NCBI GenBank assembly: GCA_964607485.1 | Contig: CAZSKP010000037.1 | Span: 1-44,222 of the forward strand | Source: an uncultured bacterium | GTDB lineage: Bacteria > Abyssobacteria > SURF-5 | Direction: 5' to 3' | Length of the DNA stretch: 44,222 bases | Shown here: positions 1-44,222 of the stretch, piece by piece | Layout of the letters: every line of letters begins with the position of its first letter | Numbering within the stretch: position 1 is the stretch's first letter | The notes under the pieces: generated by a model | Databases searched by the model: none | What the model saw: only the letters and a program-made list of their open reading frames with translations | Told to the model about the DNA's origin: nothing | Translations under genes and position numbers: made by a program

Positions 1-228
1 AGGCAGAGAGACATCCCCCCGGTCCAGGCTAACGCGTCCTTCCCGAAGCATAGGGCTCTTGTCCCAAAGGTACGCCGCCTCCAGCGTGGTCAGGCTCACC
101 AGAGAAGTGCAACAGGTGGCGCATCCCGCCCGGCACGCCCACGCCTGGAGAGACCGTGCAATGTCATCGTACCAGCGATAAATAGTCTCCAGAGCAAAAA
201 ACTTCCTGTCACCGGCATTATCTTTCAT
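1..228 (-). CDS. YkgJ-family cysteine-cluster (CxxCxxCC) protein, 5' part only (runs off the window)
   Basis: Not in the ORF track. Manual translation from ATG 228 gives MKDNAGDRKFFALETIYRWYDDIARSLQAWACRAGCATCCTSLVSLTTLEAAYLW..., open to base 1. The C-x3-C-x2-CC followed by LTTLEA matches the YkgJ pattern. Confidence 0.75.
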   Translation of the reverse strand, partial: MKDNAGDRKFFALETIYRWYDDIARSLQAWACRAGCATCCTSLVSLTTLEAAYLWDKSPMLREGRVSLDRGDVSLP

Positions 229-463
229 ATCCGCCTGTACCTTCCTCTTTCCGAAGTATACATCACCCGGCGACTGATTGCTAATCACCTATACAGCCTG
301 CCCTTTACACTTTGTCCGTTCCGGTTGAAACGCAGAGGGCTTTGTGGTATGTTATCTTTGCCCGCCCGGTAAGAGATTTCAAGACCATGGATATATTCTT
401 CAAACATGTTGCGCCCGAAAGGCGGCCCGTCGGTCGCCACCCGCATTCGGCCGCCGGAGAAGG

Positions 464-1951
464 ATGTCGCCCGTGAAGCTATGGGATAGCATCGGACTGC
501 GTACCCGGATACTCTTCACCCTGGGCGCACTCGTCTTGATAACCGTCGGGGGCGGCCTCGTGATGATATGGTACACATATCGGATGGAATCGCTCCTTAC
601 ATCCGTCATACGAACGAATGTGGCCTCGCTTCAGACGGCAAAAGGCCTGGAGACCGCATTGCTGAACCAGAGGGGATACGTTTCTTACTACATTCTGGAA
701 GCCGACCCGGACTGGCTCAAGGAATTGGGAAAGTATCGACAGGCGTTCAATGAACGGCTCAGGGAGGCCCGGGCGATCGACCAAACCAAAGACTCGACCG
801 AAACCCTCGACCGAATCGAGTCGGAATACACGAAGTACATTACCTCCAAGGACCGGGTGATAGAACTCTATAAATCGGGACAGCGCGAGGCCGGCGCCAA
901 GCTTCACCGCGAAGTCCGCGACCAGTTCTTCGTCGTTCTCAAACTGTGCGAGGAGTACAACGACCTGCACAACAAACGGCTCAATGCGGCGTGGGAGCGC
1001 AGCCGCGCCCAGGCGCGCGGACTCCGGATTGTCTCCGCCGCCGGCATCTCCGCCGCGGTCCTCATCGGCGCGCTCCTGTCATTTGTCCTCGTGAATCAGA
1101 TTCTCGACCCGATTCGAAGGCTTGCGCGCGAGGCCGACCGTGCCGGCGCCTCGACCCCGTCGGGCGACGACGTGGCCACGCTCAAACACAGCGTTCGCGG
1201 CCTGATAGAGAACGTGGACCACACCCAGATGGAACTCCAGAGGAGGCAGGAACAGCTCCTGCAATCGGAGAAGATGGCGACGGTGGGAAAGCTGGCCGCA
1301 GAGGTGGCTCACAGCATCCGCAATCCCATGACGTCGATCAACATGCGCCTCTTCTCGTTGGAGCGGACCCTCGACTTGTCGGCCACCCAGAAGGAAGACT
1401 TCGAGGTTATCTCCGAGGAAATGCGGCAGTTGGATAACATCATCCGAAACTTCCTGGAGTTTTCCCGACCTCCCAAACTCAAACTTCAGAAGACCAACGT
1501 ATCCGACGTCGTGGACATGGCTCTCCAGCTTCTCGAAAAACGACTTGAACGCAACGGCGTGAAGGTGGAGCGAAACCGCCGCGAATCGCTGCCGAGCATC
1601 CAGGCCGATCCGGAGCTGCTCAAGGAAGTGCTCGTTAATCTGATCGTAAACGCATGCGAGGCCATGAAGGACGGCGGACGGCTTCTCATCGCAGAGGAAG
1701 ACGTCGTGGCGGAACACATGGGACGAGCGGTCTTGGTCAGACTCAGCGACACCGGGCCGGGAATACCAGAAGCGATTCGCGAACGGGTCATGGAGCCGTT
1801 CTACAGCACGAAGGAGGAGGGCACCGGGCTCGGCCTCGCCATTGCCGTTCGGATTCTGCAGGAGCATGGCGGGCGCCTCGATCTGCGGTCGGAAGAAGGC
1901 AAAGGCGCGACGTTCACCGTCACCCTTCCGGTCGGGGAGGAGGAAGCGTGA
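464..1951 (+). CDS. Membrane sensor histidine kinase (NtrB-like; four-helix periplasmic sensor, HAMP-like linker, HisKA, HATPase_c)
   Basis: Two TM segments; H-box AHSIRNP, N-box NLIVNACEAM, DTGPGI, GTGLGL. Start moved to ATG 464 behind GGAGAAGG. Confidence 0.93.
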   Translation: MSPVKLWDSIGLRTRILFTLGALVLITVGGGLVMIWYTYRMESLLTSVIRTNVASLQTAKGLETALLNQRGYVSYYILEADPDWLKELGKYRQAFNERLREARAIDQTKDSTETLDRIESEYTKYITSKDRVIELYKSGQREAGAKLHREVRDQFFVVLKLCEEYNDLHNKRLNAAWERSRAQARGLRIVSAAGISAAVLIGALLSFVLVNQILDPIRRLAREADRAGASTPSGDDVATLKHSVRGLIENVDHTQMELQRRQEQLLQSEKMATVGKLAAEVAHSIRNPMTSINMRLFSLERTLDLSATQKEDFEVISEEMRQLDNIIRNFLEFSRPPKLKLQKTNVSDVVDMALQLLEKRLERNGVKVERNRRESLPSIQADPELLKEVLVNLIVNACEAMKDGGRLLIAEEDVVAEHMGRAVLVRLSDTGPGIPEAIRERVMEPFYSTKEEGTGLGLAIAVRILQEHGGRLDLRSEEGKGATFTVTLPVGEEEA

Positions 1952-3387
1952 GTTCGATACTGATTGTGGATGACGATTCGCAGTTGCGGCAGAGCTTCGA
2001 CCGGCTGTTGCGCGAGGAGGGCTATGAGATAAGAACGGCCGCCTCCGGAGAGGCCGGCCTCGATGCCGTCAGGCAGAGCGTTCCGGACCTTGTCATCATG
2101 GACATACGCCTGCCGGGCATGAGCGGCATGGAGGCCTTCCAGACGATGCGCGAGATCGACCCGAAGCTTCCCGTGATCATCATGACCGCCTACGGCACCA
2201 CCGACACCGCCATCGAGGCGACCAAGCTCGGAGCCTTCGATTACCTGCTCAAGCCGTTCGATATTCCCGACATCCTGACACTGATAGAGCAGGCGCTCGA
2301 AGCCGGCCGCTTCATGCGGTCGCGTGTCGAGATGGACGTGGTTCCCGAAGCGGCCTCGACCGACGCCATCATCGGCCGCAGCCAGCCCATGCAGGAGGTG
2401 TACAAGGCCATCGGCCGCGTCGCTTCCACCGAGGCGACCGTCCTCATCCGGGGAGAGTCCGGAACCGGCAAGGAACTGGTCGCCCGCGCCATATACCAGC
2501 ACAGCCTCCGCGCGGATAAGCCCTTCCAGGTGATCAACTGCGTCGCCATTCCCGAAACGCTGCTCGAGAGTGAGCTGTTCGGATACGAAAAGGGAGCCTT
2601 CACCGGCGCGGTCAACAGGAGAGTTGGAAAGGTCGAGCAGGCGAACAAGGGCACCGTGTTCCTCGACGAGATCGGCGACATGCCGCTCAGCATCCAGGCG
2701 AAAATTCTGCGACTCCTCCAGGAGAAGAGCATCGAGCGGCTGGGCGGCCGCGAGCCCATACCCGTCGACGTGCGCATCATAGCGGCCACCAACCGCGACC
2801 TCGAAACCGCGCTCGCTGAGGGACGTTTTCGAGAGGACCTCTACTATCGCCTCAAGGTGGTCGCCATCGAGCTTCCGCCACTGCGGGGCCGCAAGGGCGA
2901 CGTGCCGCTCCTGTGCGATTATTTTCTCGCGCGGTTCTCGAAGGAAATGGAAATCGATAATCCGGGAATCTCCGAAGAGGCCCTCGCGATGGTTGAGAGC
3001 CACGTGTGGCCGGGCAATGTCCGCGAGCTGGCCAACGCGCTCAAGAAGTCGCTGATATTCAGCCGCGGCTATCCCATTCGCGCCGAGGATATCTCACAGG
3101 CTGTCCGCAGCGACGCCGTGCAGGGTCCGGCCGACAGCGCCGCCATGGAGAGAGCGATGCGGCAGTGGGTGCGCGAAAGCCTCGTCGGCGCCGGCCGAAA
3201 AGATATGTTTTCGCACCTGACGGACGCGTTCACGCACATGCTCATCAGCGAAGCGCTCAACCTCACCCGAGGCAACCGCACCCGCGCCGCCGAGCTGCTC
3301 GGGATATCGCGACCCACCCTCCACGCCAAGATGGAAAAGTGCGGGCTGACCGGCGATGCGGGCGAAGAAGAACCGCCGCGCGCCTGA
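1948..3387 (+). CDS. Sigma54-dependent response regulator (NtrC family: REC-AAA+-Fis HTH)
   Basis: ILIVDDD receiver, GESGTGKE, GAFTGA, FLDEIGD, WPGNVREL and a C-terminal HTH. The GTG start overlaps the kinase stop (GTGA). Confidence 0.96.
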   Translation: MSSILIVDDDSQLRQSFDRLLREEGYEIRTAASGEAGLDAVRQSVPDLVIMDIRLPGMSGMEAFQTMREIDPKLPVIIMTAYGTTDTAIEATKLGAFDYLLKPFDIPDILTLIEQALEAGRFMRSRVEMDVVPEAASTDAIIGRSQPMQEVYKAIGRVASTEATVLIRGESGTGKELVARAIYQHSLRADKPFQVINCVAIPETLLESELFGYEKGAFTGAVNRRVGKVEQANKGTVFLDEIGDMPLSIQAKILRLLQEKSIERLGGREPIPVDVRIIAATNRDLETALAEGRFREDLYYRLKVVAIELPPLRGRKGDVPLLCDYFLARFSKEMEIDNPGISEEALAMVESHVWPGNVRELANALKKSLIFSRGYPIRAEDISQAVRSDAVQGPADSAAMERAMRQWVRESLVGAGRKDMFSHLTDAFTHMLISEALNLTRGNRTRAAELLGISRPTLHAKMEKCGLTGDAGEEEPPRA

Positions 3388-3405
3388 TCTGCTCCGCGCC
3401 TTCGC

Positions 3406-3437
3406 TGTCAGGATTCTTTACACCTTGTCAAGATTCT
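3406..3437 (+). promoter_or_regulatory. Putative tandem enhancer (UAS) sites for a sigma54 activator
   Basis: TGTCAGGATTCT at 3406 and TGTCAAGATTCT at 3426, a 20-bp period, lying ~110-130 bp upstream of a -24/-12 element. Confidence 0.5.
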
Positions 3438-3537
3438 CGTCGGTCATATCTCCCGACCTGCGCGTCGGCACATTCCCGTTTTCGCAAATATCCTGATTTT
3501 CCCGCGTCTTATGGACATTGCCGGTTTGTCGCGTCCG

Positions 3538-3554
3538 TTGGAATGCCTCTTGCT
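3538..3554 (+). promoter_or_regulatory. Sigma54 (-24/-12) promoter
   Basis: TTGGAATGCCTCTTGCT has GG-N10-GC spacing and sits upstream of the receiver gene. Confidence 0.65.
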
Positions 3555-3622
3555 TGGGAGGACATGAGAGGCACGCGCAGCCTCCGAGACACGGTACAAA
3601 TGAGAGAAGGGGAGCGAGAGCA

Positions 3623-4021
3623 ATGGATGTCAGGCAGTCAATACTTCTCGTTGATGATGATTACGAATTCCTCAGGGCGATGAAGAAGATGTTCGAGAGG
3701 TCGGGCTACGACGTCACCGGCGCCAGCGACGGCCAGGAAGCCCTCGAAGCGCTTTCGGGAGAGGCGTTCGACCTCATCATCTCCGACCTCAGGATGCCCA
3801 ACCTCGGCGGGATGGAATTGATGGAGGAAATCAAGAAGAGAAGGATAAGAACGCCTGTCATTTTCATCACCGCGTTCGGCGAGGTCGAGTCATACATGGA
3901 CCTGATGAACATGGGCGCGTTCGACTACATCAACAAGCCGGTCAAGGGGCAAGAAATTCTCGGTATTGCACAGAAAGCGCTCGGTACTTGCGAAGACTCG
4001 CTCCACGGCTCGCGCCCATAA
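3623..4021 (+). CDS. Single-domain response regulator (CheY-like receiver)
   Basis: ILLVDDD...ISDLRMP...ITAFG...INKP. ATG 3623 follows GGGGAG. Confidence 0.92.
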   Translation: MDVRQSILLVDDDYEFLRAMKKMFERSGYDVTGASDGQEALEALSGEAFDLIISDLRMPNLGGMELMEEIKKRRIRTPVIFITAFGEVESYMDLMNMGAFDYINKPVKGQEILGIAQKALGTCEDSLHGSRP

Positions 4022-4075
4022 GGCTACGCGGCCTGTTGTCCAAATGGTTCTTCAACTATAAACGTTCTCCCGCCT

Positions 4076-4190
4076 CGTCATTGCGAGGAGAAAAGAGCTG
4101 CAAGCTCGAGCGACGAAGTAATCCCGACAGCATGGGGAAGATGCCTTCGAGATTGCTTCGGTCGGGTCGTTGACCCTCCCTCACAATGAC
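4076..4190. repeat. CGTC-type palindromic repeat (REPIN-like), copy A1
   Basis: CGTCATTGCGAGGAG...CCCTCACAATGAC terminal inverted repeats; a near-identical copy is at 32001-32115. Confidence 0.85.
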
Positions 4191-4349
4191 TCCATGATCG
4201 ATGTAGTCCCTGCCGCCCTTCTACATGCTCGACTTCCGGCGACACCTGCCTTTGTGGTAATATAGTATCAACCGTCCCGTTGACTACGCCCTCGCCCGTT
4301 TCTTCCAGAGACTCCGAAACCGGCGTGCAGACGATGAGGAGTATGTGTC

Positions 4350-5780
4350 TTGATGAATCCGGATGATTTCCAGCCCATCTTTCACCCCCGCTCGGTCGCC
4401 GTCATAGGCGCGTCCAACGACCCCACCAAGTTCGGAGGACAGTATCATTTCGCCATGAGGCAGAGGGGATACGCAGGCAAACTCTATGCCGTCAACCCCA
4501 ACGTGTCCGACATCGACGGCGAGAAGGCCTACGCACGCGTGCAGGATATCCCCGGCGACGTCGACTTTGCAGTCGTGGCGGTGGCCGCTCCCTTCGTGGT
4601 GCAGGCGGTCGCCGACTGTGCGGAGAAGCGGGTGCGTGTGGTCGAAATCTTGACCGCCGGTTTCAGCGAAACCGGCTCGCCCGAGGGCATCCTCTGGGAG
4701 GAACAGCTTGCCGAGATCGCGCGGCGAAACGGCATGAGGATAATAGGGCCGAATTGCTTTGGCGTGTACAGCCCCGAGAGCGCGCTCACGCTCCTGCCGG
4801 GTCCCGATTTCCCGAAGGAAGGCGGTCCGGTCGGCGTCCTCTCACAGAGCGGCGGCGTCACCTCTTTCCTGATACGCAAGGCCATCGGGCTCGGCGTGCG
4901 CTTCAGCAAGGTGACCAGCTATGGAAACGCCTGCGACCTGAACGAAATCGATTTGTTTTCCTTCTTCGAAGCCGACGAGCAGACCAAGCTGGTGGTCGCC
5001 TACATCGAAGGCGTGCGCGACGGCAGGCGATTCCTCGAAGCGGTGAAGAAGACCTCGCTCAAGAAACCGGTCGTCATCTGGAAGGGCGGCCTCACGCGGC
5101 TTGGCAGCCGGGCGGTGGCAAGCCACACCGCTTCGCTGGGCGGCAGCAGGGAAGTGTGGAAGGGTTTCTTTCGGCAGACGGGCGCGATTCCGGCGGTGGG
5201 CATCGATGAGATGCTCGACCTGATGCTCGGATTCCTCTCGCTTCCGGATTTTCGGAGCAGGCGCGTCTGCGTCGTCGGCGGGGGCGGAGCCATCACGGTG
5301 GCGGCAGCCGACGAGCTCGATAGGGTCGGACTCTCGATTCCCGAATTCCCGGAGGAGACCCAGCGGGCCATTCGCGCGCATCTGCTCCCAACGGGCAACA
5401 GCGTGAGGAATCCGGTGGACGTCGGCACCCCCATATACCTTCCGCACTGGCTGAAGCCGGTGCTCGAGGTCGTCGCGGCGAGCGAGCTTGTCGAAGCGGT
5501 GATCGTCGAGCAATGGGTGAGCCACTACATGCCGTCTTTTGTGGAAGAGCTGGCGCAGGTGATTCCGTCGGTCCACGAGACGAGCGGCAAACCCTTCATC
5601 GTCACGCTGCCCGAACCCGGCGCATCAAGCGATACGATGGACATGGAAGAAACGCGCCGGAGATACCGGGAATGGTACCTGAAGCGGGGCGTTCCCGCGT
5701 TCGACACGCTCCAGCGCGCCGTCCGCGCCGTGGGGAAAATTGTCCGTTACAACGAATTCGCGGCCGAGCGCAGGTCCTGA
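4350..5780 (+). CDS. Acyl-CoA synthetase (NDP-forming) alpha-type / CoA-binding protein
   Basis: PRSVAVIGAS, TAGFSE, IIGPNCFG, SQSGG, YIEG, KGG...SHTASL (phospho-His), NPVD. No ATP-grasp domain. Confidence 0.9.
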   Translation: MMNPDDFQPIFHPRSVAVIGASNDPTKFGGQYHFAMRQRGYAGKLYAVNPNVSDIDGEKAYARVQDIPGDVDFAVVAVAAPFVVQAVADCAEKRVRVVEILTAGFSETGSPEGILWEEQLAEIARRNGMRIIGPNCFGVYSPESALTLLPGPDFPKEGGPVGVLSQSGGVTSFLIRKAIGLGVRFSKVTSYGNACDLNEIDLFSFFEADEQTKLVVAYIEGVRDGRRFLEAVKKTSLKKPVVIWKGGLTRLGSRAVASHTASLGGSREVWKGFFRQTGAIPAVGIDEMLDLMLGFLSLPDFRSRRVCVVGGGGAITVAAADELDRVGLSIPEFPEETQRAIRAHLLPTGNSVRNPVDVGTPIYLPHWLKPVLEVVAASELVEAVIVEQWVSHYMPSFVEELAQVIPSVHETSGKPFIVTLPEPGASSDTMDMEETRRRYREWYLKRGVPAFDTLQRAVRAVGKIVRYNEFAAERRS

Positions 5781-5806
5781 GCGGATATCCGCAGAATCTC
5801 CGTCCG

Positions 5807-7036
5807 CTAATCCCTTTTCCTCATGACGAGCAGGTCCTGAAAACCGGTTCCTCCGGCCTCTATGTACTCCAGTACTTCGAAATGGCGGGAATATTCCCGT
5901 AACGTGTATTCCTTCGTCTGGAACACCGAGCGATAGTATCCCTTCGGAGCGACCCCGTCCAGGGCCGCATCCGCCATGTCATCGTAAATGCCATTCCTGA
6001 GAATCTCCCTGATTCTCCTTCCCGCGAAGGAGAACATGGCGGCGAACTCACCCTGCACAGTCGCCAGGAACAGTCCTCCCGGCGCCAGGATTCTTTTCAT
6101 CTCTTCCAGCCAGGTAAGCTGAACGTCCTTGGATAAATGCGTTAAGACGGAAAAGGAGATGACGAGGTTGAATGTGTTGTCGGGGTAGGAAGTCGGCGGA
6201 TGCAGCGGGATGACGGAAAAGTCGGCCGGCTTGAGGTTTCCGCTGCACCACTCGACGGCCTCGGCGTCGATGTCGCAGCCGCGTATCTCGGGTATTCCCG
6301 AAAACTTCGAGAAGAAGCCGACTACCCGACCGCAGCCGCAGCCCCAGTCGAGCATGTTCTTGAGCGAAGCAGGGTCGGCGTATTTGCAGGCGGTCGTCCA
6401 GAACTCCTTATAGGATTGCAGCCCCAGGAGCATGTGGATGGAAGCATTCTCGTAGCCGTTCTCCCTCAGCATCAGAGTGGCCGGCGGGGCGGGAAGGCAG
6501 GAGTACAGGTCGGTCCGGAACCACGTCTCGATTTTCGCGATTTCTCTGCCTGCGGAAATTCCCACGACGCAGATGTCAACCATTCCCGCCATGGCATCGG
6601 CCGGTCTGGGAATTTCGAAACGGAAGCCCGAATGTCCCGCGTGGGAAATGAAGGGGAATGCTTTGGCGACGTCGTCCCTTCGTGTTATCGAGACCTCGGT
6701 CGCCTTGTCTTGATTGAGGTAGATGGCGGCCGAATCGAATTCCTTACCGGGAAGCAGTATCCACCCGGACACGGTGAGCGTGCCGTCGCGATATTCTATG
6801 CGGTCGAACGGCCCGCGGGCCGGCTCAAGGTCGGAGAGCGCGCGAGCCGGCTCATAGAAGTGTGCCTCGAACCTCTCGAGCCGTCGCTCAAGCGCCACGA
6901 CGTCGGTCTCAAGCTGGTCGATGCGTTGGCGAAGGCGGGCGAAGTTCGCGACGAATGGGGCGTTGCCCGCCAGTTTTTTCAAGAAAGTTCGTGCCCTGGG
7001 CGGAATAAGGATTCTCACGAATTCGCGCATCCGCAT
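5807..7036 (-). CDS. Class I SAM-dependent methyltransferase with N-terminal coiled coil and beta-rich domain
   Basis: LDWGCGCGR motif I, GCDID, SVLTHL, RILAPGG. The N-terminal VSGW...RDDVAKAFP...SGF segment resembles domains of glycan-modifying enzymes. Confidence 0.85.
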   Translation of the reverse strand: MRMREFVRILIPPRARTFLKKLAGNAPFVANFARLRQRIDQLETDVVALERRLERFEAHFYEPARALSDLEPARGPFDRIEYRDGTLTVSGWILLPGKEFDSAAIYLNQDKATEVSITRRDDVAKAFPFISHAGHSGFRFEIPRPADAMAGMVDICVVGISAGREIAKIETWFRTDLYSCLPAPPATLMLRENGYENASIHMLLGLQSYKEFWTTACKYADPASLKNMLDWGCGCGRVVGFFSKFSGIPEIRGCDIDAEAVEWCSGNLKPADFSVIPLHPPTSYPDNTFNLVISFSVLTHLSKDVQLTWLEEMKRILAPGGLFLATVQGEFAAMFSFAGRRIREILRNGIYDDMADAALDGVAPKGYYRSVFQTKEYTLREYSRHFEVLEYIEAGGTGFQDLLVMRKRD

Positions 7037-7058
7037 CGTTCGAACTCGGGCCGCCCCC

Positions 7059-8345
7059 TCAGTAATCCTCTGGAAACGGCGGGCATTGGATGGAGGAGTA
7101 CGGGTACACGGCCACCCTGGTTCCGTCGGAATAGTTCTTCTTCAGCTCTTCGAGCACGTCATCCCACGCATTGAAGATGTGCGACCTTTCCATCGGCCCG
7201 AAATACTCCGTGTCCATTTTGGAGTGGTATGGATTGAGAATCAGAGTTCGCTCGTACGTCGATGCCGGCAGCTTGCGCGCCATCATGTACTGCGCGCCGC
7301 CGTAGTCGCTCCCGAAACGCGTGTTCCCGTAGTGGTGAATCTGTCCGTCAAGGCTGTGGCACACCATCACGGCGTCGCCGCCCTCCCTCGTCGAGAGGTA
7401 ACACGGCCACAGCCCCTTGCCTGCCTCGTCCTCGATGGGATACGTGTTTGAGACGGTGATGTCCACTCCCATGACGGGGTTGGTGGCGTAGAACTTCTTC
7501 CCGAACCTGACTCCTTCGTAGAACGATTCGAGCCCGTCTCCGGCGAAGATCTTGACCGTCTCCCGTTTCTCGTTGACGATGACATCGACCTTGTAGTCGA
7601 GCCCGACCTTCTTCACGATTTCGTGGCAGTCGTCCCGCAGTGCGTTGTCGTACACCTTGCCGAACGTGAACTCCGAAATCGACCCGTCGGGATTGCGGGG
7701 CATCACTTTCATGTGGTTGTAGTTGATCGTCTTCATGCCCATGACGCCCGGCAGGACGATCTTCAGGCCGCCGCTGAAACCCGCATCGACGTGAGGGATG
7801 ATGCACCCGATTCCGATCCGCAGGTCGCACGCCGCAAACTCGCGATTCACGAGAATCGGCGTGCCCTTGCTCGACTCACCCATGTCGAGCAGGTGCTCCC
7901 ACGCGTTGTGATTATACACGGGGTACTTGACGACGATGTCGTCGCCCAGCTTCTTCGCGAATTCGTTGCGTGTCATGGCCCGGTGGGTTCCCAGCGCGGA
8001 TATGAACCGAATCTGGTCGGGCTTGATGCCGGCCTTGAACAGGATGTCGAGCACGGGGGGCAGGATGTCCGCGACCGGTGTGGGGCGAGTGAAGTCGTCG
8101 AACAATATGGCCACGTTCTTCTTGCCCTTCGCCAGGGAAGAGAGCGGAGAGGTCCCTATCGGCTGCTCGATTTGCTGCCTCATCTCATCCGGGCCGATTG
8201 CTTTCGTGCCGTGTCCGGCCATACGGCACTCGCTGACTTCCCAGTTCTTCGGAAACTTCAACTCGAGCATATCGTCGCCGAACCATGCGCGGATGGGGAT
8301 GCTGACGCCGTTGTTCTCCATTTTCGCTTTCTCCTGTTGAAACAC
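7059..8345 (-). CDS. LarA-family (lactate racemase-like, nickel-pincer) protein
   Basis: DDFTRPTP, ALGTHR, IIPH...GFSGGLKIVLPG and NH motifs typical of the LarA/DUF2088 N-terminal domain. Confidence 0.85.
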   Translation of the reverse strand: MFQQEKAKMENNGVSIPIRAWFGDDMLELKFPKNWEVSECRMAGHGTKAIGPDEMRQQIEQPIGTSPLSSLAKGKKNVAILFDDFTRPTPVADILPPVLDILFKAGIKPDQIRFISALGTHRAMTRNEFAKKLGDDIVVKYPVYNHNAWEHLLDMGESSKGTPILVNREFAACDLRIGIGCIIPHVDAGFSGGLKIVLPGVMGMKTINYNHMKVMPRNPDGSISEFTFGKVYDNALRDDCHEIVKKVGLDYKVDVIVNEKRETVKIFAGDGLESFYEGVRFGKKFYATNPVMGVDITVSNTYPIEDEAGKGLWPCYLSTREGGDAVMVCHSLDGQIHHYGNTRFGSDYGGAQYMMARKLPASTYERTLILNPYHSKMDTEYFGPMERSHIFNAWDDVLEELKKNYSDGTRVAVYPYSSIQCPPFPEDY

Positions 8346-8556
8346 ACCCGTTCCGCCTCCGTGGCGGGTCGAAACTTCGCTATTATTCTAATATCAATTC
8401 TTCGCGTGCGTCAAATCTTTTTTGCACCACCAACCGGCGTTCGACAGAAGTCTCCTCGATAGTCCGGCGAAGAAGTGTCTCATGGTCTTTGGGCATCGGT
8501 CTTTGCAGATTCCCCGATGTGGAACCCGCAGGCGTGTCGTTTGGCGACTGTCGGCT

Positions 8557-8632
8557 CGTCGTTCTGAGCGAAGCGAAGAATCTCTCATCATATCCTCCCC
8601 ACAGGAGATGCTTCGCTGCGCTCAGCATGACA
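8557..8632. repeat. CGTC/TGTC-type palindromic repeat, copy B1
   Basis: GTCGTTCTGAGCGAAGCGAAGAATCTC...GAGATGCTTCGCTGCGCTCAGCATGAC; related to 21158-21266. Confidence 0.85.
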
Positions 8633-8693
8633 CTTAGGCGCGTCGCACTCGGGAACCGAGCAAGAATGGGGAAACAGCAGAGTTATTCGAAGA

Positions 8694-8723
8694 TTGACAC
8701 ATCCCGCACGCCGTTGGTATACT
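8694..8723 (+). promoter_or_regulatory. Sigma70-type promoter
   Basis: TTGACA-N18-TATACT with an extended-10 TG, upstream of the second CoA-binding gene. Confidence 0.6.
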
Positions 8724-8874
8724 CATTATGATTCCGGATGCGCCCTTGCGGGCGCGGCGTGAAATCGAACGTCTCCCCCTTTGCCCCGTTCGTACGGTCT
8801 CTGTTGGATCCCAGCGATAACAGCGCAGGAACAGCCCTAAGAATCCCGGAAAGCAGGCGGCGGTGAAAGATACC

Positions 8875-10308
8875 ATGTCAACCGAAGCATCCCGTGAACT
8901 GGACAAGCTCTTCTATCCTGAGACGGTTGCCGTCGTGGGCGCGTCGCCCGACGGCGACCCGTTCCGCTGGGGCGGAAAGACATTCATCGAGGGTCTCGTC
9001 AGACAGAACTTCCGCGGCAGGGTGTGTCCGGTGCATCCGAAGGCCGAGACCGTTCTCGGCTTCAAGGTGCACAGGAGCGTCCGCGAAATCCCCGGCAACG
9101 TCGATCTGGCCATATTCAGCGTGCCCGCCTCCGCGGTGGTCGGCGTGATGCGGGATTGTGTCGAGAAGCGCGTAAAATTCGCCCACATCTTCACCGCCGG
9201 TTTCAGCGAGACCGGACTTGAAGAGAGGGTTCAGATCGAAAGGGAGTTGGTGCAAGTGGCCCGCAAGGGCGGCGTGAGGGTCGTCGGGCCCAACTGCATG
9301 GGCGTCTATTGCCCCGACGCGGGAGTCGCGTGGGTGAAGGATTTCCCCACCGAGAGCGGGCCCGTCGGCTTCGTTTCGCAGAGCGGCCAACTGGCGGGGC
9401 AGTTCATCGAGGCGGGCGGGCCGAGGGGAATCAGGTTCAGCAAGGTCATCAGCTTCGGCAACGCCAGCGACCTGCAGTGCCACGAGTTTCTGCAGTATCT
9501 TGCCGACGACGACAAGACACAGATCATCGGGGCCTACATCGAAGGATTGAAGGAAGGGCGCCCCTTTTTCGAAATCGCCAGGAGCCTCACGCTGAGAAAG
9601 CCGCTGGTTGTGTGGAAAGGCGGACAGACCGAAGGCGGCTCGAGAGCGGTCAGCTCACACACGGCCGCGATAGCCGGCTCGGAACGGATCTGGCAGGCCC
9701 TGTGCAAACAGACGGGGATAATACCGGTCGATTCAATCAAGGGGCTGGTTTCCACCGTCGCCGCGCTGCAGAATCTGACGCTGCCCCGGAGCCCCAACGT
9801 CGCAATCGTGGGAGGAGCCGGAGGCGGGAGCGTCACGATGACCGATGCGGCGGAGAGGGCGGGTCTCAGGGTGCCTCACCTTTCCGAAGCGACCGTTCGC
9901 GGGCTGGGCGAGTTCGTCCCGGTGCACGGCCAGAGCGTGAAGAATCCGCTCGACATATTCAGCGTGCTCGTCAATCCCGAGCACTTCAAGAAGATGATCG
10001 AGCTCCTGCGGGACGACCCGCACATAGACGCGCTCATTTACTCCCAGCGGGTGGAGTGGGCCCTCAGAAGGGAGGCGGTGTTCCTCGATATGGTTTTTCA
10101 GATGACCGTCGAGGGCGCGCAGGCCCTGGAGAAGCCGCTGTTCCTGGTGCTGCCCGACACGAACTCTCTCGAGGGCGAGGTGCTCAGGCAGCAGACGCAG
10201 GAGAGATATCGCAGCGCAGGCATCGCAACCTTTCCGGCCTTCGACGAAGCCGCCCGCGCGGCATATCGGCTGAGCGAATACCACAGGTACCTTTCATCAA
10301 GGAGCTGA
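8875..10308 (+). CDS. Acyl-CoA synthetase (NDP-forming) alpha-type / CoA-binding protein, paralog 2
   Basis: VAVVGAS, TAGFSE, VVGPNCMG, SQSGQ, YIEG, KGG...SHTAAI, NPLD. Start is either 8863 (GTG) or 8875 (ATG). Confidence 0.9.
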   Translation: MSTEASRELDKLFYPETVAVVGASPDGDPFRWGGKTFIEGLVRQNFRGRVCPVHPKAETVLGFKVHRSVREIPGNVDLAIFSVPASAVVGVMRDCVEKRVKFAHIFTAGFSETGLEERVQIERELVQVARKGGVRVVGPNCMGVYCPDAGVAWVKDFPTESGPVGFVSQSGQLAGQFIEAGGPRGIRFSKVISFGNASDLQCHEFLQYLADDDKTQIIGAYIEGLKEGRPFFEIARSLTLRKPLVVWKGGQTEGGSRAVSSHTAAIAGSERIWQALCKQTGIIPVDSIKGLVSTVAALQNLTLPRSPNVAIVGGAGGGSVTMTDAAERAGLRVPHLSEATVRGLGEFVPVHGQSVKNPLDIFSVLVNPEHFKKMIELLRDDPHIDALIYSQRVEWALRREAVFLDMVFQMTVEGAQALEKPLFLVLPDTNSLEGEVLRQQTQERYRSAGIATFPAFDEAARAAYRLSEYHRYLSSRS

Positions 10309-10345
10309 GAGGAAATGGCCGGAGCCTGGCGGACGATGGAACCCG

Positions 10346-13300
10346 TCAGGAGCCGACTCTCGTGTCGAGGGTTGTTCTCACCTTGGAGAGCAGCGTGTTG
10401 CCCTGATACGGTTTCTGAATGAACCCCATGACCCCGCTCTTCAGGATTTCCTGCGCCTTGCCGTCCTCGCTGTAGCCGGTGCAGAGGAGCGCTTTGACGC
10501 CCGGATTGTGCGTTCTCAGTCTCAGGAAGGTTTCGTGGCCGCCCATTCTCGGCATGACCATGTCCAGAAGCACGAGGTCTATGTCGCCGTCGTGCTCCTT
10601 ATAGACGCTGACGGCCTCGGCTCCGTTTTCGGCTGATAATACGCGATAGCCGTTGCTTTCGAGCACGTCTTTCACAAATGACCGGATGGGTTCCTCGTCG
10701 TCCACCACAAGAATCCATTCGTCCCCGCCAAGCGGCGCGTCGGTCTCCGACGCTTCCTCCGTCTGCGGCTTCTCGCTCACGGGCAGGTAGATCTTGAACG
10801 TTGTGCCGCGGCCCACGTCGCTGTGTACGCGCACAAGGCCCCCGTGATTCTTGACGACACCGTACACCATCGACAGCCCCAGCCCCGTTCCCTTGCCCTC
10901 CTTCTTGGTTGTGAAGAAGGGCTCGAATATCCTTTGCTGAGTTTCTCTATCCATGCCGATTCCTGTGTCGGTCACCGTCAGACAGACATACGAACCCGCC
11001 TGTGCGCCCTTTCGTAGCTTGACATCTTCTTCCGTGAGCGTTTCGATGTCGGTCTCGATGGTCAATTCTCCGCCGGCGGGCATTACATCGCCGGCATTGA
11101 CGCAGAGATTCATGAGCACCTGCAGCAGTTGGCCGCTGTCCGCCTCGACCATCGGGAGCCGCGGATGCAGGTGGGTTCGGATTTCAATCGATTTGTCGAA
11201 CGTCCTGGCGATCATCCGGATGGTCTCGTCGACGATTTTGTTCACGTTCACGGAGCTGACATTGTACTTTCCACCCCGGGCGAATGCAAGAAGCTGAGAG
11301 GTGAGTTCGGCGGCCCGGATGGAGCTTCTTTCAATCGTATCGACGTATCTGAAGAAGGGATGACCTTCTTCCATCTTCGTCTTCATGAAAGAGGCATAAC
11401 CGAGTATTCCTCCGAGTATATTGTTGAAGTCATGCGCGATCCCGCCTGCAAGCGTGCCGACGCTTTCCATTTTCTGAGCCTGGAGCAACTGCTGCTCGAG
11501 GCGTTTCTTCTCGGTGATATCCCTCATGATTCCTCTGTATGTCAACATCCTGCCGCTATCGTCTTTCACGGCGTTGGCTGTTACGAGCACAGTCACCGGT
11601 TGACCGTCTCTCTTCTTGAAGGCCAATTCGTAATCTTTTACAAATCCCTGTTGAACGATGGCCATCTGAAACGCGTCGCGGTCGTTGGGGTCTAAGTAGA
11701 GGTCCCGGACGATATCGATTCTCAGAAGCTCTTCTTTGGAAGAATATCCGAACAGCTCGACTCCGGCGGGATTAATGTCGAGCAATTTGCCGTCGGGCGT
11801 GCTGATGTAGATGACATCCTTCGATTCCTCGAACAGAGTGCGGTACTTCTTCTCGGATTCCCTGAGTTGTTCCTCCGCCTTGACTCTCTCTCCGATGTCA
11901 CGAGCGACGCCCCGAAAGCCGACCGGCTCGCCCCCCGAATCGCGCAAAAGCGATACGCTATACTCCCGGGGCGCTTTCGTCCCGTCTCTCTTCACAATCA
12001 TCGAGACGAACCCCTTGTTCGGCTCGCCGGTCCTGTATACTTCATTGAAGACCCGATACATTATCTTCGCATTTTCTTCATCGATGTACCGTTTGTAGTT
12101 CAAACCCAAAAGCTCTGTCGGTGAGTAGCCCAGGCCCCGCCGGACCGCGTCGTTGAAGAAAGTGATGTTTCCGGCGAGGTCGGTCTCAAAGAACGACACC
12201 TCGACGCTGTCGAGAAGCGTGCTGTATCTCTCCTCCGACGCCCGAAGCTCCTGTTCGGCAAGCTTGCGTTCGGTAATGTTGTGGGCGAAGGCGCAGTTGT
12301 ATTCCTCACCCTCGAACTGCAGGAAATTGACTGTCATCTCCACCGGAAACATTCGGCCGTCCTTCGTAAGGTGATGAGACTCGAAGCTGAACGAGCCGCG
12401 TTCTTTGAGATCTCTCCAGTGACCCGGCCATGCCTCGGCCGGCATATCGGGGTCGATGTCGGGGACGGTCATCGTGAGCAACTCTTCCCGCGAGTAGCCC
12501 AGCGAACGACAGGCGGCGTCGTTCACGTATATGAACCGTGCGTCTCGTCCCACCCAGAAAGCCGGATCGGCGCTATGATCGACCGAAAACTGGGTGAAGC
12601 GCAGCGCCTTCTCCGCCCGTGTTCGCTCAGTGAGATCGCGTATCACACCGAGATAAGAATCAGGATTGCCTTCGTTGTCATAGATGACAGATCCGTTTAT
12701 TTCCGCTTCGATGTACGACCCATCGGCCTTTCGGAGTCGAAACGGGAAATTAGGATCGCGTTGGCCGCTTTCAATTCTTTCCTGGAGTTTCTTCGTCACT
12801 CGTACTTGCTCATCCGGGTGAATGAGCTCAAGAAAAGATCTCTTCCCAAGAACGTCTTCTCGCTTATAACCGAGAATTTCCTCGCCGTAACTGTTCGCGC
12901 TGGAGATCGTGCCCGTTTTCAAGTCGATCGTGACGATGATATCTCTCGCTTCTTCGACCAGTGTTCGATACCGCTGCTCGGATTCCTTCAATTTTTCCTC
13001 GGCGAGCTTGTGTTCTGAAATATCGATTATATTCAGCAATATCGCCGGTCTTCCTTGATACTCCACCACCGTCCCGAATGTCTCGATCCAAAGGGTATCT
13101 CCGTTCTTCGTAACCACCCGATAATTATAGTGTCCCGTTGGATCCTGTCCCGACAATCGTCGTGCCGCTGCTTCTTGGGCGAGATCCCTGTCATCGGGAT
13201 GTACCAGCTCCAGGGAGGATTTTCCCAAAAGTTCTTCACGCCCGTAACCCGACATCTCGACAAATGTCTTGTTTACGAACCGTATCTTTCCGTCTTGAAC

Positions 13301-13480
13301 GAGGGAAATGGCTGTGAGCGAGGCGTCTGCCAGCTCCTGATAACGACCTTTGATACCCCGTGAAGCCTCTTCGGCCTGCCTTCGGCAGTGCTTTTCGGTT
13401 TCCTCCAGCTCCGACAGCCGCCTGCGCAGTGACTCAAGTTCGCATATCAGCTCGGCCTTGGTCTTCTTCTTGTCGGGCAT
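10346..13480 (-). CDS. Cytoplasmic multi-PAS hybrid sensor kinase/response regulator (CckA-like)
   Basis: About five PAS/PAC repeats, AHDFNN H-box, GTGLGL and a C-terminal receiver (VVDDE...LDMVMP...QKP). Confidence 0.95.
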   Translation of the reverse strand: MPDKKKTKAELICELESLRRRLSELEETEKHCRRQAEEASRGIKGRYQELADASLTAISLVQDGKIRFVNKTFVEMSGYGREELLGKSSLELVHPDDRDLAQEAAARRLSGQDPTGHYNYRVVTKNGDTLWIETFGTVVEYQGRPAILLNIIDISEHKLAEEKLKESEQRYRTLVEEARDIIVTIDLKTGTISSANSYGEEILGYKREDVLGKRSFLELIHPDEQVRVTKKLQERIESGQRDPNFPFRLRKADGSYIEAEINGSVIYDNEGNPDSYLGVIRDLTERTRAEKALRFTQFSVDHSADPAFWVGRDARFIYVNDAACRSLGYSREELLTMTVPDIDPDMPAEAWPGHWRDLKERGSFSFESHHLTKDGRMFPVEMTVNFLQFEGEEYNCAFAHNITERKLAEQELRASEERYSTLLDSVEVSFFETDLAGNITFFNDAVRRGLGYSPTELLGLNYKRYIDEENAKIMYRVFNEVYRTGEPNKGFVSMIVKRDGTKAPREYSVSLLRDSGGEPVGFRGVARDIGERVKAEEQLRESEKKYRTLFEESKDVIYISTPDGKLLDINPAGVELFGYSSKEELLRIDIVRDLYLDPNDRDAFQMAIVQQGFVKDYELAFKKRDGQPVTVLVTANAVKDDSGRMLTYRGIMRDITEKKRLEQQLLQAQKMESVGTLAGGIAHDFNNILGGILGYASFMKTKMEEGHPFFRYVDTIERSSIRAAELTSQLLAFARGGKYNVSSVNVNKIVDETIRMIARTFDKSIEIRTHLHPRLPMVEADSGQLLQVLMNLCVNAGDVMPAGGELTIETDIETLTEEDVKLRKGAQAGSYVCLTVTDTGIGMDRETQQRIFEPFFTTKKEGKGTGLGLSMVYGVVKNHGGLVRVHSDVGRGTTFKIYLPVSEKPQTEEASETDAPLGGDEWILVVDDEEPIRSFVKDVLESNGYRVLSAENGAEAVSVYKEHDGDIDLVLLDMVMPRMGGHETFLRLRTHNPGVKALLCTGYSEDGKAQEILKSGVMGFIQKPYQGNTLLSKVRTTLDTRVGS

Positions 13481-13576
13481 CGGCGTCTCCGGGCAGACAT
13501 GAATCTGCCCACGTCTTTGATGTTCGCAATCCGTGGCTCAAACAGGAGTGCTGAGATAATCCAGCGCAGTTGTCAT

Positions 13577-13593
13577 TGCATTTTCTGTGCCGA
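13577..13593 (-). promoter_or_regulatory. Sigma54 (-24/-12) promoter of the hybrid kinase gene
   Basis: Minus strand reads TCGGCACAGAAAATGCA (GG-N10-GC). An AT-rich tract lies at ~13630-13660 and a TGCACAA/TTGTGCA inverted repeat at 13690-13725 further upstream. Confidence 0.65.
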
Positions 13594-13915
13594 AATTATG
13601 AGCAACCCCGGCCTCTCCTCCTTAAGCTATAACCATTTTTTATTTAATGATTTATGAGAATATCTCAATCGCGCTTCCGCATGGATCCCTGCACAATTTG
13701 GGACGTGACACTATATATTTGTGCATCACAGGCTTCTTCGGCGGCTGTCCACTGCGAGCCGAGAATCCCGCCGCTGTGCTGTTCAATTTGTAGGGGATAA
13801 CTGGTTGCGGGAAGGAATATGACAGAATGTGCCGGGAGCGCTGCTTCGGTGGAAACGCTGTTTCGTGCGGGCCCTCAGCGGTGTTGAAATCGACCTGTCG
13901 TCCAACCGCAAGCGA

Positions 13916-15598
13916 TCACGGCACGAATTCGTAGATCGCCGCCGAATCGTTCCTGAAGATCTCCTTCAAGAACGGCGTTCCGCTCGGATCATACGTGACG
14001 TACGTTCTGCTGCCGCGGGTTCTGAGGAAGACGTACCGAATCCCGTATTCCTCCAATAGAGTATATCGATAGGAATCGCCGATCTCGGCCCGAAAGAAGT
14101 CCCGAAGCATCTCATCCTTTTCCCTGAACAGCACCGTGTTGAAGTGGTATCCGCTGAATACGGTGTCGTGAGTGTACCGCGGGATCTCGTTCCCCACGGG
14201 GTACGAGGACGAAGGCAGCACAATTTCGCGGGGTTCGGAGTGCGCATCGAGCCATGAATATGCGGCGAGAAGTCGCGCGTCGGTGCGGTGCTCCCCGTTG
14301 AGAGTCGCCATGGTGTAATCCTTCATCAGCAGGAGCGAGCTCAACGAATTTACCAGCAGCACTGCGGCGATCCCGACGCCGGCCCACTTGCTGCGTCGCA
14401 CGAGCGAGGTGAGCCACCCTTCCAGGCTCATGACGCCGACGAGTATCGTGGGCATTACTATCGTGCTGCCCATCTGGAGGCTGAACTTCAGCACCGGAAA
14501 GGAATAGAGCAGCGTGAGGCTGGCGAGGAAACAACAGATAATCAGAATCTGCGGGGCCGGCTTCTTCCAGAAGCTCTTGAAATTGCCCAGGCCGCATACG
14601 AGCAGGATGGCGCCGACGCCCAGGATTGCCACGAGGCTCGTCGGCTTCGGCGGCGGCAGAACATTCTGAATGCTCCACCACTGGAAGATCGGATGGATTC
14701 TGAACAACCACACATAGTAGAGCATCAACGGCACGGGCGCCAGCACGACTGCCAGCCTGGGCGCGATTCGCGAATACGAGCGCTCATCCTTTCTCGCCGC
14801 AATGACAATCAACGCATAGAGCCCGACCGCCGCCATCAGGTGGAGGGCGTCGAACGGTCGTATGCCTGCCACAACGACGCCGCAGAGACCGGCCCCGACG
14901 TAATACCTCCACGAGCGGGAATTCTCTGCGTGCAGGAAGAGGCACAGGGCCAGAACCGAAATACACTGCGAGATCAGGAAATGTGGTTGCAAAAAAATCC
15001 AGAAAAATGGCTGAAACCCGGGATACACGTCGCGGAAATAGTGGCTCGGCAGGAAGCGGCCGAGCATCGGTAGATGGAGAATCCAGCCGAAACCTCCTGC
15101 CAACATAGCCATGATGAGCACCAGCCGCCGCATCAGAACCGTCGTGAACAGGAAGGAGGTCAGCCAGTAGAAGGCGAGGCAGAATGCAAAGGCCGAGACG
15201 ACTCGCTCCACCTGGGCCGCTGCCTCCAACGACATGCCCGTGATGGCTGCGAGCTTGCCGAAAACAAGCCATTCGAGATTGAAGAACACAGCCCCGTGCG
15301 GCTCCGGAGTGAATGGATTGTAGAACAGCCATTGCCCCGCCGCCGATTGTCTCATGAATGCGAAATAGGCGTTGAAATCGGCGTCGTACACAAGGTTGCC
15401 GTTGAACTCCGATTGCGGAAAAGCGGCGAAGTGTCCGACAAGGTAGGGGATGCTCGTGACCAAAACCAGCGCCAGGGCGAACAGAGCCACAAACCTCATC
15501 TCCTTGGCTGTTATCATCGGTTCTATTCGCGACTCCGCAATCGCCCCGGAAAGAGCTCTCAAGCTCGGATGTTGCGCGCCATTATATATGTATTTCAC
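13916..15598 (-). CDS. Polytopic membrane protein, probably GT-C-fold glycosyltransferase-like
   Basis: About 12-13 hydrophobic segments, YDAD...NPFTPEPH in the first loop, and a C-terminal soluble domain (YSWLDAH...YGIRYVF). The true start may be ATG 15517. Confidence 0.6.
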   Translation of the reverse strand: MKYIYNGAQHPSLRALSGAIAESRIEPMITAKEMRFVALFALALVLVTSIPYLVGHFAAFPQSEFNGNLVYDADFNAYFAFMRQSAAGQWLFYNPFTPEPHGAVFFNLEWLVFGKLAAITGMSLEAAAQVERVVSAFAFCLAFYWLTSFLFTTVLMRRLVLIMAMLAGGFGWILHLPMLGRFLPSHYFRDVYPGFQPFFWIFLQPHFLISQCISVLALCLFLHAENSRSWRYYVGAGLCGVVVAGIRPFDALHLMAAVGLYALIVIAARKDERSYSRIAPRLAVVLAPVPLMLYYVWLFRIHPIFQWWSIQNVLPPPKPTSLVAILGVGAILLVCGLGNFKSFWKKPAPQILIICCFLASLTLLYSFPVLKFSLQMGSTIVMPTILVGVMSLEGWLTSLVRRSKWAGVGIAAVLLVNSLSSLLLMKDYTMATLNGEHRTDARLLAAYSWLDAHSEPREIVLPSSSYPVGNEIPRYTHDTVFSGYHFNTVLFREKDEMLRDFFRAEIGDSYRYTLLEEYGIRYVFLRTRGSRTYVTYDPSGTPFLKEIFRNDSAAIYEFVP

Positions 15599-15814
15599 GG
15601 ACTATTCAAGGGGTGAGAATCTGAAGAGGAAAGGCCCGTCGTTCTCAAGTTCCTCTCTGGCCGGCACGCATGGCACTGTTCCATTATCAAACAGTTTGGT
15701 CGGCCCGTCTCTTGATTGCGGGCAAAAATTGCGTTATAATTGAGTGAAATGGCGGCTCTTCTCCCCGAGGGGCCGTCGTTCCACGCAAATCGACCAAGTG
15801 GAGAGGGTATATTC

Positions 15815-17230
15815 GTGGCGCTGATACTGCTCGCCGAAAAGGACCCGAAGCTCTGCTCGACTTTGAAGCAGGAGCTTGGCCGCGCCGGGCATGAGACAAC
15901 CACCGCGCTAAGCCAGGAGGAGGCGCTCCGCCTGCTTCCCGCCCGAAACTACGAGGTCGTCATCCTCGACATGGACGTCCTGCGCGAGGGCGACCTCGAC
16001 CTCATAAGCTATGTGAAACAGGCGCAGCCGATGGGCGAGATTCTGATAACGACGCGTATCGAAGACACGGAGAAGGCCGTAAAGGCCCTCCGACGAGGGG
16101 CTTACATGTATTTCGTCAAGCCCATCGACGTGAGCGACTTGCTATACGGCATCGACAGCGCGCTGAAGAATCTCGAACGGTCCATGGCGTTCCGCGAGTA
16201 CGAGCGCTCGGCATTCATAGACATGATGGGCGACAGCCCCATGATTCGGAAGATGATCACGCTCGCGACCAAGGTCGCGCCAACCGACAGCACCGTGCTT
16301 CTGCTGGGCGAGAGCGGCACCGGCAAGGAGATAATCGCCGAGTACATTCATCGCATGAGCAACAGGTACGACAAGCCGTTTCTGGCCATCAACTGCAGCG
16401 CGCTTCCCGAGACTCTTCTCGAGAGCGAGCTGTTCGGCTACGTGAGGGGTGCGTTCACCGGCGCGACCGGCGACCGCAAGGGTCTCTTCGAGGAAGGCAA
16501 CAGCGGCACGATTTTTCTCGACGAGGTGGGCGACATACCGCTCCTGACGCAGGTGAAGCTGCTGCGAGTGCTCGAAAACCGCGAGCTGCGCCGGCTGGGC
16601 GAAAACAAGATCATCAAGGTCAACGTGCGCATCATTGCCGCCACGAACCAGGACCTCGCCGCCGCCATCGAGGAGAAACGATTCCGCGAAGACCTGTTCT
16701 TCCGCCTGAACGTCATACAGATAAAGATACCGCCGCTGCGCGAGCGGATGGATTCGCTCCCGTCGCTCATCCGCTATTTCATCTCGAAATTCGACCGGCA
16801 GTTCAACCGAAGCATCCGCGAGATCGACCGGCAGGCGCAGTTCATCCTCGCAAATTACGACTACCCCGGCAACGTCCGCGAGCTGGAGAACATCATCGAG
16901 CATGCCGTCATCATGGCCGACGACGACGTCATTCGCGCCCAAAACCTGCCCGACTACCTGCAGACGATAAAGAAACCCATGCTCGCCCTGCCCAAGGGCA
17001 TAGAAGAGGCGCTCGCCGCCGGCGCGCACGACGCCGAGACCGGCTCGCCCCAGTTCATCACGCTCGCGGAGATGGAGAAACAGCTGATAAGCGAAACGCT
17101 CGTCAAATGCGACGGCAACCAGACCGCCGCGGCCGAGAAGCTGGGCATCTCGCGCTCCACCCTCTGGCGCAAAATGAAGGAATACAAGATACGAACCACC
17201 TTCACCCCCGAAGAAGTACCGACACCTTGA
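15815..17230 (+). CDS. Sigma54-dependent transcriptional activator (REC-AAA+-Fis HTH)
   Basis: GESGTGKE, GAFTGA, FLDEVGD, YPGNVRELEN, LGISRSTLWRK. Start placed at GTG 15815 after GGAGAGG; TTGATT-N17-TATAAT lies at 15712-15740. Confidence 0.93.
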   Translation: MALILLAEKDPKLCSTLKQELGRAGHETTTALSQEEALRLLPARNYEVVILDMDVLREGDLDLISYVKQAQPMGEILITTRIEDTEKAVKALRRGAYMYFVKPIDVSDLLYGIDSALKNLERSMAFREYERSAFIDMMGDSPMIRKMITLATKVAPTDSTVLLLGESGTGKEIIAEYIHRMSNRYDKPFLAINCSALPETLLESELFGYVRGAFTGATGDRKGLFEEGNSGTIFLDEVGDIPLLTQVKLLRVLENRELRRLGENKIIKVNVRIIAATNQDLAAAIEEKRFREDLFFRLNVIQIKIPPLRERMDSLPSLIRYFISKFDRQFNRSIREIDRQAQFILANYDYPGNVRELENIIEHAVIMADDDVIRAQNLPDYLQTIKKPMLALPKGIEEALAAGAHDAETGSPQFITLAEMEKQLISETLVKCDGNQTAAAEKLGISRSTLWRKMKEYKIRTTFTPEEVPTP

Positions 17231-17284
17231 ACCACCCCGCGCAGGAAAAGTTGATTCCTACGGAGAAAATGGAGGGCAGTTACA

Positions 17285-17914
17285 ATGACGCAGGCGACCA
17301 AGTCAACCGCGGCGGCGTGTTCGAGCGAAAGCTGTGACGGGTGCGAAATCGAAGGCAAGCTGCTGTGCGTGCATACGCGAAAAGATCTGATAGACTTCGG
17401 TGTTCTCTTCATTGCCTGGGCGATTCCGTTCGTTGCCGGAATGGCAATAGGCGGGTTCTGGCTCGGGCTGGCCGTCTGGGCGGGTTTGGCGATAGTGTTC
17501 TTCGGATATGTCGAGGCGCTGATTCTGTGCCGCCATTGCCCACACTATGCCGAGGAAGGAGCTACGCTAAAGTGTCACGCGAATTGGGGACTGCCCAAGT
17601 TTCCACGCTTCAATCCGCGACCGAGTGACAGAATCGAGAAGACGATCTGGCTTCTGTATGTCGCCGTGCTCTTTCTCTACTACATCCCCTTCTTCGTCGT
17701 CAGCCGGCAATGGCTGCTTCTGGCAATCACTACGTCGGCGTTAATCGCCTGGGTCTGGACGGTGCAACGAACACAGTGCACGCGCTGCTACAATTTCTCC
17801 TGTGCGGTAAACCGCGTGCCCGATGCCGTGAGAAAGAGTTTCTTCAAACACTATCCCGAATTCGCCAAAGCCTGGAAACAACCCCCGCCCACGAATCACA
17901 CCAATTCCCCGTAG
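17285..17914 (+). CDS. Uncharacterised four-TM membrane protein with Cys/His clusters
   Basis: CxxxxCxxC...C, CRHCPHY...CH and CTRCYNFSC motifs flank four hydrophobic helices; GGAGG lies upstream. Confidence 0.75.
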   Translation: MTQATKSTAAACSSESCDGCEIEGKLLCVHTRKDLIDFGVLFIAWAIPFVAGMAIGGFWLGLAVWAGLAIVFFGYVEALILCRHCPHYAEEGATLKCHANWGLPKFPRFNPRPSDRIEKTIWLLYVAVLFLYYIPFFVVSRQWLLLAITTSALIAWVWTVQRTQCTRCYNFSCAVNRVPDAVRKSFFKHYPEFAKAWKQPPPTNHTNSP

Positions 17915-17934
17915 GGGCGCACGGCCGTGCGCCC
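17911..17934. repeat. GTAG-tagged REP palindrome
   Basis: GTAG followed by the perfect 20-bp palindrome GGGCGCACGGCCGTGCGCCC. Its TAG supplies the stop codon of the upstream gene. Confidence 0.8.
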
Positions 17935-18268
17935 GCAACAACCTTCACTGCAAAGCCTGCCCTCGACAACGATCGAGGAACACAAAGACCGCAAAGCACC
18001 AAACGGGACACCTAAGGAACACGCGATAACGGCCTCTCCACAGCCTCTCTTCCCGCTTGACTTAGTTGAATGATAGTAGTATCTTGGAATCATCAAGAAC
18101 AATCCGATTTCATATTTCAATGTCCTATTTCCATGCAGAAGATTTGGGTGGACATCAGGTCTTTGAATAGCTCCGGAGGCCAAACAATCAGGTTTAAGTG
18201 GAAGGCGAGAATGTGTTAAGGCAAGATAAGGGCCTCGATTTTGTAGAATTATCCGAGATCGAGTCAGC

Positions 18269-19306
18269 ATGAGTATCTACGACTACAGAGACAGGTCCGC
18301 CTACGAACCCTTGCCCGGTAATCCCGATTACTGCGAGAATAAACACATTTTGTCCTGGTGGACGGACTCACACGACCATCTTCTCTCAAAAGAGATTCAA
18401 GAAAAGCAATGGTCTTGGTACTGGTGTATCACGGACGAAATAGTGTCAATCACGTCACCTGAAGTAATAATTGCATGGAGAAATGCTGACCCTTTGTGCT
18501 CAAGATACGCATGGTATAACGTGCTCATGAACTTCGCGGTTTCTCGTGCAAAATCTCAAGGTCTCACAAAGGCCATTAGGAGGCCCGAGTGGAAGTTGTG
18601 TCCGCTTTGTAATGAAGCCTTTGTAGAAGACTCCCTACCATTCCCGCTTATTCAAAGACTCGGCATTGATAGAATCGATTTCTGCGCACCATGTCTGCGA
18701 GATACCGTCCTTCAAGATTCCGGCAATTATAATGCTTCAAGGAATGATGTATGTTCTTATCTACGAGATTTAGCAGGTGTATTAGAGCGTGTGCCCACAC
18801 AGAATTTCGGCGAAGGCACTCATGATCTCTTTTACCTAAATACACAAGAGAGATTGGCAGTTCTTCAAGTTCTGAGAAAGAAGCCTTCCTTGAGTCAGGT
18901 TAGAAACCTTTTTGGTTCATGGCTGAATGCGCTTATAGAAGCAGGGGTTCTTGAAGATGGGACAAGGAGAACAAGTCGAGGAACAACATGTTTGGCAAGA
19001 GATGGACACACATGCCGATCTCTAGGCGAGAAAACGATAGACGATCTGCTCTTCTCTCTTGGAATCCCTCACGAAAAGGAAATTACGTATCCGGAATCCA
19101 AATTCATCACGGATTTTAATGTTGGCGGTATTTTCATCGAATATTTTGGTCTCGCGGGGGATCCTGATTATGATGCAAAGATTCGCCAGAAAGAGGAATT
19201 ATGCACAGATCATGGTATTAAGTTGATTGCTATTTACTCAAGCGATTTATTAAGTTCATCGAAATTGAAGAGGAAGCTTTTGAGCGGCCTTATCCCATTG
19301 GAATAA
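18269..19306 (+). CDS. AT-rich predicted nuclease: Zn finger + homing-endonuclease-associated repeat + C-terminal PD-(D/E)xK-like domain
   Basis: CPLC...CAPC; LERVPT...FGSWLNALIEAG; DGHTCRSLGEKTIDD...E..YP...TDF...IEYFG...Y...K. Markedly AT-richer than its neighbours. Confidence 0.7.
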   Translation: MSIYDYRDRSAYEPLPGNPDYCENKHILSWWTDSHDHLLSKEIQEKQWSWYWCITDEIVSITSPEVIIAWRNADPLCSRYAWYNVLMNFAVSRAKSQGLTKAIRRPEWKLCPLCNEAFVEDSLPFPLIQRLGIDRIDFCAPCLRDTVLQDSGNYNASRNDVCSYLRDLAGVLERVPTQNFGEGTHDLFYLNTQERLAVLQVLRKKPSLSQVRNLFGSWLNALIEAGVLEDGTRRTSRGTTCLARDGHTCRSLGEKTIDDLLFSLGIPHEKEITYPESKFITDFNVGGIFIEYFGLAGDPDYDAKIRQKEELCTDHGIKLIAIYSSDLLSSSKLKRKLLSGLIPLE

Positions 19307-19313
19307 AACTTAA

Positions 19314-19362
19314 GGGTTAGGGCCTGCAATATTACATTTGTTGTAAAGCAAGATCTGACCCC
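19314..19362. repeat. Degenerate GGGGTCAG...CTGACCCC-type palindromic repeat
   Basis: GGGTTAGGGCCTGCAATATTACA / TTGTAAAGCAAGATCTGACCCC forms an imperfect inverted repeat immediately after the nuclease stop. Confidence 0.55.
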
Positions 19363-19486
19363 CAATTCGTTGTGTCTTTGCAGTTAAGATTCCTCGCAGT
19401 TCTTTGCGGTGAAACACATCCGTAATCGAACCCCGCCTTGCGGGTCGTCCGCTCGCGTGTTAATATTTCTTCCATAACGGTTTCGG

Positions 19487-19502
19487 TGTGACTTTGGTCA
19501 TA
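19487..19502. promoter_or_regulatory. CRP/FNR-family (HcpR-like) operator
   Basis: TGTGA-CTTTGG-TCATA matches TGTGA-N6-TCACA at 9 of 10 positions, ~60 bp upstream of the ferredoxin gene. Confidence 0.5.
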
Positions 19503-19561
19503 GTCCGCTCCCGTCCTTCTATGGCATATTGTAGGCATAGAGAGGAAAGGAAGGTCGTGAT

Positions 19562-19954
19562 ATGACAACCGTGAAAAGGAAAATCGTCAGGATAGACGAG
19601 GAGAAGTGCACCGGCTGCGGCGCATGCGTGATTCCCTGCGCCGAGGGCGCCATCGAGATAGTCAACGGCAAGGCGCGGCTCATCAGCGAGAAGCTGTGCG
19701 ACGGCGCCGGCTTTTGCCTCGGCATTTGCCCCGAGGGAGCGATGGTCGTAGAAGAGCGCGCGGCGGAGGCGTTCGACCATGCCGCCGTGGAGGAGCGCAT
19801 GAAAGAGACCCATTCAGACATAAGCGCGATTGAGTGTTTCAACTGCGGCAAGCCCGAGAGCGACACCGTTCTCCTGCCGTGTCGCAAGAACGGCGAGAGC
19901 CTGTGGGTGTGCGTGAGATGTCTGCCACCACTCATTCACGGCGGAGGCCACTGA
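19562..19954 (+). CDS. 4Fe-4S dicluster ferredoxin with a C-terminal Cys4 module
   Basis: CTGCGACVIPC and CDGAGFCLGICP, plus CFNC...CVRC at the C-terminus. Confidence 0.9.
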   Translation: MTTVKRKIVRIDEEKCTGCGACVIPCAEGAIEIVNGKARLISEKLCDGAGFCLGICPEGAMVVEERAAEAFDHAAVEERMKETHSDISAIECFNCGKPESDTVLLPCRKNGESLWVCVRCLPPLIHGGGH

Positions 19955-19962
19955 GCCCGAAC

Positions 19963-20457
19963 ATGCCGAACCTGTCGAAAACCAAAGTCGCCGCCGAGAT
20001 GCGGAATGTGTTCGGCGACGACGAGAGAAGAATCGCGCACGCGATGAGCGTGCTGTCGTTTGCGGAGAGGATACTGCTCGGCGAGAGCGGCGACACCGAC
20101 GTGGTCGTCGCGGCGGCGCTGCTGCACGACATAGGCATCCACGCGGCCGAGCGCGAACACGGGAGCAACGCCGCTCGTTATCAGGAACTTGAGGGCCCGC
20201 CCATCGCGAAAGGAATTCTCGAATCGCTGGGCGTTGCCCCGCAACTCATCGAAGAAGTGTGCGACATCATTTCCCACCATCATTCCCCCCGAGAAGACGA
20301 GACGCTGAATTTCAAAATACTCTATGACGCCGACCTGATCGTGAACCTGCGCGACGAGGTTCCTGCGTCCAGGCGAAGAGGCCTCGGCGCGAAGATGGAC
20401 AGGATGTTCTTCACGCCGACCGGCTTGAAATTGGCGCGAGAGGCGTTGTTGGGATAA
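19963..20457 (+). CDS. HD-domain phosphohydrolase
   Basis: RIAHAMSV...AALLHDIG...HHHS...DAD; start approximate. Confidence 0.88.
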   Translation: MPNLSKTKVAAEMRNVFGDDERRIAHAMSVLSFAERILLGESGDTDVVVAAALLHDIGIHAAEREHGSNAARYQELEGPPIAKGILESLGVAPQLIEEVCDIISHHHSPREDETLNFKILYDADLIVNLRDEVPASRRRGLGAKMDRMFFTPTGLKLAREALLG

Positions 20458-20540
20458 ACAGGCGGGCGGTCTCGGGACAATCCGACCGAGGTTTGAACAA
20501 GAAGCAGGAGGCTGGCGCATCCGAGGATGCCGACGCCGAC

Positions 20541-20966
20541 TCAGCCCTTCCGTTCGGCGGCTTCGATTTCTGAGAGCGCGTTGGCAAGCGTGTGCTTGCC
20601 AAGCATAGAAACGAGGACCTCCTGGGCTTCCTTCCAATAACTGCGGAACGGGCAGGTGTCGCTCTTGTCGCACGTCTCAGGGGCGTTGACGCACTTGCTC
20701 AATGATATCGGCCCTTCGAGCGCCTCGACGACTTCCAACATGGTGATCTCTTCGGGCGACTTCGCAAGCGAAAACCCCCCGCTGCTGCCCCTGAACGAGT
20801 TTACCAAGCCGGTCTTTGCAAGATTCTGGAATATCTTCGAGAAAAAATATTCCGGCATATCCTCGGCCGACGCGATCTCGCCCGCCATCACGAGCTTGCC
20901 TTCCGGCTGTCTCGCCAGGTGCAGCAACCCCTGTAGTCCGTAATCCACCCCGCGTGTGAGTTGCAT
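20541..20966 (-). CDS. Rrf2-family transcriptional regulator with a three-Cys Fe-S motif
   Basis: LTRGVDYG, SFRGSSGGF, C-x5-C-x5-C. TTGACA-N18-TAGAAT lies on the minus strand at 21055-21026. Confidence 0.93.
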   Translation of the reverse strand: MQLTRGVDYGLQGLLHLARQPEGKLVMAGEIASAEDMPEYFFSKIFQNLAKTGLVNSFRGSSGGFSLAKSPEEITMLEVVEALEGPISLSKCVNAPETCDKSDTCPFRSYWKEAQEVLVSMLGKHTLANALSEIEAAERKG

Positions 20967-21157
20967 GTTCTCTCCTCATCACTTTTTCACTGGAGGACGA
21001 TCGTCGTGAAAAAGCCTATACGGTTATTCTACGCGCAACCCGCCGGAAATGTCAACACCTTCCGCGCCCGCTTTCTCAGGCCCGGTAGGTGAAAAAGATC
21101 GGGTCTCACCGGTTTGCTGACCGAAAAGAGAGATCCTCTTGATAACCTTATCGGGAA

Positions 21158-21266
21158 TGTCATTCTGAGGAGCGAAGGGTCGCAGACCCGTGCGACGAAG
21201 AATCTCTCATCTTCGCGCAAGATTACGCCTGTTATCAGGAGATTCTTCGCTTCGCTCAGAATGACA
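21158..21266. repeat. TGTC-type palindromic repeat, copy B2 (with an extra internal hairpin)
   Basis: TGTCATTCTGAG...GAAGAATCTC...GAGATTCTTCGCTTCGCTCAGAATGACA. Confidence 0.85.
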
Positions 21267-21322
21267 AATGGGCAGTCGCGGTCGGGCAACAGACCCTCAC
21301 AATATTACACTTGATCGCCGTT

Positions 21323-21351
21323 TGCAGGGGCGCGCGGCGTGCGCCCCTGCA
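21323..21351. repeat. GCAG variant of the GTAG REP
   Basis: TGCAGGGGCGCGCGGCGTGCGCCCCTGCA hairpin, similar to the REP at 17911. Confidence 0.7.
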
Positions 21352-21422
21352 CGCCTGCTCTTGCGTATTTTCGTCGTAAGGGGTATAGTGAAAATCAAGA
21401 AAAGACGGGAGGAGGATTCTCG

Positions 21423-21584
21423 ATGAAGACAATCAATCTCGACGAAAAGCAACTGATGGAGCTCGAGCAAATCCTGACCGATTCCGACGGTGAGGCCGCG
21501 CTGGATTTCATCAAGCAGTTGAGGGATAAGTTCAAAAAGGCCGACGAACACCGCTCCTGCGACCAGAGCGCAAAGCCTTTCTGA
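21423..21584 (+). CDS. Small hypothetical protein (53 aa)
   Basis: GGAGGA RBS, TTGCGT-N17-TATAGT at 21361-21389, and a helical-looking sequence MKTINLDEKQLMELEQILTDSDGEAALDFIK... Confidence 0.7.
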   Translation: MKTINLDEKQLMELEQILTDSDGEAALDFIKQLRDKFKKADEHRSCDQSAKPF

Positions 21585-21771
21585 GCAGCCCTTTTTCTCC
21601 CTATTCCTCCAAGCAATTCTTTCCGCGCGCGGGCAAATTTTTCTTGTCCGTGAGAGCCGGACCGCGAATTTTTACCCAGCCCCTTTTTCCCGCACGCCTT
21701 TTTAAAGCTGTAACATCTTATAAGATAAGCTCTTAGAGGATTCGTTTTTCAGCCCCTTCCGACCCCTTGTC

Positions 21772-21788
21772 TTGGCACATCGCTTGCT
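21772..21788 (+). promoter_or_regulatory. Sigma54 (-24/-12) promoter of the flagellar operon
   Basis: TTGGCACATCGCTTGCT is a near-consensus site 64 bp upstream of flgF. Confidence 0.85.
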
Positions 21789-21851
21789 CAAACAACGTAG
21801 AGACAGGTATCCGTTTCAGCGCAATCGCGAGGAAAGACAAGAGAACCCTCT

Positions 21852-22607
21852 ATGCTTCGAGGCATCTATACGGCGGCCGCAGGAATGATAGTGCAGCGGG
21901 AGCGGCTCGACGTCATCGCCAACAATGTGGCAAACGTCGGCACCGTCGCCTTCAAGAGGGCCGAACCGATATCACGCGGCTTCTACCAGATTTTCGCAGG
22001 CGAGGTCGCCCGCTTCCCATCCGAGCGCGGCTCGGAAGAAATACCCGGCGGCGGCTCCGCGATTGACGCCACACCCGACGATTTCTCCGCCGGGCCGCTC
22101 GTGCAGACGGGCAATCCGTTCGATGTCGCAATCGACGGCCCCGGCTTCTTCGTGATACGAACTCCGGCGGGCGAACGCTACACCCGCGCCGGCAACTTCT
22201 CCTTCAACTCCGTCGGCCAGCTCCTCACCCGGGATGGCCATCAGGTGCTCGGCCGTGGGGGACCCATCGTGACGGCCGGCGAGACGGTGGAGATTTCCCC
22301 CGAAGGAGACATTCTGGTCGATGGCGCTCCCGCAGAGCGAATACGCATCGTCGATTTTCCCCGGCCATACAAGTTGTCCAAGCAGGGCCGGAATCTTTAC
22401 AGCGCGACGGAAGAGGTGGCCCGAACCAAGACGACGATTGACATACCGCAACTGCAAGTCGGAATGCTGGAACGCTCGAATGTGAACCCGATAGCCGAAC
22501 TTACATCGATGATGGACGCGGCGCGCAGCTACGAAACCCATCAGCGCGTCATACGGGCGTTCGACGAATCGCTCGACGCCGCCGTGAACCAGATAGCTCG
22601 CACGTGA
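21852..22607 (+). CDS. flgF: Flagellar basal-body rod protein FlgF
   Basis: DVIANNVAN, TGNPFDVAIDGPGFF, YTRAGNF, LERSNVN; directly upstream of flgG. Confidence 0.9.
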   Translation: MLRGIYTAAAGMIVQRERLDVIANNVANVGTVAFKRAEPISRGFYQIFAGEVARFPSERGSEEIPGGGSAIDATPDDFSAGPLVQTGNPFDVAIDGPGFFVIRTPAGERYTRAGNFSFNSVGQLLTRDGHQVLGRGGPIVTAGETVEISPEGDILVDGAPAERIRIVDFPRPYKLSKQGRNLYSATEEVARTKTTIDIPQLQVGMLERSNVNPIAELTSMMDAARSYETHQRVIRAFDESLDAAVNQIART

Positions 22608-22636
22608 CCGACGGCTGAAACCCAGCGGAGGTGAAC

Positions 22637-23422
22637 ATGCAGAGGTCTTTATTCACAGGGGCCACCGGAATGACGGCCCAGCAGCTCAATCTCGACGTGA
22701 TCGCCAATAACCTCGCCAACGTGAACACCACGGCGTTCAAACGGAGCCGGGTGGATTTTCAGGACCTGCTCTACCAGACGCTCCGCGCCCCGGGAGCCGT
22801 CTCAGCCGAGGGACTCGAGATACCCTCGGGCATCCAGCTCGGCCACGGAGTCGGCGTCGCCTCGATTACGAAAGTCTTTCTGCAGGGGTCGTTCACGCAG
22901 ACGGGAAACTCGCTTGACCTCGCAATCGAAGGGGATGGCTTCTATCAAATCACGCTGCCCGACGGCGAGATAGGCTACACACGAGACGGCTCCTTCAAGC
23001 TCAATCGCGACGGCACAATCGTCACCGCCGACGGGTTCCCGCTCGAGCCCGAAGTGACCATTCCCGAAGACGCCGTCAACATCACGGTGGGCAACGACGG
23101 CACCATATCGGTCACTCTCTCCGATGGTACCACCGACGAACTCGGACAGATAGAGCTCGCGCGGTTCATCAATCCTGCGGGTCTGCTGAGTCAGGGCCGA
23201 AACCTCTTCCGCGAGTCCGAGGCTTCGGGCGACCCCATCCTCAGCGTTCCGGGCGAAGAGGGAGCCGGCACAATCAGGCAGGGTTTCCTCGAAAGCTCCA
23301 ACGTGTCGGTCGTGGATGAAATCGTGCAGCTCATAATCACGCAGAGGGCCTTCGAGGTCAACTCGTCGGTCATTCGCACGTCCGACGAGATGCTGCAAAC
23401 GGCGAACAACATGCGAGTGTAA
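22637..23422 (+). CDS. flgG: Flagellar distal rod protein FlgG
   Basis: [38 protein letters not shown] 22637 follows GGAGG. Confidence 0.96.
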
Positions 23423-23434
23423 CGGACGGATAGC

Positions 23435-24427
23435 ATGATGCGAAACACGGTGGCGATTCTGATAGTCTTCCTCTTCGTGGCGGTTTCGGTCGCCGATGCG
23501 CGCGGGGCGACAATCACGCTCAAAGGCGAGACCGATGTCGCCTCCGAGGACGTGCGACTGGGCGATGTGGCGGACATCACCGGCACGGAGTCGTCGGAAC
23601 AGCTCGAAGCGCTCCGGTCGGTTGCAATCTGTTCCGCGCCGCCGCCGGCCGAGGCGGAATTCCTCGGCTTGAACACCATCGCACTCGCCCTCAGAGCTCA
23701 CGGCGTTGACCTCTACAAGCTGGAATTTACCGGGTCGAGACAAGTTCTCATCAGGCGCGCGTTCGCGCTTGTTCCGGTCGAAGAACTCCGACAAGGCTTT
23801 CTGCAACACGTTTCGCGACAGACGGGCTGGCCGGAAGACACGTTCTTCGTGAGCGCGCCGAAAAATCTCGACCCGATTCCCGTCCCGATGGGAGAGAGGA
23901 CAATCGCCTTCGAGACGGATCCGGGCGAGGATTTCTGCGGAAGCGTGTTCGCGCGCTTCGTGATATCGGTGGACGGGAAGCCTTATCGCGCGTTCGCGAA
24001 CAGGTTTACCATCGAGCGTTACGTCGAGGCGCTCGTCGCCGTCCACAAGATTCCGCGCGGTCAGCCGGTCGAGGAGTCCGACGTTGAGATAACGAAGGTC
24101 GAGCGCTCGCGCATCGAGAGGGAATCGCTCGCGAAAAAGGAACAGGCGGTGGGACTGCTGGCCGTTCGGACGATATACCCCGGCGTCATACTCAGGGCCG
24201 ACTTTCTCACCTCTCCGCCTGTCGTGCAGAGGGGGCAGGACGCCGCGGTCGTGTGGGACGGAAACGGCTTCGACATACTGACCAAGGGCCGCGTGCTCGA
24301 AGACGGCTGCCAAGACGAACTCGTGCGCGTGCGCCTTTCATCCAGGAAGATCGTGAAAGCCAGAGTGCTCGATTCCAAAACACTCAGGATAACCAAACAA
24401 GGAGACATGGGTGAAACGTTCCAATAA
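23435..24427 (+). CDS. flgA: Flagellar P-ring assembly chaperone FlgA
   Basis: Signal peptide, VRLGDVA N-terminal extension, SAF-like region and PPVVQRGQ...LEDG...VRV; sits between flgG and flgH. Confidence 0.88.
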   Translation: MMRNTVAILIVFLFVAVSVADARGATITLKGETDVASEDVRLGDVADITGTESSEQLEALRSVAICSAPPPAEAEFLGLNTIALALRAHGVDLYKLEFTGSRQVLIRRAFALVPVEELRQGFLQHVSRQTGWPEDTFFVSAPKNLDPIPVPMGERTIAFETDPGEDFCGSVFARFVISVDGKPYRAFANRFTIERYVEALVAVHKIPRGQPVEESDVEITKVERSRIERESLAKKEQAVGLLAVRTIYPGVILRADFLTSPPVVQRGQDAAVVWDGNGFDILTKGRVLEDGCQDELVRVRLSSRKIVKARVLDSKTLRITKQGDMGETFQ

Positions 24428-24572
24428 CGGCTCGCGGCGAATGGTCGTCGGAATCAAACAGCGCGCACAAACGCCGTCGAAGGGCCTTCCCAAAAAACTA
24501 TTTCTTGGGATACGTCACAGGGACGATCCCACGACCCAACACACGTCTCTCAAGCTGGAGAAGAACAAATGA
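24411..24572 (+). CDS. Putative small basic protein (53 aa) between flgA and flgH
   Basis: AAGGAG 6 nt before GTG 24411; open frame (M)KRSNNGSRRMVVGIKQ...LKLEKNK; its TGA overlaps the flgH ATG (ATGA). Confidence 0.45.
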   Translation: MKRSNNGSRRMVVGIKQRAQTPSKGLPKKLFLGIRHRDDPTTQHTSLKLEKNK

Positions 24573-25225
24573 GCGAGCACGAAAAAGCGGGTATGCGCCT
24601 GATTCTGTTGTTGATGGCGATCATTCTGGCGGCGCTTATCTGGGCGGAGTTGAGCTGGGCCGACTCGATATGGAACAGCTCGGCCGTCCGGCCCAACTCC
24701 CTCTATTCAGCCACCAAAGGGGAATACAAGATAGGCGATATCATCACAATCATGCTGGTCGAAAATGTCAGCGCCTCGAACTCCGCCAGTCTGGGCACCG
24801 ACAAAGAAACCCAGTTCGACATGCAATTCAAAGGGTTCGACACGCTCGCCGGCGTGAACCATCTTTTCGGCAGGCCCGTCACTGCCGATCCCAGTTTTAA
24901 CATCGACACGGAGAATCAGTTCGACGGCGGCGGCACATCGCGGCGCTCTTCGGTCATAACCGGCACCGTCTCCGGCCAGGTAACCGAAATCCTTTCCAAC
25001 GGCAACCTGCGAATCGAGGCGAGTCAGGCGATGGTGATAAACGACGAGAAGAACTCCGTCATCCTCGTGGGCACCGTGCGTCCACAGGACATCTCCCCCC
25101 AGAACACCATTCTCTCGACCCAGGTCGCCAACGTGGAGATCAAGTACGCCGGCAAGGGCCCGCTGAGCAACGTGCAGAAGCGGGGGATAATCACCGAATT
25201 TCTCGAGTTCATATGGCCATTCTAA
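24569..25225 (+). CDS. flgH: Flagellar L-ring protein FlgH
   Basis: KIGDIITI, NGNLRIE, GTVRPQDISPQNTILSTQVAN, Y.GKG, C-terminal WPF. Confidence 0.93.
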   Translation: MSEHEKAGMRLILLLMAIILAALIWAELSWADSIWNSSAVRPNSLYSATKGEYKIGDIITIMLVENVSASNSASLGTDKETQFDMQFKGFDTLAGVNHLFGRPVTADPSFNIDTENQFDGGGTSRRSSVITGTVSGQVTEILSNGNLRIEASQAMVINDEKNSVILVGTVRPQDISPQNTILSTQVANVEIKYAGKGPLSNVQKRGIITEFLEFIWPF

Positions 25226-25252
25226 TTTGAACACAGCGGTGGAGGAACGACG

Positions 25253-26341
25253 ATGAAACCGAGGCTGGCAGCGCTTATCGGCCTGAGCCTTCTTCTGAGC
25301 CTGCCTGCAACCGCGCAGTCCGCGACGAAGATAAAAGACATCGCGTTCGTGCGCGGGGTCAGGAGCAACCAACTGGTGGGGTACGGCCTCGTGGCGGGGC
25401 TCGACGGAACGGGAGACGGGCGGCGCATCCCGTTCACCCGCCAGATGCTCGCGAACATGGTCAACCAGTTCGGTGTCAGCTTCGAGACCAGGCAGCTTCG
25501 GGCCGAAAACGTGGCCGCCGTGATGGTCACCGCCGAGCTTCCGCCGTATGCCAGGGAGGGAGCCCGAATAGATGCCGTCGTCTCCACAATCGGCGATGCC
25601 GAGAGCATCCGCGGCGGCACGCTGCTGCTCACTCCGCTCCGGGGCGCGGACAACGAGATTTACGCGATCGCGCAGGGGTCGGTGTCCATCGGCGGGTTCG
25701 AGACGCGCGCACGCCGGGGCGGGCAGGAAAAACACTATACCGCCGGACTGATTCCGGGTGGCGCGCTCGTCGAGAAGGAGGTCCCCTCGACCATCGTTTC
25801 CGACGAAAAGTACCTGACCCTCTGTCTCGAGAGGAGCGATTTCACGACCGCGGTGCGCATGGCCGACGCCATAAACGTTCAGTTCCACCAAATCTGCGCC
25901 GAGGCAGTGGACGGCGGCACGGTCAAAGTGGCGATTCCGCCGAAGTACTCGGAAGATAGGATCACGTTCATAAGCGAGATGGAATCGACGCCCGTCCAAC
26001 CCGATATCCCCGCCAAGGTGGTCATCAACGAGCGCACCGGCACCGTCGTGGTAGGCCAGGAGGCGGTCATAACGCCCGTCGCGGTCTCACACGGAGACAT
26101 CCGGATTATCGTCCGAGCGCCTACCGAACAGCAGCCCGTAGCGCCTGCGCCGGCCGAGGCAGGCGCCGCGACCGAGGAAGGCGCGCCGACCGAGGGCCAT
26201 GTCGCCGAGATCGAGGGCGCAAACGTGGGCGAGGTGGCGGCGGCGCTTAACGGCCTCGGAGTTCTGCCACAGGACATGATAGCGATATTCCAGGCGATAG
26301 AACGCGCGGGCGCGCTCCAGGCCCGGCTGGAACTCATGTGA
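25253..26341 (+). CDS. flgI: Flagellar P-ring protein FlgI
   Basis: IKDIA...GVRSNQLVGYGLVAGLDGTGD, NVAAVMVTAELPP, VVINERTGTVV, AGALQA. Confidence 0.97.
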   Translation: MKPRLAALIGLSLLLSLPATAQSATKIKDIAFVRGVRSNQLVGYGLVAGLDGTGDGRRIPFTRQMLANMVNQFGVSFETRQLRAENVAAVMVTAELPPYAREGARIDAVVSTIGDAESIRGGTLLLTPLRGADNEIYAIAQGSVSIGGFETRARRGGQEKHYTAGLIPGGALVEKEVPSTIVSDEKYLTLCLERSDFTTAVRMADAINVQFHQICAEAVDGGTVKVAIPPKYSEDRITFISEMESTPVQPDIPAKVVINERTGTVVVGQEAVITPVAVSHGDIRIIVRAPTEQQPVAPAPAEAGAATEEGAPTEGHVAEIEGANVGEVAAALNGLGVLPQDMIAIFQAIERAGALQARLELM

Positions 26342-26374
26342 GAGCAATCGGAGTCGAACCGACACGGAGGAACC

Positions 26375-26584
26375 ATGCGAAACAAGATGAACAGGAGGCC
26401 GCAACACCGAGACAGGTCCCGGATTCATAACCGCTTCTTTCAGTCCGACCGCCCGGCGGCGGGCGACCGCGCCGGCTTCGGTCAGCCTATGTCCGTCAGG
26501 AGCATTCACGAAGACCCTGTTGAACATGCCTCTCAAGTCTGCCGCTACACGCTCGGCGGCATCGCATTCCAGATCATCACCTGA
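26375..26584 (+). CDS. Putative small hypothetical protein (69 aa) between flgI and flgJ
   Basis: Strong GGAGG RBS; fills an otherwise 267-bp gap in a compact operon; no recognisable family. Confidence 0.5.
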   Translation: MRNKMNRRPQHRDRSRIHNRFFQSDRPAAGDRAGFGQPMSVRSIHEDPVEHASQVCRYTLGGIAFQIIT

Positions 26585-26608
26585 AAAAGCGGGGACCCGA
26601 ACCGTCCG

Positions 26609-26962
26609 ATGAACCAGATCGACGTCGCCTCGGCCGCGGCCAGGCATGCGGGCGTTGGCGAGACCGAACTCAGACTTCAATATCTCCGCTCGCCCGGGGC
26701 GGATTCCGACCCCGAACGCCTCCGCGGCGCCGCACGGGAGCTCGAGTCCTATTTCCTGCATGTGCTCATCAGGGAAATGCGCAAGACCGTCCCGCCAAAT
26801 CCCATCCTGAACGGTGGAAAGGCCGAGGAAATATTCCAGGATTTCCTCGATGAGGAGATTGCCGGAGAATTGGCGCGTTCCAATCAACTCGGCCTGGCCG
26901 ATTTAATATACAACAGCCTCGAAGATTTGCTAAAGCAAAACCACAAAAATGTCGATATGTAG
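26609..26962 (+). CDS. flgJ: FlgJ, rod-binding domain only (no muramidase)
   Basis: LRGAARELESYF...MRKTVP...FQDFLD...LGLAD. Confidence 0.85.
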   Translation: MNQIDVASAAARHAGVGETELRLQYLRSPGADSDPERLRGAARELESYFLHVLIREMRKTVPPNPILNGGKAEEIFQDFLDEEIAGELARSNQLGLADLIYNSLEDLLKQNHKNVDM

Positions 26963-26971
26963 AGAAGGGAA

Positions 26972-27478
26972 ATGGCTATGCACAGAGCGGTAAACGACCT
27001 CGCCGATGTTGTTGAAAAACAGGTGAATAACTACACCGAACTGAAGCACCTGGTGCTGGAAGAACGCAAGGCTATAATGGCTAACGACTTAAAGAAACTC
27101 TCCGAGGTCACCTCGCACATCCAGGCCTTGGTCGCTTCCAATAATAGGCTCGAAATGGGACGCATGAGCCTCGTGAAGACCCTTGCATCGGAGCTTAAAC
27201 TCTCCATGGCCAACCCCACGCTGGCCCACATTGCGCGCCGATTGGAGAACCCGCTCTCGGATAAACTCATGGGACTGCGGCGCCGCGCCAAAGCGGCGAT
27301 CACGGACGTGCAGCGTCAGGCCCGCATAAACGGGGAAATGCTCAAATATTGTGTCAATCTGATGGACTCGGTGCTGAGAGGACTGGTCGACCCGAAACCG
27401 CGAGAGGCCACATACGGCAGCACCGGCCAAGCGAAACGCGTGACCGCTTCGGCCACGCTTTTGGACCACCACGTCTGA
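26972..27478 (+). CDS. flgN: Flagellar export chaperone FlgN
   Basis: Helical protein with N..L and C-terminal TY...G motifs, directly upstream of flgK. Confidence 0.8.
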   Translation: MAMHRAVNDLADVVEKQVNNYTELKHLVLEERKAIMANDLKKLSEVTSHIQALVASNNRLEMGRMSLVKTLASELKLSMANPTLAHIARRLENPLSDKLMGLRRRAKAAITDVQRQARINGEMLKYCVNLMDSVLRGLVDPKPREATYGSTGQAKRVTASATLLDHHV

Positions 27479-27497
27479 TTATTGACGGAGAGACATC

Positions 27498-29246
27498 ATG
27501 GCATCCGGCCTGTTCTCGATGTTGTCGTTGGGAGCGAACGCGCTTCAAACCCAGCAGATTCTGCTCGACATCGCCGGTCAAAACGTCGCCAACGCCGCGA
27601 CCGAAGGCTACACCCGCCAGCGCGGCGACGTCTTGCAGCAGCCCGAGGTCCGAATCGGAGGGCTGCTCTTCGGGCTCGGGTCGCGGGTCGGAACCATCGA
27701 GAATGTTCGCGAGAGCCTCATCGACGACAGGTTCCGCCGCGAGAACTCTGTGCTGGGCGAATATTCGGTGAAGACGGATTTCCTGAGCCAGATCGAGGAC
27801 ATTCTCGCCGAACCGTCCCAGGAGGGAGTCGCGCAGGCGCTGGCCAACTTCTTCGACAACCTTCAGGAACTGACCAGTAACCCCGAAGACGGGGGCGTCC
27901 GCACGGCCGTCCGCGATTCGGGCGTCGCGCTGGCCGACTCCATCACGCTGTCCTATGACCTTCTGAACAGACTGCGCACCACCATGAACGATTTCATCGG
28001 AAACACGGTGGACGAGATAAACAGAATTACGACCCAGATAGGCGACCTTAACCGCAAAATAAGCAGCCTCGAGGCCGGCTCGGGAACGGCGAACGCGTCC
28101 CGCGACGCACGCGACCTTCTGCTGAACAATTTGTCCGAACTCGCCTCGGTCGAGATTCGTCGAAATCCGAACGGCACCGTAAATGTGTATCTCGACGGAT
28201 ACGGACTGGTGCAGGATTTCACAACTAATCCCTTGGGCCTTCGTCGCAACCCCGACCTCGACCCCACGCGAGAGGACCTGGTCGAAGTCGTCGCCGCGGG
28301 CGACGGCAACCGGCCGCTCGAGATAACCGGCGGCTCCCTGCGGGGCTACCTCGACATCCGTGACGGCGTGACGACAAACCAGGTACTGTCCGACCTCGAC
28401 GAGCTGACCCTGCAAATCATGGAAGAAGTAAACCGCATCCACAGCCAGGGCCAGGGGCTGGTCAGGTACGACTCGCACACCTCGGAGTTTGCCGTGTCCG
28501 ACGCCGACGCGCCGCTCGACAGCGCGGGGCTGCCGTTCACACCCGTGGACGGAACCTTCTTTCTGGCGGTGTACGACGCTCAGGGAGAGTTCCTCGAACA
28601 GCACGAGATTACCATCGATGCCGATACCGACACGCTGAATACCGTGGCCGCGCAGATAAACGCCGCCTTTGCCGCGGATGCGAGATTGACGGCCACAGTG
28701 ACGGCCGACAATAAACTGATGATCGAGACGACCACAACGGGCGACACGTTCTCGTTCGTCAGCGACGACACCCAGGCGGGCGACAACAGCGACTTTCTGC
28801 TGGCGATGGGACTCAACTCGTTCTTCACATTCGACCCGCTGGCGGGCCCGTCGGCATCCATCAGCGTCTCTTCGAACATAATGGATGATGTCGCGTTCAT
28901 CGCCGCCGGCCGCTCGACCGCTCCCGGGGACAACAACAACGCGCTCGCGCTCGCGCAACTGCGAAACGCGTCGGTGCTCGGCGCTAACGACAACGCGACC
29001 ATGGAAGAGTTCTTTCAGCAGACGCTGGTGTCGCTGGGGTACACCACACGAGAGGCCACAGACAGGCAGGAGATACAGTCGGGCGTGATAAGCGGCATCG
29101 CGAACCTTCGCGATTCCATATCCGGCGTCTCGCTCGACGAAGAAGCAGTGAACATAATCGCCGCCCAACAGGCCTACCAGGCGTCGGCCCGGTTCATCGC
29201 CGCAGTGAGCGACGTGCTCAACATATTGTTGACCGAAGTAGGCTGA
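27498..29246 (+). CDS. flgK: Flagellar hook-associated protein FlgK
   Basis: NVANAATEGYTRQR, GDNNNAL, SGVSLDEEA...QQAYQASAR. Confidence 0.96.
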   Translation: MASGLFSMLSLGANALQTQQILLDIAGQNVANAATEGYTRQRGDVLQQPEVRIGGLLFGLGSRVGTIENVRESLIDDRFRRENSVLGEYSVKTDFLSQIEDILAEPSQEGVAQALANFFDNLQELTSNPEDGGVRTAVRDSGVALADSITLSYDLLNRLRTTMNDFIGNTVDEINRITTQIGDLNRKISSLEAGSGTANASRDARDLLLNNLSELASVEIRRNPNGTVNVYLDGYGLVQDFTTNPLGLRRNPDLDPTREDLVEVVAAGDGNRPLEITGGSLRGYLDIRDGVTTNQVLSDLDELTLQIMEEVNRIHSQGQGLVRYDSHTSEFAVSDADAPLDSAGLPFTPVDGTFFLAVYDAQGEFLEQHEITIDADTDTLNTVAAQINAAFAADARLTATVTADNKLMIETTTTGDTFSFVSDDTQAGDNSDFLLAMGLNSFFTFDPLAGPSASISVSSNIMDDVAFIAAGRSTAPGDNNNALALAQLRNASVLGANDNATMEEFFQQTLVSLGYTTREATDRQEIQSGVISGIANLRDSISGVSLDEEAVNIIAAQQAYQASARFIAAVSDVLNILLTEVG

Positions 29247-29311
29247 ACGGGCGCGGGCGGCAGCCCCGGCGATGAGTCGGGAGGCGCCGTCCGACCGAGG
29301 AGGCGAGCAGT

Positions 29312-31222
29312 TTGGTCTCACGCATATCTAATCCGGTTCTGATAAACACGGCGCTGAGAAACATGCAGACTTCTCTCCGCCAGTTGCAGGACACGCAGGA
29401 GATTCTTTCGACAGGGCTCGTGATTCAGCGTCCCTCCGACGACCCCCTCGGCGCGGCGACTGCGCTCAGGCTCAGGGCGGAGATCGTCGAGATAAACAGG
29501 TTCGTCGTCAACAACGACCGCGCGGAATCGTTCGTCACGGCGACCGACGGAGCGTTGAGCACGATGAACGACATACTGAACGAACTGCGGGGGATAACCG
29601 TGACCGAGGCGAACGGCGCGAGCAACGAACAGGCGCGCAGAGCCGCCGCACTGCAAGTTGACGCCATAATGGAACAGCTCGTGCAGTCGGCCAACTCCGA
29701 TTTCGGAGGCCGCTACATCTTCGCGGGTCACGAGACCGAGACCGCCCCGTTCGTTCGCGTCGCCGACGGCGTCGAATACCGTGGCGACGACGGGCTGATA
29801 CTCGAAGAGATCGGGCCCGGCAACGTGATACCAATCAATATACCCGGCAACGCCGCCTTCGCAACGTTCATCGGACAAGTCATAGGCGACCGCGACCTGA
29901 ATCCCGACATCAGCGCCGGTCCCAGCTTCGATACGCCCCTGGCTCAGCTCAACGGTGGCAACGGAGTGCAGCCGGGAAGCATCGTCATCACCGACGGCAG
30001 CGGCGCTTCTGCCACGGTTGACCTGACGACGGCCGCGACCATAGGAGACGTTATCGCCGCGATAAATGGGGCCGCGGGAGTCACCGTCACCGCAAGTGTC
30101 AACTCAGACGGCTACGGCCTCTTGATTACCGACAATTCCGGAGGCACGGGTCAGTTGACGATAGCCGAATCCGGGGCGACCACCACGGCGGCCGACCTCG
30201 GCATACTGGGCAGCGGAACGGGAAGCATCCTGGGAAGCGACCTCGACCCCATCGTGGGGGGCTCCGCGGTGACCGCGGGCACGCTGCTGAGCGACGTGAA
30301 CTTCGGCGCAGGCGTGGACATGGCGACGGCCGCGTTCAACGTCACCGACCGCGACGGCAACACCGCGACCGTCAGCATCGCAGGATTGACGAACGTCGGC
30401 CAGGTCGTGACGGCGATAAATGCGGCGGGCACCAACGTCACCGCGTCGATAGCCGCCGACGGGAGCGGCATCGACCTGACAGACACGGTGAGCACCGGGC
30501 GGAGCCAGATTACCGTCACCGAGGCGGGAGGCACGACGGCCGCCGACCTCGGGCTCCTGGGCACGGGCATCGGCTCGACGCTTCAGGGGGCGAGGCTCGA
30601 CCCTGCAGGGGTTCCGTCCACTCCTCTCTCGCTTCTCAACGGCGGGCTGGGAATCTCGCTCGGGACCATCCGAATCACGAACGGAACGCTGACGGCGTCG
30701 GTGGACCTGACCGGAGCCGTCACCGTCGGAAACGTCCTGGCGGCGATAGAGCGCGCGGGCGTGAGAGTCGATGCGACGGTCGACTCCGCCGGCCAGAGGC
30801 TCATCGTCCAATCCCAAACGGGCGACACTCCCATCATAATAGTCAGCGAGGGCGACGCCGAGACGGCGGAGGAGCTGGGACTGTTCGCGCCCGGGATGTT
30901 CGAGACGGCGGAGGAGATACGCCAGGCGTTGTTGAACAACGACCCGGAGCGTCTCACGCAGCTCATCGGAAACGTTGATGACGCAACCTCGCGGGTCATC
31001 GACGCGCGCGCGAGCGCCGGCCAGCAGATGGTGCAGGTAGATTTCGCGCGTTCGCGCCTGCAGGACCTCGAGTTGAGCTTCGAGACGCTGCGCTCGAAGA
31101 CCGAAGAGGCCGACCTGACCGAGTTCGCGACGCGACTGGTCAACCAGGAGACGATATACCAGGCCTCGCTGGCGACCACCGTACAGGTGCTCCAGCCGAC
31201 GCTTTTCAGTTTCCTCGGATAA
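29312..31222 (+). CDS. flgL: Flagellar hook-associated protein FlgL with an expanded internal repeat region
   Basis: RPSDDP and GRYIFAG N-terminal flagellin domain; C-terminal EEADL...YQASL...LFSFL; TTG start after GGAGG. Confidence 0.93.
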   Translation: MVSRISNPVLINTALRNMQTSLRQLQDTQEILSTGLVIQRPSDDPLGAATALRLRAEIVEINRFVVNNDRAESFVTATDGALSTMNDILNELRGITVTEANGASNEQARRAAALQVDAIMEQLVQSANSDFGGRYIFAGHETETAPFVRVADGVEYRGDDGLILEEIGPGNVIPINIPGNAAFATFIGQVIGDRDLNPDISAGPSFDTPLAQLNGGNGVQPGSIVITDGSGASATVDLTTAATIGDVIAAINGAAGVTVTASVNSDGYGLLITDNSGGTGQLTIAESGATTTAADLGILGSGTGSILGSDLDPIVGGSAVTAGTLLSDVNFGAGVDMATAAFNVTDRDGNTATVSIAGLTNVGQVVTAINAAGTNVTASIAADGSGIDLTDTVSTGRSQITVTEAGGTTAADLGLLGTGIGSTLQGARLDPAGVPSTPLSLLNGGLGISLGTIRITNGTLTASVDLTGAVTVGNVLAAIERAGVRVDATVDSAGQRLIVQSQTGDTPIIIVSEGDAETAEELGLFAPGMFETAEEIRQALLNNDPERLTQLIGNVDDATSRVIDARASAGQQMVQVDFARSRLQDLELSFETLRSKTEEADLTEFATRLVNQETIYQASLATTVQVLQPTLFSFLG

Positions 31223-31240
31223 CGAGGCCATTGTGAAAAG

Positions 31241-31708
31241 ATGAAGATAACGAGCAGAACGCTGGGTGAGATCGAGCTTGCCGATGAGCAGATCGTCGAG
31301 ATGCCTTCGGGAATGATCGGCTTTCCCGCGTTCAACCGCTACGCGCTCGTTCCGTTCGCCGACTCCGACGTGCCCTTCCTCTGGTGGCAGTGCATCGATG
31401 ATCCCTCTGTGTGCTTCATCCTGATCGACCCCGCGCTCGTGTATCCCGACTACGAAGTGGCCGTGCCGCACGAAGAGCTGGAGGACATACGGCTGAAGGC
31501 GGCCTCGGAGGGGTCGGTGTACGTGGTGGTGACGGTGCCGAGCGACCCGCGCCAGATGACCGTCAACCTGATGGGGCCGATTGTCATTAATCGTTCCGCC
31601 CGCAAGGCGAAACAGCTTGTGCTCACGGACCCTCGCTACACGACCAAGCACAGGCTCCTGCGTGAAGAGGCGCCAGGCCATGCTTGTGCTAACTCGCAAA
31701 CTGAATGA
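31241..31708 (+). CDS. fliW: Flagellar assembly factor / CsrA antagonist FliW
   Basis: GMIGF, F.LIDP...[15 protein letters not shown]...QLVL...YTTKH. Confidence 0.93.
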
Positions 31709-31916
31709 GAGCGTCATAATAGGCGACACGATCGCCGTCACCGTGGTGGCGGTCGAGGGCGACCAGGTAAAGCTCGGCATCACCGCGCCCAAAGAAATAT
31801 CGGTGCACCGGCAGGAGGTGTACGAGCAGATCAAGAAGGCCAACGTCGAAGCCGCGAAGTCTTCCTCGACGGACATATCGTCGGTTCTGAAGCTGTTGCC
31901 GCCCCGAAAGAAGTAG
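31680..31916 (+). CDS. csrA: Carbon storage regulator CsrA
   Basis: [16 protein letters not shown]...[22 protein letters not shown] 31680. Confidence 0.97.
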
Positions 31917-32000
31917 CCCGCCTGCTTTTCATGAATAACCCCGATGTTTCACCAGATTCGGCCTGTTGCGCCGCCGGTTCACTGCATTGTTCCTCCGTTT

Positions 32001-32115
32001 CGTCATTGCGAGGAGCGAAGAGTTGCAAGCTCGAACGACGAAGCAATCTCGCTAATAGAGAGAAGACGCCGCCGGGATTGCGTCGGTCGGGTCGTCAACC
32101 CTCCCTCGCAATGAC
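32001..32115. repeat. CGTC-type palindromic repeat (REPIN-like), copy A2
   Basis: CGTCATTGCGAGGAG...CCCTCGCAATGAC; the arms closely match 4076-4190 while the central spacer differs. Confidence 0.85.
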
Positions 32116-32191
32116 TTGAATCATTCGAGCGACAGGTCCGATTGATTTGACCCATCGATTTGTGTAGAATAAGCGCACTCTGACAAAACCG

Positions 32192-33241
32192 GTGAGGAGG
32201 TGGAGCCGCGTCGTGAGAAGGTATGCCGGCAGGCGGACCGGGCTGACACCCGAACAGAGGTTCTCGATTGCGCTCGGCGGTGTCGTGCTCGTGTTGAGCG
32301 GGGGCGTGCTCGGATACATGCTGATCGAGGGCTGGACGTTCCTCGAAGCCTTCTACATGACGATCATAACGGTCGCAACCGTGGGCTTCACCGAGGTCAA
32401 GCCATTGTCGCCGGCCGGAAGGCTGTTCACCAGCGGATTGATAGTTCTCGGCGTAGGTTCGGTCGCGTACAGTTTTGGAACGCTCGTCGAGATGATGGTC
32501 GAAGGCGGGCTTCGGGACATCCTTGGGAGGCGCAGAGTGGAAAGGGAAATCAGAAAGCTGAAGGACCATTATATCGTGTGCGGTTACGGAAGGATGGGCA
32601 GCGTCGTCGTCGAAGAACTGACGAAGCGCAAGCTGCCGTGCATCGTCATCGAATCCGACCCGGCCAAGGTTCAGGACATCCTCGACCGGGGAATCCTGGC
32701 CATCACCGGCAACGCGGGAGATGAAGACGTGCTTCGGAAAGCCGGCATAGAGCACGCACGCGGGCTGGTGGCCGTCGCCGCTTCGGATGCGGAGAACCTC
32801 TTCATCACCATCACCGCGCGCAGCCTCAACAAGGACCTCTTCATCACCTCGCGCGCCGAGACAAGCGGAACCGTGCAGAAGATGCTCCAGGTGGGCGCAA
32901 ACAAGGTCGTCTCGCCGTACCTGATAGGCGCCTACCGTCTCGTGAGCACCATCCTGAAACCCGCCGTCACGCATTTCATCGAGCTGAGCTCGCTGGAACG
33001 CGAGATGGACGTGCGCCTCGAGGAAATACGCGTGAGCGAAAGCTCCAGCCTCGACGGCAAGCCGTTGAGGGATACGCCCATCCGGAGCGAGCTCGGCATA
33101 ATCGTCATCGGCATAGAGAAAAGGGACGGCAAGATGCTGTTCAATCCGCCGTCCAATCAGGTCATCGAGGGCGGCGACAAACTGATAACCATCGGAAACG
33201 TCAGCCAGACCGACAGGCTGGTGGAAATGGCGGGAGGATGA
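32192..33241 (+). CDS. Potassium channel protein (2TM pore + RCK/TrkA-N + TrkA-C)
   Basis: FYMTIITVATVGF pore loop, CGYGRMG nucleotide-binding motif, FNP...IEGGD. Confidence 0.92.
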   Translation: MRRWSRVVRRYAGRRTGLTPEQRFSIALGGVVLVLSGGVLGYMLIEGWTFLEAFYMTIITVATVGFTEVKPLSPAGRLFTSGLIVLGVGSVAYSFGTLVEMMVEGGLRDILGRRRVEREIRKLKDHYIVCGYGRMGSVVVEELTKRKLPCIVIESDPAKVQDILDRGILAITGNAGDEDVLRKAGIEHARGLVAVAASDAENLFITITARSLNKDLFITSRAETSGTVQKMLQVGANKVVSPYLIGAYRLVSTILKPAVTHFIELSSLEREMDVRLEEIRVSESSSLDGKPLRDTPIRSELGIIVIGIEKRDGKMLFNPPSNQVIEGGDKLITIGNVSQTDRLVEMAGG

Positions 33242-33481
33242 ACCGGCTCTTCCATGCCGGCCCCGCGGGGGACCACCCAAAGAACTACGGGCACGGAGAT
33301 GTGCGAATCAACACGCCGCATCCTGTCGAGAGCGTAGGCGCGACCCCTTGTCTCTTGCCCATAGACGCGGCGGATTGCCGGACACCTGACGAGGGAAGAA
33401 TATCCGACGCGGGCGCGACCCCGAGCATCGAGCGAACCGGCCCGACCGCCCTCTCTTCTTCTCCCGAGCTACGATAAAACC

Positions 33482-35047
33482 ATGGCGGACACACAAGCAT
33501 CTTTCGCAAACAAATGGATTATCACCTTCACCGTCGTGTTCGGAACCTTCATGGCGGTGATGGACATCAGCGTTGTCAACGTAGCTCTCCCCCACATGAT
33601 GGGCAGCTTCGGGCAGGACATGTCGTCCATCACCTGGGTGGCCACCAGCTACAGCATCGCCGAGATCATCATGGCCACAATGGCGGGATGGTGGAGCACG
33701 GTGCTGGGCCGAAAGCGGCTGTATCTGCTGTCGTTCGGACTGTTCACCCTCGGTTCGATCCTGTGCGGAACCGCCCACTCGTTTTCGCAGATGCTTGCGT
33801 ATCGGATCCTTCAGGGCATCGGCGGCGGGTCTCTGATCCCCGTCTCGCAGGCGATTCTGCGCGAGACGTTTCCGCAGGAAGAACAGGGAATGGCCATGGC
33901 CATGTACGGCATGGGAGTCGTGCTGGCGCCGGGAACGGGGGCCATCCTCGGCGGCTGGCTGACCGACCATTACGGCTGGGCGTGGATATTCTACATTAAT
34001 GTGCCCGTGAGCGTCATCGGCATAATGATGGTCACCGCCTTCGTACACGACCCGCCCTACCTGCGGCGCGGCGTGAAAAGGATCGACTGGCTGGGCATCG
34101 GTCTGCTCGCGGTCGCGCTCACCACCATGCAGGTCGTGCTCGAACGCGGACAGGAGAACAACTGGTTCCAATCGGACATGATCAAGGTCGGCGCGGCGGT
34201 GAGCGTCGTGGCGGTTGCGGCGCTGGTGTTCTGGGAGCTGAAGACCGACGAGCCGGTGGTCAACCTTCGAATGCTCCGAAACATGCCGCTCACAATCGGC
34301 TCGTCGATGGGCGTCATCTTCGGCGTCGCGCTGTTCGGCACCACGTTTCTGCTACCCCAATTCACACAGGAACTGCTCGGCTACCCCGCGTTCAAGTCGG
34401 GGCTGGTGCTGGCGCCGCGGGCGCTGATGCTGCTGCTTGTCATGCCGATTGCCGGCTGGCTTTACAGATACGTGGACGCGCGCGGGCTCATGCTGTTCGG
34501 CATCGGCGTCATCTGGTGGTCGTTCCACGACCTGTCCCGCCTGTCACTGGGGGCCGGATTCTGGAATCTCGTTCCGATACTCGTGATCATGGGCGCCGGC
34601 ATGCCGTTCATGTTCGTCACGCTGACGACCGTGTCGCTGAGCACGGTTTCGCGTCGAGACATGACCGACGCCTCCAGCATTTACACGCTCGCTCGGCGCG
34701 TCGGAGGCAACATCGGCTATGCCGTCGTCGCCACACTGGCCGCGCGCGGCGTTCAGATACATCGCGCGCATCTGGTCACGCACATGAATCTCCTCAACCC
34801 CCACTTCATGGAATTCCGCAGCCGCGTGATGGCATTGCTGGAACAGGCAGGCATGGACCCCGCCACCGCTCAAAAATCCGGCGATGCTCTCCTGAACATG
34901 CTGTTGAACCGCCAGGCCGCGATGCTTTCCTACAATGATATCGCGAGGATATTCGGGATGATGTTCGTGATAGCGGCGCCTCTGATACTCCTGCTGCCGG
35001 GCAGGTCGGGCTTCACCAACAGCTCGAAAACTCCGGGGTCGGAATAG
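33482..35047 (+). CDS. DHA2 (EmrB/QacA) MFS efflux permease
   Basis: MDISVVNVALP, WVATSY, RILQGIGGG, WIFYINVP, VLERGQ..NWF; about 14 TM segments. Confidence 0.93.
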   Translation: MADTQASFANKWIITFTVVFGTFMAVMDISVVNVALPHMMGSFGQDMSSITWVATSYSIAEIIMATMAGWWSTVLGRKRLYLLSFGLFTLGSILCGTAHSFSQMLAYRILQGIGGGSLIPVSQAILRETFPQEEQGMAMAMYGMGVVLAPGTGAILGGWLTDHYGWAWIFYINVPVSVIGIMMVTAFVHDPPYLRRGVKRIDWLGIGLLAVALTTMQVVLERGQENNWFQSDMIKVGAAVSVVAVAALVFWELKTDEPVVNLRMLRNMPLTIGSSMGVIFGVALFGTTFLLPQFTQELLGYPAFKSGLVLAPRALMLLLVMPIAGWLYRYVDARGLMLFGIGVIWWSFHDLSRLSLGAGFWNLVPILVIMGAGMPFMFVTLTTVSLSTVSRRDMTDASSIYTLARRVGGNIGYAVVATLAARGVQIHRAHLVTHMNLLNPHFMEFRSRVMALLEQAGMDPATAQKSGDALLNMLLNRQAAMLSYNDIARIFGMMFVIAAPLILLLPGRSGFTNSSKTPGSE

Positions 35048-35145
35048 AACGGCGCCACCAGCCTGCTCATCCGCCGAGGGCAGATTCCCTTTTCCCAGGC
35101 GAAGCCTCATTCAACCACGGATTAACACGGATTAGAACTGTATTA

Positions 35146-36702
35146 TTATTTCAGCTTCTTCTTAGTTCTGCTTGACAGCAACTCTTCATAAGCAGTTTTG
35201 GCCTGAATGGATAGTTGTCTATCTATTCCTAAAGATTTTTCGATAAATTCAGTCGCAACTTTCACGGCTTCTCGCCGGTCGTTTCCCTGAAGCAGCTTAG
35301 ATGCTTGATTATACACACCAGCTATTGAGCGATCTCTAGAGGAGTAACATATCGCCTTTCTCAAAGAACTCGGTTCAATTTTAAGCACTCCACTTCCATA
35401 AACCTTTGAGTTAGCCTCTATAGATAGCTGTCCCGGAATCGACAACAGGCTAAGCTGAATCCATTTCTTCTGAGTGGGTGTGATATTCTTAAAGAAGATT
35501 CGATGTATGGAATTTGTGCACAGAATATTCTTGTTGTTCAATACGAGGTAGGGAATCAGTGATACCCTATAAGGAAAAAACGCATCAGGAATATCTCCTG
35601 TCCTCACCATATACCATGGCTCTCGCCGTTGGGAATGAGATCTTAAGTGATACCCTTCAGCTTCTCCATATTCAATATGGTTCTTGAAATGAACTGCGTT
35701 TTGCCTCGTTATCAAGATGAGTTGCCTATCTGGTATGTTGCCGTCTATTGAGAATCCACGAAGCTGTGCGCCATTGGTAAGAATTGGCATTGTTCCATTA
35801 GTGCCAAGGCTCATCGTATTCAGTTCATCTTCATGTTTAATAAAAAAACTGTTGGCGCCGGTAACAACTCCAATAGATACGTTTGCATATTTCCCGAAAT
35901 TATCAAAACCGTATTGCGATTTATATCTCTTCACGACCTCCGAAGAATCATAAGAAAAAGAGAGGCTTACTCGATCTCTTGTAAAGCATTCCTTTGAGAT
36001 ACTGTGATACCTAACATGCTCCGTTAGAGTACTAGCGGTGCCTATGGACAATTTCCTGTTGGGACTTCCGTGCCCTTTCATCCAAACTAGAACCACTCTT
36101 TCCTGAGCATCATTAAATAGATCATTTCCGAGTGCAAGTATCTTTATATCGCGGAACAAACGTGTCAGCCATTTCCTTAGGTCAACTGAATAGTCTGCTT
36201 GCAGAAAAGACCATGGAAGTATCGCGCCAATGCTTCCTTTATTCTTGAGATGAGCCGTCGCTTTAACTATAAAATAAGCCCAAAGGTCAGACGTTCTCTT
36301 AAGAGGGAATATGTCTTCAATCATATTTTGATAATGATCGAGTGTGTCTTTCTTCAGATAGTGATGCCGGACATATGGAGGGTTCATAAGGACGACATCA
36401 AACTTCCCTTTACCCGCATAATCAAGGAAATCGCACTTACTAAGATTTGACGCAGGGAGATGCTGTGTTCGATTGGATAAAGGGGAAAGATCACAGCCGA
36501 ATAGGTTGATTCTCTTCCTTGACTGATGCTTCTCCCTTAGCACCTGCTCAGCAGCAAGGAGTAGTGCTCCCTTACCGAATGCAGGATCAATGATTCTTAG
36601 CTTTGGGCCAGTTATTAAAGGTTCGACTAGCTTTCTTGCTAATAAGGAGGGTGTGTAATAGATCCCATTTCTTCTATTGTCAGGAAGTGCTTTCTTTCCC
36701 AT
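35146..36702 (-). CDS. N6-adenine DNA methyltransferase (gamma-type order; Eco57I/TaqI-like catalytic domain + TRD)
   Basis: GIYYTP (motif X), IDPAFGKGALL (motif I), MNPPY (motif IV), DLWAYF, GVVTGANSFF, YGSGVLKIEP. Confidence 0.9.
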   Translation of the reverse strand: MGKKALPDNRRNGIYYTPSLLARKLVEPLITGPKLRIIDPAFGKGALLLAAEQVLREKHQSRKRINLFGCDLSPLSNRTQHLPASNLSKCDFLDYAGKGKFDVVLMNPPYVRHHYLKKDTLDHYQNMIEDIFPLKRTSDLWAYFIVKATAHLKNKGSIGAILPWSFLQADYSVDLRKWLTRLFRDIKILALGNDLFNDAQERVVLVWMKGHGSPNRKLSIGTASTLTEHVRYHSISKECFTRDRVSLSFSYDSSEVVKRYKSQYGFDNFGKYANVSIGVVTGANSFFIKHEDELNTMSLGTNGTMPILTNGAQLRGFSIDGNIPDRQLILITRQNAVHFKNHIEYGEAEGYHLRSHSQRREPWYMVRTGDIPDAFFPYRVSLIPYLVLNNKNILCTNSIHRIFFKNITPTQKKWIQLSLLSIPGQLSIEANSKVYGSGVLKIEPSSLRKAICYSSRDRSIAGVYNQASKLLQGNDRREAVKVATEFIEKSLGIDRQLSIQAKTAYEELLSSRTKKKLK

Positions 36703-37399
36703 AGCAAAAGTCGGTTGTAAATAGGTATGCTGCTTGATGGTGCCTTTCGAAAAATTTCACGCATTGTTTGTGATACGGCTTTATGAATATTTTCTCATGT
36801 TTAGCTATCACGCCCCTCCACACTGAATCTTCAACAATCTTATGAGTATCCTCGCAACGAAACTCTTTGAATAGTTTATTCAACAGTATTGCAAGAGTCA
36901 TGGGAATTGAATAAATCCTGGGTTGTGAAAGCTCCGGGAATAAGATTTGATTATAGGATTCTTCGTACCCTTTTAGACCACTCGACATCTCTCCGGCATA
37001 CTGGAGGTGAAATATAGGCTTTAAGTATCTTTTGTCACATTTCGCATAATCGAAATGAAATTTCCTTTTGGGAATATATTTCCCCCTTCTATTCTTAGTG
37101 CCTATAAAGAGATAATATGTAATCTGTGAGAAATCATTGACGATTCTTGAGCCAACATGGATACGCAGGTCCCTTCTTGAGCAAGTCACATCAAAAAAAG
37201 ATTCAAAATTGATATTGTGTATCTTAGCCTTCTTACGTGATGATAAGGCATCATATTGAAGCTTTGCTTTGGAACTCAATTGGGGGAATTTCTCTCTGAC
37301 ACGAGGATTTGAAGAGAGGAAGCAAAAAGTGTCTTTTTCACAATCCTTAATTATTGATGAGTCCCTATAAGGACTATCTTGCCAATCATCAATTTTCAT
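36680..37399 (-). CDS. Uncharacterised protein (RKFHFDY...PIFHLQY...PRI; DUF2290-like by eye)
   Basis: 239-aa ORF overlapping both neighbours; the family resemblance is tentative. Confidence 0.7.
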   Translation of the reverse strand: MKIDDWQDSPYRDSSIIKDCEKDTFCFLSSNPRVREKFPQLSSKAKLQYDALSSRKKAKIHNINFESFFDVTCSRRDLRIHVGSRIVNDFSQITYYLFIGTKNRRGKYIPKRKFHFDYAKCDKRYLKPIFHLQYAGEMSSGLKGYEESYNQILFPELSQPRIYSIPMTLAILLNKLFKEFRCEDTHKIVEDSVWRGVIAKHEKIFIKPYHKQCVKFFERHHQAAYLFTTDFCYGKESTS

Positions 37400-38412
37400 T
37401 GAAGAGGTCTCTGCATTCGAATTTCCTCAAAGTACAATGCAGATTCAAAGCGAGGATGAGGCACAGAACAGGAGATATGCAAGGGAACGGCTGTTTTCGC
37501 ATCTTCATCTGTGTAACCTACAATTTCAGGACTCGCCTTTCCACATGCGTGACATTTGCTTCGATCACTTTTCGATATACCATTCAATTTGTATCCAAGA
37601 TTCCAAGGGAGTACTTCATCGCTATCGAGCACCCTAGAAAACACAATCTCCTTTATTACGGATTGCCACCACCTTTGAGATTCTACATCGCTCGGAAATG
37701 AAAATATGCCTTTGTATTTGGCTTTCTCAAAGACTTCTTCAACCTTCTTAAACGCCTCACACTTAATGCCTAGCGTTGTTGCCGTCCAAAGCCTATCGTA
37801 TAGAAATCCAGGCCTTTGCATAACTGTCTGCCTTATCCATTTATAAATATCACTCGGAAGGCTCTTATCCTTGGATGCCATGCTTTCATTCAGTTCTTTA
37901 GGTATAATTCTCTTAATATTATCAACGTCTTCCTTTGGGCTTTTCATTAATGAAATTAACTGACCGGCGTCACGGGGAGGTTTTTCTCGCAATTTTCTAA
38001 ACCCCTCGGCGATGCCCGTTAATAGATATCTCCTCTCAGAGACATCTTCGAATCTAATTATCTCATCATAGACACGTTGCTTGTGGCTATCAATCTCATT
38101 CAATGGCACGTTAGTTATTGAAATAATCGGATAAGGTTTCCAGCCATCATTGTCTCTTAGTAATTCGGTTGCAGTAGAACCGGTGCTTATTATATTCTTA
38201 TCAGATGTGCTGTCAAAACGGTGATCAATAATGAGTAAGTCTGGCTTCTTTCGATTAGCTGCAATTTCTTGCATCTTGTCCATAAGCTTCATTTTGTTAA
38301 CAAGAATAAAGTCGATCTTAACTCCCAGGGCCTTCGCCAGTTCCTTGCTCGCTCTACCTTTCGGGCCATCTTTTTTTTCATCATCAAGCCAGAGGAACGT
38401 CATTCCTTTCAT
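37396..38412 (-). CDS. Receiver-domain protein with an unknown middle domain and C-terminal CxxC/HxxC Zn finger
   Basis: FLWLDDE, LLIIDHRF (phospho-Asp position), ISIT; CHAC...HISC. ATGA overlaps at both ends. Confidence 0.8.
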   Translation of the reverse strand: MKGMTFLWLDDEKKDGPKGRASKELAKALGVKIDFILVNKMKLMDKMQEIAANRKKPDLLIIDHRFDSTSDKNIISTGSTATELLRDNDGWKPYPIISITNVPLNEIDSHKQRVYDEIIRFEDVSERRYLLTGIAEGFRKLREKPPRDAGQLISLMKSPKEDVDNIKRIIPKELNESMASKDKSLPSDIYKWIRQTVMQRPGFLYDRLWTATTLGIKCEAFKKVEEVFEKAKYKGIFSFPSDVESQRWWQSVIKEIVFSRVLDSDEVLPWNLGYKLNGISKSDRSKCHACGKASPEIVGYTDEDAKTAVPLHISCSVPHPRFESALYFEEIRMQRPLQ

Positions 38413-40640
38413 GGCAAATCAATCTCCAAAATGGCTTTCCAGTCTCCTTCTGGGGGCAAGATTCTGATGTCGCCGCTTCTTGCTTGAAGTATTTCTCTTA
38501 CGATGCTAAGTCCAAGTCCGCTGCCAGTCCCGACAATATATTTATCTTCGCGATTCAACTTTTTCTCCAGCCTTGAATAAAGCTTACCGTCAACATCTGC
38601 AATAAAGGGTATGAAAATGTCTCCGTGTTTCTTGGGATTTAGTCCAAAGCCAGTATCCATGAATCGTATGTTCACCTTTCCGTCGGATTTCTTTGCGGAT
38701 ATTTTTATCTTTCTTTCTTTGTCAGCGGCAATAATAGACTTGATCGAGTTGGAAAACAAGTTCAAGAGCACGGCATATAGCTCGGCTTCTAGAATGGGGC
38801 CAACAACCATATTAGGTGGTATTCCGCTCGTATCAACGGTGATACCATAGCTCTCTGCTATAACTCTAAATGCTTTGCTTGCTCCTTCGACTCTATCAAG
38901 AAGGGCTAAGGATTTCGGGGTTTCCTTCCTGCTGTCAACACCAATTAGTGCTGTCATATCCAACAACTCCAGGAGACGTCCCTTTGAAGTTCTCAGCCAA
39001 TCCTGAATATCATCAACCCGATTTCTCTCGGGTCTTGCGAGGTTCTTCTTGATGTTTTCAAGCTGTAACAGACTACCTTCAAGATGACCGAGAAGCATCT
39101 TCACTTCATGCGAGAAAATAAGTATCAGTGTCGAAGTTGAGGCAATGAGTCTGAGGTGTTTTAGCTCCTCTTTGTTAGACTGGTCATGCTTTACGATCGC
39201 GTCGGTTGCTTTATGAACTGCGGTGCTGATTGCCTGACGCTGCTTTGTGGGTAGGGCCGAAGCAATACTTTTGAACTCGTCTCTTAGATAGTCAACAGCA
39301 ACCTCAATGACTTCTTGAGATTCTATTGATTTTTCTACGATTTCCTGAAAATCAGCTCTGCTCGCATCTGCACTTTTCCTTGTTTGCTCCCTGATATAGA
39401 AATCACGGTAAATGGTCGCCCAATCAATAGCGAAGCGAACAAATGTTTTCAATTCTTCAAATTCATCGGAGCGAATAAATCCCTCACGATTTGACTTCAA
39501 TTCAAAACCTTTTGCGCCTTGACCAATTTCAACATTGCCTATGTGGCTCTTCATTGAAAGCAAGCTTAACAATGCACGATCAGGGGCCACACCGAGCAGG
39601 GCATCCGCGAAGGCTTGAAGTTCTTTATCTCTTGGAGGACCTTTTCGACTTCCTCTATCTGCATCTATCTTGAGCCAATCGTCATCGCCATATGGATACA
39701 CTCTAAAACCCTTATAACGAATCTGAATGCCACCCCAATCAGGGAGCATTTCACTTAATGTTCCTTTCGAGAGAATACTAGTATCTCGCATCTGGGGTCG
39801 TTCTGATACCATGATTCCGATTTCCATCTTGATGTCGGAGAGCTTGGGATATTTGCGCTGGGATATAATCTTTTTTCGCCCAATGCCTAAGGCGTCAAGT
39901 TCGCAAACCGCCTTATGGCTTTTATTGATATAGGCTTTCACTGTTCCCCAGCCAGCCTTGATCAAATCAGACCTAAGGTCTCTTACTTCTCCCTCAAACC
40001 CGGGGGCGTCTATGGAAATATTGAAGCCGGGGTCCTCTTCGAATCCTTCGCGCCAAATCCCTCTATTAGCGGCCAGCACTGCAAGCTGTCGTTTCAGATA
40101 GTTATACCCACCGGTTGTCCACTCATCGACTAAGTCGCAAATGATTAACGTAGTTCCTGTGTAGCCGCCTTTCTTGGTATGTTGTTCACCCTGGCAGCTT
40201 ATTTCCGTTACTTTGGTGCCAGGCTTGAAGGCAGCCCAATCGAATAATACTTCCGTCTTTTCATACGTTGACGCCCTCTTGCCCGTTGTTACCAACTTTA
40301 GTTTCTTGCCGAGGCGACGACAACAAAAACGACCGATCCCTTTTGAGCCAGTTTTGGGGCGTCCATATCTAGCGGAAACATCTTGTGACTTCTTAATGGT
40401 GGTGGCAATATGCATCCAATAAGATTGGACTTCCTTGAAGTTCATCCCACTCCCGTCGTCTATGATGCGAATCTCATCAATACCATCATCACCTTCAACA
40501 AACTTGATGGTAACTTGTGTTGCGTCAGCGTCATAGGAATTCTTCACAAGCTCGACGAGGGCATAGTGAACCCTTTCCACAAGGCGTTCGCCAAGCTCCC
40601 CCAGCAGTGCGCTATCCACTGTGAATTTCAGTGTTGCCAT
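38409..40640 (-). CDS. MORC/GHKL ATPase fused to a C-terminal histidine kinase
   Basis: N-terminus has ELVKNSYDADA, IIDDGSGM, GSKGIGRF, GTTL. C-terminus has FSHEVK (H-box), NLFSNSIK, DTGFGL, IFIPF, GSGLGL. No TM segments. Confidence 0.9.
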   Translation of the reverse strand: MATLKFTVDSALLGELGERLVERVHYALVELVKNSYDADATQVTIKFVEGDDGIDEIRIIDDGSGMNFKEVQSYWMHIATTIKKSQDVSARYGRPKTGSKGIGRFCCRRLGKKLKLVTTGKRASTYEKTEVLFDWAAFKPGTKVTEISCQGEQHTKKGGYTGTTLIICDLVDEWTTGGYNYLKRQLAVLAANRGIWREGFEEDPGFNISIDAPGFEGEVRDLRSDLIKAGWGTVKAYINKSHKAVCELDALGIGRKKIISQRKYPKLSDIKMEIGIMVSERPQMRDTSILSKGTLSEMLPDWGGIQIRYKGFRVYPYGDDDWLKIDADRGSRKGPPRDKELQAFADALLGVAPDRALLSLLSMKSHIGNVEIGQGAKGFELKSNREGFIRSDEFEELKTFVRFAIDWATIYRDFYIREQTRKSADASRADFQEIVEKSIESQEVIEVAVDYLRDEFKSIASALPTKQRQAISTAVHKATDAIVKHDQSNKEELKHLRLIASTSTLILIFSHEVKMLLGHLEGSLLQLENIKKNLARPERNRVDDIQDWLRTSKGRLLELLDMTALIGVDSRKETPKSLALLDRVEGASKAFRVIAESYGITVDTSGIPPNMVVGPILEAELYAVLLNLFSNSIKSIIAADKERKIKISAKKSDGKVNIRFMDTGFGLNPKKHGDIFIPFIADVDGKLYSRLEKKLNREDKYIVGTGSGLGLSIVREILQARSGDIRILPPEGDWKAILEIDLP

Positions 40641-40818
40641 AGTATTTTATGACCTTCTGCAAGTGGCACAGTGAACGGAACCCATGTTGTCAACTACAAA
40701 ATACTACCTTCAGTTAACTAAAGTCAAGCGGAAAGAGCCCGGAGTCGGGAACCCAGGATCTTAAGTCCGAAATAATCTTTCGCGGCTTTGCGACTTTGCG
40801 TGCGCAGCGGCTTCATCG

Positions 40819-40855
40819 AAAAAAAATCCCCCACCGAGGGGTGTCGGCGGGGGAT
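40819..40855 (-). terminator. Rho-independent terminator of the etf operon
   Basis: Minus strand reads ATCCCCCGCCGA-CACCCC-TCGGTGGGGGAT followed by a T-run. Confidence 0.85.
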
Positions 40856-40900
40856 GGATATGTCACAGCATTTGTGAAACGTGACTCTGAGTCGGGCCGC

Positions 40901-41887
40901 TTACTGCGCCAGCAGTTTCTTCAATTCTTCGGTCATCACCGGGACGACTTTGAACAGGTCGCCGACGATGCCGTAGTTGGCGATCTTGAAAATGGGCGCG
41001 TCGGGGTCTTTGTTTATTGCGACGATGACCTTCGAGGTCTTCATGCCCGCAAGGTGCTGAATCGAGCCGGATATTCCGGCGGCGATGTACAGCGACGGGT
41101 TGACGACCTTGCCGGTCTGGCCCACCTGGTCGTGGTGGTCGCGCCATCCGGCGTCAACCGCCGCGCGCGACGCTCCGACCGCCGCGCCGAGCAGTTCGGC
41201 CATGTCTTCGAGCAGCTTGAACTGTTCGGGGCCTTTCATGCCGCGTCCGCCCGAGACGATGATGTCGGCCTCGGTGAGTTCGACCTTGCCGCCTGCGCTC
41301 TTGACGATTTCCTTGACGACCGTGCGAAGGTCGGCATCTTCCAGCGCGACGCTGACCTTCTCGACGTCCGCGCTGGCGCCGGCCTGCGGCTCGCCGGGCG
41401 GCAGCACGTTCGGCCTGATGGTGGCCATCTGCGGGTTGTCCTTGCACACGACCGTGGTGATAGCCTTGCCCGCATAGACCGGCCGCGTGAACACGAGCTT
41501 GTTCTCCGCGTTCACCTCGAGGCCGGTGCAGTCGGAGCACATGCCCACTCCGAGCTTCGCCGCCACGGTGGGGGCGAGGTCTTTCCCGACTGACGAGTTG
41601 CCGAACAGCAGCGCGGACGGCTGGTGCTGTTTCACCAGGTCCACGACTACCTTCGCATACGCGTTCGGCGTGTATTTTTCCAGCTTCGCGTCGTCGGCGA
41701 GGTACACCTTCTTCGCGCCCATGGCCGCGAGGTCGTTCGCGAGAGCTTCCACTCCCGACCCTATCAACACGGCCGCGGCGTCTCCGCCCAGCTTCCCGCT
41801 CAGGTCCTTGGAAGCGTTGAGCATCTCGTTGACGACTTTGATGATCTTGCCATCACGTGTTTCAGCAAACACCCATACTCCGCTCAT
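40901..41887 (-). CDS. etfA: Electron transfer flavoprotein alpha subunit
   Basis: VSGGRG, GASRAAVD, QVGQTGK, GISGSIQHLAGM, AINKD. Confidence 0.97.
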   Translation of the reverse strand: MSGVWVFAETRDGKIIKVVNEMLNASKDLSGKLGGDAAAVLIGSGVEALANDLAAMGAKKVYLADDAKLEKYTPNAYAKVVVDLVKQHQPSALLFGNSSVGKDLAPTVAAKLGVGMCSDCTGLEVNAENKLVFTRPVYAGKAITTVVCKDNPQMATIRPNVLPPGEPQAGASADVEKVSVALEDADLRTVVKEIVKSAGGKVELTEADIIVSGGRGMKGPEQFKLLEDMAELLGAAVGASRAAVDAGWRDHHDQVGQTGKVVNPSLYIAAGISGSIQHLAGMKTSKVIVAINKDPDAPIFKIANYGIVGDLFKVVPVMTEELKKLLAQ

Positions 41888-41931
41888 CGTGTCATCTCCT
41901 TGATATATGTAAGAACCGACGATTTCATCTG

Positions 41932-42720
41932 TCAGATTACCTTTGCCTCTTCACGAAGGAGCTTGACGACTTCCTTCGCGGCGTCTTCGGGCTCGCCCTC
42001 GACGACACGGCCCGCGGCCCGTTCGGGAGGCGGCGCCATGGTGAGCACGGTGGCCTTCGCGCCGGCCTGACCAACCTCGTCGGGCGAGGCGTCTATGTCG
42101 GCGGGCGTCTTGGTTTCGAGCGGCTTTTTCTTCGCCTTCATGATTCCCTTGAGCGATGCGTAACGTGGCTCGTTCAGGCCTTTCTGACAGGTGATGACCG
42201 CCGGCAGCGGCGTCTCGACGACTTCCGAGCCGCCCTCGATTTCGCGGTGCGCGACCGCCTTGCCGTCCTGAAGTTCGAGCTTCGTGACGACGGCGACGTG
42301 CGGGATGCCGAGCAGTTCAGCGACGCGCACGCCGACCTGATGGTTGTCGTAGTCGATGGCCTGCTTGCCGCAGAGTATGAGGTCGTATTCCAGTTTCTTC
42401 ACCGCTTTCGCGAGAGCGACCGCGATGGAGTGGGCGTCGCCGCCGAGGAATGCGGCGTCGTTCAGGTGGACGGCCTTGTCGGCGCCCATCGCCAGCCCTG
42501 TGCGGAGCGCCTCCTGGGCCTTATCCCATCCGAGCGAAACGAGGGTGACCTCTCCCTCGCCTTTCGCCTCTTTTATCTTGAGAGCCTCCTCGATCGCGTA
42601 TTCATCGTACGGGTTGATGACGTACGTGACGCCGTCCGTACTGATGGTCGTCTCGCCCGGCTTCACCTGGACCTTCGTTTCGGTGTCGGGCACCTGCTTC
42701 ATCAACACAATGACTTTCAT
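41932..42720 (-). CDS. etfB: Electron transfer flavoprotein beta subunit
   Basis: KQVPDT, NPYDEYAIEEAL, AMGAD, GKQAID, NEPRY. Confidence 0.97.
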   Translation of the reverse strand: MKVIVLMKQVPDTETKVQVKPGETTISTDGVTYVINPYDEYAIEEALKIKEAKGEGEVTLVSLGWDKAQEALRTGLAMGADKAVHLNDAAFLGGDAHSIAVALAKAVKKLEYDLILCGKQAIDYDNHQVGVRVAELLGIPHVAVVTKLELQDGKAVAHREIEGGSEVVETPLPAVITCQKGLNEPRYASLKGIMKAKKKPLETKTPADIDASPDEVGQAGAKATVLTMAPPPERAAGRVVEGEPEDAAKEVVKLLREEAKVI

Positions 42721-42769
42721 TCCGATCCTCCTTCACGCTCTTACCGCACGCGGAAAAGCCTTCGTCCCA

Positions 42770-43552
<783 letters not shown>

Positions 43553-43631
43553 TGGGCCTCCTTTTCATTTTTTCACCGTGAACGGCCGGCCGGGCATGTG
43601 TCGCGCGGTTCTTTATGACACAGCGCGTTAA

Positions 43632-43661
43632 AGTATAGCATTTTGACGCTTTTGAGGTCAA
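43632..43661 (-). promoter_or_regulatory. Sigma70-type promoter for the hydratase-etfB-etfA operon
   Basis: Minus strand TTGACC-N18-TATACT with an extended-10 TG. Confidence 0.6.
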
Positions 43662-43835
43662 GCGAAACCCGGCTCGCGCGACCCTCGCACTGGCTCGCCT
43701 GTCCCGGCAGCATTGTTCGGATAGGAAAGACGTGTATGCTGCGGACGCTTGCTGATCCCTCGGGACTGAATGATTGTTAACGCCTTGGTCGCGCCACCTT
43801 TATGAACAGCGGCATTACAGGGTGAGCCGGCGGCT
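43662..43835 (-). ncRNA. Candidate ~170-nt structured non-coding RNA (6S-like architecture possible)
   Basis: Lies directly behind a consensus promoter. The 5' and 3' ends pair (CCGGCTC/GAGCCGG, ACCCT/AGGGT, CTGTTC/GGACAG) and there is an internal GCAGCAT/ATGCTGC hairpin. Confidence 0.45.
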
Positions 43836-43841
43836 GGGCCG

Positions 43842-43870
43842 ATTATATAAGCTGGGGGCGGCCTTGTCAA
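43842..43870 (-). promoter_or_regulatory. Perfect-consensus sigma70 promoter
   Basis: Minus strand TTGACA (43870-43865) - N17 - TATAAT (43847-43842). Confidence 0.85.
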
Positions 43871-43932
43871 GTATTTTATCTGTCCGGCCAGTCAGGAAAT
43901 GTGGGTTCCGATCTTCGCCCCTCCCTTTCTAG

Positions 43933-44106
43933 CCACAGAGCGCACAGAGGTCACAGAGAATTTGGTTCACGGTTTCCGATCTTCGGTTTCAACCGTAAAC
44001 CGTAAACGTCAAACCGTAGACCGATTTCGTCCTTCGCCCTTCGTGATCCTTCGCGTTCTTCGTGGATAAGTCTTTCCAATCCGAAATCCCAAATCCCAAA
44101 TCGAAA
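43933..44106. repeat. Cluster of 7- and 9-bp-period short tandem repeats
   Basis: CACAGAG x3 (43933-43958), AACCGTA-type repeats (43991-44022), CTTCG(T/C)G x3-5 (44026-44065), AAATCCC-type x3-4 (44077-44106). Confidence 0.8.
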
Positions 44107-44222
44107 AGCCTGGCGCTCCGGCGCCGGAGGTGTGTGCTGGCAGAGCGCGTCCTTCGGAGCACGCGCTCCTGTGAACTGGAGACAGGCGACCCCTTCTCGT
44201 CCGCCCCGGCCCCCATGCTGCG

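Follow-up and report, generated by a model that had tools for sequence, protein, structure and literature searches.

Four co-oriented, overlapping ORFs on the minus strand, spanning positions 35146-40640 of the window (the whole 44,222-nucleotide stretch of DNA analyzed here), form one conserved, horizontally transferred unit that encodes a predicted histidine kinase, a receiver protein, a candidate effector that we call g3, and a DNA methyltransferase (Table 1). On balance, we lean toward reading this cassette as a mobile Ambrosia-like anti-phage or anti-foreign-DNA system, in which a two-component phosphorelay would gate a methylase-linked effector. The genes are joined by ATGA overlaps at 38412-38409 (gene 1/gene 2) and 37399-37396 (gene 2/gene 3), both read directly, and by a 23-nt overlap of genes 3 and 4 at 36680-36702, taken from the ORF coordinates. 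The GC content was 0.39-0.44 at 35-40 kb (~0.42), compared with 0.60-0.63 on either side, and thus the description of the region as four interlocked, AT-rich genes in a preceding sequence-only reading was borne out. A promoter-like site 58 nt upstream from the start codon of the kinase gene might drive the cassette, although 12 such sites were found in the region against 10.5 expected, i.e., no excess. The upstream boundary of the low-GC insert is marked by the terminator-like hairpin that follows the host ETF-alpha gene, and no ORF was found between this hairpin and the kinase start.

Table 1. Features of the cassette and its upstream edge
Feature	Coordinates	Strand	Evidence
Gene 1, predicted histidine kinase, 743 aa	38409..40640	-	Pfam, invariant motifs, hhalign
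Gene 2, predicted receiver protein, 338 aa	37396..38412	-	AlphaFold2 model, Foldseek, VIA-align, conservation
Gene 3 (g3), alpha/beta protein, candidate effector, 239 aa	36680..37399	-	Conservation, AlphaFold2
Gene 4, predicted N6-adenine DNA methyltransferase, 518 aa	35146..36702	-	Pfam, PADLOC
Promoter-like site, TTGACT - 18 nt - TATTTT, 9/12 consensus	40698..40727	-	Consensus match only
Terminator-like hairpin, 12 pairs, 8 GC, T-run	40826..40855	-	Behind host ETF-alpha gene

The conserved synteny that the sequence-only reading had predicted was found, and the arrangement is therefore not due to chance. All four genes occurred together in 26 of 28 receiver-anchored loci, the remaining two being cut by contig ends, and the g3-anchored matches among 401 Bacteroidia genomes were in the same four-gene arrangement in five cases out of five. 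Among 401 Gammaproteobacteria, there were seven kinase-anchored matches, three of which were canonical cassettes, and a haloarchaeal Halomicrobium plasmid carries the kinase-receiver-g3 trio together with an N6 methylase.

Gene 1 is predicted to encode a soluble sensor kinase that joins a MORC/MutL-like GHKL ATPase and a complete histidine kinase in one chain. Pfam matched HATPase_c_3 at residues 24-125 (4.8e-21) and HATPase_c at residues 619-731 (2e-19), and the protein is laid out as the GHKL ATPase (~5-187), a conserved middle module (~190-400) that is probably a transducer, a helical linker, the H-box (H511), and the kinase ATP-binding domain (619-731). A search of the middle region against PDB sequences gave nothing better than E 0.9. 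Judging from conservation, gene 1 keeps all catalytic residues of both ATPase modules as well as the H-box histidine: V32-K33-N34 and the residues E30, N34, D37, D61, G63, G65, G98, and G101 were invariant in 25/25 homologues, G103 in 26/26, K382 in 27/27, and both H511 and E512 of the F509-S510-H511-E512 H-box and the kinase N/G1/G2 boxes (N627, N631, D662, G664, G666, and G704-G710) in 28/28. The two GHKL motif sets and the FSHE H-box recognized earlier were confirmed in this way.

No Pfam family matched gene 2. Its AlphaFold2 model (pLDDT 94.7) shows a receiver fold at residues 2-145, which aligned with 3bre_A over 127 residues in VIA-align (Z 15.7, rmsd 2.1) and with RR468 in Foldseek (TMt ~0.71). 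D11 and D63 (the latter in IIDH) were present in 54/54 homologues, D10 in 53/54, and T/S100 in 54/54, and the predicted fold and this conservation together point to a receiver with an intact acidic pocket and D63 as the phospho-acceptor aspartate, in agreement with the sequence-only reading. Canonical receivers have a conserved beta5 lysine, which is missing from the gene 2 family (E 15, P 8, S 8, Q 5, K 4, and R 3 of 54 in this column), and its absence counts against an Ambrosia-like phosphorelay. The C-terminal domain (146-338, ~190 residues) is also conserved; it had no match among PDB sequences at E<=10 and no usable match in the ESM Atlas. Most of its invariant positions are aromatic residues or glycines, a pattern suggestive of a binding module. 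One stretch of it we take to be helix-turn-helix-like, judging by its sequence pattern and by the secondary structure of the model, a reading with no fold or family match behind it. The zinc finger proposed at the outset corresponds to a Cys/His cluster (C287/C290/H312/C315) in the window protein, but the cluster, which is either complete or wholly missing, was found in only 20 of the 54 homologues and is not a conserved feature.

Gene 4 is a predicted gamma-class Eco57I-type N6-adenine DNA methyltransferase with a C-terminal target-recognition domain, on the basis of its Pfam matches (Eco57I, 8e-17; N6_Mtase, 1.2e-15; M_Eco57I_C, 1.3e-6), a full-length PADLOC match (MTase_II PDLC03267, 6.2e-65), and the NPP of its NPPY motif, invariant in 26/26. 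The methyltransferase assignment made from this motif thus stands. In the conserved unit, an Eco57I-type adenine methylase invariably neighbors the other genes.

The sole experimental work on such a composition concerns Ambrosia (AbrR-AbrA-AbrB-AbrC-AbrD; XRE, m6A methylase, kinase, receiver, and HNH nuclease), a validated phage defense of Pseudomonas aeruginosa (van den Berg et al., bioRxiv 10.1101/2025.09.30.679545). According to the available part of this preprint, all five genes are needed for defense, receiver D60A abolishes it, infection switches on reporters that stand in for the methylase or the nuclease, methylation gives the phage no protection, and the system ranges over Gammaproteobacteria, mostly Pseudomonadales. 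When set beside the Abr proteins as described there, the cassette likewise clusters an N6-adenine methylase, a soluble histidine kinase/HATPase, a receiver (D63 being the counterpart of the key residue D60), and one further effector-type gene, and we base the kinship on this matching domain composition and on the literature class that both share. Neither resembles a conventional type II system, the cassette in that g3 does not follow the methylase. In contrast to Ambrosia as described, the cassette has no XRE and no HNH nuclease, with the 239-aa g3 in the effector position, its genes run from kinase through receiver and g3 to methylase, and its distribution is wider. A kinase that switches on an effector with a methylase involved would fit the Ambrosia results.

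A second relative, the HEF_HK kinases with their receivers, was described in 2021 in a purely computational study that predicted a link to restriction-modification systems and, in the text available, associated the class statistically with type II systems (PMC8011034). As described, this class shares with the cassette a soluble kinase of HATPase_c_3, DHp, and HATPase_c domains that adjoins a receiver-like protein and a DNA methylase, and the cassette kinase is, by profile comparison, a clear homologue over its N-terminal 400 residues (hhalign of residues 5-409, 99.7%, E 8.4e-26; the motifs of the middle module align as well). On the other hand, HEF_HK-type loci have the order C5 methylase, kinase, receiver, and Vsr, with kinases of 967-998 aa, receiver proteins of 550-563 aa (528-581 aa over the sister class as a whole), and no separate g3 gene, whereas in the cassette the two proteins have 743 and 338 aa, g3 is a gene of its own, and the methylase is of the N6-adenine type. 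The two HEF_HK-class Pfam models matched no window protein even at E<=10 and no cassette receiver from five further genomes. Two genomes (G013 and G029) carry both types of locus. Vsr, a repair nuclease, is often found in this sister class.

The AlphaFold2 model of g3 (pLDDT 95.5, pTM 0.92) is an alpha/beta protein with no Foldseek match in PDB or BFVD at E<=1e-3 and no VIA-align match at Z>=5 among 48,161 chains, the top one being frataxin (Z 4.8). Neither Pfam, PADLOC, nor NCBIfam matched g3, it showed no likeness to any nuclease or PADLOC restriction-enzyme model, and no Pfam family was common to more than two of 115 relatives, so that the earlier remark that no restriction endonuclease is recognizable here held. 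Over 115 sequences, H115, D117, P160, and P166 were invariant, and E21, T24, R112, H131, Q133, R161, and E202 were nearly so; the invariant polar residues form a cluster. A possible reading of g3 is as a metal-dependent hydrolase that uses H115, D117, and H131, but instead of an effector nuclease it could be a regulator, an adaptor, or a phosphatase.

If the cassette were instead a type II-like restriction-modification system of the classical kind, g3 would be an unconventional sequence-specific endonuclease, the methylase would protect the host, and the kinase and receiver would only time expression, as a C protein does. The MTase_II match of gene 4 would suit this, as would the frequent lack of family matches among restriction endonucleases, the statistical link reported for the HEF_HK class, and the kinase N terminus, whose best NCBIfam match is the N terminus of BbrUII/HgiDII restriction enzymes (1.5e-19, far below the cut-off). 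However, the g3 family is broad and its members are uniform in length (328 representatives at E<=1e-3), and g3 appears to track the kinase and receiver, with which its pairwise identities correlate at 0.88 and 0.87, and not the methylase (0.73). At locus L020, the methylase and its recognition domain are replaced by an upstream Eco57I+TaqI_C type, and g3 is still closest to that of L014 (53% vs 38-40%), as suits an effector that does not need the methylase's sequence specificity. The double-ATPase kinase is moreover the most conserved of the four proteins (mean identity 54% vs 33% for g3 and the methylase), which is odd for a mere timer, and the Ambrosia methylase, as reported, did not protect phage DNA. 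We consider a type II system unlikely, and the proposal of the sequence-only reading that the methylase marks self is doubtful in view of the same Ambrosia result and of g3 not following the methylase.

The logic proposed for the cassette is also that of Detocs, where a soluble kinase detects infection and phosphorylates a receiver, which in turn governs an effector. If gating were likewise post-translational, the phosphorylated receiver would bind or release g3, or act as the effector itself via its C-terminal domain, with transcription unchanged. Translational coupling of the receiver and g3 genes by the ATGA overlap, the 0.87 correlation of their identities, and the length of the sister-class receiver, which has no separate g3 and is similar to receiver and g3 summed (577 aa), would agree with this, and weak colinear hhalign matches placed receiver residues 59-120 on 75-153 and g3 residues 74-118 on 403-446 of a sister receiver. 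These matches are not significant, however: their probabilities, 8.8% and 10.5% when 6 sequences were used, were down to 0.5% and 1.6% when 72 were used. In addition, the aromatic and glycine invariants of the receiver C-terminal domain suggest a binding module. Detocs also has a buffer receiver and a nucleoside-phosphorylase effector, both absent from the cassette, and no methylase, and none of the Detocs models in PADLOC matched the four proteins. We rate such gating as decidedly unlikely.

BREX type 2/Pgl, a non-classical methylation-linked defense with a protein kinase and the Eco57I-like methylase PglX, resembles the cassette in coupling an Eco57I-type adenine methylase to a protein kinase. 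The cassette nevertheless lacks PglZ, PglY, and the serine/threonine kinase, its methylase has 518 aa vs ~1200 aa, the matches of gene 4 to PglX models were weak and partial (NCBIfam 9.4e-11, PADLOC 1.3e-9), and all BREX model scores were far below cut-offs. No PADLOC model other than those for restriction-modification matched the four proteins, and the cassette was absent from PADLOC 2.0.0 as a named system, as anticipated. The MORC/paraMORC GHKL ATPases of restriction-modification operons (Iyer, Abhiman, and Aravind 2008, PMC2292703) share with the cassette kinase, as described, a GHKL ATPase at the N terminus whose motifs are intact, a conserved module behind it, and a location beside a DNA methylase in an operon that is mobile by lateral transfer. 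They are fused to nucleases or TIR domains or have helicase partners, with no histidine-kinase fusion described, and the words "receiver" and "two-component" are absent from the accessible text of that article, which is thus not the source for the MORC-kinase fusions paired with receivers that had been cited as established knowledge.

Occurrence of the cassette is sporadic (1/11 genomes of its phylum and 5/401 Bacteroidia), and it reaches at least seven bacterial phyla and the haloarchaeal plasmid. Clades of the kinase tree mix phyla, and the flanks differ at every locus examined; together with the GC drop, these features indicate that the cassette is mobile and horizontally acquired. As to defense islands, a toxin-antitoxin, integrase, transposase, conjugation, or defense-type gene lay within 6 kb at 10 of 14 loci with scanned flanks, a raw count with no background rate, but flanks were often housekeeping genes, and four loci (L002, L004, L009, and L011) had no mobile or defense gene. 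An HTH_3 ORF was upstream in only 2/15 loci tested, one being the antitoxin of a HigBA pair. Housekeeping flanks would suit a nondefense role, either as a module for methylation-linked DNA repair or for epigenetic regulation, pairing a MutL-like ATPase with a methylase, or as a purely selfish addiction cassette; MutL-like GHKL modules act in methyl-directed repair, and the Vsr of the sister class is a further point in its favor. We nonetheless find this role very improbable, as sporadic spread across phyla and domains, low-GC insertion, and variable sites are typical of mobile defense or selfish elements, and a system of the same domain composition, Ambrosia, reportedly blocks phages.

Under the Ambrosia-like reading, the MORC/MutL-like ATPase module of the kinase would sense infection or foreign DNA, leading to autophosphorylation at H511, and the phosphoryl group would pass to D63 of the receiver. 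The receiver C-terminal domain, with its helix-turn-helix-like stretch, would then switch on g3 and the methylase, most likely at the level of transcription, as reported for Ambrosia. g3 would take the place of the Ambrosia HNH nuclease as effector, acting on DNA that bears the cassette's own m6A mark; the defense function and the activity of g3 are both what we infer. The novelty claimed in the sequence-only reading is not supported, since the kinase/receiver class was described computationally in 2021 (PMC8011034) and a methylase-kinase-receiver-nuclease system was validated in 2025. The cassette is thus not categorically new and, by analogy, looks like a variant of Ambrosia in which g3 replaces XRE/HNH.

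The cassette consists of four minus-strand genes (35146-40640) encoding a kinase, a receiver, a candidate effector that we call g3, and a methylase, and the unit described in the sequence-only reading is confirmed. The kinase/receiver and receiver/g3 pairs are interlocked by ATGA start/stop overlaps (38412-38409 and 37399-37396, respectively), and g3 and the methylase overlap by 23 nt. The GC content of the block is 0.39-0.44, against 0.60-0.63 in both flanks. The window holds neither a tRNA nor an integrase, and a search for direct or inverted repeats flanking the block ends found short, chance-like repeats alone. Flank DNA had no match in 10 other genomes of the phylum, and hence there was no empty site to compare.

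Coordinates of the cassette genes, their neighbors, and other features of the window
Feature	Position	Strand	Description
Kinase	38409-40640	-	743-aa ORF
Receiver	37396-38412	-	338-aa ORF
g3	36680-37399	-	239-aa ORF
Methylase	35146-36702	-	518-aa ORF
MFS transporter gene	33482-35047	+	One neighbor of the block
ETF-alpha/ETF-beta/enoyl-CoA hydratase genes	40901-43552	-	Other neighbor of the block
Strong terminator-like hairpin	40855-40826		Marks the end of the ETF transcript
Weak promoter-like site	40727-40698		Lies ahead of the kinase gene
Perfect sigma-70 consensus	38189-38216	-	TTGACA, 16 nt, TATAAT (12/12); about 200 nt inside the receiver ORF
Second low-GC patch	18001-19306		GC 0.448 at 18-19 kb
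ORF in the second low-GC patch	18269-19306	+	345 aa

The perfect sigma-70 match precedes g3 and the methylase and might serve both as an internal promoter, or it might have arisen by chance in AT-rich DNA. Promoter-like sites in the region numbered 12, not above the 10.5 expected. The sequencing runs listed were four DNA runs of one study, with no RNA among them. The 345-aa ORF in the second low-GC patch has a weak match to HNH_repeat, a homing-endonuclease-associated family (1.4e-5; 25.8 bits versus a cut-off of 26), and this patch may be another small insertion.

Synteny of the four genes, checked from three anchors (the receiver, g3, and the middle module of the kinase), proved to be conserved. 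With the receiver as the anchor and one genome per species, 28 loci were returned, in which the kinase and g3 were each present in 27, in the order kinase, receiver, g3 wherever the contig allows. An Eco57I-type methylase adjoins in 26 of them, the exceptions (L010 and L026) stopping at a contig edge; it is downstream on the same strand in 23, downstream on the opposite strand in 2 (L006 and L008), and upstream, with a different subtype, in 1 (L020). A profile search anchored on g3 gave matches in 5 of 401 Bacteroidia genomes, all five with the full arrangement, and two of these loci lie in a far more distant clade (E about 1e-77 for the kinase and about 1e-14 for g3). The middle-module anchor gave matches in 7 of 401 Gammaproteobacteria, of which 3 are canonical cassettes and the remaining 4 are other superfamily variants, with a C5 methylase and Vsr or with an Eco57I methylase.

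Carriers belong to at least seven phyla, namely Nitrospirota, Thermodesulfobacteriota, Pseudomonadota, Bacteroidota, Acidobacteriota, Binatota, and the window's own small phylum, where the cassette occurs in 1 of 11 genomes. Carriers that are in culture and not pathogenic include Arcicella gelida DC2W, Lunatimonas salinarum KCTC 42988, and Flagellimonas yonaguniensis. In the kinase tree, well-supported clades mix phyla, and the flanks differ in every locus. The receiver matched one plasmid in a plasmid collection and nothing in a phage collection, and g3 gave no match by tblastn against the same plasmids. The plasmid, NZ_CP044130.1 of Halomicrobium sp. LC1Hm, carries an archaeal cassette (L045, 1918-9448) with a kinase, a receiver, and a g3 homologue (8639-9448, E 1.5e-18) that the gene table of the plasmid does not list; upstream of its kinase are a 787-aa N6 methylase on the opposite strand and then a YgjP-like metallopeptidase. 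Conserved synteny, scattered distribution, and variable flanks together show the unit to be a self-contained, laterally mobile cassette.

A flank scan covering 123 of 246 flanking ORFs at 14 loci (those numbered below L015) found a toxin-antitoxin, integrase, transposase, conjugation, or defense-type gene within 6 kb in 10 loci and none in 4, counts that have no background rate to be read against. In L008 (1265-7677), the cassette directly follows genes for a SIR2_2 protein, a 1,337-aa protein that no Pfam family matched, and a HEPN protein of the AbiV type, and downstream is an IS21 element, a setting that looks like a defense island. After the methylase, on the same strand, L014 (8143-9583) has two extra small ORFs, one of 160 aa and one for a PDDEXK_1 nuclease (6.6e-8), and L028 (13219-14098) also has two (152 and 139 aa), neither of which matched a Pfam family; such ORFs may play an accessory part in some cassettes.

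The kinase matched two Pfam ATPase families, HATPase_c_3 (residues 24-125, 4.8e-21) and HATPase_c (residues 619-731). Its N-terminal 187 residues are nearest to the N terminus of BbrUII/HgiDII-family restriction enzymes (NCBIfam 1.5e-19, 70 bits versus a cut-off of 550) and are also MutL-like, and PADLOC 2.0.0 sees the protein by this ATPase head alone (restriction-enzyme models, 1.6e-12). GHKL motifs I-III are retained, with E30, N34, D37, D61, G63, G65, G98, and G101 in all 25 homologues and G103 in 26 of 26. The H-box residues H511 and E512 and the boxes N627, N631, K634, D662, G664, G666, and G704-G710 are kept in 28 of 28. As judged from these residues, both ATPase modules are intact. The best-conserved part is the region 190-480 (mean column identity, 62%), in which K382 is kept in 27 of 27 homologues. 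Intact GHKL motifs are likewise a feature of MORC and paraMORC proteins, in which an S5-fold transducer domain comes after them; the middle module that follows them here is a candidate counterpart, for which a search of PDB sequences gave nothing better than E 0.9. Iyer et al. (2008; PMC2292703) place paraMORC ATPases in restriction-modification operons, with no kinase fusion.

The receiver had no Pfam, PADLOC, or NCBIfam match. Its AlphaFold2 model (pLDDT 94.7) shows a receiver fold at residues 2-145, with matches to 3bre_A (VIA-align Z 15.7) and RR468 (Foldseek TMt about 0.71). D11 and D63 are present in all 54 homologues, as is T/S100, and D10 is present in 53; conservation does not extend to the canonical beta5 lysine. 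As judged from residue conservation, the acidic pocket and the phospho-acceptor are intact. The C-terminal 190 residues are also conserved, prominently at W192, PGFLY (201-205), W209, T212, G215, W248, and W249, and this domain (146-338) had no PDB sequence match in a profile search and no usable ESM Atlas match. The structure searches used the whole receiver model, and the matches were all taken up by the receiver domain. The stretch LWTATTLGIKCEAFKKVE, which we take from its pattern to resemble a helix-turn-helix, falls in three short predicted helices (residues 207-231). The zinc finger that had been proposed for this protein holds for part of the family: 20 of the 54 homologues have the whole cluster C287/C290/H312/C315, the others lack all of it, and it is an optional structural site.

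The methylase matched Eco57I, N6_Mtase, and M_Eco57I_C and has an NPPY motif, which assign it to the gamma-class Eco57I-type N6-adenine enzymes with a predicted C-terminal recognition domain. In pairwise comparison, the kinases shared 54% identity on average, the receivers 40%, and the g3 proteins and the methylases 33% each, the methylase values being bimodal. The distances of g3 correlated more closely with those of the kinase (0.88) and the receiver (0.87) than with those of the methylase (0.73), figures that are inflated by related sequences. The divergent downstream methylases of L009, L011, L016, L017, L019, and L027 belong to loci forming one kinase-tree clade (100/100), so that their difference reflects co-divergence, not swapping. 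At L020 (5764-11705), on the other hand, the methylase has been swapped in nature. The closest match to the L020 kinase, receiver, and g3 is in every case the L014 counterpart (76%, 66%, and 53%, respectively), and there is no downstream methylase copy; a 638-aa Eco57I + TaqI_C methylase is directly upstream of the kinase instead. This locus also has an unrelated LytTR two-component pair after g3. The adenine methylase is obligatory for the cassette but exchangeable.

This exchange bears on a classical restriction-modification system, in which g3 would be the nuclease and the two-component pair its controller. A sequence-specific restriction enzyme is expected to change with its methylase, but g3 did not follow the replacement at L020 and in this respect is unlike such an enzyme, and we regard the classical arrangement as unlikely. 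The earlier observation that the cassette has no recognizable restriction endonuclease was also borne out, as g3 matched no restriction-enzyme model in PADLOC and no solved fold.

A word-index search with g3 found three close relatives, and 328 representative clusters came up at E<=1e-3 when the profile search was exhaustive; full-length relatives are about 220-250 aa among the 150 matches listed. In an alignment of 115 sequences, H115, D117, P160, and P166 are invariant and E21, T24, R112, H131, Q133, R161, W194, and E202 are nearly so, showing a conserved polar cluster at the sequence level. The predicted model (pLDDT 95.5, pTM 0.92) begins with four helices, continues with an antiparallel sheet of five strands, FHFDY and FHLQY among them, and ends in further helices. 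Foldseek found no match for it in the PDB (best E 0.17) or BFVD (best E 8e-3), and VIA-align against 48,161 chains gave none at Z>=5, the top one being frataxin (Z 4.8). There was no Pfam, PADLOC, or NCBIfam match to g3, restriction-enzyme models included. Pfam searches of the 115 relatives gave no family common to more than 2 of them, and HNH was not among the families listed.

Two other assignments were considered for g3. DUF2290 arose from the ESM Atlas (rank 10, score 0.90, the family being on 15% of the cluster) and was rejected; it was not listed among the families matched by the 115 relatives at E<=1, and hhalign gave 0.3% against a single comparator, the sole DUF2290 protein in 401 genomes. 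That the receiver and g3 arose by a split of a long Response_reg_2 protein is a lead only: their summed length of 577 aa is about that of the long receiver protein, and hhalign and hmmsearch matches were colinear, not significant, and weaker with a deeper alignment.

The closest described class for the kinase is the soluble two-component-like pair HEF_HK (PF19191) and Response_reg_2 (PF19192), defined in computational work only by Bellieny-Rabelo et al. in 2021 (PMC8011034). That paper gives the kinase architecture as HATPase_c_3, HEF_HK, and HATPase_c and links the pair to type II restriction-modification genes, chiefly C5 methylases, Vsr, and HNH (PMC8011034). The HEF_HK class and the cassette are alike in having a HATPase_c_3 + DHp + HATPase_c kinase beside a receiver gene in a methylase neighborhood, and residues 5-409 of the window kinase are homologous to HEF_HK kinases, the middle-module motifs included (hhalign 99.7%, E 8.4e-26). 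The window kinase had no match to PF19191 at E<=10, versus 5e-20 to 2e-29 for true members, and the window receiver and those of 5 other cassettes had none to PF19192 at E<=10, versus 1e-19 to 3e-35. In the three genomes where we examined the HEF_HK class, a C5 methylase is followed by a kinase of 967-998 aa; a 550-563-aa receiver protein comes next in both loci scanned that far, and Vsr is present in one. Two Bacteroidota genomes, G013 (L013, L056) and G029 (L051, L055), have the cassette together with a separate C5 methylase/HEF_HK/Response_reg_2 cassette, with Vsr in G029; the two kinds of cassette coexist rather than replace each other. Three gammaproteobacterial loci (L069, L070, and L071) encode kinases of 695-744 aa that have no PF19191 match and are not close to the cassette kinase. 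Their flanks hold a C5 methylase, and in two of the three Vsr as well, and their receiver-position proteins (416-448 aa) have no Pfam match; L071 adds a 272-aa unknown protein.

Detocs comprises a kinase (DtcA), a buffer receiver (DtcB), and a receiver-effector (DtcC). The cassette has a single receiver gene and no PADLOC match to Detocs; the PADLOC matches among its four proteins were to restriction-modification, mad2, and PglX models alone, with the receiver and g3 lacking any match in version 2.0.0. The cassette is not described in the papers on WonAB/VcSduA (PMC12137116) or DefensePredictor (PMC13092281), the eLife 2020 conflict-systems paper, or the BREX survey (PMC12839542). Beyond PMC8011034 and the preprint on the phage defense system Ambrosia (10.1101/2025.09.30.679545), both of which may list the variant or a g3 orthogroup in their supplements, we found no description of the four-gene variant. 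The earlier suggestion that this is not a named system has to be narrowed to the exact four-gene variant, as the kinase class was predicted in 2021 and Ambrosia matches the methylase/kinase/receiver composition.

Ambrosia, as set out in the preprint, consists of an XRE regulator (AbrR), an N6 methylase (AbrA), a kinase/HATPase (AbrB), a receiver with a winged helix (AbrC), and a type IV HNH nuclease (AbrD). Defense requires all five genes and is abolished by the receiver D60A substitution; infection induces reporters put in place of the methylase or nuclease, and phage from methylase-only cells remains sensitive (10.1101/2025.09.30.679545). The common composition is methylase, kinase, and receiver, a likeness drawn at the level of domain composition. 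An N6-adenine DNA methylase, as in AbrA, is present in the cassette, as is, compared by domains alone, the histidine kinase/HATPase composition of AbrB. With AbrC, the cassette receiver shares the receiver fold and a phospho-acceptor (D63); for its residues 146-338, where a winged helix would be expected, PDB sequences offered no counterpart. Unlike Ambrosia, the cassette has no gene matching an HNH family, and g3 takes the position where relatives carry the HNH nuclease. A HipB-like XRE regulator such as AbrR is also lacking in the window, the 260 nt between the ETF terminator region and the kinase start holding no ORF. HTH_3 is found upstream of the cassette in 2 of 15 related loci tested.

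Taken together, we think it somewhat probable that the cassette is an Ambrosia-type defense system with g3 as its effector, a judgment that applies to the reading as a whole, each single step deserving much less. The interpretation in the sequence-only reading is supported in part. By analogy with the GHKL clamps MutL and MORC and with Ambrosia, the ATPase head of the kinase would sense infection or foreign DNA; H511 would become phosphorylated and hand the phosphate to D63 of the receiver, whose C-terminal domain may turn on g3 and the methylase. Gating could instead be post-translational, via a receiver-g3 complex, which we hold to be quite unlikely, and a role other than defense seems very unlikely. 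In the Ambrosia-type scheme, g3 would be the effector, perhaps acting on DNA with the cassette's own m6A mark, and with such a target there would be no call for g3 to co-vary with the recognition domain of the methylase.

A bolder joint reading, which we put forward as doubtful, would make the kinase a direct sensor of DNA state and g3 a new fold class of effector, a metal-dependent enzyme (H115, D117, and H131 on the five-stranded sheet) acting on own-m6A DNA or another target and freed only when the MORC-like head clamps foreign DNA and fires the phosphorelay. The kinase, receiver, and g3 would then form a portable "restriction" module, one that accepts any adenine methylase as its partner, whether in bacteria or in archaea.

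The combination of two-component signaling and DNA methylation is a newly recognized gating of immunity with one tested example, Ambrosia. What is new here is the spread of the cassette across bacterial phyla and into archaea and, as far as its predicted model indicates, g3, which is widespread and whose model, though confident, matches no solved structure. Should g3 prove ordinary or the cassette nonprotective, this would be another member of an already predicted class. The cassette is compact, with four genes and no extra repressor, and spans at least seven bacterial phyla and an archaeal plasmid; this compactness and breadth, its cultured carriers, and the presence of g3 in the HNH place make it a tractable system for three questions. 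It lets one ask what a MORC-like ATPase fused to a kinase senses, what the methylase contributes if it gives no self-protection, and which new biochemical activity g3 has.

Follow-up and report, generated by a model that had tools for sequence, protein, structure and literature searches.

The window analyzed here, a stretch of 44,222 nucleotides, contains a low-GC island (positions 35100 to 40750) that is flanked by an MFS transporter gene on one side and by etfA/etfB-like genes on the other and carries a cassette of four genes, all on the reverse strand. The four genes span approximately 5.6 kb at 38 to 48% GC, compared with a background of 58 to 66%. A hairpin search identified a terminator-like structure (12 pairs followed by a T-run; 40826 to 40855, reverse strand) after the upstream etfA-like gene. 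This hairpin, where the GC fraction falls from approximately 0.66 to 0.51, forms the upstream boundary of the island. Neither a tRNA gene nor convincing flanking direct repeats were found at the island borders. A promoter-like site (40698 to 40727, reverse strand; 9 of 12 consensus positions) is located about 58 nt upstream of the first gene of the cassette, although such sites in the region did not exceed the number in shuffled sequence, and we therefore treat it as a candidate.

The first gene (38409 to 40640, reverse strand) encodes a dual-GHKL protein of 743 aa, designated HK743. Pfam, NCBIfam, and PDB searches revealed that the protein is comprised of an N-terminal MORC/MutL-like HATPase_c_3 domain (residues 24 to 125; E = 4.8e-21) and a C-terminal class I histidine kinase with DHp and HATPase_c domains (HATPase_c at residues 619 to 731; E = 2e-19). 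Consistent with this, the PDB matches were to HK853 across residues 490 to 727 and to MutL across residues 19 to 88. Residues 5 to 187 also matched the NCBIfam model for BbrUII/HgiDII (NF050001; E = 1.5e-19), scoring 70 bits where the cut-off is 550. These type II restriction enzymes have an N-terminal GHKL ATPase head that resembles the HK743 N terminus, but the rest of HK743 is a histidine kinase and is unlike their restriction enzyme body; moreover, the likeness concerns a neighbor of the protein studied here and not that protein itself. The HK743 gene overlaps by 4 nt the gene for RR338 (37396 to 38412, reverse strand), a 338-aa protein with a receiver (REC) domain and a C-terminal domain of about 200 aa. 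The receiver has the REC fold with an invariant phospho-acceptor, D63. Residues 125 to 338 had no Pfam match, and the matches in fold searches with RR338 were filled by REC. The C-terminal domain is conserved nonetheless (D302, H319, and R332 throughout, C287 and E296 almost throughout), and it contains a partial CxxC..C(x3)H pattern that is retained in only some of 21 orthologues. The last gene (35146 to 36702, reverse strand) encodes an N6-adenine DNA methyltransferase of 518 aa, with an Eco57I/N6_Mtase catalytic domain (Pfam E = 8e-17 and 1.2e-15, respectively), an M_Eco57I_C target-recognition domain (E = 1.3e-6), and a match to the PADLOC model MTase_II (PDLC03267; E = 6.2e-65).

Between the genes for RR338 and the methylase lies an open reading frame with an ATG start (36680 to 37399, reverse strand) encoding a 239-aa protein of an unnamed family, T239, which we describe as DUF2290-like for reasons given below. 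The receiver gene, ending in TGA, and this reading frame share 4 nt (ATGA), and at its other end the frame runs 23 nt into the methylase gene, bearing out the coupling between receiver and methylase proposed in an earlier note made from the sequence. The three motifs singled out in that note, RKFHFDY (residues 112 to 118), KPIFHLQYAG (127 to 136), and PRIYSIPM (160 to 167), are all present in the translation, and conservation in an alignment of 80 family sequences is highest at these motifs. In this alignment H115, D117, P160, and P166 are invariant, while E21, T24, F65, Y95, R112, K113, F116, P128, H131, Q133, G136, R161, E179, W194, E202, and Y233 are at least 90% conserved; R112, K113, H131, Q133, and R161 are nearly invariant. 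T239 is thus encoded by a genuine gene that is maintained by selection.

A search of a library of 1.84 billion proteins recovered 264 cluster representatives of the T239 family at E ≤ 1e-3 and 169 at E ≤ 1e-10; the members are all stand-alone proteins of approximately 230 to 250 aa. The family is widely conserved and spans many phyla, and Pfam holds no entry for it. Within the phylum of the window, T239 was present in 1 of 11 genomes. A homologous-protein search with the window protein returned three relatives besides itself, and the same search with the family alignment returned eight proteins, including those four. A single-protein query of genome contigs gave no match, and tblastn searches of plasmid and phage collections found no relatives at E ≤ 1e-3. 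The single short match in PHROGs (phrog_32519; E = 1.3e-4, residues 85 to 127) is to a group of unknown function and is uninformative.

In order to compare homologous loci, a degenerate DNA pattern for [LIVMF]RKFHFDY was used to fetch 76 loci from many phyla, of which 22 hold confirmed T239 members; because it was drawn with the RKFHFDY motif, this sample overrepresents one branch of the family. Carriers of the cassette include Flavobacterium, Mucilaginibacter, and Ohtaekwangia. The order kinase, receiver, T239 is kept in all 22 loci wherever the contig reaches (receiver in 21 of 21, kinase in 20 of 20), and the three genes are on one strand with their ends overlapping or abutting. An N6-adenine methylase adjoins the cassette in every locus that extends far enough, but it is exchangeable: a close homologue lies downstream in 15 loci, a more distant homologue lies downstream on the same strand in L038, L057, and L023, the gene is convergent in L016, L029, and L053 and upstream in L030, and L070 has a methylase upstream together with an HsdM-like methylase downstream. 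Pairwise distances among T239 proteins tracked those of the receiver (r = 0.86) and the kinase (r = 0.80) more closely than those of the methylase (r = 0.54; 18 loci). A description of the locus as a regulated type II restriction-modification (RM) system is therefore too narrow, since different loci have different methylases whereas the other three genes coevolve. The exchangeability of the methylase argues that target choice does not depend on a fixed, shared sequence specificity, as it does in type II RM.

The sister cassettes were informative regarding the position that T239 occupies. The T239 slot holds an HNH_2 protein in L095 (E = 1.3e-10), a metallo-beta-lactamase hydrolase in L090 (Lactamase_B; E = 3.3e-11), and, in L099, which has the same gene order as the window, an HNH-like protein with a CxxC..HxxH..CxxC pattern (PF01844; E = 0.003, below the cut-off). 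In L087, a distant kinase (29% identity) is again accompanied by a T239 member and an Eco57I methylase. The expectation of the earlier note that this is the slot of a restriction endonuclease thus agrees with the gene content of related cassettes, which have a nuclease at the T239 position.

T239 itself had no sequence match to the PD-(D/E)xK, HNH, or PLD families, to any Pfam family at E ≤ 1, or to the PADLOC models, and HNH gave no significant match either to the window protein or, within the families listed, to the 80 proteins in the alignment. Neither the protein nor the profile drew a PDB sequence match with an E value under 0.4. The predicted model is confident, though without a solved relative: its fold had no match among solved structures, HNH-like folds included, and a BFVD fold search with the model gave nothing at E ≤ 0.001. 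The earlier note had held that its interpretation would be undermined by a confident match to an ordinary REase fold or by a gene that is dispensable and not conserved in homologous operons. T239 is conserved in 22 of 22 such operons, and no REase sequence family or solved fold matched it; therefore neither of these was found. In the model, a polar cluster spans three neighboring strands, of which the fourth contributes K113, H115, and D117, the fifth H131 and Q133, and the sixth R161. Two ideas based on motifs alone, a 2OG-oxygenase-like HxD...H triad and the HxTx pairs of 2H phosphoesterases, were discarded, as the jelly-roll and the bilobed fold, respectively, were absent from the secondary structure of the model and from the fold searches.

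The failure to find a nuclease-like fold is compatible with T239 being a noncatalytic accessory subunit, such as an adaptor, a reader of DNA or of the methyl mark, or a coupler of the receiver and kinase to DNA, with cutting carried out elsewhere. The cutting activity could then reside in the Cys/His domain at the C terminus of the receiver, in the central part of the kinase (residues 190 to 460), or in a host nuclease. The numerous conserved aromatics of the sheet (F65, Y95, F114, F116, Y118, F130, Y134, and W194) and the basic pI (9.4 for the window protein, with a family median of 8.3) would suit a binding surface, the conserved C-terminal domain of RR338 has no assigned function, and the kinase N terminus resembles BbrUII/HgiDII, albeit far below the cut-off. 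However, bona fide nuclease families occupy the same slot in sister cassettes, and these cassettes share the kinase architecture, making it unlikely that the kinase is the nuclease. In addition, the invariant H/D/H/Q/R cluster resembles a catalytic or metal site more than a surface for binding alone, and the Cys/His pattern of the receiver is not kept throughout its orthologues. We therefore consider an accessory role possible but doubtful.

Defense effectors are modular and often are not nucleases, and the unrelatedness of the T239 fold to known nucleases also would fit an abortive-infection toxin that attacks a nucleotide, NAD, RNA, or protein once the phosphorelay fires, with the methylase serving in some other role. 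The H, D, H, Q, R, and K residues of T239 form a polar cluster that could conceivably bind a phosphorylated small molecule. Against this, the obligatory methylase neighbor and the nuclease families in the equivalent slot both point to DNA. No toxicity to the host was seen during defense by Ambrosia, the closest validated system (van den Berg et al., bioRxiv 10.1101/2025.09.30.679545). A toxin with a non-DNA target accordingly appears improbable.

The earlier note had likened the motifs of T239 to those of DUF2290-type proteins (PF10053). As a claim of family membership this did not hold: PF10053, with a gathering score of 25 bits, did not match the window protein in a Pfam scan at E ≤ 1, did not figure in the list of 25 families for the 80 proteins in the alignment, and was seen in only 2 of 43 divergent members, in co-linear matches of 13.9 and 15.2 bits that are below the cut-off. 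Likewise, the T239 family HMM did not match true DUF2290 loci, and a homologous-protein search with a DUF2290 protein found two proteins. Comparing profiles nevertheless gave a moderate match that points to a remote link. Using hhalign, the T239 alignment matched seven true DUF2290 proteins with a probability of 34% (E = 4.2e-4, 75 columns) and the divergent T239 branch matched the same proteins in the same register with a probability of 63% (E = 7e-5, 78 columns), compared with 0.08% for the control; these scores are below the level usually accepted as proof, and only the C-terminal half is aligned. The alignment pairs D117, P128, H131, and R161 of T239 with D138, P152, H155, and R165 of DUF2290, each of which is conserved in both families, and places the three T239 motifs opposite the RFDY, HPxxH, and RIP motifs of DUF2290. 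The families have in common a co-linear core of [HR]-F-D-[YF], (H)P-x-x-H, R-I, and P-M followed by a hydrophobic helix, and in both the protein is stand-alone, approximately 220 to 250 aa, and encoded directly after an ATP-driven partner. Among language-model look-alikes of T239, DUF2290 was the sole Pfam family, and 22 of 30 named Atlas clusters carry it.

There also are clear differences between the two. The invariant H115 of T239 is Arg in DUF2290, T239 has an extra helix (residues 137 to 158), and T239 is basic whereas DUF2290 is acidic (pI 5.1 to 6.5). Their partners differ as well: true DUF2290 genes follow a UvrD-like helicase gene in 5 of 5 loci tested, while T239 is never directly preceded by an SF1/UvrD-like helicase gene, receiver and kinase genes preceding it in all loci, with the methylase as a further partner. 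From these sequence comparisons, T239 appears to be a distant relative of DUF2290. To our knowledge, no DUF2290-like protein has a known biochemical activity. Rousset et al. (2022, PMC9122126) describe Helicase+DUF2290 as a validated anti-phage system that protects against T7.

The partners of DUF2290 also bear on whether T239 might regulate the phosphorelay, as a phosphatase of the receiver, a phosphate sink, or an inhibitor that holds the system off. The buffer protein of Detocs follows a comparable logic, the invariant His and Asp of T239 are residue types used in phosphotransfer, and it is with the receiver that T239 coevolves most closely. Yet the DUF2290 relatives work with a helicase and without two-component proteins, sister cassettes swap T239 for nucleases and not for phosphatases, and the cassette would be left with no effector. 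We regard such a role as highly improbable.

The explanation that we favor, with a probability of about one-half for the whole, is that the four genes form a horizontally transferred cassette of the defense type whose third component, T239, is a DUF2290-like protein in the effector slot, and that this cassette is an uncharacterized variant of the RM-like, two-component-controlled Ambrosia kind. T239 holds the position taken in sister cassettes by an HNH or metallo-beta-lactamase nuclease. The kinase may sense infection or foreign DNA via its MORC-like ATPase head, autophosphorylate, and pass the phosphate to D63 of the receiver, whose lineage-specific C-terminal domain would then activate T239, either directly or through expression. 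T239 in turn is predicted to act on DNA via the K113/H115/D117, H131/Q133, and R161 cluster. The methylase mark could separate self from target or, as proposed for Ambrosia, mark the target, and the methylase and T239 would share no fixed sequence specificity. The interpretation offered in the earlier note is supported in part: the position, coupling, and motifs of T239 stand, and the resemblance to DUF2290 fared better than anticipated, as a probable remote relationship, while the suggested roles as effector or specificity subunit, possibly with a catalytic His, are putative.

A bolder and rather unlikely extension, which we put forward tentatively, is that T239 and DUF2290 form an unrecognized superfamily of defense effectors with a new fold and an Asp-His-Arg plus His/Gln active site on the face of an antiparallel sheet. 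The T239 branch would then be a nuclease that works with exchangeable methylases and is switched on posttranslationally when the private C-terminal domain of the phosphorylated receiver contacts it directly. The question bears on two validated anti-phage systems, Helicase+DUF2290 and the Ambrosia-type, kinase-gated RM-like system. Should T239 prove to be truly related to DUF2290, one module serves both a helicase and a GHKL kinase/receiver pair, two different ATP-driven sensors, which would mark it as a shared output and offer a direct way into the mechanisms of both systems. Since the family has its 264 representatives across many phyla, no Pfam entry, and a confident model with no solved relative, determining its structure or activity would fill a real gap.

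Ambrosia of Pseudomonas aeruginosa (AbrR-AbrA-AbrB-AbrC-AbrD), as set out in the preprint (bioRxiv 10.1101/2025.09.30.679545), consists of an XRE regulator, an N6 methylase, an HK/HSP90-like ATPase, a REC-wHTH protein, and a type IV HNH protein, all five of which are needed. In that account, methylation by AbrA gives phage no protection, and the system behaves unlike classical type II RM. We liken the window cassette to Ambrosia by gene content as described. The effector AbrD is a type IV-like HNH endonuclease, which the HNH proteins of the sister cassettes parallel, whereas the slot in the window holds T239, without a known fold; the Ambrosia receiver has a wHTH domain, whereas RR338 has a C-terminal domain of about 200 aa with no Pfam match; and the methylase is last in the window cassette, in a gene order different from that of Ambrosia. 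The HipB-like XRE regulator gene AbrR also has no counterpart in the window: between the kinase start at 40640 and the end of the etfA-like gene at 40901, there is no ORF of at least 50 aa except those overlapping the etfA-like gene. Among the upstream neighbors scanned in the homologous loci, an XRE (HTH_3) gene was found only in L028, with a subthreshold HTH_17 match in L016. What the two systems share is a tight cluster of an N6-adenine methylase, a histidine kinase/HSP90-like ATPase, a receiver, and an effector-slot gene, in an arrangement that is RM-like but two-component controlled.

The second comparison is with the two-component-like pairs of HEF_HK (PF19191) and Response_reg_2 (PF19192), which adjoin R-M systems and paraMORC ATPases (Bellieny-Rabelo et al. 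2021, PMC8011034). HK743 and RR338 matched neither family in Pfam at E ≤ 1. In the accessible text of that study, the emphasis is on C5-cytosine methylases, whereas the window methylase is of the N6-adenine type, and a T239-like or DUF2290-like protein is not mentioned there. The HEF_HK pairs are linked to methylases and to nucleases such as HNH_2 and Vsr, and, like the window, these systems have a GHKL HATPase_c_3 head fused to a kinase-like protein that is paired with a receiver-like protein.

The gene for the 239-aa protein (T239) is an ORF of 239 codons with an ATG start on the minus strand (37399 to 36680). As the earlier note had proposed, it is translationally coupled on both sides. Its ATG overlaps the stop codon of the upstream 338-codon receiver gene (ATGA), and the 518-codon methylase gene shares its first 23 nt with the end of the T239 gene. 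The receiver gene overlaps the 743-codon kinase gene by 4 nt. The motifs singled out in that note are present at residues 112 to 118 (RKFHFDY), 127 to 136 (KPIFHLQYAG) and 160 to 167 (PRIYSIPM). Together the four genes occupy an island of approximately 5.6 kb with 38 to 48% GC in surrounding DNA of 58 to 66% GC, flanked by an MFS-transporter-like gene on one side and etfA/etfB-like genes on the other. Neither a tRNA gene nor any convincing repeats were found at the island borders. Among 11 genomes of the phylum, only the window's own carries the T239 gene; given this and the low GC content, the cassette looks horizontally acquired.

A perfect sigma-70 consensus (TTGACA, 16 nt, TATAAT; 12/12) lies inside the receiver gene (38189-38216, minus strand); it could allow T239 and the methylase to be transcribed separately from the kinase. 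Across the region, promoter-like sites number 12 and do not exceed those in shuffles (10.5). Upstream of the island (29312-31916, plus strand), the translations, inspected by eye, show three ORFs: one of 636 aa that looks flagellin-like or hook-associated-like, one of 155 aa and one of 111 aa with an apparently CsrA-like end.

T239 is a member of a large unnamed family. It has no match in Pfam, PADLOC or NCBIfam at an E value of ≤1 and none in PDB sequence searches, and an exhaustive phmmer search of 1.84 billion representatives returned 264 relatives at E ≤ 1e-3. Full-length relatives are 219 to 253 residues long among the 150 matches listed (of 264). In an 80-sequence alignment, none of whose members has a significant Pfam match, H115, D117, P160 and P166 are invariant, and E21, T24, F65, Y95, R112, K113, F116, P128, H131, Q133, G136, R161, E179, W194, E202 and Y233 are at least 90% conserved.

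The AlphaFold2 model built from this alignment is very confident (pLDDT, 95.5; pTM, 0.92). It opens with four helices and continues into five strands, the first four of which are long and form a meander; a helix, a short strand six and further helices at the C terminus complete the chain. RKFHFDY, FHLQY and PRI fall on strands four, five and six, respectively; therefore, judging from residue alternation along the strands, K113, H115, D117, H131, Q133 and R161 should cluster on neighboring strands. The earlier note had set T239 apart from ordinary restriction endonucleases, and a Foldseek search of the PDB gave no confident match to such a fold (0 matches at E ≤ 0.001). A BFVD search likewise gave 0 matches at E ≤ 0.001, and the fold-search values were below the level typically reached by unmatched models. 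Across both searches there was no convincing solved relative, and the known nuclease folds were neither supported nor excluded.

The proposed resemblance to DUF2290 (PF10053) held in part. Alignment with hhalign against seven true DUF2290 proteins gave a probability of 34% (E = 4.2e-4, 75 columns) for the 80-member T239 alignment and 63% (E = 7e-5, 78 columns) in the same register for 18 divergent members. The receiver-protein alignment, used as a control, gave 0.08% over 4 columns. In the DUF2290 alignment, RKFHFDY falls on P[IL]RFDY, PxFHLQYxG on HPxxHLxxG, and PRI on CRIP; T239 residues D117, P128, H131 and R161 coincide with invariant DUF2290 residues, and the HPxxH form of DUF2290 is present in many divergent T239 members. 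In one look-alike cluster from the ESM Atlas, 15% of the 142 members carry PF10053, and when only named clusters are counted, 22 of 30 matches lie in the DUF2290 set. PF10053 also gave co-linear, subthreshold matches in 2 of 43 divergent T239 members (E = 0.036 and 0.015). However, the T239 family HMM detected none of the true DUF2290 proteins. The families also differ in that DUF2290 has an invariant Arg at the position of H115, T239 has an extra helix (residues 137 to 158), and T239 proteins are basic (median pI, 8.3), whereas DUF2290 proteins are acidic (5.1 to 6.5). The DUF2290 signal is moderate, and T239 is probably remotely homologous to DUF2290 in its C-terminal half.

True DUF2290 proteins scored over the cutoff in 3 of 401 genomes of a Planctomycetota sample and 3 of 401 of a second sample; the seven proteins used for the hhalign comparison came from these. 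A UvrD-like helicase gene precedes the DUF2290 gene at all five loci tested, which matches the Helicase + DUF2290 anti-T7 system as outlined in the accessible text of PMC9122126. No mechanism for that system is described in the accessible parts of PMC10952713, PMC12278908, PMC11381338 and bioRxiv 10.64898/2026.09.16.752016, and a full-text search of the DUF2290 literature, as far as accessible, found no link to kinase/receiver/methylase cassettes.

The kinase (38409..40640, minus strand) contains two GHKL ATPase domains: an N-terminal HATPase_c_3 of the MORC/MutL type (E = 4.8e-21) and a C-terminal HATPase_c (E = 2e-19) preceded by a DHp-like region, with residues 490 to 727 aligning to the kinase HK853. 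Its first 187 residues resemble the head of the BbrUII/HgiDII restriction enzymes, far below the family cutoff. The 518-aa protein (35146..36702, minus strand) belongs to the Eco57I/N6_Mtase adenine methylases and carries M_Eco57I_C for target recognition. The tail of the receiver protein (approximately 50 residues, 284 to 338; 37396-37560, minus strand) contains CxxC...C(x3)H, as do some orthologues (e.g., L023, L038, L045, L057, L068 and L070) but not others, while D302, H319 and R332 are invariant throughout; this tail is possibly a degenerate zinc-binding or catalytic module.

A genome collection was scanned for a degenerate version of [LIVMF]RKFHFDY. This gave 76 loci, of which the family HMM confirmed 22, a sample skewed to the T239 branch with the exact RKFHFDY motif. 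They derive from Bacteroidota, Planctomycetota, Nitrospirota, Aminicenantes, KSB1, Elusimicrobiota, Desulfatiglans and Gammaproteobacteria. Gene order is conserved in these loci: a receiver homologue lies immediately before T239 wherever DNA exists (21/21), and a kinase homologue precedes the receiver gene in 20/20. In an Aminicenantes metagenome-assembled genome (L004:10372-12583, minus strand), the kinase homologue is in two pieces, ORFs of 194 and 492 aa, and this cassette is probably a broken copy. An independent case, L087, reached via a 29%-identical kinase, has the order kinase, 363-aa gene, T239 family member, Eco57I methylase.

A gamma-class adenine methylase is adjacent in every T239 locus but is variable. 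A close homologue lies directly downstream in 15 loci; a more distant one is downstream on the same strand in L038, L057 and L023 and on the opposite strand in L016, L029 and L053; L030 has an Eco57I/TaqI_C methylase upstream; and in L070 one methylase is upstream and a second, downstream, is HsdM-like and fused to an S domain. Over 18 loci, T239 pairwise distances correlate with those of the receiver (r = 0.86) and kinase (0.80) more than with those of the methylase (0.54); thus, kinase, receiver and T239 are inherited as a unit and the methylase is exchanged. That T239 regulates the phosphorelay is improbable. T239 is retained while both the methylase family and its target-recognition domain vary, which makes a sequence-specific type IIP enzyme paired with a single methylase unlikely; T239 more probably recognizes the methylation state or is recruited. 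A noncatalytic adaptor or reader is a possible, if doubtful, alternative.

The earlier note had placed T239 where a restriction endonuclease would be expected, and sister cassettes bear this out. A kinase search of 401 genomes led us to fetch 16 regions. In the position after the receiver, the L095 product belongs to HNH_2 (E = 1.3e-10) and that of L090 to the metallo-beta-lactamase hydrolases (E = 3.3e-11). L099 keeps the gene order of the window (kinase, receiver, X, Eco57I methylase), with X being HNH-like: PF01844 matches below its cutoff (E = 0.003), and CxxC..HxxH..CxxC can be seen. Several other dual-GHKL cassettes combine a C5 methylase and the kinase with a longer receiver-like protein and contain nothing else. 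Since sister cassettes hold these proteins or nothing there, the T239 slot is a variable output position, often nuclease filled. In L096, L097, L100, L101 and L102, a C5-cytosine methylase and a dual-GHKL kinase are followed by one protein of 428 to 492 aa; these proteins have no Pfam match even at E ≤ 0.1 and may be receivers fused to an output of no recognized family. Vsr or HhH-GPD repair genes flank C5-methylase kinase cassettes (L091:11307-11762, plus strand; L092:11289-11957, minus strand; L097:12259-12891, plus strand), in agreement with the accessible text of Bellieny-Rabelo et al. on two-component-system (TCS)-like pairs near C5 methylases (PMC8011034).

The analysis shows the conserved four-gene cassette, the coevolving three-gene core, the exchangeable methylase, the nuclease-shared slot, the moderate DUF2290 signal and the conserved polar cluster. 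It confirms the observation of the earlier note and supports its interpretation in part; for T239 as the output effector, we estimate a probability of about 0.5. That T239 is itself a nuclease is more tentative, and a toxin acting on something other than DNA is improbable. As an output effector, T239 would act at the end of a relay in which the MORC-like head of the kinase would sense infection or DNA and the kinase would pass phosphate to D63 in the receiver, whose private C-terminal domain would then activate T239 to act on DNA.

TCS-like HEF_HK/Response_reg_2 pairs near R-M genes are reported in the accessible text of PMC8011034; the window kinase and receiver do not match these Pfam families at E ≤ 1. 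A literature search on Ambrosia and related terms found no follow-up on T239-type variants. According to the accessible part of the preprint (bioRxiv 10.1101/2025.09.30.679545), Ambrosia consists of five genes, all of which are needed (an XRE regulator, an N6 methylase, a histidine kinase/HSP90-like ATPase, a REC-wHTH protein and a type IV-like HNH protein); its expression is infection induced, and methylation by AbrA gives phage no protection. By that description of the Abr proteins, methylase, kinase and receiver logic are common to both systems. The window cassette differs in that it is without the XRE gene, its receiver output domain appears to differ from the wHTH of Ambrosia, and T239 stands where Ambrosia has its HNH protein. 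It is an Ambrosia-like cassette in a variant form not yet described, whose third protein, T239, has a confident, unmatched fold.
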